Shown: positions 1-64,000 of the stretch, piece by piece
How the letters are laid out: the number at the start of each line of letters is the position of its first letter
How positions within the stretch are numbered: the stretch's first letter is position 1
Assembly: GCA_963666055.2 (NCBI GenBank)
Contig: CAXWPH010000015.1
Span: 1,632,001-1,696,000 of the forward strand
Reading direction: 5' to 3'
DNA from: Acidobacteriota bacterium
GTDB lineage: Bacteria > Acidobacteriota > UBA890 > WLXD01
Length of the DNA stretch: 64,000 nt
The notes under the pieces: model-generated
The model's database searches: none
Told to the model about the DNA's origin: nothing
Seen by the model: only the letters and a program-made list of their open reading frames with translations
Program-made: the position numbers and the translations under genes

Positions 1-988
1 TGTCGAGGCGATCTCGCAGCACCCGTGATTGATCCTGCCAGGTGGTTAGCGTGATGCCCTCCGGCACCCGGTGACGCGCTGTCTCGACGTAGCGGCTGAC
101 CGCACGCGACACGTCGAGGGCGCGCTGCTGACCAGTTCGGTAGACCTTGACGAGCATCGCCGGCTTGCCGTCGAAACGTGAGATCTGGTCGGTGTCGGCG
201 AAGCCGTCAACCACGGTGGCGACATCGCCTAGCTGCAGGTGGGTTCCATCCGGCCGCGTCAGTAACGCCAGCCTGTCGAACTGATCCCCTGTATAGGCCT
301 GCCCCATGGTGCGTAGCAGGATCTCGCCGCCGGCGGTCTTGACCGAGCCCCCGGGCAGGTCGATCGACGAGCGTCGCACCGCGTTGGCGATGAAGTCGAA
401 GGTGATGCCGTGCCGGCGCAGTGAATCTTCGGAGACCTCGATCGTCACCTCGTAGGGGCGCGCGTTGGCGATCTCCACCTGAGTGATCTCGGGTAACGCC
501 GCGATCTCGTCGCGCACGCGTTCGGCCAGGTGCTTGAGGGAGAGCTCATCGGTGTCGCCGAAGATCGCCACGTCGACCACCTGCCGACGGTTCGTGAGCT
601 CGCGAATAATCGGTTTCTCGGTTTCCTGTGGGAAGGTCTCGATAGCATCGACGCTGGTCTTGACGTCGTCGAGAACCTTACGCGCGTCGGCGTCGATCTC
701 GAGCTCGATCATGACGGTGCCGATGCCCTCCGCGGCCGTGGAGGTGAGCTGCTTGATGCCGTCGATGCCCTGGACCGCCTCCTCGATGCGTACGTTGACT
801 CCCTGCTCGACCTCTTCGGGCGCGGCCCCCAGATAGCGCACGGTTACCTGGATGAGGTCGAGCGCGAACTCCGGAAACACCTCCTGTGGAACCCTGCCGA
901 CGGTCATCAGACCGGCGCCGAGAACGAACACCATGAGCAGGTTGGCAGCGACGCGGTTGCGCGCGAACCAGCCGATGGCGCCGTTCAT
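1..988 (-). CDS. RND efflux transporter, AcrB/AcrD/AcrF family (5' part; runs off window)
   Basis: Read manually from ATG 988: MNGAIGWFARNRVAANLLMV...FPEFALDLIQVTVRYLGAAPEEVEQGV, a typical RND N-terminus. ATGA overlap with the adaptor stop. Confidence 0.9.
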   Translation of the reverse strand, partial: MNGAIGWFARNRVAANLLMVFVLGAGLMTVGRVPQEVFPEFALDLIQVTVRYLGAAPEEVEQGVNVRIEEAVQGIDGIKQLTSTAAEGIGTVMIELEIDADARKVLDDVKTSVDAIETFPQETEKPIIRELTNRRQVVDVAIFGDTDELSLKHLAERVRDEIAALPEITQVEIANARPYEVTIEVSEDSLRRHGITFDFIANAVRRSSIDLPGGSVKTAGGEILLRTMGQAYTGDQFDRLALLTRPDGTHLQLGDVATVVDGFADTDQISRFDGKPAMLVKVYRTGQQRALDVSRAVSRYVETARHRVPEGITLTTWQDQSRVLRDRLD

Positions 989-2052
989 CGGCCCAACTGG
1001 CCGGCGCCCGCCCGATCAACGCCCCGCGATTCGACCCGTACCACCATGCCGTCGGTCACCGCGTCCAACGCCGACAGCACGACCCGCTCGCCATCATGCA
1101 GCCCGGATCGCACCACGAGAGTGTCACGCGTGGCTCGCAGGATCTCGATTTCGCGGTAGCGCAAGCGCTGTTGCTCATCGACCACGAGCACGCGGCCGTC
1201 AACACGTACTGCGGCGCGCGGTAGCAGCACGACATCGCTGACCATTGCGCCTTCGATCTCGGCCCGTACGTACATGCCCACCGCGAGCGGCGGGCGCTGT
1301 CGATCAGCGCCGCGTCCGTACGGATTCCGCACCTGGGCAACGGCATGGACCATGCGGCTCGATGGGTCGATCTCGCCCTCCGTTCGCACCAGGCGTCCCT
1401 GCCACTCGTGTGTCTTACCGGCGAACTCGGCGCGCAACGTGACGCGCGGCCCAGCGCGCTGGGACTCCCCCCGATATACCAGCGGCAGCTCTGCCAGGAA
1501 GGCGAGCTCGCCGTCGGGCAGCGGTAGCCGGATCTCGGCGAAGTCGATAGCGTAGATGGATCCCACGGCTGCCCCGGCGGCAACGAACTGGCCCACGTCG
1601 ACTGTCTTTTCGCGCACGCGGCCGGCGTAAGGCGCACGCAGCTCGGTGCGTTCGAGGTTGCGCTCCGCTTGCCCCAGGTTGGCTTGGGCAGCCGCTAGCG
1701 CCGCGCGGGCGTTCTCGAGCTGCGGCACGTGGGCAGTCAATGCTGACGCCGGTCCCTCGCCCAGTTCTTGCCATTCGCGCACCGCGATCTCGGCCTCCGC
1801 CTGGGCTTGCGCTTGGCGCAGCCTGGAGGCCGCAACCTCGGCGCGAGTGCCAATGCGCGCTTGCTCGTAGTCGTGTGCATCGATGCGCAGCAGCGGCGCG
1901 TCGGCCTCGAAAAAGCCACCGGACACGAAATCAGGGGATACCCATTAGCACTCGCCCAGAGACCTCGGGCACAACGCGGCTCTCGGTCCGCGGGCGCACC
2001 GTACCCTGGCTCTCGACCACCATGCGGTGCTCCTGCCGACCTGGCGCCTCAT
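985..2052 (-). pseudogene. RND periplasmic adaptor (MFP), disrupted in this assembly
   Basis: ORF 985-1926 has MFP motifs (LRAPYAGRV, GMYVRAEIEG). The upstream part VVESQGTVRPRTES..EVSGRV is in another frame (+1 A near 1945). Likely ATG 2052 is out of frame again and the N-terminal membrane anchor is missing. Confidence 0.75.
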
Positions 2053-3512
2053 CGCTGGCTCTCCGAATCGGTCTCGGTCGAGGTGGTTGTGGTCTCGGCA
2101 TAGGTGCGGTCGACGTGGAATCCGCCCCCCAATGCCAGATACAGATCAACACGGTTGTCGAGACGCTGGCGGCGCGCGGCGAGCAACGCGCTCTCGGCAT
2201 CGAAGGTGCGGCGTTGCGCCTCGAGCACGGTCACGTAACCCTCCAGGCCGTTTCGATAGCGCTCGTTGGCGAGACGCTCGGCGGCGCCCGATTGCTCCGC
2301 CGCAGCTTCTAGCTGGCCCACCTGGTCGGCTAGCAGCGTCTCCGCTGCCAACGCGGACTCAACCTCGGCGTAGGCGCGCAGCGCCGTTCCTACATAGACG
2401 GCGGTGGCCTCGTCGATGCCGGCCTGTGCCACATCGACTCCGGCGCGCAGCCGGCCGCCCTGGAGCAGTGGTGCCACGAGGTTTCCGACCAGGCTCCATA
2501 CCGAAAAATCACCCTTCACCAAGTCGCCCAGCTGGTTGCTCGATGTGCCACCGGACGCGGTCAGGCTCAGTCGCGGATAGAGGGCAGCGCGTGCTCCGAG
2601 GAGCCGCTGATCAGCTGCTACGAGTCGGCGCTCGGCGGCGGCCAGGTCGGGCCGACGTGCGACCAAATCCGCCGGCAGACCAGACGGCACTGCCGCGGGC
2701 GTGTCGATCAGCGTTGCCGGGAACTCGAACTCGCCGCCGGGATAGACGCCAAGCAGTACCTGGAGCTGGCGGCCGGCAGCGTCGAGTTGCCGGTGCCGAG
2801 CCAGCAGCGTGGCGCTAGCTCCTGCCGCCCGCGCCATCGCCAAGCGTAAATCAAGCGGCGGGCGAACGCCGCGCTCGAATCGCGCCCGTACCTGTTCGGA
2901 CGACCGTGTGAAGCTGCTTACGGTGCGCCTGGCAAGATCGACCTGCTGCTGGCCCTCGGCCACCGCAAACCACGCCTTGGAGGTCTGCGCGGCGATCGAC
3001 AGTAGAGCGCCAGCGTAATCGGCTTCGGTAGCCTGGTAAGTGGCGAGACCCTCCCGCGCCCGGGCGCCGAGACGGCCCCAGAGGTCGGCCTCCCACGATA
3101 GCTCGAGCGAGACGCCGTAGTTGGTCGATGTGGTGGTGAGAACGCGGTCGTCGTTGCCGGGAATCGGAAAGCCAACGAAGTTCTGCTTGCGGCGCGCACC
3201 CAGGGCGCTGGCACCGAGTTGCGGGCGCAGATCAGCGCCAGCGATTCGCGCGGTGGCCTCGGCGCCCGCCACACGTGCGGCCGCGGCCAGGACATCGGTG
3301 TTGTACTGAAGGGCTTGCTCCACCGCCGCGGCCAGGCCGTGTTCGCCAAAGTCCAACCACCAGCTGGCACTGACGGCGATGGGCTCGACAGGCGCGTCGC
3401 GGCCGAACGCCGGGGGCACCGCGAGACCCGTTGTTGGCTTGGTGGAGTTGGGGGTGGAGACGCAGCCGACAGCAGCCAGGAGGACGACCGCGGCGATGGC
3501 GAGTCGATTCAT
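2049..3512 (-). CDS. Outer-membrane efflux lipoprotein, NodT/OprM/TolC family
   Basis: Lipobox AVGC; SWEADLWGR, PSGLPADLVARRPD and LYLALGGG motifs. Confidence 0.93.
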   Translation of the reverse strand: MNRLAIAAVVLLAAVGCVSTPNSTKPTTGLAVPPAFGRDAPVEPIAVSASWWLDFGEHGLAAAVEQALQYNTDVLAAAARVAGAEATARIAGADLRPQLGASALGARRKQNFVGFPIPGNDDRVLTTTSTNYGVSLELSWEADLWGRLGARAREGLATYQATEADYAGALLSIAAQTSKAWFAVAEGQQQVDLARRTVSSFTRSSEQVRARFERGVRPPLDLRLAMARAAGASATLLARHRQLDAAGRQLQVLLGVYPGGEFEFPATLIDTPAAVPSGLPADLVARRPDLAAAERRLVAADQRLLGARAALYPRLSLTASGGTSSNQLGDLVKGDFSVWSLVGNLVAPLLQGGRLRAGVDVAQAGIDEATAVYVGTALRAYAEVESALAAETLLADQVGQLEAAAEQSGAAERLANERYRNGLEGYVTVLEAQRRTFDAESALLAARRQRLDNRVDLYLALGGGFHVDRTYAETTTTSTETDSESQR

Positions 3513-4204
3513 CGGGAGGGTGCCTGCGGCGTTGCCGCGCCGCTATCGAGCAGTTCGGAGACGAGCTCGAAATCTGCTGGAGCGCGCATTCCGGCAGTGG
3601 CGAACGCGACTAGCGAGTGGAGCACCTCGTCGCTCTGCGGCTCCGCCGTCGAGCACAGGCTGGGGATCTGCTGGCACCAGCAGAACGTGTGGGCCAATGA
3701 GCCGATGCAGTAGTGCATGCGTCGCGTGATCTCGTAGGAGCTCACCGTGGGCAAGGCACGCGCGAAGGCGTCGTGGAAGCGATCACGGACAGTCTCGAAC
3801 TGCTGCATGAAGAGCTCGTGGATCGAGTGGTTGGGGTCGGCATAGACGCGGCTGACTACACGCATGTAGCGCTCGCCGGCGTCGCCCGACTGGTGGCGCA
3901 TGTGGAACGGCGGCTCCAGCCAGGCCCAGAGGATCTGCTCCAGCTGTACCGGATGGTCGCTGCCCTCGGCCTCCAACTCTGAAAGCATCTGTAGCCGGCG
4001 GTCGTTCATAGGCTGGAATCGGCGCTCGAATACTGCTGCCAGCAACGAGTCCTTGCTGCCGAAGTGATAGTTGACGGAGGCTAGGTTGGCGTTGGCCAGT
4101 GCGGTGACGTCGCGTAACGATGTCGCCGTGATGCCCTTATCACCGAACAGTTGCTCGGCGGCGTCGAGTAGGCGGTCCTTGGTGGTGGTCGTGGTCGTGG
4201 TCAT
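3509..4204 (-). CDS. TetR/AcrR family regulator (PsrA-like)
   Basis: TKDRLLDAAEQLF..TSLRDVT..ANLASVNYHFGSKD HTH; first gene of the efflux operon. Confidence 0.92.
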   Translation of the reverse strand: MTTTTTTTKDRLLDAAEQLFGDKGITATSLRDVTALANANLASVNYHFGSKDSLLAAVFERRFQPMNDRRLQMLSELEAEGSDHPVQLEQILWAWLEPPFHMRHQSGDAGERYMRVVSRVYADPNHSIHELFMQQFETVRDRFHDAFARALPTVSSYEITRRMHYCIGSLAHTFCWCQQIPSLCSTAEPQSDEVLHSLVAFATAGMRAPADFELVSELLDSGAATPQAPSR

Positions 4205-4211
4205 CGCGTCC

Positions 4212-4232
4212 GGGGGGGGGGGGGGGGGGGGG
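4212..4232. repeat. Poly-G homopolymer (21 nt)
   Basis: Directly visible, 7 nt upstream of the tetR ATG. Confidence 0.95.
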
Positions 4233-4293
4233 TAAGGGTCTGGCGTCCGGGCTGGTACTTGCCGGTGGTGTCACGATGGGAGAGCTGAGACCG

Positions 4294-4311
4294 TTCAAAC
4301 GTTCGTATGAA
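4294..4311. promoter_or_regulatory. Putative TetR operator (imperfect palindrome TTCAAACGTTCGTATGAA)
   Basis: Palindrome upstream of tetR resembling the PsrA-type CAAAC-N-GTTTG box; a second half-site TCATACG follows. Confidence 0.6.
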
Positions 4312-4566
4312 TCATACGTATGGTCGACTAGCCCGGCAAGTCGTCCGCACTTGCCAACGCCGGGGACGGCAGAGAAGTAGCGCGGTGCGCGTCGCAGCCG
4401 CTAGCGACGGTCCGACTCGCCCGCTGCGGCGGACGGAACGCGAGCAATCGTCGGCGCGAAATGAAACGTCGGCCGTCGAAGCTGCGTATAACTTGGCAGG
4501 GTCGAGTGCGTTTCGCGGCGGGCGACCCAGCCTGCCAGCGCACCGCGGCCCCCCACGGAGGATCCC

Positions 4567-5364
4567 ATGCTCGGTAGTCTGGCGCGGATTTTCGGCCTGG
4601 GGCGGTCCGCACGGACGCCGGAATTTACCGTATCTTCCGGCGCGGGCGACGGCGACTCGGCCGATGGACCGATGATTCGACTACGCGGAGTCGAGAGGGC
4701 ATTCGGCAGCGGTGCTTCGCGCACCGTCGCCCTGGAGGGCGTCGATTTGGAGATCGAGCGCGGTGAGTTTGTCGGCGTTGACGGACCGTCCGGCAGCGGC
4801 AAGACCACGCTACTTTCGATTCTCGGCCTCCTGGACACGCCAACTGCGGGCAGCTACCTGCTGAATGGGCGTGCCGTCGAGGACATGCCCGCCGCCCAGC
4901 GTGCGCGTACGCGCAACCGCGAGATCGGGTTCATCTTTCAAAGCTTCAACCTGATCGGCGACATGACCGTAGTCGAGAACGTCGACCTCCCGTTGAGCTA
5001 CTTGGGCTTACCCGGTGGTGAGCGGCGCGACCGGGTTCGGGAAGCCTTGGAGCGTGTCGGTATGGCGTCGAAGGCGGGCTCCTACCCGAGCCAGCTCTCA
5101 GGCGGGCATTAACAACGGGTCGCCGTTGCCCGGGCGGTGGTTGGTGAGCCGCAGATCCTGCTGGCCGACGAGCCCACCGGCAACCTCAACTCGGAAGAGG
5201 CCAGCGTGGTGATCCAGATGTTGGCCGAGTTGCATGATGCCGGATCGACGATCTGCCTGGTCACCCACGATCCCAGGTGGCGGGAGGTTACGCGGCGAAC
5301 CGTGCACCTTTTCGACGGTTGCGTTGTTGAGCCGGCGGCGGGGCCTGCAGCGCCGATTTCCTAG
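4567..5364 (+). pseudogene. ABC ATPase, LolD/MacB-type, with in-frame TAA at 5110-5112
   Basis: GPSGSGKT Walker A; LSGGH*QRVAVARA continues in frame to ILLADEPTGNL and VTHD. Confidence 0.85.
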
Positions 5365-5373
5365 CGGTTGGAG

Positions 5374-5862
5374 CTACGATCCCAGCCGCGCGCCTCGTGG
5401 CGCCTGGATCAAATCACCGTCGCGGAGGATCAAATCCGGCTCGTACACGTCGTGGCCCCAATCCTGCGGCGGTTTGGGGCCACGGGCGGCGTCGGAACCG
5501 AGCGACGCGAGCACGAAGTGCTTGCCGTCGGTGTGGTAGACCCATGCCGTCCCCCACGGATCGGTGAGGCTGAGTCCCCTCAGGCTCTTCTCGAGCTCGG
5601 CAATGGATTCGGCGTATCGCCCGGTGCGCAACAGGTATGCCGTGTTCGCCTTGCCGATCGTCGTCATGTCGGCAAGCGTCTTGCTCTGGTTGACGCGATC
5701 GCGAAGCTCCCCGGACAGCGGATTCGACAGGCTGAGGCCATCCTCACCCCCGTAGTACATGTTCGCCGACATGGTGATGCCGGCGCTCATGCCGAGGGTC
5801 ATCAGCATGCCGAGCAGCACGCTGTATGAGGTTGCGCCGCGGTGGTTGCTAAGGCAGGGCAT
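5374..5862 (-). CDS. GspG-like pseudopilin domain protein
   Basis: GGAGGGA RBS before ATG 5862; hydrophobic N-terminus; DPWGTAWVY...FVLASLGSD as in the T2SS-G C-terminal domain. Confidence 0.65.
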   Translation of the reverse strand: MPCLSNHRGATSYSVLLGMLMTLGMSAGITMSANMYYGGEDGLSLSNPLSGELRDRVNQSKTLADMTTIGKANTAYLLRTGRYAESIAELEKSLRGLSLTDPWGTAWVYHTDGKHFVLASLGSDAARGPKPPQDWGHDVYEPDLILRDGDLIQAPRGARLGS

Positions 5863-6351
5863 GGGATCGTTCCCTCCTGGCGTCAGGCCAAATCCGACCT
5901 TAGCAGCGTCGGAATGGAGGCCAAAGCCAATTGCGGCCGCGACGGTGTATCCACCGACGCCAACCCCCGTAGCGCCTGCCTGGGGAGCGCCCCAAGTGGG
6001 TCGCCACGGGATAGTGCAAGCTCGCTTGCCGTAACCGATGCCCCGGCGGCAGTTTCCGCAAGAGCTCGGAGAATATCGTACTAACGAGCAGCCTGAAGAA
6101 GATGGCCGCGGGGGTCGCGCAAGGCTCCACTGCGCGCCGGTGGTCACGTCACTGTCGTTGCGGCGCTTCCGCCTGCCCCGGAGTGGGTGGAGCTGGCAAC
6201 GGCGTGCGTAGTGGCGGCGTCGCCGCTGGGCTTCGCGACGGTGCTGGACGCTCGTTCGGGCGGTGGGCGCCGACGCTGACACGCGACGTCTCGGCAGTCT
6301 CGTTGCACGGCCGAATTGCAGTATGGACTCGATGCCGCGTATGGTGCTCGC

Positions 6352-8643
6352 ATGAAGCCGTACTGGAGACCGGTTTGGCTGGCGGCGGTGATCCTCGCGG
6401 CAACGACGTTGACGACCTCGACGTCGGTAGCGGGAGTCGCCGTCGCGCAGCAGGCTAGCCCGACAGGCTCCGACCACTCCGCAGCGTCAACGACCGGGTT
6501 CCGGTGCGCTTTCGCCGAGACCACCATCACCACCTCGGCGGATCTGCACTGCATGGAGCTGTTTCCAACGTTGCGAGCTGGCGATGCGCGTGGCCTGGTC
6601 GAGCTCGGGCGGGTGCGCTCACCCTTTGGCATCGCGGTAACAGTCGAGGGCCGGCAGCGCTATCGCCTCACCCTGCTCATCGAGGGGCTGCCGGATCCCT
6701 CCGAGCTCGGAGCCGCGGCCTACGTCGCCTGGGTCACTACGCCATGGCTGGATCCGGTGACTCGACTTGGCGAGGTGCGCAACGGGCTCACCGATCTCGG
6801 CGAGGTCGCCCACAACAAGTTCTGGATCTGGATCAGCGCGGAGGTGTCGCCCGACGTCACGACTCGAGACGGAAAGTTGGTCTTGCGCGGCAGATCGCCG
6901 AGCTCGCGCATGAGCCCCGAGGACCTGATCACTCAGGCACCGTTGGCCTTGGTAGCGGCGGACGGCGCCGTTGGACACGGTGGTGACCATGCCGCCGGAA
7001 TGCGCATGAGTGCCCCGGCGCCGCCGATGCACCCGGCTGTACCGATGATTCCGGGTGTGGCCGCGTTGCGCCCGGAGGTTACGCCGTGGCTTCCCCCGGT
7101 AGCGGATCCTGAAGCGGTGCCGCTGGCCATACCAAGCCAGATCGTCCGTTTGGGTGACGGCGGCACGCTCGATCTCGAGGCTGGCCTTGTCCGCCGGCAG
7201 CTGGGCGGTCGCACCTATTTCATGTACGGCTTCAACGGTCAGATACCCGGCCCGCTGATCCATGTTCCGGAGAAGGCGACGATTTTCGTCAACTTCGAGA
7301 ATCAGACCGCCTTGCCGACCGCGATTCACTGGCACGGGGTGCGTCTCGACAACCGCTTCGACGGCGTGCCCGGGGTGACCCAAGACGCCATTCTTCCAGG
7401 CGAGAGCTTCCGGTATCAGGTGTATTTCCGCGACGCGGGAATCTACTGGTACCACCCTCACCACCGCGAGGACATCGCGCAGGACCTGGGGCTGTACGGC
7501 AACATGCTCGTCGACCCGGCAGCGGGCAACGCCTACGGGCCGGTGAACAGCGAACAGGTGCTCATGCTCGACGACCTGCTGCTCGGCGAGCAGGGCTTCG
7601 TACCCTATGGCACCGAGTCGGCCAACTTCATGCTTATGGGGCGGTTCGGCAACATGCTGCTGGTGAACGGCGAGCCACAGTACGAGCTCGAGGCAATGCG
7701 TGGCGAGGTGGTTCGCTTCTTCTTCACCAATGTTGCCAACACGCGTACGTTCAACCTGAGCTTTCGTCCCGAGGGCGGGGCCAGGCCTCTCCCCATGAAG
7801 GTGATCGCCACCGATGTGTCGCGATTCGAGCGCCAGGTGTGGGCCGACAGCCTGGTCATCGCGCCGGCCGAGCGCTATATCGTCGAAGTGCGCTTCGCGG
7901 AGCCTGGTCGCGTACGCATGGTCAATGTGGTTCAAGGAATCAACCACCGCGCCGGCACGTTCTTTACGGAGTCCAAGGAGCTCGGAGTCGTACGAGTGAG
8001 CGACGATCGGGTCGACGTCGACCTCGCCGAGAGTCACGCGATGCTGCGCGTCAACGACGACATCACGACAGAGATCGGAGCTTACCGCGACCACTTCGAT
8101 CGCCCGCCGGATCACCAGCTGGTCCTGCGGCTGGAGGCCGGGGAGCTACCCCTCGTTGTCGATCAGCTGATGGCTCTCGACCGCGTGTACTTCAACCCGG
8201 CGGAGTGGGCCGGGACCATGCCGATGATGAATTGGGTCAGCACCGGCGAGCGGATCCAGTGGTTGCTGGTCGACCCGAATACTGGCAACCGAAACACCGA
8301 CATCGACGACTGGAAGTTCCAGGTCGGCGACGTTGTCAAGATCCGCATCACCAACGACCGGGGCTCGTTTCACGCCATGCAGCATCCGATCCATTTCCAT
8401 GGGCAACGCTTCCTCGTACTGCAACAGGACGGCGTTCCGAACGACAATCTGGCGTGGAAAGACACCGTGCTGCTGCCGGTGGCGTCGACCACCGATCTAC
8501 TATTGGAGCTGTCCAACCCGGGGCGGTGGATGGTGCACTGCCACATCGCCGAGCACCTGGAATCGGGCATGAAGATGGTTTTCACGGTCGACGGCGATGC
8601 CCCGGTGAAACCAACGGCGCAGATCTCGCATGATCCCCACTAG
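6352..8643 (+). CDS. Multicopper oxidase (three cupredoxin domains) with N-terminal extension
   Basis: HWHG, WYHPH, HPIHFHG and HCHIAEHLESGM copper motifs; signal peptide from ATG 6352. Confidence 0.93.
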   Translation: MKPYWRPVWLAAVILAATTLTTSTSVAGVAVAQQASPTGSDHSAASTTGFRCAFAETTITTSADLHCMELFPTLRAGDARGLVELGRVRSPFGIAVTVEGRQRYRLTLLIEGLPDPSELGAAAYVAWVTTPWLDPVTRLGEVRNGLTDLGEVAHNKFWIWISAEVSPDVTTRDGKLVLRGRSPSSRMSPEDLITQAPLALVAADGAVGHGGDHAAGMRMSAPAPPMHPAVPMIPGVAALRPEVTPWLPPVADPEAVPLAIPSQIVRLGDGGTLDLEAGLVRRQLGGRTYFMYGFNGQIPGPLIHVPEKATIFVNFENQTALPTAIHWHGVRLDNRFDGVPGVTQDAILPGESFRYQVYFRDAGIYWYHPHHREDIAQDLGLYGNMLVDPAAGNAYGPVNSEQVLMLDDLLLGEQGFVPYGTESANFMLMGRFGNMLLVNGEPQYELEAMRGEVVRFFFTNVANTRTFNLSFRPEGGARPLPMKVIATDVSRFERQVWADSLVIAPAERYIVEVRFAEPGRVRMVNVVQGINHRAGTFFTESKELGVVRVSDDRVDVDLAESHAMLRVNDDITTEIGAYRDHFDRPPDHQLVLRLEAGELPLVVDQLMALDRVYFNPAEWAGTMPMMNWVSTGERIQWLLVDPNTGNRNTDIDDWKFQVGDVVKIRITNDRGSFHAMQHPIHFHGQRFLVLQQDGVPNDNLAWKDTVLLPVASTTDLLLELSNPGRWMVHCHIAEHLESGMKMVFTVDGDAPVKPTAQISHDPH

Positions 8644-8656
8644 CACAGTAGGAGCC

Positions 8657-10066
8657 ATGACCAAGCCACTGCTTGTCGCCATAGCAACCGTCGCTCTTAT
8701 CGCCGCAGCGTCGACGCCCCAGGAGCTCTCGGAGGAAGTGCTCGAATACGTTGCTGTGCGGGCCCCGGAAGTGGCGCTGACCCACGTGCGGGTGGTAGAC
8801 GGCACCGGTGCGCCGGCGATGGAGGATCAAACGATCCTCATCCGTAACGGTCGCATTGCCGCGGTCGGCGACGCCGACTCCATTGATGTGGGATCTGAGG
8901 TCGAGGTGGTGGAGCTGCACGGTCACACGGTGATCCCCGGCCTCGTCGGGCTACATGACCACAGCTACTACACGACATCTCGACGCGCCGTGCAGATGAG
9001 CTTTACCGGACCACGCCTGTACTTGGCCGCCGGGGTGACGACGATTCGCACCACCGGCAGCGAGTATCCGTACGCCGAGATCAACCTCAAGAAGGCGATC
9101 GAGGCGGGACAGGTGCCGGGACCGCGGATGTTCGTAACCGGCCCTTACCTCACCGGTGATCAGGGCTCCATGAACATGGCGCGGCTGTCGGATCCTGAGC
9201 ACGCGCGGCGCGTTGTGAGCTACTGGGCCGAAGAGGGTGTCGACTGGTTCAAGGCCTACACGTGGATCAGCCGCGACGAGCTCGCAGCGGCGATCGACGA
9301 GGCCCACAAGCACGGCATCAAGGTGACCGCTCACCTGTGCTCGGTGAGTTTTCGGGAGGCGGTCGAGGCGGGCATCGACAACATCGAGCACGGTCTTCTG
9401 ACCAACAGCGACTACGACGAGACGCGCTCACCCGACGCCTGCTCCAGCAACCTCATGCAGAGTGTTACGGAGCTCGATCTCTCGAGCGAGGAAGTAGAAA
9501 CTACCTTCAGAGAGATGGTTGCGGCTGGCGTTCCAATGACCACCACACCGGTGGTGTACGAGATGTTCGTCAAGGGTCGCACCGAGCTCGACCCGCGGGC
9601 TCGCGAGGCGCTCGCGCCTGGAGCGCTCGAGGAAGTCGTCGCCGCGGCGGCGCGCATCGAGGAGAGCGGTTCGATCGCGCCCGAGCTGTTCTTGAAGGCG
9701 CTGCAGTACGACTACAAATTCGTCGAATCCGGTGGCGTGCTGGCGGCGGGAGTCGATCCGACCGGCTACGGTGCGGCGCTGCCGGGCTTCGGCGACCAGC
9801 GCAATTTCGAGCTCCTACTCGAGACCGATTTCACCCCAGTTGAAGCGATACAGATCATCAGCGCCAACGGCGCCAAGGTGCTCGGCATTTACGATGAGGT
9901 CGGTTCCGTGGAAGTCGGAAAGCAAGCCGATTTGGTGGTGCTCCATGGCAATCCCGTCGCCGACCCGCGCGACATCCGCAACGTAACGCTGGTCTTCAAG
10001 GAGGGGGTCGGTTACGACGCCGCCAAGCTGATCGAGTCGGTGCGCGGACTGGTCGGCATTCAGTGA
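8657..10066 (+). CDS. Secreted metal-dependent amidohydrolase
   Basis: GGAG RBS; PGLVGLHDH, AAGVTTIR, IEHG and GKQADLVVL motifs. Confidence 0.9.
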   Translation: MTKPLLVAIATVALIAAASTPQELSEEVLEYVAVRAPEVALTHVRVVDGTGAPAMEDQTILIRNGRIAAVGDADSIDVGSEVEVVELHGHTVIPGLVGLHDHSYYTTSRRAVQMSFTGPRLYLAAGVTTIRTTGSEYPYAEINLKKAIEAGQVPGPRMFVTGPYLTGDQGSMNMARLSDPEHARRVVSYWAEEGVDWFKAYTWISRDELAAAIDEAHKHGIKVTAHLCSVSFREAVEAGIDNIEHGLLTNSDYDETRSPDACSSNLMQSVTELDLSSEEVETTFREMVAAGVPMTTTPVVYEMFVKGRTELDPRAREALAPGALEEVVAAAARIEESGSIAPELFLKALQYDYKFVESGGVLAAGVDPTGYGAALPGFGDQRNFELLLETDFTPVEAIQIISANGAKVLGIYDEVGSVEVGKQADLVVLHGNPVADPRDIRNVTLVFKEGVGYDAAKLIESVRGLVGIQ

Positions 10067-10170
10067 CGGCCCGTATCACGTTCCTGGTTCGGGCCGGGTT
10101 GCATTCTTCTGGCTGGGCCCGTAGCTTCCGGGCATCGGAAACCAATGTAGCTAGTGGCAGCGGGCTGGCA

Positions 10171-10575
10171 ATGAAACACGCCCACAAGCGCCTCGACAAC
10201 CAGCGGTTTGATCATCGCATTCTGGCGGTGTTCGTAGCTCTGGCAATTCTGACCCTGCTCGCAGCTGCACGAACCACGAGGCACTTGCGCCTGACCGGCA
10301 GCGCCCCCGAGCAGGACGCCGCGCTCGAAGCGTCGCCTGCCGAGATCCGTCTCTGGTTCTCGCTGGAACCGGAGCTGGCGATCAGTCGCATCAGCCTGAG
10401 CTGCCACGATACGGAGAAGCTCGGCGAGCTGCACGCCGGCGACGAGAACTCGCTCTATATCGAAGTCGAGAGCGATCTGGAACCCGGCGGCCACACCGTC
10501 GTTTGGCGCACTTCGAGCGGCGACGGCCACCCGATCCGGGGTACGATACCGTTCAGCACGCCGTTGGCTCGCTGA
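10171..10575 (+). CDS. copC: Copper resistance protein, CopC family
   Basis: Signal peptide, then H-LRLTGSAP..SPAEIRLWFS..VVWRTSSGDGHPIRG. Confidence 0.8.
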   Translation: MKHAHKRLDNQRFDHRILAVFVALAILTLLAAARTTRHLRLTGSAPEQDAALEASPAEIRLWFSLEPELAISRISLSCHDTEKLGELHAGDENSLYIEVESDLEPGGHTVVWRTSSGDGHPIRGTIPFSTPLAR

Positions 10576-10677
10576 GCGAGCCGACGGGCGTCGAGGCCCC
10601 GCGCCATAGCCTGCACGCAAGCCGCAATCTGCAATACACTGGATCTCATCATCCTTGCTCCAAACTGTGAGGCGCCC

Positions 10678-11575
10678 GTGAGTCATCGCCCGTCCCGGAT
10701 CCCTGTTGTCGCCCTTGCGCTCCTCATCGCGGTCTCCGTAGTCACCCCGGCGCCTGTCGCGGCACAGAGCAAGGTGCGCGTTGCGGTGAATGAACTTCGA
10801 CAACAACAGCACGTGGGGCTACTGGGGTGACAGTCTGGGAGCAGCCGCGGCCGACGAGCTTGCCACCCAGTTGGTGCGGTCGGGCCGTTTCACGGTGATC
10901 GAACGCCGAGAGCTCGAGGCGATACTCGCCGAGCAGGACTTCGGCGCTAGCGGACGCGTCAGCGCTTCGTCGGCAGCCCAGATCGGCAAGGTCCTAGGAG
11001 CCCAGCTCATGATAACCGGCTCGATCACGCAGTTCTCGGTGGCGAGCAAGCGTGTCGGCATCGGCGGCATTGGCGGGCGCTTTACCGAGGCGGAGAGCAT
11101 TGTCGACGTGCGCGTGGTGAACACCGTAACCAGCGAGATCTTGGTGGTGGCTGAGGGCAAGGGAAAGAAGCGCCTCGGTGGTATCCACGTCAACAACGTC
11201 AGCTTCGAGCAGGAGTTCGACGTGGGTCTGGCCCAGGCAGCGCTCCGCCCGGCGATCGAGGAGGCGGTTGAGGAGATCGTCGGTCAGGCACAGAGCTTCG
11301 AGGGACTCAAGCCGGTGATGCCGCCGGCCAGCATCGTCGGAACCCGCGGCAGCGACTACTACATCGATCGCGGTCAGAACTTCGGCGTTGCGGTCGGTCA
11401 GCAGTTCGCCGTCATGCGTGTCGTCGACGAGATCAAGGATGCGCAGGGCAACGTGCTCGATCGGATCACCGATCGCGTCGGGCTGCTCGAGGTCACCCGC
11501 GTGCTCGGGCAGTCGGCCGTATGCCGGCTCGTCGAGGGCTCTGCCGCCGAGGGCGATTCGCTAACTGCGCAGTAG
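10678..11575 (+). CDS. CsgG/HfaB-family protein with C-terminal beta domain; +1 frameshift near 10788
   Basis: GRFTVIERRELEAILAEQ..IGKVLGAQLMITGSITQF. Signal peptide and KVRVAV are encoded from GTG 10678 in the adjacent frame (gtgAatg). Confidence 0.8.
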
Positions 11576-11618
11576 TCGACCGCGATTGCTCGGTCGGCGT
11601 CGGTCAGGAGGCTGCCCG

Positions 11619-12587
11619 GTGCGCAGTCAGCTCGCTGTTGCGTTGTTTCTGGTAGCGTGCGTAGGCACGTCGTGCGCCAACCTCCGGGTCGCTGAGCCAC
11701 CAACCGGCGGGCCGGGCGCCACGCGGCCCTCATTCGCGGCCCGCGAGCCTGTCCGCGTCGTCATCATGTGCGCCGTCCAGTCCGAGCTCGAAAAGTTGCT
11801 GGTGGCGTCGCGCATAGACGCCACCCGCGAGCTCGCTGGCCGGACGCACCACGTGGGCAACCTCGAGGGACACCCCGTGGTGCTGTTGCTTGCCGGCGTC
11901 AGCATGGTCAATGCGGCGGCCGCGACGCAGGCGGTCATCGATCACTTCGAGGTGGGAGCGATCATCTTCTCGGGTATCGCCGGCGGAGCGAACCCTGGCT
12001 TGAACATTGGCGATGTGACCGTTCCGGCACGCTGGGGCCAACATCAGGAGATGGTGTTCGCCCGCCATACGCCCGATGGCTGGGATACTGGCGGTCGCGC
12101 CAACGAGTTCACCAACTTTGGCATGATGTTCCCGCGCGGGCAGCTGCTGCCGGGGGCACAGATCGACTCACAACGTGGCGAGCGACGTTTCTGGTTCTCG
12201 GTTGACGAGCGCATGCTGGCGCACGCCCGCGAGCTTGCCGGAGAGTTTGTGCTGAAGCGCTGCGCCGGCTCCGGCGAGTGCCTCGACAAGACGCCGCGTC
12301 TGGTCGTCGGTGGCAACGGCGTGTCGGGGCCGACCTTCCTCGACAATACTGCCTTCCGCGAGTGGATCTGGGACACCTTCGAGGCCGACGCGGTGGATAT
12401 GGAGACGGCCGCCGTGGCTCAGGTGGCGGCACTCAACGGCACGCGATTTCTGGCCTTTCGCTCGCTATCAGACTTGGCCGGGGGCGCAGCGGGAGGTAAC
12501 CAGATTCGAACGTTCAGGCGCCTGGCGGCCGACAACTCTGCCACCGTCCTGCTGCGGTTCTTGCGCCGCTGGCGTGGTGTCGACTAG
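11619..12587 (+). CDS. MTA/SAH nucleosidase-like phosphorylase (PNP_UDP family), probably exported
   Basis: GVSMVNAA, FSGIAGG, VDMETAAVAQV and RSLSDLAGG motifs; AGGAGG RBS. Confidence 0.88.
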   Translation: MRSQLAVALFLVACVGTSCANLRVAEPPTGGPGATRPSFAAREPVRVVIMCAVQSELEKLLVASRIDATRELAGRTHHVGNLEGHPVVLLLAGVSMVNAAAATQAVIDHFEVGAIIFSGIAGGANPGLNIGDVTVPARWGQHQEMVFARHTPDGWDTGGRANEFTNFGMMFPRGQLLPGAQIDSQRGERRFWFSVDERMLAHARELAGEFVLKRCAGSGECLDKTPRLVVGGNGVSGPTFLDNTAFREWIWDTFEADAVDMETAAVAQVAALNGTRFLAFRSLSDLAGGAAGGNQIRTFRRLAADNSATVLLRFLRRWRGVD

Positions 12588-12861
12588 TGGCCTGTAACAG
12601 ATGATCGTTGCAACTCGTGGTGGCGAAATGGGTGCGGATGCCAGGCGCGACGACGAGACGATGTTTGCCCATCGTGGAGGAGGAGCAACGCCGCAGACGG
12701 GCCGATTTCGCCGCCATCCTGCGGACAGATGGGCAGTTGCGGGCGATCTCGGCGTTGCGCCTCGTCGACGATGCCCACTGCATCGCCCTCCTCGCCGCGC
12801 CTTGATCTCACCCGTAAATCCCATCTGCCATATGCAACGATCATCTGTTACAGGCCACTGG
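12584..12861. mobile_element. MITE-like element, TIR type A (278 bp)
   Basis: Perfect 27-bp TIR AGTGGCCTGTAACAGATGATCGTTGCA (12586-12612 / 12833-12859); CTAG left and CTGG right; no transposase. Confidence 0.85.
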
Positions 12862-12863
12862 TG

Positions 12864-14033
12864 ATGTCGTCGCCCATCGAGGTGGGCGTGCTGGCGCTCG
12901 CTGTTGCTACATGCCTGGCCTGGGCCGCCTTCGCGATCGATGTGCTCCGCGGACGCGGCACGATGAGCTTCGTGCGCGACATGCCGGTGCCCGACGCTGA
13001 GACGCTGGCTGCCCTGCCGCGCGTCAGCGTTATCGTGCCGGCGCGCAATGAGGTCGAGATGGTTGAGCCCGCCCTGCGCTCCGTACTGAATCTCGACTAC
13101 CCGGATCTGGAGGTCATCGCCGTTGATGATCGGTCTGACGACGGCACCGGCAGTGTGCTCGACGCGATGGCCGCTTCGGATTCGCGGCTGAAGGTGATCC
13201 ACATCACCGATCTGCCAGTGGGTTGGATCGGCAAGAACCACGCGTTGCAGCGCGGCGCGGAGATGGCGTCCGGTGAGCTGCTGCTGTTCACCGATGCCGA
13301 TGTCCTCTTCGAGCCCACCGTGCTGGTGCGCGCCGTCGGCCAACTCGTCGCGCACGGCTACGATCACCTGACCATGCCGGCCGATATCCGCGTTGCGAGC
13401 GCGCCCCTCGAGTTGTTCATGGCCACCTTCGCGCTGCTGTTCAACGGCTACTTCCGACCCTGGCGAGTCAGCGATCCGCGGAGCTCCGCGGCGGTGGGGT
13501 TCGGTAGCTTCAACCTGGTACGACGAGGGGCCTATGAGCATGCCGGAACACACGCGGCGTTGGCGATGGATCCGCTCGACGATATGCGGTTGGGAGTCAA
13601 CCTCAAAGCAAGCGGGGCAACGCCTCACTGCGCCGTCGCTGGTTCTTTTCTGCGCCTCGAGTGGTACCCGAGTTTGGCAGCGGCGTTCCGAGGGCTGGAG
13701 AAGAACACGCTGGGCGCGGTCAACTACTCGGTGCTGTTGCTCGCGGCTGGTGGCCTGGCGCAGACCGTCATGGTGGTGTGGCCGTTTGTCGCCATCTGGG
13801 TGACCGCCGGTGTGACGCGATGGTTGAACGTCACCGCGGTGGCAACGATCGTGGCGATCCAGATAGGCATGCTGAGAGAGACCAGCTTGCGGCTTTGGAC
13901 CGTTCCGTTGCTGCCGTTGGGGGTGCTTCTCGCGCAGGCATGTTTCGCCCGAGCTGCGGCGCTGGCGCTGTGGCGCGGCGGCATCTACTGGCGCGGCACG
14001 TTCTACCGGCTGGATGATCTGAAGGGTGCATGA
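12864..14033 (+). CDS. Membrane glycosyltransferase family 2
   Basis: VSVIVPARNE, DDRSDDGT, GWIGKNHA, FTDAD and WRG tail; TM helices. Confidence 0.9.
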   Translation: MSSPIEVGVLALAVATCLAWAAFAIDVLRGRGTMSFVRDMPVPDAETLAALPRVSVIVPARNEVEMVEPALRSVLNLDYPDLEVIAVDDRSDDGTGSVLDAMAASDSRLKVIHITDLPVGWIGKNHALQRGAEMASGELLLFTDADVLFEPTVLVRAVGQLVAHGYDHLTMPADIRVASAPLELFMATFALLFNGYFRPWRVSDPRSSAAVGFGSFNLVRRGAYEHAGTHAALAMDPLDDMRLGVNLKASGATPHCAVAGSFLRLEWYPSLAAAFRGLEKNTLGAVNYSVLLLAAGGLAQTVMVVWPFVAIWVTAGVTRWLNVTAVATIVAIQIGMLRETSLRLWTVPLLPLGVLLAQACFARAAALALWRGGIYWRGTFYRLDDLKGA

Positions 14034-14102
14034 ACGGCCCGGTCACCCTCTCGGGCGATCCTGGGCCGCGCTGGCTGTCGTAGCGACTGCGCTTGGCGGA
14101 GC

Positions 14103-16157
14103 TTACTCAGGCCCGTCGGCGTCGGCGTCAGCATCGGGCTTCAAACGCACCGCCCACAGACCGGAGTTGTTGTCGGCGAAGAAGATGTGCCCCTTGTGGG
14201 TCATCGTGCCCCAGGTACGGCGCGCGTTGGGCTTGAAGCCCTGTGGGTCGTCGGCCAGGAAATAGCCGATCTCACGTCCCTGCCGGTACAGGTCGCCGAG
14301 CAGCTCACCGGAAATGTCGACGACGCGCAGCCCGGCGTTGTAGTAGGCGATGTAGAGGGTGTCGCCGTCCACCCAGAAGTTGTGGGTGCCGCCGAACGGC
14401 ACCTGGTAGCGGGCCACCTCGCGCGGGTTCTCGAGATCGTCGAAGTCGATGAAGTGGATCCAGCCGGCGGCCTGCACCGGTGGCCCCTCGAAGCGATCCA
14501 GACCCATCGGGTTGCGCTCACGCGGGAAGGCCTCGTCGCCGGCGATGACGTAGAACTTGCCGCTCGAGCTCTTGAAAGGCCAGGCGGCGTGGTTCCAGCC
14601 GCTCGGATACGCGTACCGCGCCATTTCCACAGGGCTCACCGGAGAGCCCCCCATGCCGCCGCCACCGACGTCGACGAGGATCACCCCGTCGTCCCAGTTC
14701 GACGACACCGCAACTCCGTCGATCACCCAGACGTCGTGAATCGATCGGCCTGGCGAGTCGAGCTCGAACCGCCCGACACGATAGGGATTGCGCGGATCCT
14801 CGATGTTGAGGACGTCGTAACGGCGTCCGCCGGACAGGGCGTAGATGTGATCGTCGTGTATGTAGACGTTGTGCACCCCACCGGTCATCTGGTCGTCGTA
14901 CCGCGCTAGCACCTTGACCCCGTCGCGCGGGCTCGAAACGTCGAGGATCACCAGTCCGTTGCGGCGGTCCGAGGCGCCCTCGCGGCTGATCACCGCAATG
15001 CTCCCGTCCTCGGACACCTTGACGTCGTTGACGGTGCGGGCGTCGACCTTGACCATGTCGATGAGCTGAATGTTGCGTGGGTCGGTGACGTCCCAAACGT
15101 AGGCGTGCCCGGCGGCCCCCCACGTCCCGGTGATGGCATAGTCACCGCCGTCTGGGGCCTCCCAGACCCACAGGTCGGAGGTCTTACGATCGGCGACGCG
15201 CCCGTGTCCGACCAGCTCGATATCACGCCGTACGTTGCGCGGTGTCGCCACCACGGTCGTCGATGCCCAGTGCTGGCCGGCCGTCGCCAGGATTGTGTAC
15301 TCACCCGGGAGGTCGGCGACAAAACGCCCGTCAGCCGTAACCAGCCCGGAGGGCGGCTCCCCGAGACCGTGCTGATCGGTGCGGGCGCGGAACGCATACA
15401 CCACCGGCATTTCCGGCACCGGGTTGCCGTCGCCGCCGAGTGGCGTGGCCTCGAGGTGAACCACCTCGCCGGTGCGTACCTCGCTGGCGCTCGATGTCAT
15501 CCGCAGCGACGCCGTGGGATCGGCTGAGACGCGCACCTCGATGCTGTCGCGCACCTCCTCGGCACGCGCTGTGACCATTGCGGTGCCGCGGCCGACGAGC
15601 CGCATCGACCCGACGTGGTCGATCTCGACAACCGAGGTATCGCTGCTCTCGAGCACCGGCGAGATGTCGGTGCGGCTGGTGCCCGACACGTCAGCAGCTT
15701 CGAACTCGGGACGTACGGTGGTGCCGATGTAATAGCGCCCGGGCATGCTGGTGAAGGCGATGGAAGCGAGCGGCGGCACCGGCACGTGTACGGCGACAAC
15801 GGCGCGCAACGCGTCGTCGTCGCGGCGCGGGTCCACATCCGGCGAGCTGGGGACGATGGCCACTACTTCCACATCGCCCGGCTTGTACGCCTCGATCGTG
15901 CCAGCGGGGTTGACGCCGACGCGGCGCCGCGCTCGCGACACATAGACGATCTGTACGTCGTCCAATACGTTGCCGTCGCCGTCGCGCACCACCGCAGTGA
16001 CCTGAGCGGCGCTGCCGACCTCGATCGTGACCTGCTCGGGGTTGACCTCGATACTCGCCGGCGGTGGCGTTGCCTCTTGAGGGTCGGCTTGCATCGACGC
16101 GGTCAACGACAGCAGGGCAACGACCAACAATGGGGCAACACGTGCGGTGCGGTTCAT
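14103..16157 (-). CDS. Secreted Ig-like domain plus LVIVD-repeat beta-propeller protein
   Basis: Signal peptide; LVILDVSSP, LRVVDISG, HNVYI/HDVWV/HNFWV repeats. Confidence 0.8.
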   Translation of the reverse strand: MNRTARVAPLLVVALLSLTASMQADPQEATPPPASIEVNPEQVTIEVGSAAQVTAVVRDGDGNVLDDVQIVYVSRARRRVGVNPAGTIEAYKPGDVEVVAIVPSSPDVDPRRDDDALRAVVAVHVPVPPLASIAFTSMPGRYYIGTTVRPEFEAADVSGTSRTDISPVLESSDTSVVEIDHVGSMRLVGRGTAMVTARAEEVRDSIEVRVSADPTASLRMTSSASEVRTGEVVHLEATPLGGDGNPVPEMPVVYAFRARTDQHGLGEPPSGLVTADGRFVADLPGEYTILATAGQHWASTTVVATPRNVRRDIELVGHGRVADRKTSDLWVWEAPDGGDYAITGTWGAAGHAYVWDVTDPRNIQLIDMVKVDARTVNDVKVSEDGSIAVISREGASDRRNGLVILDVSSPRDGVKVLARYDDQMTGGVHNVYIHDDHIYALSGGRRYDVLNIEDPRNPYRVGRFELDSPGRSIHDVWVIDGVAVSSNWDDGVILVDVGGGGMGGSPVSPVEMARYAYPSGWNHAAWPFKSSSGKFYVIAGDEAFPRERNPMGLDRFEGPPVQAAGWIHFIDFDDLENPREVARYQVPFGGTHNFWVDGDTLYIAYYNAGLRVVDISGELLGDLYRQGREIGYFLADDPQGFKPNARRTWGTMTHKGHIFFADNNSGLWAVRLKPDADADADGPE

Positions 16158-16403
16158 TGCTCGATCCGGGTTGGGACGGAAGGGGGCAATCGATGCCTAG
16201 ACTCTGCCATGCGCGATCGCCAAAGTCGCGACCTGTCGGGATGTCGCCGGCGTGCCTGACGGCGGTCGTGTAAAGAAGCGTCAAGACCAGGAAAAGAACG
16301 TGCGAGGCAGCGTTTTTTGCGTTGTTCGGCGGTCGGTCGATCGCTACAGTGAATTGGACGCACGCGCGCCGCTCCAGGTCGCCGTCCGCCCCTGTCAGAG
16401 GCC

Positions 16404-18737
16404 GTGAAGATACTTGACGAACACGCTAGGCCGCGCCGCGATCTCCGCTTCTGCTTGGTGATACTCGCGAGTACGGCGCTGACGCTCTTGGTGATGTCTG
16501 CGCCAGCCTTGGCTGTGCCTCAGGATGGAGGCAGGCAGCAGCGTGACGAGGCAGCGCAGGAGCTTCTCGAGGCTCTCGAAGCTGCCACCGATCCGATCGC
16601 GGTCAAGTCGGCACGTGCGGCAACCCCCGAGGAAGAAGCCGAGATCGGGCAGGGCGGCAAGCGAATGGTGGCCACGGAAGCGCCGGTGGCCCCCCGCATC
16701 GACGGCTGGGTCGACGACGACGTGTGGGCGCTGGCCGAGGTGGTGACCGACTTCTTACAACGCGAGCCCGTAGAGGGCGGAGTTCCCACACAGCGCACCG
16801 AGGTGCGCATCCTGTTCGACGATAAAAACCTCTATATAGGCTTCGTGATGTACGACGACGAGCCCGGCCGCGTCGTCGCCTCCGACCTGCGCCGCGACAG
16901 TCGTCTGGAGACCGACGACAGCATCGCGGTGCTGCTCGACACGTTCCACGATCACCGTAACGGTTTTCTGTTCCGCGTCAATGCGCTCGGCACCAAATAC
17001 GACGCGACGGTACAGGGGGAGCGCAACGTTAACTCCCGCTGGGACGAGAGGTGGGAGGCTGCCGCCAGAATCACGCCGAATGGCTGGGAGGCGGAGATGC
17101 AGATCCCCTTCAAGGCGCTGAGGTTCGACGCCGGTGCGCATATCTGGGGCATCGATTTCAACCGCGAGATCCGTCGTACCAACGAAGAGGTCAACTGGAG
17201 CAACTACCGCCGCGGCTTCAACTTTCGTGACATCTCGCAGGGTGGTCACCTGCTCGGTCTGCGAAGCCTCGCGCTCACCGGTCGCTACCGGCTCAAGCCC
17301 TACGTGGCCGGTGCCTACACGGCGCTCAACGCGACCGATTCGCCGCTGACCGACGGTAGCGGCGACTTCGGCATCGAGGACTTCAAGGTCCAGATTACCC
17401 CCAACCTGACGGCAGACCTCACGGTCAATACCGATTTTGCCCAGGTTGAGGACGACGAGGAGCGTGTCAACCTGACGCGCTTCCCACTGTTCTTTCCCGA
17501 GCGCCGGGAGTTCTTCCTGGAAGGGTCCGACAAGTTCGATTTCGGTGGCGGCGGAGGGCGCGGCCGCGGCGGACCCAGCTCGCTGCTCTATCACTCGCGC
17601 AACATCGGATTGTTCGATGGAAGCCCGGTCACCATGCGGTACGGCGCCAAGCTGACCGGCAAGATAGGGAACACAAGCATTGGCTTTATCAACGCCCAGA
17701 CGGGCGACAGCGCCGAGCTCGACTACGTCGGGCGCAACCACACGACGCTGCGTTTGAAGCAGGACATCCTCGAGCGCTCCTCGATCGGCCTGATCTTGAC
17801 CAACGTCCAAGACGATGGGGCGCACAATCGCGTTGCTGGATTCGACGCCAGCTTCCGCTTCTTCGATCACATGAGCGTGCGCGGCAATATCGCCCAGGCG
17901 CGAGACTCCGAGGTCGGGCGCCCGCAATATGTCGGTGCCTTCGACGCCGGCTGGGACAGCGACCTGTGGAGCGCCCAAGCGAGCTACAGCTACGCCGATC
18001 CCGACTTCGTCACCGACATGGGCTTCATCCGGCGGCGCGACATGATACGGCAGAATTATCGTCTCGGCTGGAAGCCTCGACCCAGCTGGTCGTGGATGCG
18101 GCAGATGATGTTCTTTGGCGTGGTCGAGTACATCACCGATACCGCCGGTAACCCCGAGACCCGGGAGCACACGTTGTGGACACGCTATCAGCTGGAGTCG
18201 GGTGACTCGGCCAGCATCATGGTGCAGCGTTCCTTCGAACGAATTCGGGAGCCGTTCGAGGTATCAGATCAGGCGGAGATCAGCGTCGGCGACTACACCA
18301 ACAACGAGTGGAGAGCGTCGTTCGAGTCGTATCGGGCGCGGCGGCTCAGCGGCCGCGTCAACGTCAGCGGCGGCGGGTTCTTCGACGGCACCAGGCGTTC
18401 GTACGGCGGCAGCATGACGATGCGCTTCAACGAGAAGCTGTCGCTGTCGCCGCGCTACGACCTCAACCGCATCGAGCTACCGACTGACGCCTTCGACACC
18501 CACCTGGCGAGCATGCGAGCGTCGTACAACTTCAGCGATCGGTGGCTGACCAGCGCGCTGGTGCAGTACAACAGCATCGCCGACCGACTGTCGATCTTCG
18601 CGCGGCTGAACTTCATCCACCGGACCGGCGACGACCTGTTTCTGGTCTACAAGTCGACGGTGCGCTACGATCCGGAGTTCTACGGCCAGATGGACCAGGC
18701 CGTGATCGCCAAGATGACGCGGTCGTTCGACTTCTAG
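16404..18737 (+). CDS. CBM9-like plus DUF5916-type outer-membrane protein
   Basis: APRIDGWVDD..W, EMQIPFKALRF, NTDFAQVE, FFPERREFFLEG; C-terminal F. Confidence 0.8.
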   Translation: MKILDEHARPRRDLRFCLVILASTALTLLVMSAPALAVPQDGGRQQRDEAAQELLEALEAATDPIAVKSARAATPEEEAEIGQGGKRMVATEAPVAPRIDGWVDDDVWALAEVVTDFLQREPVEGGVPTQRTEVRILFDDKNLYIGFVMYDDEPGRVVASDLRRDSRLETDDSIAVLLDTFHDHRNGFLFRVNALGTKYDATVQGERNVNSRWDERWEAAARITPNGWEAEMQIPFKALRFDAGAHIWGIDFNREIRRTNEEVNWSNYRRGFNFRDISQGGHLLGLRSLALTGRYRLKPYVAGAYTALNATDSPLTDGSGDFGIEDFKVQITPNLTADLTVNTDFAQVEDDEERVNLTRFPLFFPERREFFLEGSDKFDFGGGGGRGRGGPSSLLYHSRNIGLFDGSPVTMRYGAKLTGKIGNTSIGFINAQTGDSAELDYVGRNHTTLRLKQDILERSSIGLILTNVQDDGAHNRVAGFDASFRFFDHMSVRGNIAQARDSEVGRPQYVGAFDAGWDSDLWSAQASYSYADPDFVTDMGFIRRRDMIRQNYRLGWKPRPSWSWMRQMMFFGVVEYITDTAGNPETREHTLWTRYQLESGDSASIMVQRSFERIREPFEVSDQAEISVGDYTNNEWRASFESYRARRLSGRVNVSGGGFFDGTRRSYGGSMTMRFNEKLSLSPRYDLNRIELPTDAFDTHLASMRASYNFSDRWLTSALVQYNSIADRLSIFARLNFIHRTGDDLFLVYKSTVRYDPEFYGQMDQAVIAKMTRSFDF

Positions 18738-18780
18738 GACACTAACCGCTACCCGACCCCCCACTCGCGAGCCTGCTCAC

Positions 18781-20409
18781 TTGTCTCGAAACCCGCTCGC
18801 TCTGCGCGTCCTCCTTGCTTGTGTCCTGCCCTTGGCGGTGGTGCGCTGTGCCTCGAGGCCGGCGCCCGTATTGACGCCGGTGCCGCTCGGCGACGGCCCC
18901 TCGCTGGTGGTGGTAATCGCCATCGACCAGGCGCGCTACGACTATCTGGTGCGCTTCCGGTCGTTCTTCACGGGCGGGCTCGCGCACTTGCTCGACAACG
19001 GTGCGGTGTTCACCAACGCACATCAGAACCATTCGATGACGGCGACGGCGCCAGGGCATGCGACGATCGCTACAGGACTCGAGCCGGCGCACTCGGGCAT
19101 CGTCGGCAACAACTGGTACGACCGACAACGGAACGTAGAAGTTTACTCGGGCGGGCCGGCGGCACAGCGGTCGCCTTTGCTGCTGCAGGGGACGGCGATC
19201 GGCGACTGGATGAAAGCGGCTGATCCGCGCTCGAAGGTATTCACTGCCAGCCTCAAGGACCGCTCGGCGATCATGCTGGGTGGTCAGGGCGCCGACGGGG
19301 TCTTCTGGTACGACGGTCGCTATGGCTCTTGGACGAGCAGCAGCTACTACGGGGGGGCGCTTCCTGATTGGCTCGTCGACTTCAACCGAGAGCGACGGCT
19401 CGACCGCTTCTACGGTACCGCCTGGGAGCCGCTGACCGACGAGCCCCGCTGGGCCGAGGTAGATGTCGAGCATCTCGACACCGGGGCTTTTGCGCGCCGC
19501 TTCCCGCACGTGCTCGGTTGGTCGAACCCCGAGCCGAGCTCAGTGTTCTACGAGCGGATTCCGAACAGTCCGTGGGGCGACTGGTACCTGGCTGAGATGG
19601 CCGAAGCCTTGATCGTCAACGAGGATCTCGGGGCCGATGGCAGCGTCGACCTCCTTGGTCTGGCGTTCTCCTCGCTCGACTACGTTGGGCACACGTATGG
19701 GCCCAACGCCCCGGAGGTTCTCGACGTGCTGGTGCGACTGGATCAGCGCCTCGGCGAGCTGCTGGAGTTCATTGACGAGCGTATTGGCCTCGACCACGTG
19801 TTGTTGGCGTTGAGCGCCGATCACGGTGTTCAGGTAATGCCCGAGTACCTGGCGTCTCGTGGGTTGGAGGGCCAGCGGCTGAACGGTGAGGATCTGCTCT
19901 GCGTCCAGCAGGCGGGCGAGCGGCTCCGCGAGAAACTCGGCGACCAGGAATGGATCGAGTGGACCTACTACCTCGACGAATCGGTGATCGCGCGGCAGCA
20001 GCTCGACAAGGCGGATGTGGAGGCGGAGCTCGCCGCAATTCTCAGCGCCTGTGCCGCGGTCGAGCGCGTTTGGACCTCGGCCGAGTTGATGGACGATCGC
20101 CCTACCGCCGATCTGCAGACGCAGCGATACCGAAACAACTACTTCGCGGGTCGGAGTCCTGACCTGGTCGTCCAGTACCACGACTACTTTCTGGACGATC
20201 AATCGATGGGCACCACTCACGGAACGGTGTTCGATTATGACTCCCACGTACCGATGATCGTGGCCGGGCCGGGCGTTGTCGCTGGCGAGCACGACGAGCG
20301 CGCCGCGACAGCAGATCTCGCCCCGACACTGGCGGCCCTGCTCGGCATCGAGCCCCCTGCCGGCCTGGACGGCCGCGACCTCAGCGCCCAGCTGCGCACG
20401 GGGCACTAG
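18781..20409 (+). CDS. Alkaline phosphatase / nucleotide pyrophosphatase (PafA-like)
   Basis: IDQARYDY, TAPGHATIATG, DYVGHTYGP, SADHG and THGTVFDYDSHVP motifs. Confidence 0.9.
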   Translation: MSRNPLALRVLLACVLPLAVVRCASRPAPVLTPVPLGDGPSLVVVIAIDQARYDYLVRFRSFFTGGLAHLLDNGAVFTNAHQNHSMTATAPGHATIATGLEPAHSGIVGNNWYDRQRNVEVYSGGPAAQRSPLLLQGTAIGDWMKAADPRSKVFTASLKDRSAIMLGGQGADGVFWYDGRYGSWTSSSYYGGALPDWLVDFNRERRLDRFYGTAWEPLTDEPRWAEVDVEHLDTGAFARRFPHVLGWSNPEPSSVFYERIPNSPWGDWYLAEMAEALIVNEDLGADGSVDLLGLAFSSLDYVGHTYGPNAPEVLDVLVRLDQRLGELLEFIDERIGLDHVLLALSADHGVQVMPEYLASRGLEGQRLNGEDLLCVQQAGERLREKLGDQEWIEWTYYLDESVIARQQLDKADVEAELAAILSACAAVERVWTSAELMDDRPTADLQTQRYRNNYFAGRSPDLVVQYHDYFLDDQSMGTTHGTVFDYDSHVPMIVAGPGVVAGEHDERAATADLAPTLAALLGIEPPAGLDGRDLSAQLRTGH

Positions 20410-20432
20410 GCCGTAGTGGAAGTGTGGCGAGC
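20406..20432. mobile_element. Degenerate TIR type B remnant
   Basis: CTAGGCCGTAGTGGAAGTGTGGCGAGC resembles the left end of the 26950 element; its TAG is the phosphatase stop. Confidence 0.65.
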
Positions 20433-20443
20433 CGGCCAGCCGG

Positions 20444-20722
20444 CTACTCGTTGCTCCAGGAGGTGCGAGTTGGAAGCGACTGAGTGCAGTTGATGCGCTC
20501 GGTCATGCCGGTCGCCAACGTCGAGCAAGCCATCTCGGCGGCGGTGCGGATCGCTTCCTCGTGCGTCATGCCCGAGGCGACGCGACACTCGGTACGGCCC
20601 TTGAACGTGAAACAGATCTCGCCCGTGACCTGTGCGAGGCCGATGCTCGAATAGACGATCAGCGCCAGCAGGCCGGCGACGAGCACTCCGACCGCGACGA
20701 ACAAGCCCCTGCGACTGCCCAT
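20444..20722 (-). CDS. Small membrane-anchored Cys-containing hypothetical protein
   Basis: N-terminal TM helix and four Cys; TATCAT -10 box 6 nt before the ATG. Confidence 0.7.
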   Translation of the reverse strand: MGSRRGLFVAVGVLVAGLLALIVYSSIGLAQVTGEICFTFKGRTECRVASGMTHEEAIRTAAEMACSTLATGMTERINCTQSLPTRTSWSNE

Positions 20723-20813
20723 TGCCCGATGATACAGTCAACTCGCTCCCAGCAACGGCTGGTGTCTTCGGTGCGAATGGTAGCCGACGTCTCCGGCGAC
20801 CACGGATGACCCG

Positions 20814-22253
20814 ATGCGCAAGACTCTTACAGTGCTGCTGCTGTTGGCCACCCTCCCCGCCACGATTGCCGCGCGTCTGCTGCCGGCGGAAGACGATACC
20901 TGGGGGAGGTTTCGTGGCCCGAACGGCTCGGGCGTAGTAGAGACCAGTGCACTGCCGACGAGGTTCGGCCCCGACACCAACGTCATCTGGAAGACCGAGC
21001 TGGCGCCGGGCCACTCGTCGCCGATTCTCTCGGCGCGTCGGATCTTCTTGACCGCGACTGACGGCGATCGCTTGCTGACCATGGCGCTCGATCGCGAGAG
21101 CGGTGAGGTTTTGTGGCAGCGCGAGGCCCCTCGGCCAAGAGCCGACTTCTTCGACAATCGTAACAACGCGGCCTCGCCGAGCCCCGCGGTGAGCGATGGG
21201 GCCATCTTCGTGTTCTTTCCCGACTTCGGCATGCTGTCGTACACATTCGAGGGCGAGGAGCGCTGGAGCGTGCCGCTCGGGCCGTTCAACAACATCTATG
21301 GAATGGGCGCATCGCCGGTTGTCGTCGACGACAAGGTGATCCTCGTGTGCGACCAGAACGTCGGATCGTTCATGCTCGCGGTGCACAAGGATACCGGCGA
21401 GATCCTCTGGAAGGTCGAGCGGCCCGAGGCCAAGAGCGGGCACTCCACGCCGGTGCTGTGGGAGTCGCCGGAGGGCAAAACGCAACTGATCTTGCCAGGC
21501 TCCTTCTTGCTCGACTCCTACGATCCGGACACCGGCGAGAAGATCTGGTGGGTGCGTGGCCTCTCGTTCGAGATAAAGTCGACGCCGGTGATCCTGGACG
21601 ACGTCGCGTACATCAACGGGTACGGAGCGCCGATCAACCAGCCCGGGAATCAGGTCTTCCTGCCTTCTTTCGCCGAGGTCGTATCGCAGCGCGACGCCGA
21701 TGGCGACGGCGTCATCAAGGCCGATGAGATGCCTCGGAACCGCGCTCGAACTTGGTTCTATCTCGCCGATCTGGACGTCAACGATACGCTCGATGCGGAC
21801 GAATGGGCCTACCTGCGGGCAGCGCTGGAGAGCCGCAACGGCATGTTGGCGATTCGTCTGGGTGGCAGTGGTGATATGACCGACGAGAACTTGATCTGGG
21901 AGTACAACCGCTCCGTCCCGCAGTTGCCATCGCCCCTCATCTACAACAACGTCCTGTACATGGTGAACGACGGCGGCATCGTCACGTCGTTCGATCCGCA
22001 GACCGGCGAAGTGATCGCACAAGGACGTCTCAAGGGCGCGGTAGACCAGTACTACGCGTCGCCGATCGCCGCCGACGGCAAGGTCTTCATGCTGTCGGAG
22101 CTCGGCATGCTCTCGGTGCTCGAGCCGGACGGCGGCCTCGAGCCGATCACCGTGTCGGATCTCGACGACCTCTGCTACGCCACCCCAGCGATCGCCGACG
22201 GTCGAATCTACGTGCGCACCCGCGGCACGCTCTACGCGTTCGGGTTGAGCTGA
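20814..22253 (+). CDS. PQQ/BamB-like beta-propeller with EF-hand-like insert
   Basis: WGRFRGPNGSG, GHSSP, YATPAIADGRIYVRT; DADGDGVIKADE and DLDVNDTLDADE loops. Confidence 0.85.
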   Translation: MRKTLTVLLLLATLPATIAARLLPAEDDTWGRFRGPNGSGVVETSALPTRFGPDTNVIWKTELAPGHSSPILSARRIFLTATDGDRLLTMALDRESGEVLWQREAPRPRADFFDNRNNAASPSPAVSDGAIFVFFPDFGMLSYTFEGEERWSVPLGPFNNIYGMGASPVVVDDKVILVCDQNVGSFMLAVHKDTGEILWKVERPEAKSGHSTPVLWESPEGKTQLILPGSFLLDSYDPDTGEKIWWVRGLSFEIKSTPVILDDVAYINGYGAPINQPGNQVFLPSFAEVVSQRDADGDGVIKADEMPRNRARTWFYLADLDVNDTLDADEWAYLRAALESRNGMLAIRLGGSGDMTDENLIWEYNRSVPQLPSPLIYNNVLYMVNDGGIVTSFDPQTGEVIAQGRLKGAVDQYYASPIAADGKVFMLSELGMLSVLEPDGGLEPITVSDLDDLCYATPAIADGRIYVRTRGTLYAFGLS

Positions 22254-22378
22254 AGTTCCAGCTCGACCGTGTGGCTGTTGTTAGAGTCGGTGGTCTCGTA
22301 GCGGATCGCCAGCGGCCGTCGCTGGCGATGAAGCGCTCTCGCGATCCGGCCTGCTAGGCAGCTTGACGGACCGGCTTC

Positions 22379-22710
22379 TTAATCGGCCCGCAAGGCTACT
22401 ACCGGGTCGACCGCTGAGGCACGAATCGCCGGGAGCCAGCTCGCCACCAGGGCGACCAACCCGAGCATCGCCGCCACGCCCGCGTAGGTAGCCGGGTCGG
22501 TGGTGTCGACCTCGTACAGCAGTGAGGTCAACACGCTGCTGGCCGCGATGGCCGCCACCAGGCCGACGGCAATCCCCACGATGGCAAGAACGAGACCCCG
22601 ACGGACGACCATGGCCTGGACGCTTCGGCGCGAGGCTCCCAGCGCAATGCGCACGCCGATCTCCTGCGTGCGCTCGCTGACGACGTACGAGATCACGCCG
22701 TAGATGGTGG
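22379..22710 (-). pseudogene. C-terminal remnant of an ADOP/FtsX-type ABC permease
   Basis: IYGVISYVVSERTQEIGVRIALGA...WLPAIRASAVDPVVALRAD; similarity ends abruptly at the AT-rich palindromic segment. Confidence 0.85.
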
Positions 22711-22734
22711 GTGCTCCTGAATGTTCTGCAATAC

Positions 22735-22778
22735 GGCTATATAGGATCCTAGGTTTCAATCTAGGATCCTATATAGCC
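22735..22778. repeat. Perfect 18-bp inverted repeat with 8-nt spacer
   Basis: GGCTATATAGGATCCTAG-gtttcaat-CTAGGATCCTATATAGCC. Confidence 0.95.
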
Positions 22779-22867
22779 ATTTCATAGCAGCCCGCTAGCC
22801 GAGGTGGCGCGGCTCCGGCTCGTCGGAGCGGAACCCCGCGGATGAAATCGCGCCTGCCTCGAGCTCC

Positions 22868-23911
22868 CTACGCCACCTCTCGGAGTATCGCCCCGGAGGC
22901 GAACCCGGCGCCGAAGGCGACGTCGATCTCGATCCCAAGCCGCGATGCGCCGTTAGCTCGCGCGTTGGGATCGAGGTACCCAAGCGGGATCGACGCAGTC
23001 GACGTGTTGCCGAAATGCACGATCCCGTTCGTGTACACCCGCTCGAGCGGCATCCCGAGCTTGCTGGCAACGCTTTCGATAATGCGTAGGTTTGCCTGGT
23101 GCGGATAGACGAAGCTGACGTCGTCGAGGCTGACCGGGTCGGGATTGTCACGATTGTACTTCTCGACCACGGTGTGGATGTCGTTGACCATGGTGCGCAC
23201 CGCCACGCCGTACACCTTGCGGCCGCTCATGTGCAGATAGGGACGGACACCGGTCTGCTTGTTGGAGAACGGCTCGGGCGAATCCGCGGTCCACTGCGTT
23301 TCAAGTACCGGGTCGGAGTACAGGTAGTCGCCGTAGCGTCCGTCGGCGTGGGTGTGAATCGCCAGGATTCCGCCGCGATCCACCTGGCGCAGAACCACGG
23401 CGCCGGCCCCGTCGCCCAGCAAGACGCAGGTTCCGCGGTCCGTCCAGTCGGTAATGTGCGACAGGCCGTCCACACCGATCACCAACGAGATCAACTCATC
23501 GCCGTCGCGCACCTTCGAAACCCAGATCTTGTTGTACGCTTCCTCGACCGCATATATGAAGCCGGCACAGCCGGCAGATACGTCGGCGGCCGATGCGTTG
23601 AAGGCGCCGATTGCCGCCTGCACCTGGGTGGCCAGACTCGGGAAGCGCGCCCAGGTGTTTACCCCGACGCGGATGTCGCCAACCTGCTCTGGCGTGACCC
23701 CGGCGTCGTCAAGCGCCTGCCGGGCGGCGGCCACCGCCATGTCGAGGATGGTCTCGTCCGCTGCCAGGATGCGGCGCTCACGAATGCCCGTGCGCCGCTG
23801 GATCCACTCGTCGGTGGTGTCGATGATTCGTTCGAGGTCGTTGTTGGTAAGGACTGTGGAAGGCACGTAGGCACCGAAGCCCACGTAGCCGATGGAAAGA
23901 TCCGGCTTCAT
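22868..23911 (-). CDS. fabH: 3-oxoacyl-ACP synthase III
   Basis: DTTDEWIQRRTGIRERR, SAGCAGF, PHQAN, GNTSTAS and FGAGF (Cys-His-Asn triad). Start could be 23974. Confidence 0.9.
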   Translation of the reverse strand: MKPDLSIGYVGFGAYVPSTVLTNNDLERIIDTTDEWIQRRTGIRERRILAADETILDMAVAAARQALDDAGVTPEQVGDIRVGVNTWARFPSLATQVQAAIGAFNASAADVSAGCAGFIYAVEEAYNKIWVSKVRDGDELISLVIGVDGLSHITDWTDRGTCVLLGDGAGAVVLRQVDRGGILAIHTHADGRYGDYLYSDPVLETQWTADSPEPFSNKQTGVRPYLHMSGRKVYGVAVRTMVNDIHTVVEKYNRDNPDPVSLDDVSFVYPHQANLRIIESVASKLGMPLERVYTNGIVHFGNTSTASIPLGYLDPNARANGASRLGIEIDVAFGAGFASGAILREVA

Positions 23912-24051
23912 GTCGGGCCTGTACCGGGGCGCACGAGTCGCCCTCGGTTGGTTTACCGCGCGGAATGAGAGCATGGCGCGGATGATGGAGGGGTCGGAAA
24001 GTAAGAAGTATGTACTGGAGGTTCCTACCCTTTGCGCCTGGCTGTCAATAG

Positions 24052-25101
24052 CTAGCGCACACCGGTCTCAAACTCGACGGCGAGCTTCACGTCTTCCTCC
24101 GACCCCATGTAAAGGGGTACCCGCTCGTGCAGCTCGGTAGATTGCACATCGAGGATGCGCTCGGTCCCGGTTGAAGCCATACCGCCGGCCCGCTCGATGA
24201 TCATTCCCATGGGGTTGGCCTCGTACATCAGACGCAGCTTGCCGCCCGGAGCGTTGTGCGTAGCCGGGTACATGAAGAGTCCGCCATAGAGCAGCGTACG
24301 GTGCACGTCGGCGACCATCGAGCCGATGTAGCGTCCCGAGTACGGTCGCCCCGTCGACGCGTCGTCCTCCTGGAGATAGTCCAAGAATCGACGAGTGCTT
24401 TCGAAGAAGATGTTCCGATAGCCCTCGTTGGTGCTGTAGATGCTGCCCTTCTTGGGGATCTCGATATTCGGATGCGAGAGCAGAAACTCGCCGATGCTCG
24501 GGTCCAGCGTAAAGCCGCTGACGCCGTCGCCGGTGGTGTAGACCAACATGGTGCTCGAACCGTAGAGGATGTACCCGGCTGCCACCTGCTCGGATCCCTT
24601 GCGCAGTAGATCCACCAGGCTGCCATGTCCCGGCTCGGTAAGCCGACGGTAGATCGACCAGATCGAGCCGATCGATACGTTGGCGTCGATGTTCGATGAC
24701 CCGTCCAACGGATCGAACAGCAGCACGTAATCACCGGTGGCGAATTTGTCTGGAATGGCGATCGGCTCGTCGGCTTCCTCCGAGCCCATCAAACACAGCA
24801 TGCCACCGTGATCGAAGTTCTTGATAAAGCACTCGTTGGCGAACTCATCGAGCTTCTGCACCCTCTCGCCTTGGACGTTCGTTGTCCCGGTCTCGCCGAC
24901 GATGTCTACCAGGCCCGCCTTGTTGACCTCGCGGGCGATGAGCTTGCCGGTGAGCGCGATGTCGTAGAGCAGTCGCGTCAAGGTGCCGGTGGCGTCGGGA
25001 TGCTGTGTCTGGCGATCGAGAACGTGGCGCTCGATCGTGACGATTTGGTTGGGCCGCGTGACGATCGGCGTCTTCACTGCTGCGGCCGGGCGGCTGGGCA
25101 T
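24052..25101 (-). CDS. fbp: Fructose-1,6-bisphosphatase class I
   Basis: [36 protein letters not shown]. Confidence 0.97.
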
Positions 25102-25256
25102 GAGGTTCCTCCGAGCGTCTGCTGACGCGGGACACTCTACGCTGCGGATACGTGGTCAGCCTAATTCTCGCCTGCCGACGGCTGAAATCAAGCGCGGCGG
25201 CCCGTCTCATCTCTTGCAGGACAGTTGGGCATGCCCCTGCAGGAGCCCTGATACCG

Positions 25257-25622
25257 ATGGTGAGCTCGTTCGTCGTTGCCCGTCGCCGCATCGCGCAGTG
25301 CCGTATTTGTCTGGAGCGAGATGCCAGCTTGGGGATCATCCCGGCAGCGGCGCAAGCGGACGTCGACCGGTGCTACCTGGCGGTGGCGACCATCCTCGAC
25401 GATGCACGAGGCGAGATCGAGGCGGCAGGACCCCGCTTGGATCGGGATGGGATGTTCCGCGAGGAATTCATCGGTGGATGCCTGGTATTGGCCCAGTGCA
25501 TGTTCCGCGCCATGTACAGAGAGGCCTGCCCGCTGGCGTTGCGCCGGGTTGCAGGCTGCCTGTGCGCCCAGGCGCGCGGTCTGAAGGGGTACCTCTGGGC
25601 GCGCCTGGAGCGTGTCGCGTAA
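25257..25622 (+). CDS. Cys-rich hypothetical protein (121 aa)
   Basis: AGGAG upstream; fills the gap between fbp and the cyclase; no family recognised. Confidence 0.45.
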   Translation: MVSSFVVARRRIAQCRICLERDASLGIIPAAAQADVDRCYLAVATILDDARGEIEAAGPRLDRDGMFREEFIGGCLVLAQCMFRAMYREACPLALRRVAGCLCAQARGLKGYLWARLERVA

Positions 25623-25680
25623 GGCCGAGCGACCTCATCTCGGGAGGCAATCGATCGGTCGAACCGGCATACTGGGCGCC

Positions 25681-26604
25681 ATGTTCGCAGCCGCAGATAT
25701 CCGCACCCCCAGGGCGCATCGCCGATCGCGTACTGGCGGCCTGGTGCTGGTGATCGGTGCCTGTGCCCTGGGCTGCACGAGCGCGCCAGACAGCGGCGAT
25801 GGGCCGCCGCCCGGCAGCGTAGATTTGCCGGTGGCCGCCGTCAGCGCCCCGCCGGCGGTGCTCGTCGAATCCGATCCCGCGGCGAGCCACCAGACCGGCC
25901 GCGCACCTCGCATCCAGACCTACGAGGTGGTGCGCAGCTATCCACACGATCCGGAAGCGTTTACTCAGGGGCTCGTATTTCACCGTGGCCATCTCTATGA
26001 GGGCACCGGGCGCCGCGGCGAATCGTCGCTTCGAAAGGTCGAGCTGGAGACCGGTCGGGTGCTCGAATCCGCCGACTTACCACCGATGTTCTTCGGTGAA
26101 GGGATCGCTATCCTCGGCCAGCGCGTCTATCAGCTCACCTGGCAGTCCGGCACAGGTTTCGTCTACGACCTCGAGAGCTTCACTGTCGTGGCGCAGTTTC
26201 GGCAGTTCACCGAGGGGTGGGGGCTGACCCACGACGGCAAACAGCTCATCCTGAGTGACGGGAGCTCGCGGATCTACTTCCTCGATCCCGGATCGGTCGC
26301 TCCAGTGCGGCAGATCGAGGTGCGCGATCAGGGGCGCCCAGTAGACTTGATCAACGAGCTCGAGTACATAGACGGCGAGATTTACGCCAACGTCTGGCAT
26401 AGCAACGACATCCTGCGGATCTCTCCTCGCACCGGCGAGGTGCTCGCACGGATCGACATGTCGGGCATTATTGACGCAGAGCTAATTGGCGATCCCGAGG
26501 CGGTGCTCAACGGCATCGCCTACGATGCGGCGAGCCGACGGACGTTCGTCACCGGCAAGCTCTGGCCGCGACTCTTCGAGGTGCGGTTCATCAGCCAGCG
26601 CTGA
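25681..26604 (+). CDS. Glutaminyl-peptide cyclotransferase (bacterial/plant type), lipoprotein
   Basis: PHDPEAFTQGL, FGEG, EGWGLT, NELE, VLNGIAYD, TGKLWP. Start uncertain. Confidence 0.93.
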   Translation: MFAAADIRTPRAHRRSRTGGLVLVIGACALGCTSAPDSGDGPPPGSVDLPVAAVSAPPAVLVESDPAASHQTGRAPRIQTYEVVRSYPHDPEAFTQGLVFHRGHLYEGTGRRGESSLRKVELETGRVLESADLPPMFFGEGIAILGQRVYQLTWQSGTGFVYDLESFTVVAQFRQFTEGWGLTHDGKQLILSDGSSRIYFLDPGSVAPVRQIEVRDQGRPVDLINELEYIDGEIYANVWHSNDILRISPRTGEVLARIDMSGIIDAELIGDPEAVLNGIAYDAASRRTFVTGKLWPRLFEVRFISQR

Positions 26605-26661
26605 CCTCCGGGTGACGCCGGCTGAAACCAGTGGTGCTCGCCCGCATCGGGCGTTCGCAGC

Positions 26662-26913
26662 TCAGATCGAGCCCTCGGTCTTGGCGAACGAGGAGTCCTT
26701 GTCGCCGCCAAACCGATACCCGCCGCTGAAACCGATCTTCTTGTGCTCGATCGCAATCACCTGCGAGCTGTTGAGCACCACGGTCGCTTGCTCACCCTCG
26801 ATCGAGGCGGCCTTGCGTGGCAGTAGCTCGACGAACCTGCCATCGCACAGGAAGCGCGCATCGTCCGCCTCGATGACGGTGTCGTCGGTGAGCTCGATCT
26901 CATAGCGCGCCAT
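26662..26913 (-). CDS. Small hypothetical protein (83 aa)
   Basis: Globular-looking sequence; extended -10 TGGTAAAAT 8 nt before the ATG. Confidence 0.65.
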   Translation of the reverse strand: MARYEIELTDDTVIEADDARFLCDGRFVELLPRKAASIEGEQATVVLNSSQVIAIEHKKIGFSGGYRFGGDKDSSFAKTEGSI

Positions 26914-26949
26914 GGGTCAAGATTTTACCAGGCGGTCACAAGGGCGGAG

Positions 26950-27228
26950 CTAGCAGGCCGTGGTGGAAGTGTGACGGGCCTGGCGACAGGGTCTTGCGAG
27001 GTGGAGGCAAGGAGAGAGAAGGAGGCGATGGTTACCCCATCGTCGACGACGAACGACGCAGTATACGCGCGCAACCCCCTGTCGCCCAAAGGGTTACGGC
27101 GATTCGGGGCCATCTGCAGCGTTGGCCTTCCTCGACGATGGCTAGGGCATCGCCAGTGTCAGGCCGCCTTGCATCTGGCCCCAACTCGCCGCAACCAGGC
27201 CCGCCACACTTTCACCACGGCCTGCTAG
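26950..27228. mobile_element. MITE-like element, TIR type B, full copy 1 (279 bp)
   Basis: CTAGCAGGCCGTGGTGGAAGTGTG ... CACACTTTCACCACGGCCTGCTAG; close homolog at 62810-63088. Confidence 0.92.
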
Positions 27229-27371
27229 CGCAGGTTGCCTGGTGTCCTCGGCGCGCGACGAACGACCACTACGGCGAGCTCGCGCCGTAGCTCGACCGCC
27301 GTCCGGATGACCGTCCAGCCCGACCAGAGCGCCAGCGCAGCGAGCGACAGAGGGATGATTTGATCCAGCAT
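27225..27371 (-). CDS. 48-aa single-TM small protein
   Basis: AAAGGA RBS; MLDQIIPLSLAALALWSGWTVIRTAVELRRE...; stop lies in the element's CTAG. Confidence 0.5.
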   Translation of the reverse strand: MLDQIIPLSLAALALWSGWTVIRTAVELRRELAVVVVRRAPRTPGNLR

Positions 27372-27388
27372 CTGCAAGTCCTTTGAGT

Positions 27389-27431
27389 CCCGGGTCGTCG
27401 AGCTCCCCGTGCTCCGGCTCGACGACCCGGG
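27389..27431. repeat. Perfect 15-bp hairpin
   Basis: CCCGGGTCGTCGAGC-13nt-GCTCGACGACCCGGG. Confidence 0.9.
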
Positions 27432-27641
27432 TTTCGTAGTCCGTTTTCCCGTTCCTTGTCGTGTTAGACGCGTGAGCAACGGGTTCGGTTGCTCTCGGTA
27501 TCTACTTATTCGCTCGAACGACCGTAGAAGTTTCAGTTTGTGTGACGATGACCTTCGAATATGCGCAACTATCGGGTCGCGACCTGTCCGGATGGCGCGT
27601 AGCGTAGGCTCTTCGATGACAACAAGCGCCGAGGGGATTCG

Positions 27642-28484
27642 ATGAGCGCAGACTATCGCCGCATCCAGGAAGCCATCCGATATGTGCGGTTTCATGCCGA
27701 CGAGCAGCCGCAACTGGACGATGTGGCAGCTCATGTCGAGCTTAGCAAGTTCCACTTCCAGCGCCTGTTCCGGCGCTGGGCCGGCGTGTCGCCGAAGCGC
27801 TTCCTACAGTTCGTTACGGTGCAACACGCCAAGCGGCTGCTGCGAGAGTCGGCGTCGGTGCTCGAAGCGTCTCTCGAGACCGGGTTGTCGGGACCGTCCA
27901 GGTTGCACGACCTGTTCGTCAGCGCCGAGGCGGTGACGCCCGGTGAATACAAGTGGGGCGGCGCCGGTTTGGAGCTGCGGTTCGGCTTTCATGAATCCGC
28001 GTTCGGAGAATTCTTGATCGCTACGAGCGACCGGGGTATTGCAGCGCTAGCGTTTACCGATGCCCGGGGGCATGAGGCGGCCGTCGACGATCTTGCCTCC
28101 GACTGGAGCGCGGCGGCGTTGTTGCGCGACGATGCTGGCACGGCAGCGGCAGCACGCCAGGCATTCGCGTTCGATCGGGCCGATCGACCGCCGCGGCTGT
28201 TGCTACGCGGCACCAATTTCCAGATCCAGGTTTGGCGGGCGCTGCTGGCCATTCCGCCAGGAGCGGTCGTTTCGTACGGCGACGTGGCGACGTCGATCGG
28301 TCGGCCTGCCGCGTCGCGCGCCGTTGCCAGCGCCATCGCCAGCAACAGGATCGCCTGCCTGATCCCCTGTCATCGCGTGCTCCGTGCCAGTGGCGACTTC
28401 GGTGACTATCGCTGGGATCCGGCGCGCAAGGTTGCCATGCTCGGTTGGGAGGCGGCACACCTGGAGGTCGCCGTGCATGCCTGA
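27642..28484 (+). CDS. AraC-HTH plus O6-methylguanine-DNA methyltransferase (Ada-like, no Zn domain)
   Basis: SKFHFQRLFRRWAGVSPKRF, GTNFQIQVW, active site IPCHRV. Confidence 0.93.
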   Translation: MSADYRRIQEAIRYVRFHADEQPQLDDVAAHVELSKFHFQRLFRRWAGVSPKRFLQFVTVQHAKRLLRESASVLEASLETGLSGPSRLHDLFVSAEAVTPGEYKWGGAGLELRFGFHESAFGEFLIATSDRGIAALAFTDARGHEAAVDDLASDWSAAALLRDDAGTAAAARQAFAFDRADRPPRLLLRGTNFQIQVWRALLAIPPGAVVSYGDVATSIGRPAASRAVASAIASNRIACLIPCHRVLRASGDFGDYRWDPARKVAMLGWEAAHLEVAVHA

Positions 28485-29886
28485 CACCGAGCTGGCGGCG
28501 GCGTTGCGACGCCTGCGCCAGGTCGCGGAGGCAATGAACGAGCAGGTCGCCGATGGCCCGGTTTCCAAGTCGCGCACCGTGGCCGACGTACGCGCCCGGA
28601 TCGATGGTCTCTTCGATCTTGCCGAACCGACCTCACCCGACGAGCTAGTCGAACGGGTTGTCGAGCGGTTGGCGGCCGACACCGTGCAGGTCACTCACCC
28701 GCGCTACTTCGGGCTCTTCAACCCCGCTGTTCCGCCGATCACGGTGGTCGCGGATGCCCTGGTGGCGATGTTCAACCCACAGCTTGCTGCATGGGAGCAT
28801 TCGCCTGCGGCTCAGGAGATGGAGCGCCTGGTGCTCGGCGCGCTGGGACGGCTTGTCGGCCTGGAGCTCGACGGCGGCATGGCCCACTTCACCAGCGGTG
28901 GCGCCGAGGCCAACGGTACCGCGACGCTGGCGGCGCTGGTGGCGGCGTTCCCGGCTCTGCCTGCGACCGGACTGCGAGCGCTGCCGGCGCAACCAACGCT
29001 CTATCTTTCCGGGCAAGGTCACGACACCTTCTTGAAGATCGCCGTTGCCTGTGGGCTGGGCCGGAAGGCGGTGCGGCGTGTCCCGGTTGACGACGACTTC
29101 CGCATGGACGTGGCGGCGTTGCGCGATCAGCTGCGCCGAGACCGAGCCCGCGGTGAGCAGCCGTTTCTGGTGGTCGGGACCGCCGGCACGACATCGACGG
29201 GAGTGATCGACCCGCTCGAGTCGATCGCCGAGGTGGCGAGCGAAGAGCGTCTCTGGATGCACGCCGACGCCGCCTGGGGCGGTGGTGCGCTCCTGTCGGA
29301 GCGCCTCCGACCGGCGCTTGCCGGCATCGACGCGGCTGATTCGATCACCTGGGACGCGCACAAGTGGCTATCGGTGCCGATGGCCGCCGGTATGTTCTTC
29401 AGCCGCCGTCCCGCCGCCGTACGCGCCGCGTTCGACGTCCACGCGACGTATGTGCCGCCCAGTCCCGAAGGCGCTGACGATCCCTATACGGTGTCGTGGC
29501 AGTGGAGCCGTCGGTTCATCGGCCTGAAGGTGTTCATGGCTCTGGCCGAGGTCGGGCTGCAGGGCTACGGGGAGCGCGTCGAGCATCAGGCGGATATGGG
29601 CGATCGCTTGCGACGACGATTGCGGGAATCCGGCTGGTTGCTGTGCAACCGTACTCCGCTGCCACTGGTGTGCTTCAGCCATCCGCAGATCGAATCCGGC
29701 CACACCACCGCGCCCGAGGTGGTGGCGCGGGTCATCGCCTCGGGGCAGGCTTGGGCCTCGACGATTCGCCTGCCCACCGGCGCGGAGGTCATTCGCGCCT
29801 GCGTCTGCAACTATCGCACCAGCCCCGAAGATATCGATGCCACCGTGCGTGCGTTCGACAGCGCGCTACCGATGACCGATGGCTAG
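28477..29886 (+). CDS. Group II PLP-dependent decarboxylase
   Basis: HPRYFG, TSGGAEAN, GTAGTT, HADAAWGG and PLP lysine DAHKW. Confidence 0.92.
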   Translation: MPDTELAAALRRLRQVAEAMNEQVADGPVSKSRTVADVRARIDGLFDLAEPTSPDELVERVVERLAADTVQVTHPRYFGLFNPAVPPITVVADALVAMFNPQLAAWEHSPAAQEMERLVLGALGRLVGLELDGGMAHFTSGGAEANGTATLAALVAAFPALPATGLRALPAQPTLYLSGQGHDTFLKIAVACGLGRKAVRRVPVDDDFRMDVAALRDQLRRDRARGEQPFLVVGTAGTTSTGVIDPLESIAEVASEERLWMHADAAWGGGALLSERLRPALAGIDAADSITWDAHKWLSVPMAAGMFFSRRPAAVRAAFDVHATYVPPSPEGADDPYTVSWQWSRRFIGLKVFMALAEVGLQGYGERVEHQADMGDRLRRRLRESGWLLCNRTPLPLVCFSHPQIESGHTTAPEVVARVIASGQAWASTIRLPTGAEVIRACVCNYRTSPEDIDATVRAFDSALPMTDG

Positions 29887-29918
29887 CGGCAGGCCGCACT
29901 TCCACCACGGCCTGCTAG
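29883..29918. mobile_element. Collapsed 36-bp TIR type B element
   Basis: CTAGCGGCAGGCCGCACTTCCACCACGGCCTGCTAG; overlaps the stop codons of both convergent genes. Confidence 0.8.
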
Positions 29919-30244
29919 GGCTCCTCCTCGGGTAGCCAGCGGTGGCAACCCATGTCGACGCGTCCGTCGCTCCCGAAGCCCACGCCCTCGCCCTCGAGCC
30001 GCTGTCGCTGGCGTCCGGGGGACGTTCCCGCGACGCGATCCGTCGAGCACTCTCCGCGCACGTTCACCACGCGGTGCCACGGAACGTCGTCCGGACAATC
30101 GTGCATGGCCCAGCCGACGGCACGCGGTGTCAGCGGTCGGGTGTGGAGCGCAGCTACCTGGCCGTAGTTCATTACCTTTCCAGAGGGAATCTGGCGCACG
30201 ATGTCCCATACCTCGTGCCAGGCGCTGGTCTCACCGTTGTTCAC
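29915..30244 (-). CDS. Alkyltransferase-like protein (ATL, MGMT family)
   Basis: IPSGKVMNYGQVA, PRAVGWAM, and PWHRV (Trp in place of the catalytic Cys). Confidence 0.9.
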   Translation of the reverse strand: MNNGETSAWHEVWDIVRQIPSGKVMNYGQVAALHTRPLTPRAVGWAMHDCPDDVPWHRVVNVRGECSTDRVAGTSPGRQRQRLEGEGVGFGSDGRVDMGCHRWLPEEEP

Positions 30245-30272
30245 CGACCGGGCTTGCCTCCCGTTGCGCCTG

Positions 30273-33200
30273 CTAGCGCTCGGCCTTGAGTGCCGGCAGG
30301 AGCGGTACGCGCAACGCTCCAATTACCGCTACCAAACTTGCCAGCATGCCGACCACGAGCACGGCGGCAAGCGTTGGCAACAGGGCGCCCCACGGCAGCT
30401 CGACGGCAGCCAGGGCAAACCTCGGGGCAATTGCCAGCAACGCCGATGCACTGCCGATCAGCGTGCCGATGGCGAGGAGAAAGGCGTTCTCGGCAAGCAC
30501 CATGCGAGCCAGAAAGGCGCGCCGAAATCCGAAGGCGCGCAGAGTGGCGAGCTCGCCGCGCCGCTCGATCACGTTGCGTACCAAGACAACTCCGAGGCCG
30601 ATCGTACCGAGGAGCAACCCCAGTCCCCCGAGTGCCTGGAATGTCGACAGGTAGGTGTTCTGCACGACGAGGAAGCCGGCGATCCGGTCGGCCGTCCGCG
30701 TGGCGTCGAAGCCGAACCGTTCGAGACGGTCTTCCAGCGAGGCCGCAACCTCGACGTCACGCCCCGCGGGCGCGTCGATGAGGAAGTACGAGAAGCCACT
30801 TCGGCCGGGAAAATAACGCAGTAGGTTGGCTTCCGAAATCAGCAACTCGCTCTGGAAGATGCTGTCCTGAACAGTGCCTACCAACCGCAGCCTGAGCTCC
30901 TCGCCGCGCTCACCCTCGATGATCAGCTCGCCATCGACCGGCAATTTGAGAATCCACTGCATTGAGTTGGCGTCGCCGATAGCTGGAATCACCCCCGGAC
31001 CCAGGTCAGCGCGGAGCAGCTCCCAGGGGTTGGGGCTCGCTTCCAGCTCAGCGCTCAGCGCGGCGAACCGAAAGCCGCCCTGATCGATTAGCTCGTCCGT
31101 TGCCCCGAGCAACCGCGGCCGGCGCGGCTGATACAGGTTCAGGCAGCTGGCGTCGTCCCCTGGAACCAGCCGAAGCTGGGTGATCCGCACATCTTTCAGC
31201 CGCGCCTCGGCAGTTGCGTCAAAGCCCAGATCAAAGCGTCCGGCGACGTCGTTGAGGTTCTGATGTATTGGTACGTCGGCCATTGCTATGAGGTCGTAGC
31301 CGCCTGCGCCCTCCTCGATGACATGTGCTTCGCGGGCCGGGTCGCGGGTGTTGCCGGCCACCGTGACGATGACGAAGCACGCCGACGCTACCAGCGCCAC
31401 GCTGAGGATGCTGCGGTTCGGGCTCCACGAGCTGTTTCGAATCGCCATGCTGATCGCCGCGAAGCTGGAGCTCCTGACGCGCCCGCGCGCCCGCCGACAC
31501 CAAGTTGCGAAGGCCGCCAATCCGGCGGTCAGCAGTAGCGCGCCAATTCCGAAAGCGATTCCCGGGTTAGACGCTTGATCGCCGGCGAGCGCGTACGCCA
31601 GCAGACCGATCGCAGCGGCGAAGCACAGCGGGGCCAGCCAACCACGGCGCCGGCGCTGGCCAACGGTGGCGGCAGGCATCCTGGTCACACCGGCCAGCAA
31701 TCGGGTTGGTGGCAATCGACGCAAGCGCCGCACGGTGATCCATATCGAGCCGACCACCGCGAAGGAAGAGATGGCAAACCCGATGACCAGCGTGGCCGGC
31801 AACACGTGCAGATACAGTAGCGGCGAGCCCACCGCCGCCAACCAGATCGTCCGCAAACCCCAGAGCATGAGCTTTCCGTACAACACCGCGGCGACCAATC
31901 CGGCGACGCCGCCCAACGCTGCGATCGCCGCTCCCTCAGCCAGGAACTTTTGCCGTACCTGTCTCAGTGGGTAGCCGACTGCTAGCAGCAATCCGATTTC
32001 CTTGCCGCGCTGTTCGATGCCGAGGGTGAACAGCAGGCTGACGATCATCAATGCCGACAAGATGAGAAAGAAGCTGAAGGCGAGAAACAGCTGGCCGAAG
32101 TCGGTCGCCCCTGCCGCCGCTTCGAGTCCCTGGCTCTTGATGTCGACAAAGCGGAACCCATAGTCCTGCGGCTCGAGCCGCTCGAGCAGGATCGAGCCGA
32201 GCTCGAAGCTGAACGTAGCCGGGTCGACGCCCGCGGGGACCGCCACCCGAACCGCCGTGGTGGCCCCGTATCGCGTGCTCCACAGCCGTCGGCCAGTATC
32301 TGCCGCGACGAAGGACTTCGGGGTGCCACGGTAAGCATCCCAGTACTCCTCGTCGACATCGCGGATGACGCTCAAATCGACCGGGAACGGAGGTTCCCAG
32401 TCGGCAATATTGTCGATGCCCTCGATGCCCGGATACTCGGGCGTGAGATCAGCGTCCACCGCCAGGCCGCGCATCGCAACGGTTCCAGCCATTCGGAAGC
32501 GGGTCTCCTCGGTGCGCAACTGCTCGTCGAGCCCGACGACGTAGTAGCTCATACGCAGCTCGTCGCCCGTCGACGCACCGAGCTCGGTTGCGGTCCACTC
32601 GTTGAGCAGAATCTCGTCCGCTCCGAGTGCCGGAGCCGGCGTTCCGTCGAGCAGGTTCAATCGCCCGAACGGCATCGAGTCGTCCAAGACGTCCAAGGCC
32701 AGCACCATCGAATAGGGTACCTGGCGATCCGCGATCCGCAGGCTGTTCGACATGTAGACCTGCAGACGCTGGGTCGGTGCTCGGAGGTCGCGCGCCGCGG
32801 CCTCGATGGTCTCTACCAGCCCCGGTCGAAGGACGAACTCCTCGCTCTCGATCTCGATGAGCGTAGTGTTCGCCGGGCCCTCGATCGCGCTTAGCCCGAG
32901 CCCGATGTCGGCGAGGCTCAGCGAGGTGACCAGCAAGGGCTGAGGATCGGCATCACTGTCGCCGCGGCGGTCTAGCAACAGGGAATTGACGCGCCCCGGT
33001 TGCTCGACAGCAGCCTGTAGATCGTTGAGCGACAAGAAGGCATTCAGCGGCGAGGCCTGGTGCGGGTTGAGGTCGAAGCGGCCGATTCCACGATCCGGCA
33101 CGACCTCGACCAGGCTCGTGCGTATCGTGCCGACTACGTCCTCCGCCTCACGGCTACCCAGCAACGTATCGCGAGGCACCTCGCTGCCGAGCCGGAAGCG

Positions 33201-33710
33201 CACCAATAGCTGGTCGCCGAGCACGGCGCCGAGCTCGCGCTGCAGTGACGCGTTTATCACGATGGACGGGAACAATTGGCCGCTGCTGCGAGCGAAGCTC
33301 ATCGCTGGTTGGCGGTCACTGGCCTGGCTTTGGAATACCGCGGAGGTCGTCGGTTCGTCGAACAGCTCGATGAATGCGTCGTCGATGCCGAACACATTGA
33401 CCTGCGACGCGCGTGCACGGGTGTCGGCATGGACGGCGTTGCCGCGTAGCAGGATGGCGCCCGCAACCCGCTCGAACCCGGCGGTGAAGTCGGGGAGCGC
33501 CGCTAGCTCATCGACGAGATCGGCGCGGAAGAAGCGCTCGGCGACCAGCGATGTGTCGATGTGGCCCAGTCGGTCGAGGGTGAGGTCGCGGAGGCTGGCG
33601 CGCACGGAGTCCCCCACCAGCAGGGCTCCAGTCAGCACCGCTGCGCACACCGCTACGGCTAGCGTGACGGCAAGGTTGACGCGCCAATGGTGGGTCAGAC
33701 TTCGAAGCAT
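30273..33710 (-). CDS. Large duplicated FtsX/MacB-type ABC permease (1145 aa)
   Basis: Two permease modules (EQRGKEIGLLLAVG; ERRGELATLRAFG) with large periplasmic loops. Confidence 0.9.
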   Translation of the reverse strand: MLRSLTHHWRVNLAVTLAVAVCAAVLTGALLVGDSVRASLRDLTLDRLGHIDTSLVAERFFRADLVDELAALPDFTAGFERVAGAILLRGNAVHADTRARASQVNVFGIDDAFIELFDEPTTSAVFQSQASDRQPAMSFARSSGQLFPSIVINASLQRELGAVLGDQLLVRFRLGSEVPRDTLLGSREAEDVVGTIRTSLVEVVPDRGIGRFDLNPHQASPLNAFLSLNDLQAAVEQPGRVNSLLLDRRGDSDADPQPLLVTSLSLADIGLGLSAIEGPANTTLIEIESEEFVLRPGLVETIEAAARDLRAPTQRLQVYMSNSLRIADRQVPYSMVLALDVLDDSMPFGRLNLLDGTPAPALGADEILLNEWTATELGASTGDELRMSYYVVGLDEQLRTEETRFRMAGTVAMRGLAVDADLTPEYPGIEGIDNIADWEPPFPVDLSVIRDVDEEYWDAYRGTPKSFVAADTGRRLWSTRYGATTAVRVAVPAGVDPATFSFELGSILLERLEPQDYGFRFVDIKSQGLEAAAGATDFGQLFLAFSFFLILSALMIVSLLFTLGIEQRGKEIGLLLAVGYPLRQVRQKFLAEGAAIAALGGVAGLVAAVLYGKLMLWGLRTIWLAAVGSPLLYLHVLPATLVIGFAISSFAVVGSIWITVRRLRRLPPTRLLAGVTRMPAATVGQRRRRGWLAPLCFAAAIGLLAYALAGDQASNPGIAFGIGALLLTAGLAAFATWCRRARGRVRSSSFAAISMAIRNSSWSPNRSILSVALVASACFVIVTVAGNTRDPAREAHVIEEGAGGYDLIAMADVPIHQNLNDVAGRFDLGFDATAEARLKDVRITQLRLVPGDDASCLNLYQPRRPRLLGATDELIDQGGFRFAALSAELEASPNPWELLRADLGPGVIPAIGDANSMQWILKLPVDGELIIEGERGEELRLRLVGTVQDSIFQSELLISEANLLRYFPGRSGFSYFLIDAPAGRDVEVAASLEDRLERFGFDATRTADRIAGFLVVQNTYLSTFQALGGLGLLLGTIGLGVVLVRNVIERRGELATLRAFGFRRAFLARMVLAENAFLLAIGTLIGSASALLAIAPRFALAAVELPWGALLPTLAAVLVVGMLASLVAVIGALRVPLLPALKAER

Positions 33711-34363
33711 CGACCCTCCCGCAACTCTAGTCGACGCCCGAAGCGCTGTGCCAGATCCGAGTTATGCGTGACCACGACCAGAACGTTGGACTCCTGGCCG
33801 TGCAGTTCGAGCAACAGTTCCGCCACGGCGTTGGCGGCTCGATGATCAAGGTTACCGGTGGGCTCGTCGCACAGCAGCACAGCCGGCCGATTGATCAAGG
33901 CTCGGGCGATCGCCACCCGCTGGCGCTCGCCGCCCGACAGCTGTGCCGGCCGGTGATCGAGTCGGTGCCCCAACCCGACGCGCTCCAGCAGTTGCCGGGC
34001 GCGTTCCTCACCTGCGGCATTGCCGGCGAACGCCAGCGTAGGGACGATTGTGTTCTCGAGCACGCTGTACTGCGGCAGCAGGTGATGATCCTGAAACACG
34101 AAGCCGATCGACTCGTTGCGGAAGCGAGCCATATCGGGCTCGCTCAGAGCGAACGGGTTGCGGCCGCCGATTTTCACGTCGCCAGCGGTCGGCGGCTCGA
34201 GCGTGCCTATGATGTGCAGCACGGTGCTCTTGCCTGAGCCGGACGGGCCCATGATCGCCACCGAGTCTCCCGCAGCGACGTCGAACGAGACTCCGTCGAG
34301 CACCGGTACGGTGGTGTCACCGATCTCGAATTGCTTGACGACGTTGGTGACCTGCAGGTCCAA
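33695..34363 (-). CDS. ABC ATPase, LolD-type
   Basis: [24 protein letters not shown]. Confidence 0.95.
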
Positions 34364-34390
34364 GCGACTCCTCCCAATGTGCCTGCCGGG

Positions 34391-34810
34391 TTACTCGACG
34401 CTCCCCGCTTCCTGGATCTGATCGGCGATGAAGGCAGGGATCTCTATGGCCCGCGGACCCGACATCTCCATGGAACAGCACACAGAGGTCATCGAGCCGG
34501 TGCCAACAAGACGCTCGCCGACGTGGATTGAAAACCCGTACGTCAGCGCCTTGCTTCCCTTGCGCAACACGCGGAGGTGAATGTCGACCACATCGTTGAA
34601 ACGTGCTGGCGAGTTGAACTGTGCTTCGACCGCTACCCGCGGCCATCCAAGCTGCATGCCGTCGTGGTGCATGTGCACGCTCGCACCGAGTGCGTCGATG
34701 AAGGCGTGCTCGGCATTCTCCATGAACACGATCAACCGAGAGAAGTGCACGATCCCGGCCATGTCGGTATCGGAGAACTCTACTTTCCGCTGAATCGTCA
34801 GTTCGTGCAT
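34391..34810 (-). CDS. Hotdog-fold acyl-CoA thioesterase (4HBT/YbgC-like)
   Basis: VEFSDTDMAGIVHF motif. Confidence 0.88.
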   Translation of the reverse strand: MHELTIQRKVEFSDTDMAGIVHFSRLIVFMENAEHAFIDALGASVHMHHDGMQLGWPRVAVEAQFNSPARFNDVVDIHLRVLRKGSKALTYGFSIHVGERLVGTGSMTSVCCSMEMSGPRAIEIPAFIADQIQEAGSVE

Positions 34811-36096
34811 ACCCATCGCTCATACTCGCGCACCGTCGCCGCTGCCATGACCTCGTCAGAGAAATCACGGTGAACCGCTTGGCGGCCGATGCGGCCGAGC
34901 TCACGGCCTCGTTCAGGATCGCGCATCAGCGCCTCGAGCGCATCTACCACCGCATCATCTGCCTCTGGATCCACCAGCACCCCTCCGCCAGTCCACTCGA
35001 TCAACTCCGGAAAGCCGCCATGCGCGGGTACCACCACCGGCACGGCACTGGCCATCGCCTCCAGCGCCGGCAGCCCCTTCGATTCTCGGTAGACCGTCGG
35101 CAGGCAAAAGACGTCGATCGAGCTGAGGAATCGCATCTTGCCGTGGCGATCGACTTCGCCGACCCAGTCGACGTGGTCCGACAGGCCCCAGTCCGCCACC
35201 TGGCGTTGCTGCTCGTCGACATAGGCCGCGTCGCGTTTGCTCGTGTATCCGGCGATGCGCAAGCGGAGTCGGTCTTTTCCGACCCGCCGAGTCAACTCGT
35301 TGAAGGCTGCGACCAGGCGATGCACTCCTTTTTCCGGACAGAGCCTGGCGAGGAACCCGATCGTGTACGGCTCGTCTGCAGACCGCGCCCGTGTCTGATG
35401 CCCGGACAGCGTGATCCCGAGGGGCACCACGCGAATCTTCTCGGCCGACGTTGCCAGGTAGCCGCGCACATGCTCGGCGTAGTAGCGGTTCGGCGCTACG
35501 AAGCCGTCGACATCGATGGTGTGGGCGCGTAGCTCCGCTACGAAACGCGTTCTGTAGGGCTCCACGATCTCATCGATGAAGATGTCCTCTCCTTGTACAC
35601 CGCAAAGCACCGGCACGCGGAGCTCGCGTTTGAGGGTTCGCGCCAGGCCCAACAGCAAGGCGTTGGTGATGTGCACGATCTGCGGTTTGAAGTCGTCGCG
35701 CAGCCACGCGACGAGGCTTTCGAGCTCGCGACGCTGACGGCCATCCTCGCCTCGCAGCACCGACAAGGCCAGGGCACCCAGCTCCGCGCCCTGCGTGGCG
35801 CTCGAGCCCGCCAACCGCAAGACGTTTCTGAGAAGAGCCGGCCGGTCGAGCAACCAGTGCAGGATGCCGGGGCGGCGTCGGAAGAGCTTCCAGTGCTGCT
35901 CCAGGTAGACGTTGACGGCGCCATAGAAGACGCGGTCGATGCTGACGTTGTCCTCGTCGGTGCGGATCGGCGTGTACATGGGAATTAACGCCACGTCGTG
36001 TCCGCCCTTCTGCAGTGCGGCCGCCAGCGTGTTGTCGTGCAGACAGCTACCGCAGTACATCCCCGCCGCGCCGGCCGTGATGTAGGCGATGCGCAT
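34798..36096 (-). CDS. Glycosyltransferase family 4 with N-terminal CGSC motif
   Basis: ARLCPEKG and ESKGLPALEAMAS GT-B signature. Confidence 0.88.
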   Translation of the reverse strand: MRIAYITAGAAGMYCGSCLHDNTLAAALQKGGHDVALIPMYTPIRTDEDNVSIDRVFYGAVNVYLEQHWKLFRRRPGILHWLLDRPALLRNVLRLAGSSATQGAELGALALSVLRGEDGRQRRELESLVAWLRDDFKPQIVHITNALLLGLARTLKRELRVPVLCGVQGEDIFIDEIVEPYRTRFVAELRAHTIDVDGFVAPNRYYAEHVRGYLATSAEKIRVVPLGITLSGHQTRARSADEPYTIGFLARLCPEKGVHRLVAAFNELTRRVGKDRLRLRIAGYTSKRDAAYVDEQQRQVADWGLSDHVDWVGEVDRHGKMRFLSSIDVFCLPTVYRESKGLPALEAMASAVPVVVPAHGGFPELIEWTGGGVLVDPEADDAVVDALEALMRDPERGRELGRIGRQAVHRDFSDEVMAAATVREYERWVCTN

Positions 36097-36106
36097 GCGG
36101 CGTCGC

Positions 36107-37576
36107 CTAGCCGGCTGGCGGAACGATGAAGCGGTTGACGTGCTCGTCGTCGGGCGGGTGGGTCAGCAGCGACACGACAATCATCGCCACGCTCGACGCT
36201 GCCAAGATGACCGCCACAGCCATGACGCCGCTTCCACCGACCGTGTACGTCCGATCGCCCCATCCCTGGTAGAAGAAGTAGCTCCATAGAACGACCACCG
36301 TGCCGACGCACGCCGTCGCACCCTGCTTGGTGCTGCGTCGCCAGAACAGCCCGCCGATGGCGATCGGTATCAGCGCAGCGAAGCCGGTGAACGACCAGGT
36401 AGCCAGATCGAAGATGCTTCGATCGGAGAACAAGAACAGCGTGTAGGTGAACGCCAGGATCGCCACGACGAACAGCCTTCCTGAGAGGATTTGTTGGCGG
36501 TCGGTGAGGCGGTCGGCGTGACCGTAATGGCGGACGATGTCCTCGGTAAACATCGTCCCCAGCGATAACACCTGCGAGTCGAGCGACGACATCACGGCCG
36601 CGAACACGCCAGCGCCGAGCAGTCCGGCGAGGACCCCGGGTGCGTGCAACGTGATCATCTGCACGAGGATGGAGTTCGATTGCCCACCGACGAGGCCGGG
36701 AAAGTCGAGCCTGCCGGCGATTCCTAGCAACACCGGCGGCAGCCAGACGGCGGCGATGCACAGCGGATACACCATCACCGTCAGCCGGAAGTTCTCCAAC
36801 CGCCTGGCGCTCAGCCAGTGCATGAACATGTGCGGGAACATTGCTGGCGAGAGCGGGATCAGCGAGTAGGTGAGCCATCGTACCGGGGAGAAGTTGCCTT
36901 CCCGTACCAGCAACTCCGGCGCCTCTGCCGCGATTCTGCTCATCACCACGCCGACGCCACCCATGTTACGAAATACGACGAAGACGGTAACCGCTCCGAG
37001 GACCATGAAGACGATGGTCTGGAAGGTATTCACCCAGGCGGTGCCGCGCAGACCCCCGTAGGTCACGTATGTCAGGACGACCAGACAGATCACCAGGCCG
37101 CCGATCCACTCGGGGACGTCTCCCCCGGTAACCTGGTTGAGCGTGATCCCGCCGGCCATGACGCCGATGAGAAGGTATGGGATCACCAGGCCAACCAGCA
37201 CCACGAACAGCAACAGGCCGAGAGAATCTGACTCCCAACGGTCGCGGAAGAACTGCACCTGGGTAACGTAACCATGGCGTTTGCCGATCGCCCAAGCGCG
37301 CGTGCCGACGAAGAAGAAGATCGCTGGGATCACCAGGCCAGAGATCGCCGGCATGAAGCCGAATACGCCGATTCCGGCGTGATAGGCCTCGCCTGAGGCG
37401 CCCAGCAGAGCGAACGCCGTCATGTTGGTGCCGAACAGCGACATCAACAGAAGGAAGGGCCCGATGCTACGGGTGGCGAGGAAATAATCTTCGCCGGTCC
37501 CCTGGAACAGACGGTGGCTGAAAGCTCCGATCGACAGCACTGCCGCCATGTAAACGGCGATGATCGCCAGCGTCAC
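36107..37576 (-). CDS. Sodium:solute symporter (SSS)
   Basis: EDYFLATR, YGGLRGTAW, AAVMSSLDSQ; about 13 TM segments. Confidence 0.92.
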   Translation of the reverse strand: MTLAIIAVYMAAVLSIGAFSHRLFQGTGEDYFLATRSIGPFLLLMSLFGTNMTAFALLGASGEAYHAGIGVFGFMPAISGLVIPAIFFFVGTRAWAIGKRHGYVTQVQFFRDRWESDSLGLLLFVVLVGLVIPYLLIGVMAGGITLNQVTGGDVPEWIGGLVICLVVLTYVTYGGLRGTAWVNTFQTIVFMVLGAVTVFVVFRNMGGVGVVMSRIAAEAPELLVREGNFSPVRWLTYSLIPLSPAMFPHMFMHWLSARRLENFRLTVMVYPLCIAAVWLPPVLLGIAGRLDFPGLVGGQSNSILVQMITLHAPGVLAGLLGAGVFAAVMSSLDSQVLSLGTMFTEDIVRHYGHADRLTDRQQILSGRLFVVAILAFTYTLFLFSDRSIFDLATWSFTGFAALIPIAIGGLFWRRSTKQGATACVGTVVVLWSYFFYQGWGDRTYTVGGSGVMAVAVILAASSVAMIVVSLLTHPPDDEHVNRFIVPPAG

Positions 37577-37794
37577 TGGTGGTCTCCGGAATCATCGATT
37601 TCAAGGTGGTGCGGCCATGCCTGGGTGACGAGTACGTACATCACCACCGCCGTCGCCCCCATGTACGCGAGGTGGTACAGCAGACCCATGGGCAGCCCGA
37701 AGCGCAGTCGCGCGTCGTTCCAGAGCCACCAGTCGTTGTGCAGCACATAGAGCAGCGCCAACAAGCCGTAGAGTTTCAGCCGGCTGCCACTCAT
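37573..37794 (-). CDS. Small two-TM SSS partner protein (DUF3311-like)
   Basis: LHNDWWLW..FGLPMGLLYH; overlaps the symporter start. Confidence 0.75.
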   Translation of the reverse strand: MSGSRLKLYGLLALLYVLHNDWWLWNDARLRFGLPMGLLYHLAYMGATAVVMYVLVTQAWPHHLEIDDSGDHQ

Positions 37795-37852
37795 GCGCAC
37801 CTCATCGGACGGTTCCTCAATGGGATATGGGGCCTGTTGGCTCCGGGCTGCC

Positions 37853-37889
37853 CTAGCAGACCGTGGTGGAGGTGTTGTGGGCCTGCTAA
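37853..37889. mobile_element. Collapsed TIR type B element
   Basis: CTAGCAGACCGTGGTGGAGGTGTTGTGGGCCTGCTAA; overlaps the halogenase stop. Confidence 0.75.
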
Positions 37890-39160
37890 CGCTCGCTGGT
37901 AGTTTCCTGGAGTCTGAACGGCTCGTACGCCGGCAATGCGCAGAACTTCTCCATCGACTCTAGCAGTCGGCTGAGGTTTTTTCTGTAGACATTGCCGATC
38001 AACAGGTTCACCAGCTCGTCCTTGACGTCGGGGAACTGGCCCAGAAACTCCGCGAAGCTGAACTCGTTCGAATAGTAGGCGTAGACGAGCTTGCGCATCG
38101 CTTCGACGCCCTCGAGGAACTCGTTGCCGTGCCGCCCGAGCCGCTCGGCCGATAGCTCTGCATGCTCGAACGCGTCGAGGATCGAGTCGGCGGCGTATTC
38201 GGCGCCCTTGAGCGCCAGGAATACTCCCGACGAGTAGATCGGATCGATGAAGCCGAAAGCGTCGCCTACCATCACCCAGCCGTCGCCTGCGACGCGCTGG
38301 CTGGCGTATGAGAAGTCTCTGAGGACTCGGACCTCGTGTAGCTGCTTGGCCCCATCGATCCTCTCCAGCAGCGCCGGGCAACCGGCGGCCTCCTCGTCGT
38401 AAACGCGCTGCGGGTTCTTGGTGCGGCCCTTCACGAGGCGATCGATGGGTCCCACCACGCCAGCGCTGACCACTCCGTCCGGCAACGGGATGTACCAAAA
38501 CCAGGTTCTCGGCTGGCTCGTGTAAAAAATCAGCGTCGCTCCCTCGTCGACGCCCTCGCCGCGCCAGCCACCGCTATAGCGCGTATAGAAGGAGCAGTTC
38601 ATCAGGTTGGGATCCACTTGTCTGAGCTTCAGGCGCTTGGCGAGCATGGCCGACTGCCCGGTGGCGTCGACCACCACGCCGGCCTCGAGGCGATGCGTCG
38701 ACCCGTCGGCGAATCGTGCCTCGACACCGCGAGCGCGATCGCCGTCGAATAGCACCTCGGTGGCGCGGGCACGTTCGTGCACTTCCACGCCGTGCTCGCG
38801 GGCGTTGTTCAGCAACATCTGGTCGAAGGCACTGCGGTCGACTTGCCAGGTCTGGGCGCTCGGTCCCGGTTCGGTCTCGGAGAAATAGAACGGTACCGAA
38901 CCGTGACCGTTGGCGGAGAAGAACTGCACCGAGTGCTTGTGGGGGAAGCGGCTGCCCTTCATCTGCTCGAGCACGCCAAGGCGCTCGAGCGTCCAGTAGG
39001 TGGCCGGCATGAGCGACTCGCCGATGCGAAAGCGGGGGAACTGCTCGCGTTCGAGAAGTAGCACGCGGAGCCCGCCGTCCGCGGTCAACGTTGCCGTCGC
39101 CGACCCAGCCGGACCACCGCCCACGACGATGACGTCGTAGGCATCAGCCTCGGGAGACAT
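37886..39160 (-). CDS. Flavin-dependent halogenase-family oxidoreductase
   Basis: GGGPAG, FPRFRIGES, candidate catalytic Lys (FPHKH), WFWYIP (WxWxIP), GDAFGFIDPIYSSG. Confidence 0.85.
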   Translation of the reverse strand: MSPEADAYDVIVVGGGPAGSATATLTADGGLRVLLLEREQFPRFRIGESLMPATYWTLERLGVLEQMKGSRFPHKHSVQFFSANGHGSVPFYFSETEPGPSAQTWQVDRSAFDQMLLNNAREHGVEVHERARATEVLFDGDRARGVEARFADGSTHRLEAGVVVDATGQSAMLAKRLKLRQVDPNLMNCSFYTRYSGGWRGEGVDEGATLIFYTSQPRTWFWYIPLPDGVVSAGVVGPIDRLVKGRTKNPQRVYDEEAAGCPALLERIDGAKQLHEVRVLRDFSYASQRVAGDGWVMVGDAFGFIDPIYSSGVFLALKGAEYAADSILDAFEHAELSAERLGRHGNEFLEGVEAMRKLVYAYYSNEFSFAEFLGQFPDVKDELVNLLIGNVYRKNLSRLLESMEKFCALPAYEPFRLQETTSER

Positions 39161-41286
39161 CAGAACTCGTAGCCGAGGCGCAAGGTGGCGGCCACTGGAC
39201 TCGCCGGAGTGACCGATTGTGAGCCGAAGCCGCGCACGAAGTAGGCCGAGTCGGTAAGGTTCTGCACGTTGAGGCTGACCCGGTAGCGCGACCAGTCGTA
39301 GGCCAGGGTGCCCGAGACGATGAACGCGTGGTCGATGTTGAAGGCGTTGTCCTCGGCGATGAACTGATTGCCGATGTAGCGGCCGCCGAGGCTTATGCCC
39401 AGCCCATGGCTGAACGTCTTGCTGGCCCACACGTTGAGCAGATGCTCCGGCGCGAACGCCGGGCGGTTCCCGCCATGGTCCAGGGTTTGCGCAAACGGCA
39501 CGCCGAATGAGGTGAAGGCAGTAACGCGCTCGGTGAACTCCGTCAGCACGGCGTCGTTGTAGGCGTATGAAACTACCCCACGGAACCCTCGGCCTGGCTC
39601 GGCGGCGAGCTCGAGCTCGAAACCCGAGGAACGTTGGTTGCCGATCTGCTGGGTGAAGCCATTGTCGTCCGGGATCGCGATGTTGTCGCGTACCAGGCGG
39701 TACACGGCGGCGGTCGCCTGCAGGCGCCCGTCGAGCAACCGGAGCTTGAGGCCGAGCTCCACCTGTTTGCTCTCCTCGGGAGCGAGGTCCTCGAATGTAC
39801 GCGGCGACGGCGGTGCGAACGAGCGCGAGTAGTTTGCGTAGATCGAGACCTCGTCGTTCGCCGCCCAGGCCGCCCCCAGCATCGGCGACAGCTTGCTGTC
39901 GTTGCTAGACCGTCCGGTACGCTGATCGTCAAAATCGACGTTATCGAGGCGGGCGCCGGCGAGAATATACAGTCGCTCGGCGAAAGTGATCTGGTCGATC
40001 GCGTAGGGGGCGACGACGATGCTGCGTGCGTCGCCCGCACCGATACTTCCCAAGGGGAACGGCGGCAAGCCGGGCTCGACCGGGTCGAAGAGATCTACTG
40101 AAGCGAGCAGGAAGGCATCGAGGGTGAACTCGTCGGTATAGCGGGACGTCTCGATGCCGGTCAGCAGGCTGTGGTGCACACTGCCGGTATCGAAATCGAG
40201 AATCGCCTCGACCTGGCCGCCCAGTACGGCCTGCTTGTCGTCGAGCTGGATCTGCGAACGGGCCACGATTGTCCGGCCAGTAGGTACGAACGCCGGCGAG
40301 ATCTCGGGAAACGCGCCGATCAGCAGGGTGCCGTCCGATAGCCAGTCGAGGCCCCGATAGTAGAGCTTGCTGCGGATGCGGACCGTGTCGCTGAGCCGGC
40401 CCTCGTAGTCGAGCTGGAAGCGGTAGATGTTCTGCTCGGATCGATCGCTGGCGGCGTTGTAGTTGTTCTCCAGCCGTACGGACGGCGTCTCGTTGAATAG
40501 CAACGGGATGCCGGCCTCGGGGCTGAAGTCAGACCGCGCGTACTCGAAGTTGGCGTTGAGCGAGTGGTCGTCGGCGATCTGCCAGGTCAAAGCGGGATTG
40601 AACGCCGTGGCGTTGCTATGGCGGTCATCTCGGTACCCGGAAGAACCACGTACGAGCGCGTTGAAGCGAAACGCGACCCGTCCGTCGGCGGTCGCGTGGT
40701 TGGCATCGATCGTGCCGTCGAACGTCGAGAAGCTGCCACCGGACGTGCTGACGCGAAGCCCGCGGGTAGCAAGAGGCTGTTTGCGTACCAGGTTGATGGT
40801 ACCGGCCAAAGGGTTGCTACCGTACAGAAAGCCGCCGGGCCCCTTGAGAACCTCGACCAACTCGATGTTGTAGAGCTGATAGAACGTTGCCTCGGGCTCC
40901 GGGGCACCGTCGGTGAGTATCAGGCTGCTGCTGATCGAATCGAAGCCCCGCACGACGAAAAAGTCGTGCACGCCGCCGAACCCCGGTTGTACGTTGATAT
41001 TGCTGACGTTGATCAACGCGTCGCCGAGCACTTTCGCCTGCTGCTCATCGAACAGTGCCGCGGTGACGATGCCGACGTTGTTGGGGGTCAAGCGAAGCGG
41101 TAGCGAGAGCTTCGAGGCGATCGTGTTGGCGCTCGGTACCAGCGGCAGGCTGCCCTCCACGAAAATGAACTCGGTTGCCCGGAGTGGGAGCTGTTGCACT
41201 GCATCGTCGCGTTGCGAGGACTGTGCAGCGGCGGTCATGGGAACCGTGATGCACAGCACACATAGGATGATCTTCAAGATTCGCAC
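39160..41286 (-). CDS. TonB-dependent receptor (siderophore-receptor-like)
   Basis: Signal peptide; VRGF plug; IELVEVLKGP..LYG..GTINLV; NLTD..Y; terminal YEF. Confidence 0.93.
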   Translation of the reverse strand: MRILKIILCVLCITVPMTAAAQSSQRDDAVQQLPLRATEFIFVEGSLPLVPSANTIASKLSLPLRLTPNNVGIVTAALFDEQQAKVLGDALINVSNINVQPGFGGVHDFFVVRGFDSISSSLILTDGAPEPEATFYQLYNIELVEVLKGPGGFLYGSNPLAGTINLVRKQPLATRGLRVSTSGGSFSTFDGTIDANHATADGRVAFRFNALVRGSSGYRDDRHSNATAFNPALTWQIADDHSLNANFEYARSDFSPEAGIPLLFNETPSVRLENNYNAASDRSEQNIYRFQLDYEGRLSDTVRIRSKLYYRGLDWLSDGTLLIGAFPEISPAFVPTGRTIVARSQIQLDDKQAVLGGQVEAILDFDTGSVHHSLLTGIETSRYTDEFTLDAFLLASVDLFDPVEPGLPPFPLGSIGAGDARSIVVAPYAIDQITFAERLYILAGARLDNVDFDDQRTGRSSNDSKLSPMLGAAWAANDEVSIYANYSRSFAPPSPRTFEDLAPEESKQVELGLKLRLLDGRLQATAAVYRLVRDNIAIPDDNGFTQQIGNQRSSGFELELAAEPGRGFRGVVSYAYNDAVLTEFTERVTAFTSFGVPFAQTLDHGGNRPAFAPEHLLNVWASKTFSHGLGISLGGRYIGNQFIAEDNAFNIDHAFIVSGTLAYDWSRYRVSLNVQNLTDSAYFVRGFGSQSVTPASPVAATLRLGYEF

Positions 41287-41361
41287 GGTCAGATTCCAAG
41301 GTTGGGGATCAGCGTCGCCGGCGAAAGCCCTGAGGCAGCCGTTCTCCGAGCGGATTTCGGT

Positions 41362-42668
41362 TCAGGGACTCTTCGAATCGGTGATCTCGAGAGCCACGAG
41401 CTCCTGTTCGTCACGTAAGTAGAGGATTCCATTTGCCAGTGTGGGTGCAGTCCAGGTCCTGCCTCGGAACACCTGTGCCCGTGATACCTGGAGGTATTCC
41501 CCGGGACTGAGCTTGACGAGCGTCAACGAGCCGCGGTCGCCCAGCACGATCAGGTGATCGTCTGCGTACAGCAGCGAGCCCTGTCCGTGTCCGCGCGCCC
41601 GCCACATTCTCTCATTCTCTCACCACGACTCAACTCGATACACTCCAGGATCGAGTTATCGAAGCCGTAGATGTAGTCGTTGACCAGGACGGAGCTGCTG
41701 AATTGGTTCTTCATCTCCCGCGTGCGCCATACGGTTTCCACTCCGAGGCGGTCGCCTGCGGGGACGCGCAGCAGAGCCGCGCCGACGCCGTAGCCCGAGG
41801 AGACGAAGATCTTGTCGGGCGGTACGAAGATCGGCGTCGCGGCGTTGACGCCAAATGTAGTTTCCCATGGCGTATCCCACAGCATCGCGCCGTTGTTCGG
41901 ATCCACGCCCACAATGCGCCGTCCGGTGAAGAACACGGCCTGCTGCTGCCCGCCGATCTGCACCAGCAGCGGCGTCGAGTAGCCCGGGGGGTCTCCGGCG
42001 GCGCGCCAAACTTCCTCGCCGGTCCGCTTGTCGAACGCCAACAGTGCGGCGTCGTGCCCGCCCGCCTCGACGAGGACGAGATCGCCGAAAACCCGAGGTG
42101 AGGTGGAGAACCCCCAATTCGGTCCGGTCGCCCGGTACTCCTCACGAAGATCGTGCTGCCATGCCGTGGCTCCGCTGTCGGCCTGCACGGCGACCAGCAT
42201 CCCTCGTGCGCTGATCACATAGACAATGCCCCCGTCGACGGTCGGAGTGGAGCGTGGACCATCGCCGGAGCTGTTGCGGTACATCTCGTCGATCCGAAGT
42301 CGCCACCGCTCGGCGCCGGTAGCCGTATCGAAGGCCCCCAGGTACGTGCCGCCACGCCCGAACATCGTGAAGGCGTGATCGCCGACAACAGAAACTCCGG
42401 AGAAACCCTTGCCAAGCGGCACCCGCCAGATCTCGCGCGGCCCCGACTCGGGCCAGGCGGTGAGAAGACCAATCTGCGGCGAGATACCATCGGCGTTCGG
42501 ACCTCGCAGCTGCGGCCAGTCCTGGGTCGCGCTGGGCGTCTGTGCGAGAGGCTCGGCCAAGTGGCTCGCATCGAGCCGCTGCAATGCACCGGTCAATACG
42601 ATGAGCAGCGCCGCCGCCGCGCGGCCGATCTCAACTGCGGTGACGCTACGAGCCGTACGACTGCTCAT
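41362..42668 (-). CDS. PQQ/BamB-like beta-propeller; frameshifted by an 8-bp duplication at 41605-41620
   Basis: DWPQLRGPNADG, GPRSTP, GYSTP; tail WRARGHGQGS...WTAPTLANGILYLRD lies in the next frame. Confidence 0.85.
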
Positions 42669-42680
42669 TCGTCGCCCCGA

Positions 42681-44054
42681 CTACGTATACCGAGCGTCGC
42701 GATAACGCTCGGCGTAGAACTCAGGCAACAGGGCGTCGGCCTGCAGCAATCCCTGGCGAGTCAGCTCGACACCGGTGTCGGTAATGCGCAGCATCTGGCG
42801 CGATTGCAGTCGGCCCCACGCCGCGGCGAAGTGCTCGAGAACGTCGACGTTGAACTTGTCTGCGAAGTGCTTCCGGGCGAGGGCTCCGGTCTTGAGCTGC
42901 AGGATCGTCTCGCGTATCAGGCGGTCTTCGGCGCTTGTGACAAAGGCGCGCTGGAGCGGCAGCTCGTCGTTGCCTACCGCCTCGAGGTATTCGGACCAGG
43001 TCGCCGTATTCTGCACGTGGACACCGCTCAGATGACCGAACGAGGAAACCCCCGTGCCCAACATGTCAGCGCCGTGCCACAGCGCGTCGCGGTAGACGAA
43101 ATCGCAGCGCTTGTCGGTGCGCACCATCGTGTAGGCGCTAGAAATCTCGAACCCAGCGGCCTCGAGCTCCTGAAAGGCGTAGTCGTGCCACTCGCGCTTC
43201 AGCGCCCAGTCGGCCAGCGGCACTTCGAGCCTGCCCTCCAGGAACTGCTTCGAGAAGCGTGTGTTGTAGGGCAGCTCCATCTGATACACGGTGACCGAAT
43301 CCGGGTGCACGTCGATCGCCTGCCGCACGGTGTCGCGCCAGGTTTCCCAGGTCTCGCCGACCATGCCGGCGATCAGGTCGATGTTGAGTTGATCGAACGC
43401 CAGATCGTGGATCCACGGCAGCACCCGAAAGATCTCCTTGCTCACGTGGGCGCGTCCGTTCAACTGTAGAATCTCGTCGTCGAAGTTCTCCACGCCGAGG
43501 CTCAACCGGGTGATGCCAAGCTCGCGCACGGTCTCGAGCTTGGCCTGGGTGAGGGTACCCGGCTCGCATTCGAAGGTGACTTCGTCGACGTTGTCCCAGG
43601 GCAATGCCGCTCGCAGCCGGGCTACCAGCCTGCGCAGATGCTTTGCGGCGATGTAGGACGGGGTCCCGCCACCGAAATACACGAACCGCAACGGTCGCTC
43701 GGCGATCGCCGGGGCGCCGGCGTAGCGATCGATCTCACGGGCGAGCGCATCGCAGTAGACTTCGACCTCATCGGCGTTCTTGTCGGTAAACACGCGGAAG
43801 TAGCAGAACTTGCACCGCTTTCGACAGAACGGGATGTGGACATAGAGCCCCAGCGGGGGGGCGGTATCGGCCGCTGGAGTGTCGAGCACCTGCCGATACT
43901 TCGGCAACTGGTCGGCTGTCCACTGTGAGAATGGTGGGTAGTTGGACACGAAGACGCTGCCGACGCCGGTCGTTTCTCGTTGCGTTCGTGACGTCGCCGG
44001 CTCGGGGTGAAACTCGGCAGAAGAGTCGGCTTCTGGCAGCGCTTCCTGGCCCAT
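42681..44054 (-). CDS. HemN-like (class C) radical SAM enzyme
   Basis: LYVHIPFCRKRCKFCYF (CX3CX2C), YFGGGTP, RLSLGVENF; lacks HemN PRYTSYPT and HemW HNxxYW. Confidence 0.9.
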   Translation of the reverse strand: MGQEALPEADSSAEFHPEPATSRTQRETTGVGSVFVSNYPPFSQWTADQLPKYRQVLDTPAADTAPPLGLYVHIPFCRKRCKFCYFRVFTDKNADEVEVYCDALAREIDRYAGAPAIAERPLRFVYFGGGTPSYIAAKHLRRLVARLRAALPWDNVDEVTFECEPGTLTQAKLETVRELGITRLSLGVENFDDEILQLNGRAHVSKEIFRVLPWIHDLAFDQLNIDLIAGMVGETWETWRDTVRQAIDVHPDSVTVYQMELPYNTRFSKQFLEGRLEVPLADWALKREWHDYAFQELEAAGFEISSAYTMVRTDKRCDFVYRDALWHGADMLGTGVSSFGHLSGVHVQNTATWSEYLEAVGNDELPLQRAFVTSAEDRLIRETILQLKTGALARKHFADKFNVDVLEHFAAAWGRLQSRQMLRITDTGVELTRQGLLQADALLPEFYAERYRDARYT

Positions 44055-44059
44055 CGATC

Positions 44060-45202
44060 TCAACCGAAGCAGTAGAGGTCGCCGTCCTCTGTTCCGATTA
44101 CGAGGCGCCCCGAGGCGAGGCTTGGCGACGCGACGATCGACGACCCGGTTTCAAATTGCCACAGCACCGCACCTGACTGTGTGTCGAGCGCCACCAGGTT
44201 GCCGGAGCTTCCGCCTACGAATACCCGATCACCGACGATCACCGGTGACGAGTCGACGCGCGCACCGCTCGTGTGGGTCCATAGTACTGCGCCCGTAGCC
44301 GGGTCGATCCCGTGCACCATCTTGTCGCGTCCGCCCACCACCAGTAGCTCGTTGGTAACCGCAGCGGAGGAATAGAACGGGAACTTGCGCTTCGGGTGCT
44401 CATAGGCCCATCGTCGCTCGCCCGCCAGGGTCACCGCGAGCACCTGGTTCTCGTAGGTGCCGAAATAGGCTACGCCTTGGTGAACGGCCGGGCTCGCCGC
44501 GACGTATGCACCGATCTCGATGCTGCCGAGCAACGTGCCGTCCTTCAATGCTACGAGTCGCAGCACGCCGTCGCATCCGACCGAGATCACCGTGCCGTCG
44601 ACGATTGCCGGCGTCCCGTTTATGTAGCCGCCGGTCTCGATGCTCCAGACAAGCTTGCCGTCTGCGGCCGCCACGGCGTAGAGGTGGTTGTCGTAGGACC
44701 CGAAGATCAACAGCCCGTCAGCGTAGTTGGCCGCCGAGACGATCCCACCGCCTGTTTGGTACGACCATTGCTCGTTGCCGCTCTCCACGTCGAGCGCGTG
44801 GAACGTTCCCGACTCGTCGCCGAAGTAGACGGTGTTGCCGAAGACCGAAGGCGAAGATCTGATCTCGATGTCGGTCTCGAATCGCCACAGCTCGGCGCCG
44901 CTGGCGAGATCCAATGCATACAGGCGACCATCGAGTGAGCCCACGAAAACCCGACCATCGGCGATCGCGGCGCTCGACTCGATGCTGTCCTCGGCTGAAA
45001 AGATCCACCGTGGCTCCGGCGCCGACGGCAACTCGATGTTGGCTGTGCCCGTGAGCGCGGCGTTGCCGCGGAATACACGCCACGCGTCGTCGGCCCCGCC
45101 GTGCGCCACGCCGGTGGTGACGACGGTACAGGCAAACGCGCCCATCCCTGCGGCCAGACGCCAGCGGCGGGCTCGAACTTTGCTCTCAATACGCCGATCC
45201 AT
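44060..45202 (-). CDS. PQQ/BamB-like beta-propeller protein
   Basis: Regular SSP/SAA..G.V..GS.DG.LYALD...G...W repeats; signal peptide. Confidence 0.9.
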   Translation of the reverse strand: MDRRIESKVRARRWRLAAGMGAFACTVVTTGVAHGGADDAWRVFRGNAALTGTANIELPSAPEPRWIFSAEDSIESSAAIADGRVFVGSLDGRLYALDLASGAELWRFETDIEIRSSPSVFGNTVYFGDESGTFHALDVESGNEQWSYQTGGGIVSAANYADGLLIFGSYDNHLYAVAAADGKLVWSIETGGYINGTPAIVDGTVISVGCDGVLRLVALKDGTLLGSIEIGAYVAASPAVHQGVAYFGTYENQVLAVTLAGERRWAYEHPKRKFPFYSSAAVTNELLVVGGRDKMVHGIDPATGAVLWTHTSGARVDSSPVIVGDRVFVGGSSGNLVALDTQSGAVLWQFETGSSIVASPSLASGRLVIGTEDGDLYCFG

Positions 45203-46349
45203 AAATGCCCAGCAGCTCGTTCGCGTCCACCGGACGCGGGTTGAAGTTGGTGGTCCATTGTTGCGCCGCCTCCACCGCGAGCTCGCTGAGGCTCGCTTGC
45301 GGTATGGCGTGGTCACGGAGCCGTGGCGCCACCCCGGCGCTTCCCAGCATCGCCGTGAGGCGTCCGGGTAAATCACTGACCTCGAGGACATCGTACTCGG
45401 TGGCAGCGTCTTCGCTCGCCAGGTTGTAGCGCACCACGTACGGCAACATGACCCCGACGGCGATGCCGTGGGTGATGCCGAACCGGGCGGTCAGCGGATT
45501 GGCGCAGGCGTGTGCCGCGCCCAGCATGGAACGCTCGATCGCCGCCCCCGCTAGGTGCGCGCCGAGCAACATGTGCCCGCGTGCCTCGAGGTCGTCCGGC
45601 GTGGTTACCGCCGGCTCGAAGCCCTCCGATAGCAAACGCCAAGCCTCACGGCTATAGAGCCGCGAGATAGGGTTGGCGCGCGAGCTGACCAGGCTCTCGA
45701 CGGCATGCGAGACGGCGTCGATACCGGTGGCGACCCGTACGTCGCGAGGTACTGTCCTGGTGACTGAAGGATCGAGAACGGTGGCTCGAAAACGGGCCCC
45801 CGGATCGCCGCACGCCATCTTCCGATGGTCGTCGAGCCGCGAGATCAGCGCGTACGATTGCGCTTCGCTGCCGGTTCCGGCGGTGGTTGGCACCCCGATC
45901 GACGGCAACATCTCCGCATGCGCCTTTCCGGTCCCCTCGTAGTCCTCCATGCGGCCGCCGTTGCTGTACAGGAAGTTCACGCCCTTCGCCGTATCCATGG
46001 AGCTCCCGCCACCGAAGCCGATGAGCAGGTCGACGCCGTGTCGTCGGGCAGCCCGCACGCCCACCTCCACGCACGCCGTACTTGGGTTCTCCTCGACGCC
46101 ATCGAAAACGGCGCAAGCGCACCCGAGCTCCATCAGCGCGGCGTCGAGCTCGTCGACGATCCCGGTGGCGCGTACGCCGGGATCAGTGACGATCAGCGGG
46201 CGTTGGGCGCCGAGCTCGCTGACGATCGACGGCACCCTAGCGCGCTCGCCGACACCGAAACAGACGTCAACAGCGCCCACCGTGGCGCGCCAGCGCGCTT
46301 TGCCGAGTGCTGGTTCAAGTGCCGAGACCCGCGGCTCAATCACACTCAT
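45186..46349 (-). CDS. Iron-containing alcohol dehydrogenase
   Basis: GGGSSMDTAK, PTTAGTGSE, DAVSHAVE, HACA..HG metal ligands. Confidence 0.93.
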   Translation of the reverse strand: MSVIEPRVSALEPALGKARWRATVGAVDVCFGVGERARVPSIVSELGAQRPLIVTDPGVRATGIVDELDAALMELGCACAVFDGVEENPSTACVEVGVRAARRHGVDLLIGFGGGSSMDTAKGVNFLYSNGGRMEDYEGTGKAHAEMLPSIGVPTTAGTGSEAQSYALISRLDDHRKMACGDPGARFRATVLDPSVTRTVPRDVRVATGIDAVSHAVESLVSSRANPISRLYSREAWRLLSEGFEPAVTTPDDLEARGHMLLGAHLAGAAIERSMLGAAHACANPLTARFGITHGIAVGVMLPYVVRYNLASEDAATEYDVLEVSDLPGRLTAMLGSAGVAPRLRDHAIPQASLSELAVEAAQQWTTNFNPRPVDANELLGIYGSAY

Positions 46350-46367
46350 GGCGTCAGCTTGGTGTTC

Positions 46368-46408
46368 CTAGCAGGCCGGGGTGGAAATGTGGCGGGCCTG
46401 GCGACAGA
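46368..46408. mobile_element. Left-end fragment of a TIR type B element
   Basis: CTAGCAGGCCGGGGTGGAAATGTGGCGGGCCTGGCGACAG matches the first ~40 nt of the 26950 copy. Confidence 0.8.
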
Positions 46409-46535
46409 GATCGGACGGGAGGCGACCGTAGCATTCCACGATAGCATGGCGCCTGGCGGGCCCGTCACGCGTGCGCCCTTGGGACGGCGGCGCTATTGTC
46501 GCTACGGTAGCTCTCTCTCTGGCGGAGGCCGGCGG

Positions 46536-46985
46536 ATGGACGGTGTGCGTATCAGGGTTGCTCGGCAGAACGACCGGGAAGCCGTAATCGAGCTGCTACG
46601 TGTCTGCGAGTTGCCGCTCGGCGGGCTGGATGACTGTTGGGCCAGCGCCTTCGTTGCCTGCACTGGCCAGGTGGTGGCCGGCTCCGCGGCGCTGGAGCAT
46701 CACGGGCCCGACGCCATACTGCGATCGGTAGCGGTCGACGCTGCGCATCGAGGGCGTGGCATCGGCGAGGCCCTGGTGCAACGGGCTCTCGAGGCGGCGA
46801 GGTCCGACCACGTACGCAACGTCTATCTGCTTACCGAGACCGCCTCGGACTTCTTTCCGCGGTTCGGGTTTCGCCAGACTCCCCGGGAGCAGGCGCCTGC
46901 AGCCATCCTGCAGTCGATTGAGTACAGTTCCCTTTGCCCGACCAGCGCCACATCGATGGTGTGTCGCGTCAGCGGCGACGGCTGA
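46536..46985 (+). CDS. GNAT N-acetyltransferase (ArsN2/ArgA-like)
   Basis: LRSVAV..HRGRGIG, YLLTETA..FF.RFGF, LCP.SA..M. Confidence 0.85.
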   Translation: MDGVRIRVARQNDREAVIELLRVCELPLGGLDDCWASAFVACTGQVVAGSAALEHHGPDAILRSVAVDAAHRGRGIGEALVQRALEAARSDHVRNVYLLTETASDFFPRFGFRQTPREQAPAAILQSIEYSSLCPTSATSMVCRVSGDG

Positions 46986-46988
46986 GCC

Positions 46989-47900
46989 GTGGGTTGTCGC
47001 TTCGTTACTCTCGATGTCTTCACAGACGTCGCCTTCGGGGGCAATCCGCTTGCTGTAGTCCCCGATGCCCAAGGCATCGACGGACGCCGGATGCAGTTGA
47101 TCGCTCGCGAGCTCAATCTCTCGGAAACGGTGTTCGTGTTGCCGCCCGACGATCCCGACAACACCCGCAAGATTCGCATCTTCACGCCGGTGACCGAGTT
47201 GCCGTTCGCTGGCCATCCGACCGTGGGAACGGCCTTCGCACTGGCGGCGCTAGGCGAGGTCGAGACGCGGGAGCCGGAGGTCAGGCTGGTGCTCGAGGAG
47301 GGTGTCGGCCCGGTGCCCGTTCGTGTGCGTTGCGCCAATGGTGAGCCGGAGTTCGCGCAGCTCACAGCGGCGCAGCCGCCCGACGAGCGGCCCGTGTCGA
47401 CGTCGCCCGCCGACGTCGCGGCCGTGCTGAGTCTCAGCGTCGATGATCTGCGCTCGGACGAGCTAGGCGTGGGCGCGGTCTCGTGCGGGCTACCATTTCT
47501 CTTCGTGCCTTTGCGCGACATCGATGCTGTGCGACGGGCACGCCTGGATCATCAGGCCTGGCGCGACTCACTGGAACACACTTGGGCGCCGCAAGTGTTT
47601 CTGTTTGCCATGCAAGGCGAGCGACCCGGAGCCGACCTGCACGCCCGCATGTTCGGGCCTGGCGTAGGGATCGATGAGGATCCAGCCACCGGCTCCGCCG
47701 CCACAGCGCTGGCGGCGTACCTGGCGGTTCGGTCCGGTGAGCGCGACGCCGAGCTCCGGTGGGTGGTGGAGCAAGGTTTCGAGATGGGGCGTGCGAGCCG
47801 CATGGACATCGAGGCGGTGGTCGCCGACGGACAGGTCGTGGCGGCTCGGGTCGGCGGTGCGGCGGTGATGATGAGCGAGGGCACCATCCGTGTCGCCTGA
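46989..47900 (+). CDS. PhzF-family epimerase/isomerase
   Basis: DVFT..FGGNPL, NLSETVF, ELPFAGHPT, EDPATGSA. Confidence 0.93.
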   Translation: MGCRFVTLDVFTDVAFGGNPLAVVPDAQGIDGRRMQLIARELNLSETVFVLPPDDPDNTRKIRIFTPVTELPFAGHPTVGTAFALAALGEVETREPEVRLVLEEGVGPVPVRVRCANGEPEFAQLTAAQPPDERPVSTSPADVAAVLSLSVDDLRSDELGVGAVSCGLPFLFVPLRDIDAVRRARLDHQAWRDSLEHTWAPQVFLFAMQGERPGADLHARMFGPGVGIDEDPATGSAATALAAYLAVRSGERDAELRWVVEQGFEMGRASRMDIEAVVADGQVVAARVGGAAVMMSEGTIRVA

Positions 47901-48809
47901 CCGGCGGCGGCTTTCCGTGCTGCAAGTCGATGCGTTTACACGCCAGCCTCTGCAGGGCAACCCCTGCGCTGTCGTGCTCGATGCCGACGACCTCGACCCC
48001 TCGACCATGCAGGCGATTGCTCTCGAGATGAACCTGTCCGAAACTGCGTTCGTGATGCGATCCGTGGTCGCCGACTTTCGCGCCCGCTACTTCACGCCGG
48101 CCGCCGAGATCCCGTTGGCGGGCCATCCCACACTGGCGACCACCAGGGCACTTATCGACACCGGACGCCTGGAGGTCGATGCGCACGGAACCCACTTCGA
48201 CCTGGAATTGACAGACGGCCCGATCGGCGTCGACGTGCGTGGGAGCGGTGAGCTCGCCGAGATCACCATGACGCAGCGTCAGCCGGTGTTCCTGCGCTCC
48301 TATGTTGCCGCCGAGATCCTGCCGCTATTCGGGTTGCAGGAGACGGACGGACTTGCGGAAGGGCCACCGCCACAAACGGTGAGCACGGGAACACCGATGC
48401 TCATGGTGCCGCTACGCGATCGTGACGCGTTGGCGCGAGCTCGCCTCGATGTAGCCGCCCTTGCGGCCGCCCTCGAAGGCGGCGACTTCTTCAGTCCGCA
48501 TCTGTTCTGCCTGGACGGCTTTACCGACGCCGGCGCCACCGCAGCGCGGCACTTCGGCTTGCCGCCAGATACCTACGAAGATCCGTTCACCGGGTCTGCG
48601 ACGGGGGCTAGCAGGCCGTGGCCGCCTACTGCTGGCGCTACGGTCTGATCGGCGAGCCCCGATTCATCGCCCAACAGGGGCATACGATGGGGCGCCCCGG
48701 AACGGCCAACGTAGAGGTGATGGGCCCCGCCGAGAACATCGAGGCGGTGCGCGTCGGGGGAAACGCCGTGACCGTAATGACGGGCGTTTTGACGCTCCCG
48801 GCCGAGTGA
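47890..48809 (+). pseudogene. Second PhzF-family gene, frameshifted near 48610
   Basis: NLSETAF, EIPLAGHPT, EDPFTGSATG; the tail AAYCWRYG..QGHTMGRPG..VRVGG is in another frame. Confidence 0.85.
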
Positions 48810-49238
48810 TTTTTCTTGACGTAAGGGCACAGTAAAAGCCAGCTTTGATCACTGAAAGTCTTCGGGCAGCGGTGGCCAGTAACGTGGGTATCGCGCGGCG
48901 GGAGGTGCCGGTGTCAGCTGCGGCGCCCGCAAGTCGTGTCCCTGTCTGTCCGCGCCACGCCGCTCCGCTGGACGGACTCGTGACCGCGCCCGTCGGCGGT
49001 TGACCCTCACCGCAGCGCGTCTGCCCGGTGCTTCCGACGCTGACCGCGGTTGCGTCGCTCGGAGGCGCGGCGGCCGTTGCGGGACACGGTGTGCATGGGC
49101 GCCGGAGCGGTGCGCGCTACCCCTCGGCAGCGGCGGTCAACCGTGGCCCGGTCGGTTTTGGCCAGCCGACCCGAACAGCTAGCCTGGTTTCTCGGACGCC
49201 ACGGTGAACCCCGGCACCGTGTCACAGGGAGCTAGTCC

Positions 49239-49964
49239 ATGAGCCGACAGGCGGCGGGATTCACTCTGGTAGAGGTCAGCGTCATCGTCGTTGCCGTCCT
49301 GGTGGTGGTGTCGATCGTGCTCGTCAACGTCGCCGACTTCAATCGTCTGGCGCGGTTCGCGCGTGTGCAGGACAGCGTGACGCGCTTGTGCTCTGCCTTG
49401 GCGAGGCTGATTCTCGACACTGGCGAGCTGGTCTCACACGAGACGCATGACCCGAGCGCTGTTGCCGGTGGCCCGCCAGTGGGCCTGCTGATTGGCGACG
49501 GTCGCGCACCCACCCTAAATAGCCAATCACCCGGTGCGGCCGGCGCCCCCTGGCTGCTCGCCGAGGGCGAGCCATTTGAACAACGCGCTGACTACACAGG
49601 CGTCCCGCAGCGCTTTACTGTCGACAAGCTTGCCAATCATCTGGTGCACAACACGCCGTTAGGTGAGCCCAACCGGGGCTATCACACGCCCACGGACGGA
49701 ATTGTCTCCGACGACCTGTTCGCATGGCGGGGCCCATACATCAGCGGTCGCGTCGAGGCCGACCCATGGGGCAATCGCTACATGGCCAATGTGTTCAGCC
49801 TGTACGTGCCCCCGGCAGTTGACGGCGGCGGTTTTAAGAGCGCCGTTGTGTGCTACTCGGCTGGCGCCGATGAAGAAGTAGACACGGCCTTCAACCAGCC
49901 CACTGGTTGGTCTAGCGGTGACGATGACGTGAGCGCCTTCGTCGCCATCGGTGGCCGATTCTGA
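49239..49964 (+). CDS. Type IV pilin/pseudopilin-like protein
   Basis: Prepilin motif G|FTLVE plus hydrophobic helix; WRGPYI...DPWGNRY...SAGAD (GspG-like). Confidence 0.85.
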   Translation: MSRQAAGFTLVEVSVIVVAVLVVVSIVLVNVADFNRLARFARVQDSVTRLCSALARLILDTGELVSHETHDPSAVAGGPPVGLLIGDGRAPTLNSQSPGAAGAPWLLAEGEPFEQRADYTGVPQRFTVDKLANHLVHNTPLGEPNRGYHTPTDGIVSDDLFAWRGPYISGRVEADPWGNRYMANVFSLYVPPAVDGGGFKSAVVCYSAGADEEVDTAFNQPTGWSSGDDDVSAFVAIGGRF

Positions 49965-50122
49965 TGCAGTGCCCCGACAGACAGCACCCCAAGAGGGAGA
50001 CCCGAGCGTCACGCAGCCCTGCGTGAGGTGCCCGGGGGCGGGTTCCCTGGTCCGCCTCCGGCACCTCGCTCCCCGCGCCGAGTTCGCCAGTGCGGCGATT
50101 GCTACCAACGGTGCGATCACTG

Positions 50123-51364
50123 TCAGTGCGCGTGCCGCGTGGCGGCGCCCAGATGCTCGATGGCCTGGCTGAGTTGGTTGTCGTCGAGGTAAGGCGCCGG
50201 GCCGAGACGTAGTACGTCGGCGCGGCAGTCGGTGTGAACGCCGCGCTCGCCAAGGCGTCGGCTGAGCTTGGCGGCGTCTGCCGAGCGCAGCGCCAGGAAG
50301 CCACCCAGCTGGCTCAGCGGGGTGCGGCGATCGCGCGACACAATGTCGGGGTCGAGATCCAGCGCGTCGAAGGCGGTGGCCAGCAGACCGACCTGGTGCT
50401 GGCTAACTTCTCGCAAGAGCTCGGGCGCGAGGCCCACGCGCTCGAAGAAATCGAATACCTCGGCGGCCCGGTAGTGCGCTGTCGGATCGTAGGTGGCGCC
50501 GGCGAACCGTGCGGCACCGTGTGCGTACACGACCTTGCCGAGATCTGCCTCGCTGAGCGTGTCGAACTCGGCGAACCAGCCGGTGACTACCGGGCGCAGC
50601 GCACAGCTCGGTGGGAGGCGCAGAAAGCAGTTGCCCTCGCCCAGCTGGCAGTACTTGTAGCCGCCACCCACGATGAACGCGGTCTCAAGGCCGAGCCCGC
50701 GCACCGAGAAGGGGATCACGTTGAGCGCGTGGTAAACATCGACGAGCAGCTCGGTTCCCGAGCGCTCGCAGGCGGCGCACAGGTGCTCGAGATGCGGAAC
50801 ACGCTTGGCGCTTTGGAACATCACCTGGGAGACGGCCACCAGCGCGGTACGGTCGTCGATGGTGGCCGCGAGGCGCTCTGCCAGGGTCTCGATCGGCTCC
50901 GTCGCGAGCTTGACCACCTCAATCTGCTCCTCGGCGAGTCGATCGAGCTGTCGCCGCAAGGTGTGAAACTCGCCGTCCGTGGTGATGAGGCGCGGTCGCT
51001 GACGGAGAGGCAGTGCCGACAACAGACGCACCACTAACTCATGGGTGTTAGGGCCGAGCGCGATGGTGTCGTCGTCGTCGTCGAGAAGCTGTGCCCAGCC
51101 GTGACGCACGCGCTGCGCTTTGGCGAACGCCCGCTCCCATTTTTGATCGACAAGCTCGGCGGCATCGATCCACGCCTGGCGTTGACCGTCGAAACCGCAA
51201 TCGGGCCAGGCTTGGTGGGAGTGGCCGGTCAATAGAAGCCGCTCGGCTACCCGGAAGTGTTTGTAGTAGCCAGTCAGGGCGTTCGGGGTGGCGTAGAGCT
51301 GCGCGGCGTCGAGTGGCGCAGGAAGGGCCGGATCCTCGCTGCGTGCGGTTAAGACAGGCACCAC
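50123..51364 (-). CDS. kynU: Kynureninase (class V PLP enzyme)
   Basis: DVYHALNV, GGGYKYCQLGEG, TGWF, RFAGAT, LRLGPAP; directly downstream of TDO. Start uncertain. Confidence 0.75.
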   Translation of the reverse strand: MVPVLTARSEDPALPAPLDAAQLYATPNALTGYYKHFRVAERLLLTGHSHQAWPDCGFDGQRQAWIDAAELVDQKWERAFAKAQRVRHGWAQLLDDDDDTIALGPNTHELVVRLLSALPLRQRPRLITTDGEFHTLRRQLDRLAEEQIEVVKLATEPIETLAERLAATIDDRTALVAVSQVMFQSAKRVPHLEHLCAACERSGTELLVDVYHALNVIPFSVRGLGLETAFIVGGGYKYCQLGEGNCFLRLPPSCALRPVVTGWFAEFDTLSEADLGKVVYAHGAARFAGATYDPTAHYRAAEVFDFFERVGLAPELLREVSQHQVGLLATAFDALDLDPDIVSRDRRTPLSQLGGFLALRSADAAKLSRRLGERGVHTDCRADVLRLGPAPYLDDNQLSQAIEHLGAATRHAH

Positions 51365-51385
51365 ACTTTCACCACGGCCTGCTAG
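51362..51385. mobile_element. Right-end TIR type B fragment
   Basis: CACACTTTCACCACGGCCTGCTAG, identical to the right end of the full copies; overlaps the kynA stop. Confidence 0.85.
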
Positions 51386-52167
51386 AGCTCGCTGCGAATC
51401 GCCCACAAGTCCGGAAACAGCGGCTTGAAGAGCGTGGCTTGCAGGTACTCGGCTCCCGAGCTGCCACCGGTGCCACGCTTGGTACCTATGGTGCGCTGCA
51501 CCATCTTCACGTGTCGATAGCGCCATTCCTGGATGCCCTCGTCCAGGTCGACCAATCGCTCGCACACCTGGGACAAGGTCTGGTCGGTGCGGTAGATCTG
51601 AATGAGGTGCTCTTGCACCGCCTTGTTCTCCTGAGTCGGCCCAGGCGTTGTGTCTGAGCTTGCCTGAGTCGGCGCCTCCATCCCCTGATTGACGAGGAAG
51701 CTGACGAAGTAGTCCCAGAGGGACGGGGATCGCAGTCGCTCGGCCAGGCGTTGGTGCTCCGGCGATCCGTCGGCAAAGCGCTCGAGTGTGGCAGGTTGTT
51801 TCATGCCCAACGCAAACTCCAGCTCGCGAAACTGGCACGACTCGAAGCCGCTTGCCGAGGCCAGTCGATCCCGAAAACTCAGGAATTCGAGCGGCGTCAT
51901 AGTCTCCAGCACGTCGATCTGCGCCACCAGGGTCTTGAGGATCGTCAGTATCCGCTTGAGTGTTTGCAGCACGCCGGCGGAGTCGCCGGCCTTGAATCGA
52001 GCCCCCAGCCGATCGAGCTCGTGGAGCATTTGCTTGAACCACAGCTCGTATACCTGGTGGATGACGATGAAGAGCATCTCGTCGTGCTCGGGGCCATCCG
52101 ACTTCGGTTGCTGCAGAGACAGCAGCTCGTCGAGCTTCAGGTACTCCGCGTAGGCGCGCGAGCGCAC
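51382..52167 (-). CDS. kynA: Tryptophan 2,3-dioxygenase
   Basis: YLKLDELL, HDEMLFIVIHQVYELWFK, SGFES.QFR, WRYRH..MVQRTIG..GTGGSSG. Confidence 0.96.
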   Translation of the reverse strand: MRSRAYAEYLKLDELLSLQQPKSDGPEHDEMLFIVIHQVYELWFKQMLHELDRLGARFKAGDSAGVLQTLKRILTILKTLVAQIDVLETMTPLEFLSFRDRLASASGFESCQFRELEFALGMKQPATLERFADGSPEHQRLAERLRSPSLWDYFVSFLVNQGMEAPTQASSDTTPGPTQENKAVQEHLIQIYRTDQTLSQVCERLVDLDEGIQEWRYRHVKMVQRTIGTKRGTGGSSGAEYLQATLFKPLFPDLWAIRSEL

Positions 52168-52309
52168 GTAATGACTCCGCAGGCTGGAGGTGCCGTTGGC
52201 CAGTCGAGCCGCACCACTGTGGCGCCCAACCATGGCCGTATCTCGGCAGCTTAGCTCAACTTCGGGCAGGCTCGACCGTTCGCTTCCATTGTACGGGTCG
52301 TGGCGGCTC

Positions 52310-52315
52310 TATAAT
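52310..52315 (+). promoter_or_regulatory. -10 box TATAAT, probable leaderless promoter
   Basis: Consensus TATAAT 6 nt before ATG 52322; no SD sequence. Confidence 0.6.
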
Positions 52316-52321
52316 CGCGGC

Positions 52322-53104
52322 ATGCCGGTGCGCCGCCTTGCCGAAATGACCTGGGAGGAGGTGCGCGATCTCGAGCGAGACAATACCGTCATCGTCCTGC
52401 CGACCGGCGCGATTGAGGCTCATGGCCCCCATTTACCTCTGCAGACCGACGTCATCATCGCCTCGGCGATGGCACGGTCGGGTGCCGAGAAGATGGCTGC
52501 TGCGGGCTGGCTGCCGCTCCTGTTGCCAGCGATCACCTATACGGCCGCTCCGTTCGCTGAAGCATTTCCGGGCACCGTCTCGGTGACTCCGGCAGTGGCC
52601 GTTGCCACCATCGTCGAGGTGGCGCGGAGCTTCGCGCGCCATGGCTTCAGGTTCGTGGCGCTTGCCAACGCCCACTTCGATCCAGCACACGTGGCGACCA
52701 TTCACGGAGCGGTCGACACGTTGGCGACCGAGGCAGGTCTGACAACCGTCTTCCCCGACGTCACCAAGCGTCCCTGGGTTACGCGACTCACCGACGAGTT
52801 CAAGACGGGCGCCTGTCACGCCGGCCAATACGAGGGCTCCATAGTCCTCGCCGAGCGACCGGAGTTGGTTCGCAACGAGATACGCGCCACGCTCCCGGAC
52901 AATCCAGCCTCGCTATCGCAGGCGATCATCAACGGCGAGCGATCCTTCGAGGCGGCGGGAGGGGGGCGCGCCTACTTCGGCTATCCTGCTAACGCCACCG
53001 CCGAGGAGGGTCGCCAGACAGTGGATATTCTTGGGACGATCCTCTGTGAGGCGGTACTGGAGGTAGTCGACATTAGCAACCATGCACCGGACCGGACGAC
53101 ATGA
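52322..53104 (+). CDS. Creatininase-family amidohydrolase
   Basis: PTGAIEAHGPHLPLQTD, NAH, HAGQYE metal motifs. Confidence 0.9.
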   Translation: MPVRRLAEMTWEEVRDLERDNTVIVLPTGAIEAHGPHLPLQTDVIIASAMARSGAEKMAAAGWLPLLLPAITYTAAPFAEAFPGTVSVTPAVAVATIVEVARSFARHGFRFVALANAHFDPAHVATIHGAVDTLATEAGLTTVFPDVTKRPWVTRLTDEFKTGACHAGQYEGSIVLAERPELVRNEIRATLPDNPASLSQAIINGERSFEAAGGGRAYFGYPANATAEEGRQTVDILGTILCEAVLEVVDISNHAPDRTT

Positions 53105-53889
53105 CGACGAACGGCTCACTCGCTGGCAAGACGGCCTTGATCACCGGCGGCGGGCGCGGCATCGGCGCTGCGATCAGCGCAGTGCTCGCCGGTGCAAACG
53201 CGCACGTGTTGGTGGCAGCGCGCTCGGCGGATCAGGTCGAGAGGGTGGCCAGCGAGCTTCGCAACCGCGGGCTGCGCGCCGACGCCACCACCTGCGACGT
53301 CGCCAATCCGGAGAGCGTCGAAGCGCTGGCGCAGACCGCCGCCCTTCGGCTCGGCGCAGTCGACATCCTGGTGAACAACGCCGGCATCGCAAGCTCGGCG
53401 CCGCTGCACCACCAGACCCTGAAGGAATGGCGCCGGATTTTCGACATCAACGTCACCGGGACGTTCCTGTGCACCAAGGCGTTTGTCCCCGACATGGCAG
53501 CGCGCGGTTGGGGGCGAGTGGTCAACATCGGGTCGGTTCTGTCGCGCACCGGCGCCAAGTATGTTTCTGCCTACACGGCCTCGAAGCACGCGATGCTGGG
53601 TTTCACGCGCTGCATCGCGGCCGAGATGGCCAACCGCGGCGTCACGGTGAACGCGATCTGTCCCGGATACGTCGATACCGACATGGTCACGAACGCGATC
53701 GAAAACATCATGAGCAAGACTGGCATAAGCCGCGACGAAGCCAACGCATCGATCTTGCAGAGCACGCCGCAGCAGCGCCTCATCGAGCCCGACGAGGTCG
53801 CGCAGCTGGCCTTGTTCCTTTGCCAGGAGGCGGGGCGCAGTATCAATGGTCAGGACCTCGGAATCGATGGTGGAGATTTCATGGGATGA
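53101..53889 (+). CDS. Short-chain dehydrogenase/reductase
   Basis: TGGGRGIG, NNAG, YTASK, CPGYVDT. Confidence 0.95.
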   Translation: MTTNGSLAGKTALITGGGRGIGAAISAVLAGANAHVLVAARSADQVERVASELRNRGLRADATTCDVANPESVEALAQTAALRLGAVDILVNNAGIASSAPLHHQTLKEWRRIFDINVTGTFLCTKAFVPDMAARGWGRVVNIGSVLSRTGAKYVSAYTASKHAMLGFTRCIAAEMANRGVTVNAICPGYVDTDMVTNAIENIMSKTGISRDEANASILQSTPQQRLIEPDEVAQLALFLCQEAGRSINGQDLGIDGGDFMG

Positions 53890-54332
53890 GCTACCAAGTC
53901 ATCAACCCGGAGCAACTGGGGGCGCCGCGAGGCTGGAACAACGGCATGCTCGGACCGGCCGGGGGGCGCGTGCTCTTCGTCGCGGGACAGACGGCGCATG
54001 ACGGCAGTGGTGGCGTGCCAGACGCAGGGTTCGTGGAACAGTTTGGTCGAGCCCTCGACAACACCCTGGCGGTGGTGCGCGACGCTGGGGGCACACCGAG
54101 CGATATCGGTCGCATGACGGTGTTCGTCACCGACATCGAGGCCTACCGCGAGAGCTTGCCGGAGCTCGGCGAGCTTTGGCGGCCGCGCATGGGCGGTCAC
54201 TATCCGGCGATGGCGCTGATGGAGGTCAAGAGCCTGGTCGACGAACGGGCGCTGGTGGAGATCGAAGCGACAGCGGTGCTGCCGGAGCACACCTCGTTAC
54301 GAGGAGATGACAACGCGCCGGTTGTGACCTGA
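53886..54332 (+). CDS. RidA/YjgF family protein
   Basis: LFVAGQ, YPAMALMEV..LV...ALVEIEATAV; ATGA coupling with the SDR. Confidence 0.9.
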   Translation: MSYQVINPEQLGAPRGWNNGMLGPAGGRVLFVAGQTAHDGSGGVPDAGFVEQFGRALDNTLAVVRDAGGTPSDIGRMTVFVTDIEAYRESLPELGELWRPRMGGHYPAMALMEVKSLVDERALVEIEATAVLPEHTSLRGDDNAPVVT

Positions 54333-54346
54333 CTGAGACGAAAGCC

Positions 54347-55219
54347 ATGTCGATTGCACCCACGAGCTTCCTCTACGACCACGATCGCGGCACCGGCGTT
54401 GCCACGCTGATCCTGAATCGTCCAGACAAGCTGAACGCGATCACGTTCGAGGTCTACGACGAGCTTCGCCAGACGTTCCGGGCGCTCGACACCGAGCAAG
54501 ACGTGCGCGCAGTGGTGATCACCGGCCAGGGAAAGGCTTTCTGCTCGGGGGGCGACATCAACGACATCATCGGCCCGCTGTTGCACCGAGACCTCGACGA
54601 GCTACACGAGTTCACCGCCATGACCTGTGATCTCATCAGGGCAATGCGGTCGTGTCGCCGGCCCGTCGTCGCGGCGTTGAACGGTACGGCCGCCGGCGCC
54701 GGCGCGGCGATCGCCACGGCGTGCGACCTTCGCATCGCCGCGGAGTCGGCTCGTATCGCCTTCCTGTTCGCCAGGGTCGGCCTATCAGGGGCCGACATGG
54801 GCTCGTGCTGGATGCTGCCACGCATCGTGGGGTTGGGGCGGGCCGCTGAACTGCTGCTCACCGGGGAGTTCATCGACGCCGCCGAGGCATATCGAATCGG
54901 GCTCTATAACCACGTCGTCGCCGACGGCAGGGCGCTCGAGGTGGCGCTAAACGTGGCCGAGAAGCTGGCGTGCGGCCCATCTTACGCGCACGGCATCACC
55001 AAGGAGCACCTCGACCTCGAGGCCGACATGAGGCTCGACGATGCACTTGATCGCGAGGCCACCGTGCAGGCAGTGTGCATGCGCCACCCCGACTTTGATA
55101 GCGCTTACCAGGCGTTCGTCGAGCGGCGCGAGCCCGAGTTCAATACCTCGAACATCGATGACGCTGCCCCGGGGGCTCACCAGGAGGCCGGCCAACCAGA
55201 TCCGGCGGCCGACGCATGA
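54347..55219 (+). CDS. Enoyl-CoA hydratase/isomerase
   Basis: LNRPDKLNA, AFCSGGD, AAGAG, GLSGADMG. Confidence 0.92.
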   Translation: MSIAPTSFLYDHDRGTGVATLILNRPDKLNAITFEVYDELRQTFRALDTEQDVRAVVITGQGKAFCSGGDINDIIGPLLHRDLDELHEFTAMTCDLIRAMRSCRRPVVAALNGTAAGAGAAIATACDLRIAAESARIAFLFARVGLSGADMGSCWMLPRIVGLGRAAELLLTGEFIDAAEAYRIGLYNHVVADGRALEVALNVAEKLACGPSYAHGITKEHLDLEADMRLDDALDREATVQAVCMRHPDFDSAYQAFVERREPEFNTSNIDDAAPGAHQEAGQPDPAADA

Positions 55220-55334
55220 CAGATGTAGGCGTCTATGTCGACCCGCGCGAGGTAGAGTTTCTGGAGGAGTTCCCCCGCACCATCTCGGCAAGATCGATCG
55301 CGGTGCGATCAAGCGGTGCGGGTAGCCGGAGAGT

Positions 55335-56387
55335 GTGATGCCCAAGGGGCTACGTACCGTATTGGTGGTCGTTTCGGCGCTGGCCCTGGTTTCGTTCGCG
55401 CTCCTGCTGATCAACCAGACTGCGGGCGTCGTAGCGCTGGCGGAGGCCTTCCGGCCGGGCCTGGGGCAGGGAGTGCTCTGGGGGCTGGTGGGCATCTACA
55501 CCGTGCTGGTAATCATGCCGCTGGTGTTGTTCGTGCGGCTGCGCAAGCCTCTGGTGGCGCCCGCCTCGACCGAGGGGCCGGAATACGAAGCGTACCTGCG
55601 GCTGCTCGCGGCGCGACTGTCCGCAAGCTCGCATGCAGCGGGTCGCTCGCTCGAAACAGCCGACCAGATCGAGGTGGTGCTCGCGGAGATCGGCAAACGC
55701 GCCGATGCTCTGGTCAAGGCGCACGCCGGGCGGGTGTTCCTTGCCACCGCGGTATCGCAGAGCGGGCGGCTCGACGCCTTCATGGTGCTCGGCATCCAAA
55801 TGCAAATGGTCTGGCAGTTGGCGCACCTGTACGCGCAGCGCCCGACCATTCGTGAGCTGCTCCATCTGTATGCCAACGTGGCGGCGACCGCCTTCGTGGC
55901 CGGTTCGCTCGAGGACATTGACGTCAGCGAGCAAGTGGCGCCGATTCTGTCTGCGGCGCTGCCCACGATCGCGGCCGAGGTACCCGGACTACGTCTCGCG
56001 GCCGGGTTGGTGGCCAACTCAATCGTTACCGGCAGCGCCAACGCGTTCCTGACCCTGCGCGTGGGAATGGTGGCCAAGCGGTACTGCGCACCGCTGGTGG
56101 CGCAAGAGCGTGGAGTCGTTCGGCGTGCCGCAGTGACCCAGGCCACACGGCTGCTCGGCGAGGTCGTCGCGAGCGGCAGTACCAAGGTGTCCAAGGCAAT
56201 CTGGGATGCGTCGCGGCGGGGAGTGAGCGCCACTGTCTCGGGCGTTGCCGGATTGGCGAAGGACGCCGGCGGTACCGTCGCCGGCCTTGCCAAGGGAGCG
56301 GGCCAAGCTGTCGCCGGCCTCGCCAAGGGCGCCGGCGAGACGGCGTTCTCGGCCGCCCGGCGAACCGGAAAACGGCACGAATCGTAG
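55335..56387 (+). CDS. DUF697/YcjF-like membrane protein
   Basis: Two TM helices; TAVSQSGRLD, YAQRP, GSANAFLTLRVG. Confidence 0.7.
   Translation: MMPKGLRTVLVVVSALALVSFALLLINQTAGVVALAEAFRPGLGQGVLWGLVGIYTVLVIMPLVLFVRLRKPLVAPASTEGPEYEAYLRLLAARLSASSHAAGRSLETADQIEVVLAEIGKRADALVKAHAGRVFLATAVSQSGRLDAFMVLGIQMQMVWQLAHLYAQRPTIRELLHLYANVAATAFVAGSLEDIDVSEQVAPILSAALPTIAAEVPGLRLAAGLVANSIVTGSANAFLTLRVGMVAKRYCAPLVAQERGVVRRAAVTQATRLLGEVVASGSTKVSKAIWDASRRGVSATVSGVAGLAKDAGGTVAGLAKGAGQAVAGLAKGAGETAFSAARRTGKRHES
56244..56342 (+). repeat. Three degenerate 33-bp coding repeats (VAGLAKxAGxx)
   Basis: VAGLAKDAGGT / VAGLAKGAGQA / VAGLAKGAGET. Confidence 0.85.
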
Positions 56388-56484
56388 GGCGCAGGTGCTC
56401 CCGCCAGCGATTGGGGAGTTCGCATGGCACAGCCTACGCCCGCAATACTTCCACCACGTCGTGCGAGTGTCCGGAGTCAGGCCT

Positions 56485-57543
56485 CTAGCCCGCCACCGTT
56501 CCACAGACGCTCGGTGACGGAAGCTCGGCCGACCCAGGTGCGAAAGGCCCTCCGGTGAAGCCGAGGTTGTTCCGCGTACCGTCGAGGTCGTTGCACGCCG
56601 TGGCAGGGTCGCCGCGATCCAGCGCCTTGCCGGTTCCCGCCAGCTCGAAGTCGCTGTAACGAGCCGCGTCGGCACTGGCCGGCGGGCGGGCCGCGAAGTT
56701 CGGGTTGCCGTCGACGTTGTGCCCTACCAGCGGGTCGGGTCGTTGGCTCTGAAGGAGGCGGATCTTCTTCCAGTCGCGCCCGTCGCGCAGAATTGCCGCC
56801 ACCGTATTGCGGTGGAAACCGTTGTAGTGGATTGATGCCCGGCCATCACTGAAGTCACAGATGCCGCGCCCGCGGCGGTTTCCGCCCGACTGTGAACCGT
56901 TCCATGCCAGCACGTTGTTGCGGATGACCGGCGCGCCACCGTGGGAGATCAGGGCGTTGCTGTCGGTGCGCACGATGGTGTTGTTGATCACCCAAGGCGA
57001 GGCCCCGACGATCTCCACCGCATGCGGATCGCCGCCGTCGTTGGTGTTGTAGATGATCAGGTTGTTGTAGATGAGCGGGCTGGCGTTGCCGCCGATGTAG
57101 ATTCCGCTTCCCTGCAGCGCGGCGCGGTTCTGCGTGACGATCGTGCGTACCACCGTCGGGCTGGCACCGCGAATGTAGATGCCTCCGCCGCGGCTGGCGA
57201 CGCCGCCCGTTATCACCACGGAGTCCAGCACACTGCCCGGTCCCTCTCGACTCGAGAAGCGCACCACAGGACCGCGCCCGGTGCCCCGGATAACGGTGGC
57301 CTCGCCGGCGCCGACAATCCGGATCGCCTTGCCGCGGAAGTCGATGCGCTCGCCGTAGTCGCCGGCCGCCAGCTCGATCACGTCGCCATCGACGGCCCTA
57401 TCGATGGCCGCCTGAATCGACTCTTCCGGCGCCACCTGAATCGTGTCGCCACGCCGATCGATACTTGTCAGCTGGGGGTGTGCGGTCGTCGCCATGCTCG
57501 CGAGCGCGGCGAGTACCACTACACGGCGCAGCGTCGGCCGCAT
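56485..57543 (-). CDS. Secreted right-handed parallel beta-helix protein
   Basis: SIQAAID..GD.I....G.Y.E.IDF.GK, GGGIY, NN-rich coils, DLDGTRNNLG. Confidence 0.8.
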   Translation of the reverse strand: MRPTLRRVVVLAALASMATTAHPQLTSIDRRGDTIQVAPEESIQAAIDRAVDGDVIELAAGDYGERIDFRGKAIRIVGAGEATVIRGTGRGPVVRFSSREGPGSVLDSVVITGGVASRGGGIYIRGASPTVVRTIVTQNRAALQGSGIYIGGNASPLIYNNLIIYNTNDGGDPHAVEIVGASPWVINNTIVRTDSNALISHGGAPVIRNNVLAWNGSQSGGNRRGRGICDFSDGRASIHYNGFHRNTVAAILRDGRDWKKIRLLQSQRPDPLVGHNVDGNPNFAARPPASADAARYSDFELAGTGKALDRGDPATACNDLDGTRNNLGFTGGPFAPGSAELPSPSVCGTVAG

Positions 57544-57774
57544 CGATGTTTCCTCGATCGGTGGCGCGCTCATCGCACGGTGGGCTGATCTCGTGAGTAT
57601 GCTATCCGATTCTGGCTACGCCGGGCGGTTGCTCGGGTCTGAATATACGGGTCACGCGCAGGGCCACGCAGTCGAAAGATGCGGCCCGCGTGTCCAAAAA
57701 GATGCGACCTGCGCGTCCAATAGGAGACAATAGGCACTCCCTGCTTCCCATCGGGTCTGGAGCGCGAATCATCG

Positions 57775-58998
57775 ATGCGCGATCACCGATACCGCACGCC
57801 TTGCGGCGTGCTGGCAACTGTCATGCTGCTGCCGTGGCTGGCCGGCTGTTCTGGTGAGCGGGTCGCGGTTGCCGATCCGTCAATCCCGGAAGCGCTCGCC
57901 GCCGCAGAGGACATGGTTCGCGAGGGGACGTTCCGGCAGACGTTGTTGATGACCGGTGAGCTGAAAGCGGCGTACGGGGAGCAGGTGCAAATACCACGGC
58001 TGCCCAGCTGGGAGACGACGATCCGGTGGATGGTTGCGGACGGAGCGCTCGTTGCCGAGGGTGATCGATTGGTCGAGCTCAATACAGCGGAGATCGCCAG
58101 CGACCTGGAGAACAAGATCACCGCTCGCCAGACCGCGGCAAATCAGCTCGTTCGTCGTCAAGCCGAGCTCCAAGGGGAGACAGCACAGAAGGAGTTCGAT
58201 GTCGAGCGCAACCGAGTGGCGATGCGTAAGGCCGAGATCGAAGCGCAGGTTCCCGAGGAAGTTCAGACGCGCAAGACCTACCAGGAAAAACAGCTCGCCT
58301 ACGAGCAGGCGCTGGTTGCCTACGAGAAGGCGATGGTCGACATGCAGGGGCATCTGGAAGCCGCCGAGGCCGAGCTCGATGTGCTCCGTATCGACATCGT
58401 CCAGAGCGAGCGCGAAGTAGCGGTGGCACGCCGGGCCATCGAGGCCATGCTGCTGCGGTCCCCCCAGTCGGGAATCGCGGTGGTGCTCGAGAATCGTCGC
58501 GAGGATCGTAAGTTCCAGGTCGGCGATACGGTCTGGGTGAGCGCCGCGATCCTCGAGATCCCCGACCTGTCCGAGATGGTTGTCGAAGCTCGGCTGTCCG
58601 ATGTCGATGATGGCAAGATCACGCTCGGTATGCGCGCCGGGTGCACGCTGGATGCGTACCCGGCACGGACCATCGGTGGGGTCGTGCGCGCCATCGCCCC
58701 GATCGCCACCGCTGGAGGGCGGCGGTCGATGCAGCGATTCTTCATCGTCGAGCTCGACCTCGACGAATCCGACCCGGAGCTCATGCGCCCCGGAATGTCG
58801 GTAAAGGTCGAAGTGGAAACCACACTCCGCGAGCGTGCCGTGCTCGTTTCTCGGCGGGCGCTCGAGTTCGAGGACGACGGCGCCTACGTGCTCCTGGCCG
58901 ACGCCGACCGCCAGCGCGTCCGGCTGGGGCCATGCAATGCGCAAGACTGTGTGCTCGAAGAGGGCCCGCCGTTGGGTACCCAGGTGAGCCTCCGCTGA
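57775..58998 (+). CDS. Periplasmic adaptor (MFP) 1, lipoprotein
   Basis: LAGC lipobox; coiled coil; LRSPQSG, MRPGMSVKV. Confidence 0.88.
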   Translation: MRDHRYRTPCGVLATVMLLPWLAGCSGERVAVADPSIPEALAAAEDMVREGTFRQTLLMTGELKAAYGEQVQIPRLPSWETTIRWMVADGALVAEGDRLVELNTAEIASDLENKITARQTAANQLVRRQAELQGETAQKEFDVERNRVAMRKAEIEAQVPEEVQTRKTYQEKQLAYEQALVAYEKAMVDMQGHLEAAEAELDVLRIDIVQSEREVAVARRAIEAMLLRSPQSGIAVVLENRREDRKFQVGDTVWVSAAILEIPDLSEMVVEARLSDVDDGKITLGMRAGCTLDAYPARTIGGVVRAIAPIATAGGRRSMQRFFIVELDLDESDPELMRPGMSVKVEVETTLRERAVLVSRRALEFEDDGAYVLLADADRQRVRLGPCNAQDCVLEEGPPLGTQVSLR

Positions 58999-60257
58999 TG
59001 CCGTCGACCGGCGATCAACCTGCACGAGCCGGATGGCGCCGCCACGGTGCCGCCCTGCGCCTCGTCGCTGTCGTTGCCACGCTCGTCGTCGGTGTGGGTT
59101 GGTGGCTTTCGGCGACATTCGCCTCCGGTCCCGAGGTGTCTTGGGCGGCCGCGAAGATCGACGACCTGGTGATCGGTGTCGATGTCGAAGGCACCCTGGC
59201 ATCGCGTGACTCGAGTCAGCTCGGGGCCCTGCTGGTGCAGGACTTCTACGACTTCACGATCCGTTTCATGGCCGCGGAAGGTTCGCAGGTAAAACAGAGC
59301 GAAGCGGTGCTGAAGTTCGATACGTCGGAGCTGGACAGCCGGCTGTTGCAGCTACAGACAGAAGCGGCGGAGGCTGACAAGAACATCGAGAAGCGCGACG
59401 GCGACACCCAGCAGGAGCTCATGACCCTGGAGCTACAGCTCGCTGAGGCGGAAGCCAATCTCAGCAAGGCGCGCCTGCAGAACGATGTGCCCGACGACCT
59501 GCGCTCCGCCAACCAGGCGGAGATCGATCGGCTGGATCTGGGAGTTGCCGAGGTGGAGGTGCGTAGCCTCGAGGGACGACTGACCGCCGCCACGACAGCT
59601 GCCGCAGCGCAGCGCGCGGCGCTGGTGGCGCAACGCGACCGCGCCGTGCGGCTGGTGGCCGCGACCGCGACCGCGATCAAGAGCCTGACGGTGAGCTCGC
59701 CCAGGGCGGGCACGGTCATCCATACGACCAACTGGCGCGGCGAGAAAAAGAAGGTGGGCGATTCAGCATGGCGCCATGATTCCATCATCGAGATTCCCAA
59801 CCTCGCCCTGATGATGGGGCGGGGAGAGGTCGATGAGGCAGATGCCGGCCGTGTTCACGAGGGACAGGCGGTGACGCTACGGCTCGATGCTCATCCGGAC
59901 ATCCGGTATGACGCGCGAATCGAAACGATGGCGATGACGGTGCAGCGTAAGCGCTCGTCGCGCAATCCGCTGAAGGTGATGCGGCTCGACCTGGCGCTCG
60001 CCGACACCGATACCAAGCGCATGCGGCCGGGTATGCGATTCCGGGGCACCGTGGAGACCGAGCGCATGACCGATGTGCTGGTGATCCCGGCGCACGCGGT
60101 GTTTCCGTCTGACAGTGGGCCGGTCGTCTATCGGCAGACTTTGTTCGGGTACGAGCACGTGCAGGTCGAGCTCGGCGCTCGCAACGCGCTCGCCGTGCAG
60201 GTGCTCAGCGGCCTCTCGGCCGGCGATCGTGTCGCCGAGGTACGACCGGGCGCATGA
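58998..60257 (+). CDS. Periplasmic adaptor (MFP) 2
   Basis: TM anchor; VSSPRAG, VDEADAG, MRPGMRFRG, GLSAGDRV; TGATG coupling. Confidence 0.88.
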   Translation: MPSTGDQPARAGWRRHGAALRLVAVVATLVVGVGWWLSATFASGPEVSWAAAKIDDLVIGVDVEGTLASRDSSQLGALLVQDFYDFTIRFMAAEGSQVKQSEAVLKFDTSELDSRLLQLQTEAAEADKNIEKRDGDTQQELMTLELQLAEAEANLSKARLQNDVPDDLRSANQAEIDRLDLGVAEVEVRSLEGRLTAATTAAAAQRAALVAQRDRAVRLVAATATAIKSLTVSSPRAGTVIHTTNWRGEKKKVGDSAWRHDSIIEIPNLALMMGRGEVDEADAGRVHEGQAVTLRLDAHPDIRYDARIETMAMTVQRKRSSRNPLKVMRLDLALADTDTKRMRPGMRFRGTVETERMTDVLVIPAHAVFPSDSGPVVYRQTLFGYEHVQVELGARNALAVQVLSGLSAGDRVAEVRPGA

Positions 60258-61543
60258 TGCCGCGCACCCGATGGATCGTGCTCGCCACGACCCTGCTGGT
60301 AGCCGTCGGCGGGGCGGTCGGACTGGCTCGCTCGTGGAGGGGCGTCGATACGCTAGCCACGTACCGGGTAGAGCGCCACCGCTTCCTGCACCGCATCGAT
60401 GCAGAGGGGATGCTAATCGCCGAGACCGCGACCGTGCTGACGGTGCCTACCACCGCGGCCAAGGAGCCCATGAAGATCGCCTGGCTGGCCCGCGACGGTT
60501 CGCATGTCGAAGCCGATCAGGTGGTGATCCGGTTCGATCCCACCGACATGGAGAACGAGCTGTTTAGCGGTCAAGCCGATCGCGACAAGGCGGCCAGCCG
60601 AACCCAGCAGACCAGCATCCAACAGAGCACCCAGCTGGATAACCTCGGCCGCGATGCGGCGCTGGCCACGCTGCAGCTCCAGCACGCCCGAGACTTCCAG
60701 AGTACCGACGCAGAGATCTATTCGAGCAAGGAGATCCTCGAGTCACAGATCGACGAGGAACTGGCCAGCACGCGCAAGCGACATGCCGAGGACGCGCGGG
60801 AGATCCGCGCCGAGATCGGTCAGGTAGAGCTCGACCTGCTCGATCTCGAGCGTCGCCGGGCGGAGCTCACCATCGAGAAGGCAGAGGCCGGATTGAGTGC
60901 GTTGGAGGTCAAGGCCCCACACGAGGGCATCTTCGTTCTGCGCCTCAATTGGATGGGGGAACCGCCGACTGTCGGCCAGGTTGCCTTCGGCAGCCAGCCG
61001 ATTGCCGAGATTCCGCAGCTCGGGGTGATGAAGGCCCAGATCTTCGTACTCGAGGCCGACGCTGGTGGCGTCGAGGTGGGTACCCGGGCCGAGGTCGTGC
61101 TGGAGTCCCATCCCGGCGAGATGGTCGAAGCCACCGTGCGGGTAGTCGCGGCGGTTGCCAAGCGACGCAACCGCTGGTCACCGGTGCAGTACTTCGACGT
61201 CGAGCTCGAGCTGTCGAACACCGACCCCACGATGATGAAGCCTGGCCAGAGGGTGCGGGCCACGCTGTTACTGCAGGACCTCGACGACGTGCTCGCGGTT
61301 CCGCGCGAGGCGGTGTTCCAGGATGACGATGGCAGCCCGTTCGTCTACCGGCGTGGCGTGAACGGGTACGAGGTGACCGCCGTAGAGCTGGGATCCGCGG
61401 CGCTGGGGCGCGTCGTGGTCAGCTCTGGAATCGCCGCCGGCGACGTCCTGGCGCTGGAGAATCCGACCCGCGTTGCCGTGGTATGGAAGAGCGAGGAGCA
61501 GTCGGATGGTCCAGGGCTCGTCGACACCGGGACGCGGCCTTGA
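60254..61543 (+). CDS. Periplasmic adaptor (MFP) 3
   Basis: TM anchor; VKAPHEG, VLEADAG, MKPGQRVRA. Confidence 0.88.
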   Translation: MMPRTRWIVLATTLLVAVGGAVGLARSWRGVDTLATYRVERHRFLHRIDAEGMLIAETATVLTVPTTAAKEPMKIAWLARDGSHVEADQVVIRFDPTDMENELFSGQADRDKAASRTQQTSIQQSTQLDNLGRDAALATLQLQHARDFQSTDAEIYSSKEILESQIDEELASTRKRHAEDAREIRAEIGQVELDLLDLERRRAELTIEKAEAGLSALEVKAPHEGIFVLRLNWMGEPPTVGQVAFGSQPIAEIPQLGVMKAQIFVLEADAGGVEVGTRAEVVLESHPGEMVEATVRVVAAVAKRRNRWSPVQYFDVELELSNTDPTMMKPGQRVRATLLLQDLDDVLAVPREAVFQDDDGSPFVYRRGVNGYEVTAVELGSAALGRVVVSSGIAAGDVLALENPTRVAVVWKSEEQSDGPGLVDTGTRP

Positions 61544-62772
61544 GCGTCGCCGAGGCGCTGCTGAGCGCGGTCACCAATCTGGCGACGCACAAGCTACGAT
61601 CGGCGCTGACCATGCTCGGCATGATCTTCGGGGTCGGCGCCGTGATCGCAATGCTGTCGATCGGCGCCGGAGCCGAGCGCCAGGCGATGGAGATCATTGA
61701 TCGCATGGGGCTGCGCAACGTGCTCGTACGCGATGTCGATCGTAGCGAGGACGAGCTCAACGAGATCCGGCGGAAGTCGTTGGGGGTCTCGCTGCGCGAC
61801 GCGAGCGTGATTCGCGACGGGATTCCCGGAGTAGATCTTGCGGTGCCCCGAGTCGAGATCGACGCGTACCGGATCATGGCGGTGGAGTCGCGCGCCGAGG
61901 GGAGTGTGATCGGGGTGTCGTACCGACAGGCCGAGCTGTCGGGGCTGCGTATCAGCGAGGGGCGGTTCCTCGATCGCCTCGATGAAGAGCTCCATGCGCA
62001 GGTGTGTGTTGTCGGTGCGGGAGTCCGACGGGATCTGTTTGGTGTTGGCACGGCGCTCGGCGGCCAAGTCAAGATCAACAACGTCTGGTTTGAGGTGGTG
62101 GGTGTGCTCGAGGAGGTCGGCGGTGCCGGATCATTCGAGGGAGTGGACATCGGTACCACTGCTTCAGAGATCTATGTCCCGGTCAGCACCGCTATTCGGA
62201 AGTTCGACCGCGAGCCGCTGCGCGCGCCGGTCGACGAGATCGTCGTACGACTCGACGACCAGGCATCGCCGCAGGCAAGTGCCGTCGCCATCCGGCGGCT
62301 GCTCGAGCGGATCCACGGGGGCGAGGACGATTTCGAGCTGGTGATTCCGGAGGCGCTGCTGGATCAGAGCCAGCGGACGCAGCGGCTCTTCAACATCGTC
62401 ATGGGTTGTATCGCCGGCATCTCATTGCTCGTCGGCGGTATCGGCATCACCAACATCATGTTGGCCACGGTGCTGGAGCGCACGCGTGAGATCGGCATTC
62501 GGCGGGCGGTCGGCGCCCGCCGGCAAGAGATTCGCGCCCAGTTCATGATCGAGGCGTTCGCGATCAGCGTCATCGGCGGCGCCGCCGGCGTCGCGATGGG
62601 CATCATCATTGCCAAGGTGGTGGCGGCGTCAGCCGGCTGGGAGACTGTCGTGACGGCGTCGTCGATCGTGTTGTCGACGAGCGTGTCGATGGCGGCAGGA
62701 CTGGTCTCCGGCATCTACCCGGCCACTCGCGCTGCGCAGCTCGATCCCATCGAGGCGCTGCGCTACGAGTAA
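61540..62772 (+). CDS. MacB-type ABC permease (no ATPase domain)
   Basis: KLRSALTMLGMIFGVGAV, SLLVGGIGITNIMLATVLERTREIGIR, LDPIEALRYE. Confidence 0.93.
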   Translation: MSVAEALLSAVTNLATHKLRSALTMLGMIFGVGAVIAMLSIGAGAERQAMEIIDRMGLRNVLVRDVDRSEDELNEIRRKSLGVSLRDASVIRDGIPGVDLAVPRVEIDAYRIMAVESRAEGSVIGVSYRQAELSGLRISEGRFLDRLDEELHAQVCVVGAGVRRDLFGVGTALGGQVKINNVWFEVVGVLEEVGGAGSFEGVDIGTTASEIYVPVSTAIRKFDREPLRAPVDEIVVRLDDQASPQASAVAIRRLLERIHGGEDDFELVIPEALLDQSQRTQRLFNIVMGCIAGISLLVGGIGITNIMLATVLERTREIGIRRAVGARRQEIRAQFMIEAFAISVIGGAAGVAMGIIIAKVVAASAGWETVVTASSIVLSTSVSMAAGLVSGIYPATRAAQLDPIEALRYE

Positions 62773-62787
62773 CGCCCACCGCCCGGA

Positions 62788-62813
62788 CTAGTGGATCTGT
62801 TACCGGCCACTAG
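62788..62813. mobile_element. Collapsed TIR type A element abutting the type B copy
   Basis: CTAGTGGATCTGTTACCGGCCACTAG retains both ends of the 12584 element and shares its right CTAG with the next element. Confidence 0.75.
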
Positions 62814-63088
62814 CAGACCGTGGTGAAAGTGTGGTGGATCTGGCGACAGGGTCTTGCGAAGTGGAGGCAAGGAGAGAGGAGGAGGCGATGGATACCCCAT
62901 CGTTGACGAGGAACGACGCAGGATACGCGCGCAACCCCCTGTCGCCCGAAGAGTTACGTCGATTTGGGGCCATCTGCGGTGTTGGCCTTTCTCGACGATG
63001 GCCGGGGCATCGCCAGTGTCAGGCCGCCTTGCATCTGGCCCCAACTCGCCGTAACCAGACCCACCACACTTTCACCACGGCCTGCTAG
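62810..63088. mobile_element. MITE-like element, TIR type B, full copy 2 (279 bp)
   Basis: Colinear with and the same length as 26950-27228; CTAG at both ends. Confidence 0.92.
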
Positions 63089-64000
63089 CGCACCTTCTCG
63101 GAGTAGTTCCCATGTTGGCGTAGGCGCGTCACGGCGCCGCTCGTATCGACCTCGAACACCCACTCCTCGCCGGGCTCGCCGTTGTCACGCACACGGTGGA
63201 ACGTGTTTCCTTCGATGTGCGTGAGCTTGGTTAGCCCACCGAGCGGGTCATCGGTTGGCAAGCCCATGCTGGCGAGGCCGTCCTCCCAGAGCACGATTGC
63301 CGACTCCCCCCAGGTGGAGCGGTACAGGCCGAGGTAACGCTCGAGCTCGCTGTTGTCCGGATCGACGTCAGCCGAGTCAGTGGTGGCCTCGTCGTGCGCC
63401 GCGTCGGCTTCTGCGGCTGCCGACAGTGCCGGCCCGACGATCTCGTAGGCGCGGCGCGCATAAAGACCCGGGCTCACGCCCAGCGCGTTGGCCATGACAG
63501 TGACCGCTACGCGGTCCCGCGGCTGCAGCGTGAGGCTACTGCGAAAACCTGGACACGAGCCTCCGTGGCCGACGAACGTCGTGTCGTCACTGCGTGACAC
63601 CGAGAAGCCGAGTCCCCAGTGAGCGCTCCAGTTCTCGTCGACCCAGTGCACTCGGTGCATCTCGCGCAGGGTGTTAGCAGCCAGTACCTCGGTCTCTCCG
63701 CTGGCCAGGAGCCGGAACTGCCATGAGGCGAACTTGGCGAGGTCCTCCACCGTCGAGGCGAAGCCGGCTGCAGGCGAGATGCCGCGCGCCTGGAAGACTG
63801 GGATCTGCTCGCGGGGCCCCTCTCGGCGCGGTGGACCGTATCCTGTCGCCAGGCGCCCGCTGGCCTCGTCGGCAGGGATCTCCGTAGTCGTCGAGCTCAT
63901 ATCCAGCGGCCTCAGGATGTGCTCCTGGATGTAATCGGCATAGTGCTGTCCCGATACCGCCGCTACCGTCTCGCCTGCCAGGGTCAGGCCGAGGTTGGAG
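63085..64000 (-). CDS. Serine hydrolase / beta-lactamase family (3' part)
   Basis: SNLGL at the window edge, PAAGFASTVEDLAKF, GHGGSCPGF, C-terminal accessory domain. Confidence 0.88.
   Translation of the reverse strand, partial: SNLGLTLAGETVAAVSGQHYADYIQEHILRPLDMSSTTTEIPADEASGRLATGYGPPRREGPREQIPVFQARGISPAAGFASTVEDLAKFASWQFRLLASGETEVLAANTLREMHRVHWVDENWSAHWGLGFSVSRSDDTTFVGHGGSCPGFRSSLTLQPRDRVAVTVMANALGVSPGLYARRAYEIVGPALSAAAEADAAHDEATTDSADVDPDNSELERYLGLYRSTWGESAIVLWEDGLASMGLPTDDPLGGLTKLTHIEGNTFHRVRDNGEPGEEWVFEVDTSGAVTRLRQHGNYSEKVR

Follow-up and report, generated by a model that had tools for sequence, protein, structure and literature searches.

The 279-bp repeat analysed here is a real non-coding MITE and not a REPIN. 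Judged from a literature search and Rfam 15, it represents an undescribed MITE family of a known kind, and its conserved structured interior outlives its ends across phyla and overlaps the enterobacterial repeat ERIC. The element targets CTAG, an IS1182/IS5-like DDE transposase likely mobilises it in trans, and its old, folded two-arm interior is likely kept as a propagation aid; for this reading as a whole we estimate a probability of roughly 0.55. The analysis started from a stretch of 64,000 nucleotides of an Acidobacteriota contig (the window), and was extended to the 5.7-Mb genome to which the window belongs (G000) and to other genomes.

The window contains two colinear copies, as the first-pass annotation had reported, and they differ at 24 of 279 positions (Table 1). 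The stems and the two oppositely oriented cores described there were all recovered, with the cores located and scored by a covariance model and with one mismatch in each of the quoted stems. Each copy consists of a long terminal stem (34 bp) that encloses two arms. The folding z-score was -8.6 as DNA and -9.3 as RNA, and none of 200 shuffled sequences folded as well. Covariation in the terminal stem had also been claimed, and this was borne out for two pairs: when the copies are compared, true compensation is seen at element positions 26/254 and 30/250 alone, while the differences at stem positions 8, 17, 25 and 29 are one-sided. The pattern is a subfamily difference, and within G000 three positions, linked to one another, make up the terminal covariation and separate two subfamilies, besides which chimeras occur. 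The first-pass annotation had seen no mobilising enzyme in the window, and indeed a transposase of the matching type was found neither there nor elsewhere in the genome. The suggested comparison with Rfam 15 yielded no family at the gathering threshold in the window, where only sub-threshold matches to miRNA hairpins occurred, and none on the element in 20 distant loci.

Table 1. Copies, parts and relatives of the MITE in the window.
Feature	Position	Strand	Remark
Copy 1, full MITE, CTAG flanks on both sides	26950..27228	+	should TA be the duplicated target, the element itself spans 26953-27225 (273 bp)
Left 21-bp IS-type end, CTAG included	26950..26970	+	differs at 1 position from the left end of the G011 IS1182/IS5-like element
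Right IS-type end	27208..27228	-	21/21 bases shared with the left end of the G011 IS1182/IS5-like element
Neck, prolonging the terminal stem past the IS-matching part	26971..26983	+	pairs with 27195-27207; carries both compensated pairs
Arm 1 core, plus-strand reading	26994..27076	+	59.6 bits; in this genus it has decayed in part
Mini-hairpin CCC-NNN-GGG that links the arms at the centre	27085..27093	+	GAA in 64/89 aligned rows; AAA in copy 1
Arm 2 core, minus-strand reading	27102..27184	-	89.7 bits; its internal CTAG receives nested insertions
Copy 2, full MITE	62810..63088	+	right CTAG is the TAG stop of a convergent beta-lactamase-family (PF00144) gene
First core of copy 2	62854..62936	+	
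Second core of copy 2	62962..63044	-	
26-bp remnant, IS630-type ends	62788..62813	.	inserted at the CTAG of copy 2; not present at the empty G002 site
278-bp sister element with the two-arm interior of the MITE and IS630-type ends	12584..12861	-	a phosphorylase-family gene has its TAG stop in one end
Collapsed mini-copy, one end and a short palindrome	29883..29918	-	at a predicted TAG stop
Degenerate solo end	37853..37890	+	
Truncated left end	46368..46408	+	
Solo end	51358..51385	-	at a predicted TAG stop

A frame that follows an internal ATG is open to the element end in this genus, and it is shifted or stopped in most of 36 aligned elements. A frame of 66 codons, preceded by a purine run, was rejected as a gene, since it is not conserved across the 36 elements. 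No promoter-like site was found in the element, and one weak terminator-like site was. An 83-codon open reading frame that adjoins copy 1 (26662-26913, minus strand) has no Pfam match, and its DNA sequence is conserved in four sister genomes.

In the sister genome G002 both insertion sites of the window (2/2) are empty and each holds one CTAG; the net insertion is 275 bases. In two further genomes, G003 and G004, independent copies of reduced length stand at an adjacent CTAG close to the first site. In 8 of 87 copies of G000 an outer flank base deviates, and in no case does the deviating base return at the opposite end; the outer-base variants in 34 foreign copies behave likewise. Because such variants never recur at the opposite end, a duplication of TA within a preference for CTAG is favoured, with later mutation as a possible source of the variants, and TA thus appears to be the duplicated target. 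Together with the terminal inverted repeats, the small size, the non-coding nature and the ends shared with an IS (see below), the empty sites with a TA duplication place the element among the type II MITEs. It was present in 23 of 41 genomes searched, at full length and with 71-95% identity, in two families of the order, of which 21 of 26 genomes carry it. Plasmids, phages and viral contigs contained no match to the element.

A genome-wide collection of copies, which had been proposed as a check, yielded 87 full-length copies in G000 (89 match rows minus two wrong-strand self matches), together with 19 derivatives that retain one arm (169-179 bp) and numerous solo ends. The 24-nt end had 397 matches in the genome at up to 4 mismatches, compared to 0 for each of five shuffled patterns, and 82 end pairs are spaced 277-280 bp apart. 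DNA contigs confirmed the flanks of the MITE and its high copy number. The copies lie at a median of 9 bases from their consensus and include only one identical pair, which argues against a recent burst. At one locus (G000:C15:682748-683160) half of a member of the IS5-ended family is nested at an internal CTAG of a copy and was rejoined by recombination, and at another (G000:C11:160026-160413) four 83-bp right-end tails stand in tandem, apparently via repeated insertion at an internal CTAG. Other repeats of the genome include a 38-nt repeat, present about 24 times, and N-terminal kinase-like coding motifs that recur.

The position of the copies relative to genes was determined with our own rough gene calls, which cover about 81% of the sequence and therefore miss some genes. 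None of the 87 copies lies inside a predicted gene, compared to 2524 of 4803 background CTAG sites (53%). The terminal CTAG coincides with the TAG stop of a gene in 43 of the 87 copies, compared to 509 of 2279 non-coding background sites (p = 8e-8). In tandem gene contexts 41 of 52 copies are oriented along transcription (p = 4e-5), as are 33 of 45 copies relative to the gene that ends at the element, and orientation follows transcription on both putative replication strands (26/31 and 12/18). One-arm derivatives showed no preference for the mRNA strand (18 vs 20). The G-rich strand was occupied by 51 of 79 full copies and 15 of 47 single arms, in a genome in which GC skew is weak.

A search for DUF772 over 24 genomes led to a candidate partner of the MITE. 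Genome G011 contains four copies of a 1505-bp IS, whose 21-bp ends, including the CTAG, match the ends of the MITE, while similarity extends nowhere else. Hence a transposase flanked by the same inverted repeats, which the first-pass annotation had recommended looking for, does exist in G011, but it was found neither in the window nor in G000, and G011 is the only one of 26 genomes of the order in which it was detected. The encoded protein has 472 amino acids, ends on the terminal TAG and carries DUF772 above the cut-off. Of six IS models the IS1182 model NF033551 (NCBIfam) fitted it best, with 158.6 bits at a cut-off of 270, and judged from its sequence it is filed as a putative IS1182/IS5-like DDE transposase that is otherwise unclassified. 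Its closest relatives are mostly from Acidobacteriota, and related transposases in other genomes are framed by CTAG-bounded ends that are similar and differ at a few bases.

Several resident candidates were examined in G000. A tblastn search of this genome with two DUF772 transposases gave no match, and none was obtained with DDE_Tnp_1_6, DDE_5 and Y1_Tnp. The IS5 copies and the IS630 of G000 were rejected as mobilisers, as their ends differ; this IS630 sits at the CTAG of a decayed MITE end. Long end pairs (727-5601 bp) enclose ordinary genes and, among the matches listed, no transposase. The MITE is likely mobilised in trans by a predicted IS1182/IS5-like DDE transposase that shares its 21-bp ends, and such an enzyme presumably acted in this lineage formerly and was then lost. 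In G007, one IS630 directly abuts the MITE's terminal CTAG at 7 of its 9 loci among the matches listed (L297, L304, L307, L310, L312, L314, L316). The MITE ends may be a preferred target of IS630, and also a route to the exchange of ends. This 5.1-Mb genome has undergone a large IS expansion, with at least 150 DUF772 IS5-type matches and 43 IS630 matches.

The conservation of the structure was analysed with two alignments. In the table of predicted pairs of a whole-element alignment (36 elements), 53 of 92 pairs are changed on both sides, and 16 pairs occur with three or more Watson-Crick types, which requires repeated independent changes, whatever the tree. For the second alignment arm 1 was combined with the reverse complement of arm 2, which gave 52 arms from 26 of the 36 elements after omission of near-duplicates. 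All core pair counts were taken on this arm alignment, and the whole-element alignment was used only via its pair table. The arms align as a single core, in which short helices alternate with purine-rich loops like the rungs of a ladder; 93.6% of the cells pair and 17 of 26 core pairs covary. The covariation score of the core was 0.47, compared to 0.05-0.09 for slid controls, and 0 of 500 shuffles reached it, in a test that ignores relatedness and in which a part of the signal stems from the comparison of arm 1 with arm 2. The covariance model and covariation analysis that had been advised at the outset thus revealed strong covariation across lineages. The core also contains a near-fixed G-U pair (44 of 52 arms) and tandem GA loops. 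Its internal loops consist of about 80% purines and are as conserved as the stems: in the 52 arms conservation was 0.79 for internal loops, 0.77 for stems and 0.49 for apical loops, and in a wider set of 83 arms from across phyla the values were 0.75, 0.67 and 0.44, respectively. In 2 of the 36 elements a loop has been converted to perfect pairs.

In contrast to the conservation between lineages, the resident copies decay evenly, with 0.73 rare changes per site in stems and 0.64 outside stems. Because rare changes are as frequent in stems as elsewhere, selection of the single copies by the host is not supported; this decay test is weak, as single mismatches barely alter so stable a fold. The claim that selection acts on the structure beyond the terminal inverted repeats accordingly finds support in the conservation of the interior across lineages, but not in the copies residing in one genome.

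With the core model a third element was detected in the window, which is colinear with the MITE but has different ends (Table 1). In G000 three end families surround the same interior; all have a length of 278-280 bp, and their interiors are 62-75% identical, compared to 46% after shuffling. The ends of the second family and those of IS5-type elements in G005 and G007 differ at 1 of 22 bases, and the ends of the third resemble the IS630 ends of G007; the labels IS5-type and IS630-type for ends rest on such resemblance to IS ends of relatives and on IS model scores. A hybrid (G000:C6:66346-66512) combines one end of this MITE family with the interior and second end of the IS630-ended family; the junction lies in a short motif common to both, and the hybrid might be a possible intermediate of an end swap. 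A tree of 41 interiors did not reject a single clade for this MITE family (p-AU 0.36) and gives no order of the end swaps.

The core was also found far outside this genome, in searches whose E-values are rough. It occurred in 44 of 121 genomes of the element's own phylum (including the unpublished G046) and in 13 of 141 genomes of the phylum of an Alcanivorax record. With a second core model, built from 83 hits, it was found in 20 of 81 genomes of the phylum of a delta-proteobacterial record, in 18 of 61 genomes of the phylum of a Planctomycetota record (genome counts only) and 147 times in one Binatia genome (G281, L233-L252), where six inspected matches turned out to be 165-bp one-arm elements with IS630-type ends. 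Inspected distant matches are two-arm elements of 266-282 bp or one-arm elements of about 165-180 bp, flanked by TA and by inverted ends of many kinds, and for some a long inverted end was not detectable. In 120 metagenome loci, chosen by a core pattern, at least 6 end types precede the core; both ends were present in 48 loci, 30 of which span 261-289 bp. These 120 loci had neither a recurrent neighbouring protein nor a match to the two transposases. Among 165 core-bearing places 102 are head-to-head pairs and none is a tail-to-tail pair. One core-like match lies between 23S and 5S rRNA genes (L214:1501-1579). Taken together, the same two-arm interior of about 270-280 bp stands between IS5-type, IS630-type and other ends in G000 and in four other lineages. 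The literature searched, which covered few subscription journals, contained no account of this MITE family or of an interior shared across end types.

The aceF-lpd region of E. coli carries an ERIC and was chosen for a search with the core model on that ground. In 15 kb of this region the top core match falls on the ERIC (E 0.013). In a comparison by eye, 39 bases of this copy are equal to the published consensus as printed in PMC2759123, Table 1a. To lessen the selection bias, all 13 matches of this copy in K-12 were fetched and 40 kb were scanned without filters. The top four core matches, and six of the top eight, fall on ERIC copies, with a best E-value of 2e-6, which is rough; at the other seven K-12 loci, six of which match only part of the query, no core match was found at the repeat. 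Filtered whole-genome model searches of E. coli K-12, G138, G139 and G140 yielded nothing at E 0.001. The match is confined to the basal internal loop and its flanking helices, and in none of the four top matches is the 56-nt apical part aligned. Therefore ERIC shares a sub-module and is not a member of the same family. ERIC (also IRU or RU-1) resembles the MITE in its TA termini and in this basal part, but it has 127 bp, a single stem-loop, an apical part of its own and no long IS-type ends.

Among the known systems, the type II MITEs of bacteria (RUP with IS630-Spn1; Nezha) are described as similarly short, non-coding, intergenic and stably folded, with IS-shared inverted repeats, TA termini and filled and empty sites (PMC2229807, PMC3184786, PMC10969869). 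In contrast to them, the present MITE is GC-rich, its ends come from an IS1182/IS5-like clade, and its interior is common to elements with ends of other transposase families, for which the cited passages on RUP and Nezha give no counterpart. The mobile element bcr1 of the Bacillus cereus group is likewise described as a cruciform with two independent stem-loops kept by compensatory changes (PMC3184786), but by this description it has about 155 bp and 5-bp direct repeats, instead of 279 bp and TA/CTAG. The first-pass annotation had likened the element to REPINs. REPINs and REP-RAYT systems do share two inverted structured units, an extragenic location and a frequent position behind genes. Yet no RAYT was found here, the long inverted repeats match a DDE IS, and TA is duplicated; the REP tag is given as GTAG at one end (PMC3733652), while the MITE has CTAG at both ends, with the standard fifth base, in 69 of 87 copies. 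Because the ends match a DDE IS and Y1/RAYT is nearly absent from the order (none in G000, 1 of 26 genomes), the element is better regarded as a DDE MITE, and the analogy was abandoned. A precedent for an enhancing interior is the rice Stowaway MITE Ost35, whose interior is reported to enhance transposition by a non-cognate transposase, also with replaced inverted repeats (PMC3660474); it belongs to a eukaryotic Tc1/mariner system, and the likeness concerns the way it works, not the sequence.

According to the preferred reading, a borrowed, TA-targeting DDE transposase would move the MITE and duplicate TA. Each strand, when single-stranded or extruded, would fold one core, the purine-rich internal loops of which would be read by a putative partner, most likely a conserved host factor. 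Its binding would raise the chance of excision, copying or insertion, so that selection would act on propagating lineages while resident copies decay, and the structured module could be repackaged by different TA-targeting transposases. The module occurs with IS630-type as well as with IS5/IS1182-type ends, which makes the transposase itself an unlikely reader. The fold probably persists for helping the spread, as the interior recurs between unrelated transposon ends in several phyla and has one loop in common with ERIC. An aid to mobility at the DNA level is favoured by the lineage-wide conservation with even resident decay, the near-constant length and the presence of one core per strand. 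Several points speak against this reading: the matching transposase was found in only one of 26 genomes of an order in which 21 carry the MITE, and it scores below the IS1182 cut-off; the 120 metagenome loci offered no recurrent neighbouring protein as a partner of the core; the orientation bias fits an effect at the RNA level at least as well; and template switching can create covariation of stems without selection.

An alternative is that the fold works in RNA, which we consider unlikely but to be reckoned with. Read-through transcripts would fold one core, which would be bound or cut by a conserved host protein, and as a result insertions behind genes would be tolerated or mRNA stability would be tuned. 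The placement of half of the copies at a stop codon and the orientation along transcription on both putative replication strands favour a role in RNA, and the tandem GA loops and the near-fixed G-U pair are in line with it. The linker can be read both ways: on the minus strand we take it to be a UNCG-type tetraloop, in favour of RNA, and on the plus strand equally a GNA DNA mini-hairpin, against it. The even decay of stems in resident copies, insertion sites that are not kept between sister genomes and the lack of an mRNA-strand preference of the single arms are not expected for this mode of action. A further point in its favour is ERIC, which is described as affecting mRNA stability in an orientation-dependent manner in Yersinia (PMC2229807).

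A further alternative is an ordinary MITE, in which stems covary only through fold-back copying and gene conversion and the interior is shared by descent and recombination, without any selection of structure. Copies of G000 are indeed mosaic (730 of 1081 pairs of common variants fail the four-gamete test), hybrids between end families exist, and loops have occasionally been corrected to perfect pairs. Such copying can make stems covary, yet it does not explain the persistence of loops: asymmetric loops should vanish, but across phyla they are at least as conserved as stems while the apical loops drift, and the basal loop persists into ERIC. We thus regard this explanation as improbable. Still less probable, in our view, is a REPIN-like origin, with the core as the substrate of a HUH/Y1 enzyme on single-stranded DNA and the IS-type ends as captured passengers. 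It would account for strand-specific cores in an inverted pair, for the excess of head-to-head places and for the occurrence of the module with many ends. It is at odds with the near absence of Y1_Tnp, with boundaries that coincide exactly with IS ends and with TA/CTAG at empty sites, and with the 120 metagenome loci, in which no transposase-like or recurrent neighbour was found.

A wider proposal is more tentative and held at somewhat less than even odds, namely that a cross-phylum superfamily of bacterial repeats is characterised by one strand-specific hairpin module rather than by its ends. The module would have recruited the ends of several unrelated TA-targeting transposases, ERIC would be a one-arm member, and a conserved host protein would read the module and thereby boost mobility. 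Bacterial MITEs are usually seen as IS ends around a disposable filler, whereas here the filler is conserved and the ends are exchangeable. The covariance model detects a class of repeats outside Rfam 15; without a function for the core, it would remain an undescribed MITE family. Should the filler prove to be the conserved part and the ends exchangeable, a set of repeats that now bear separate names, ERIC included, would have a functional module in common, and the old questions of ERIC's mobility and of the persistence of its fold would become testable.
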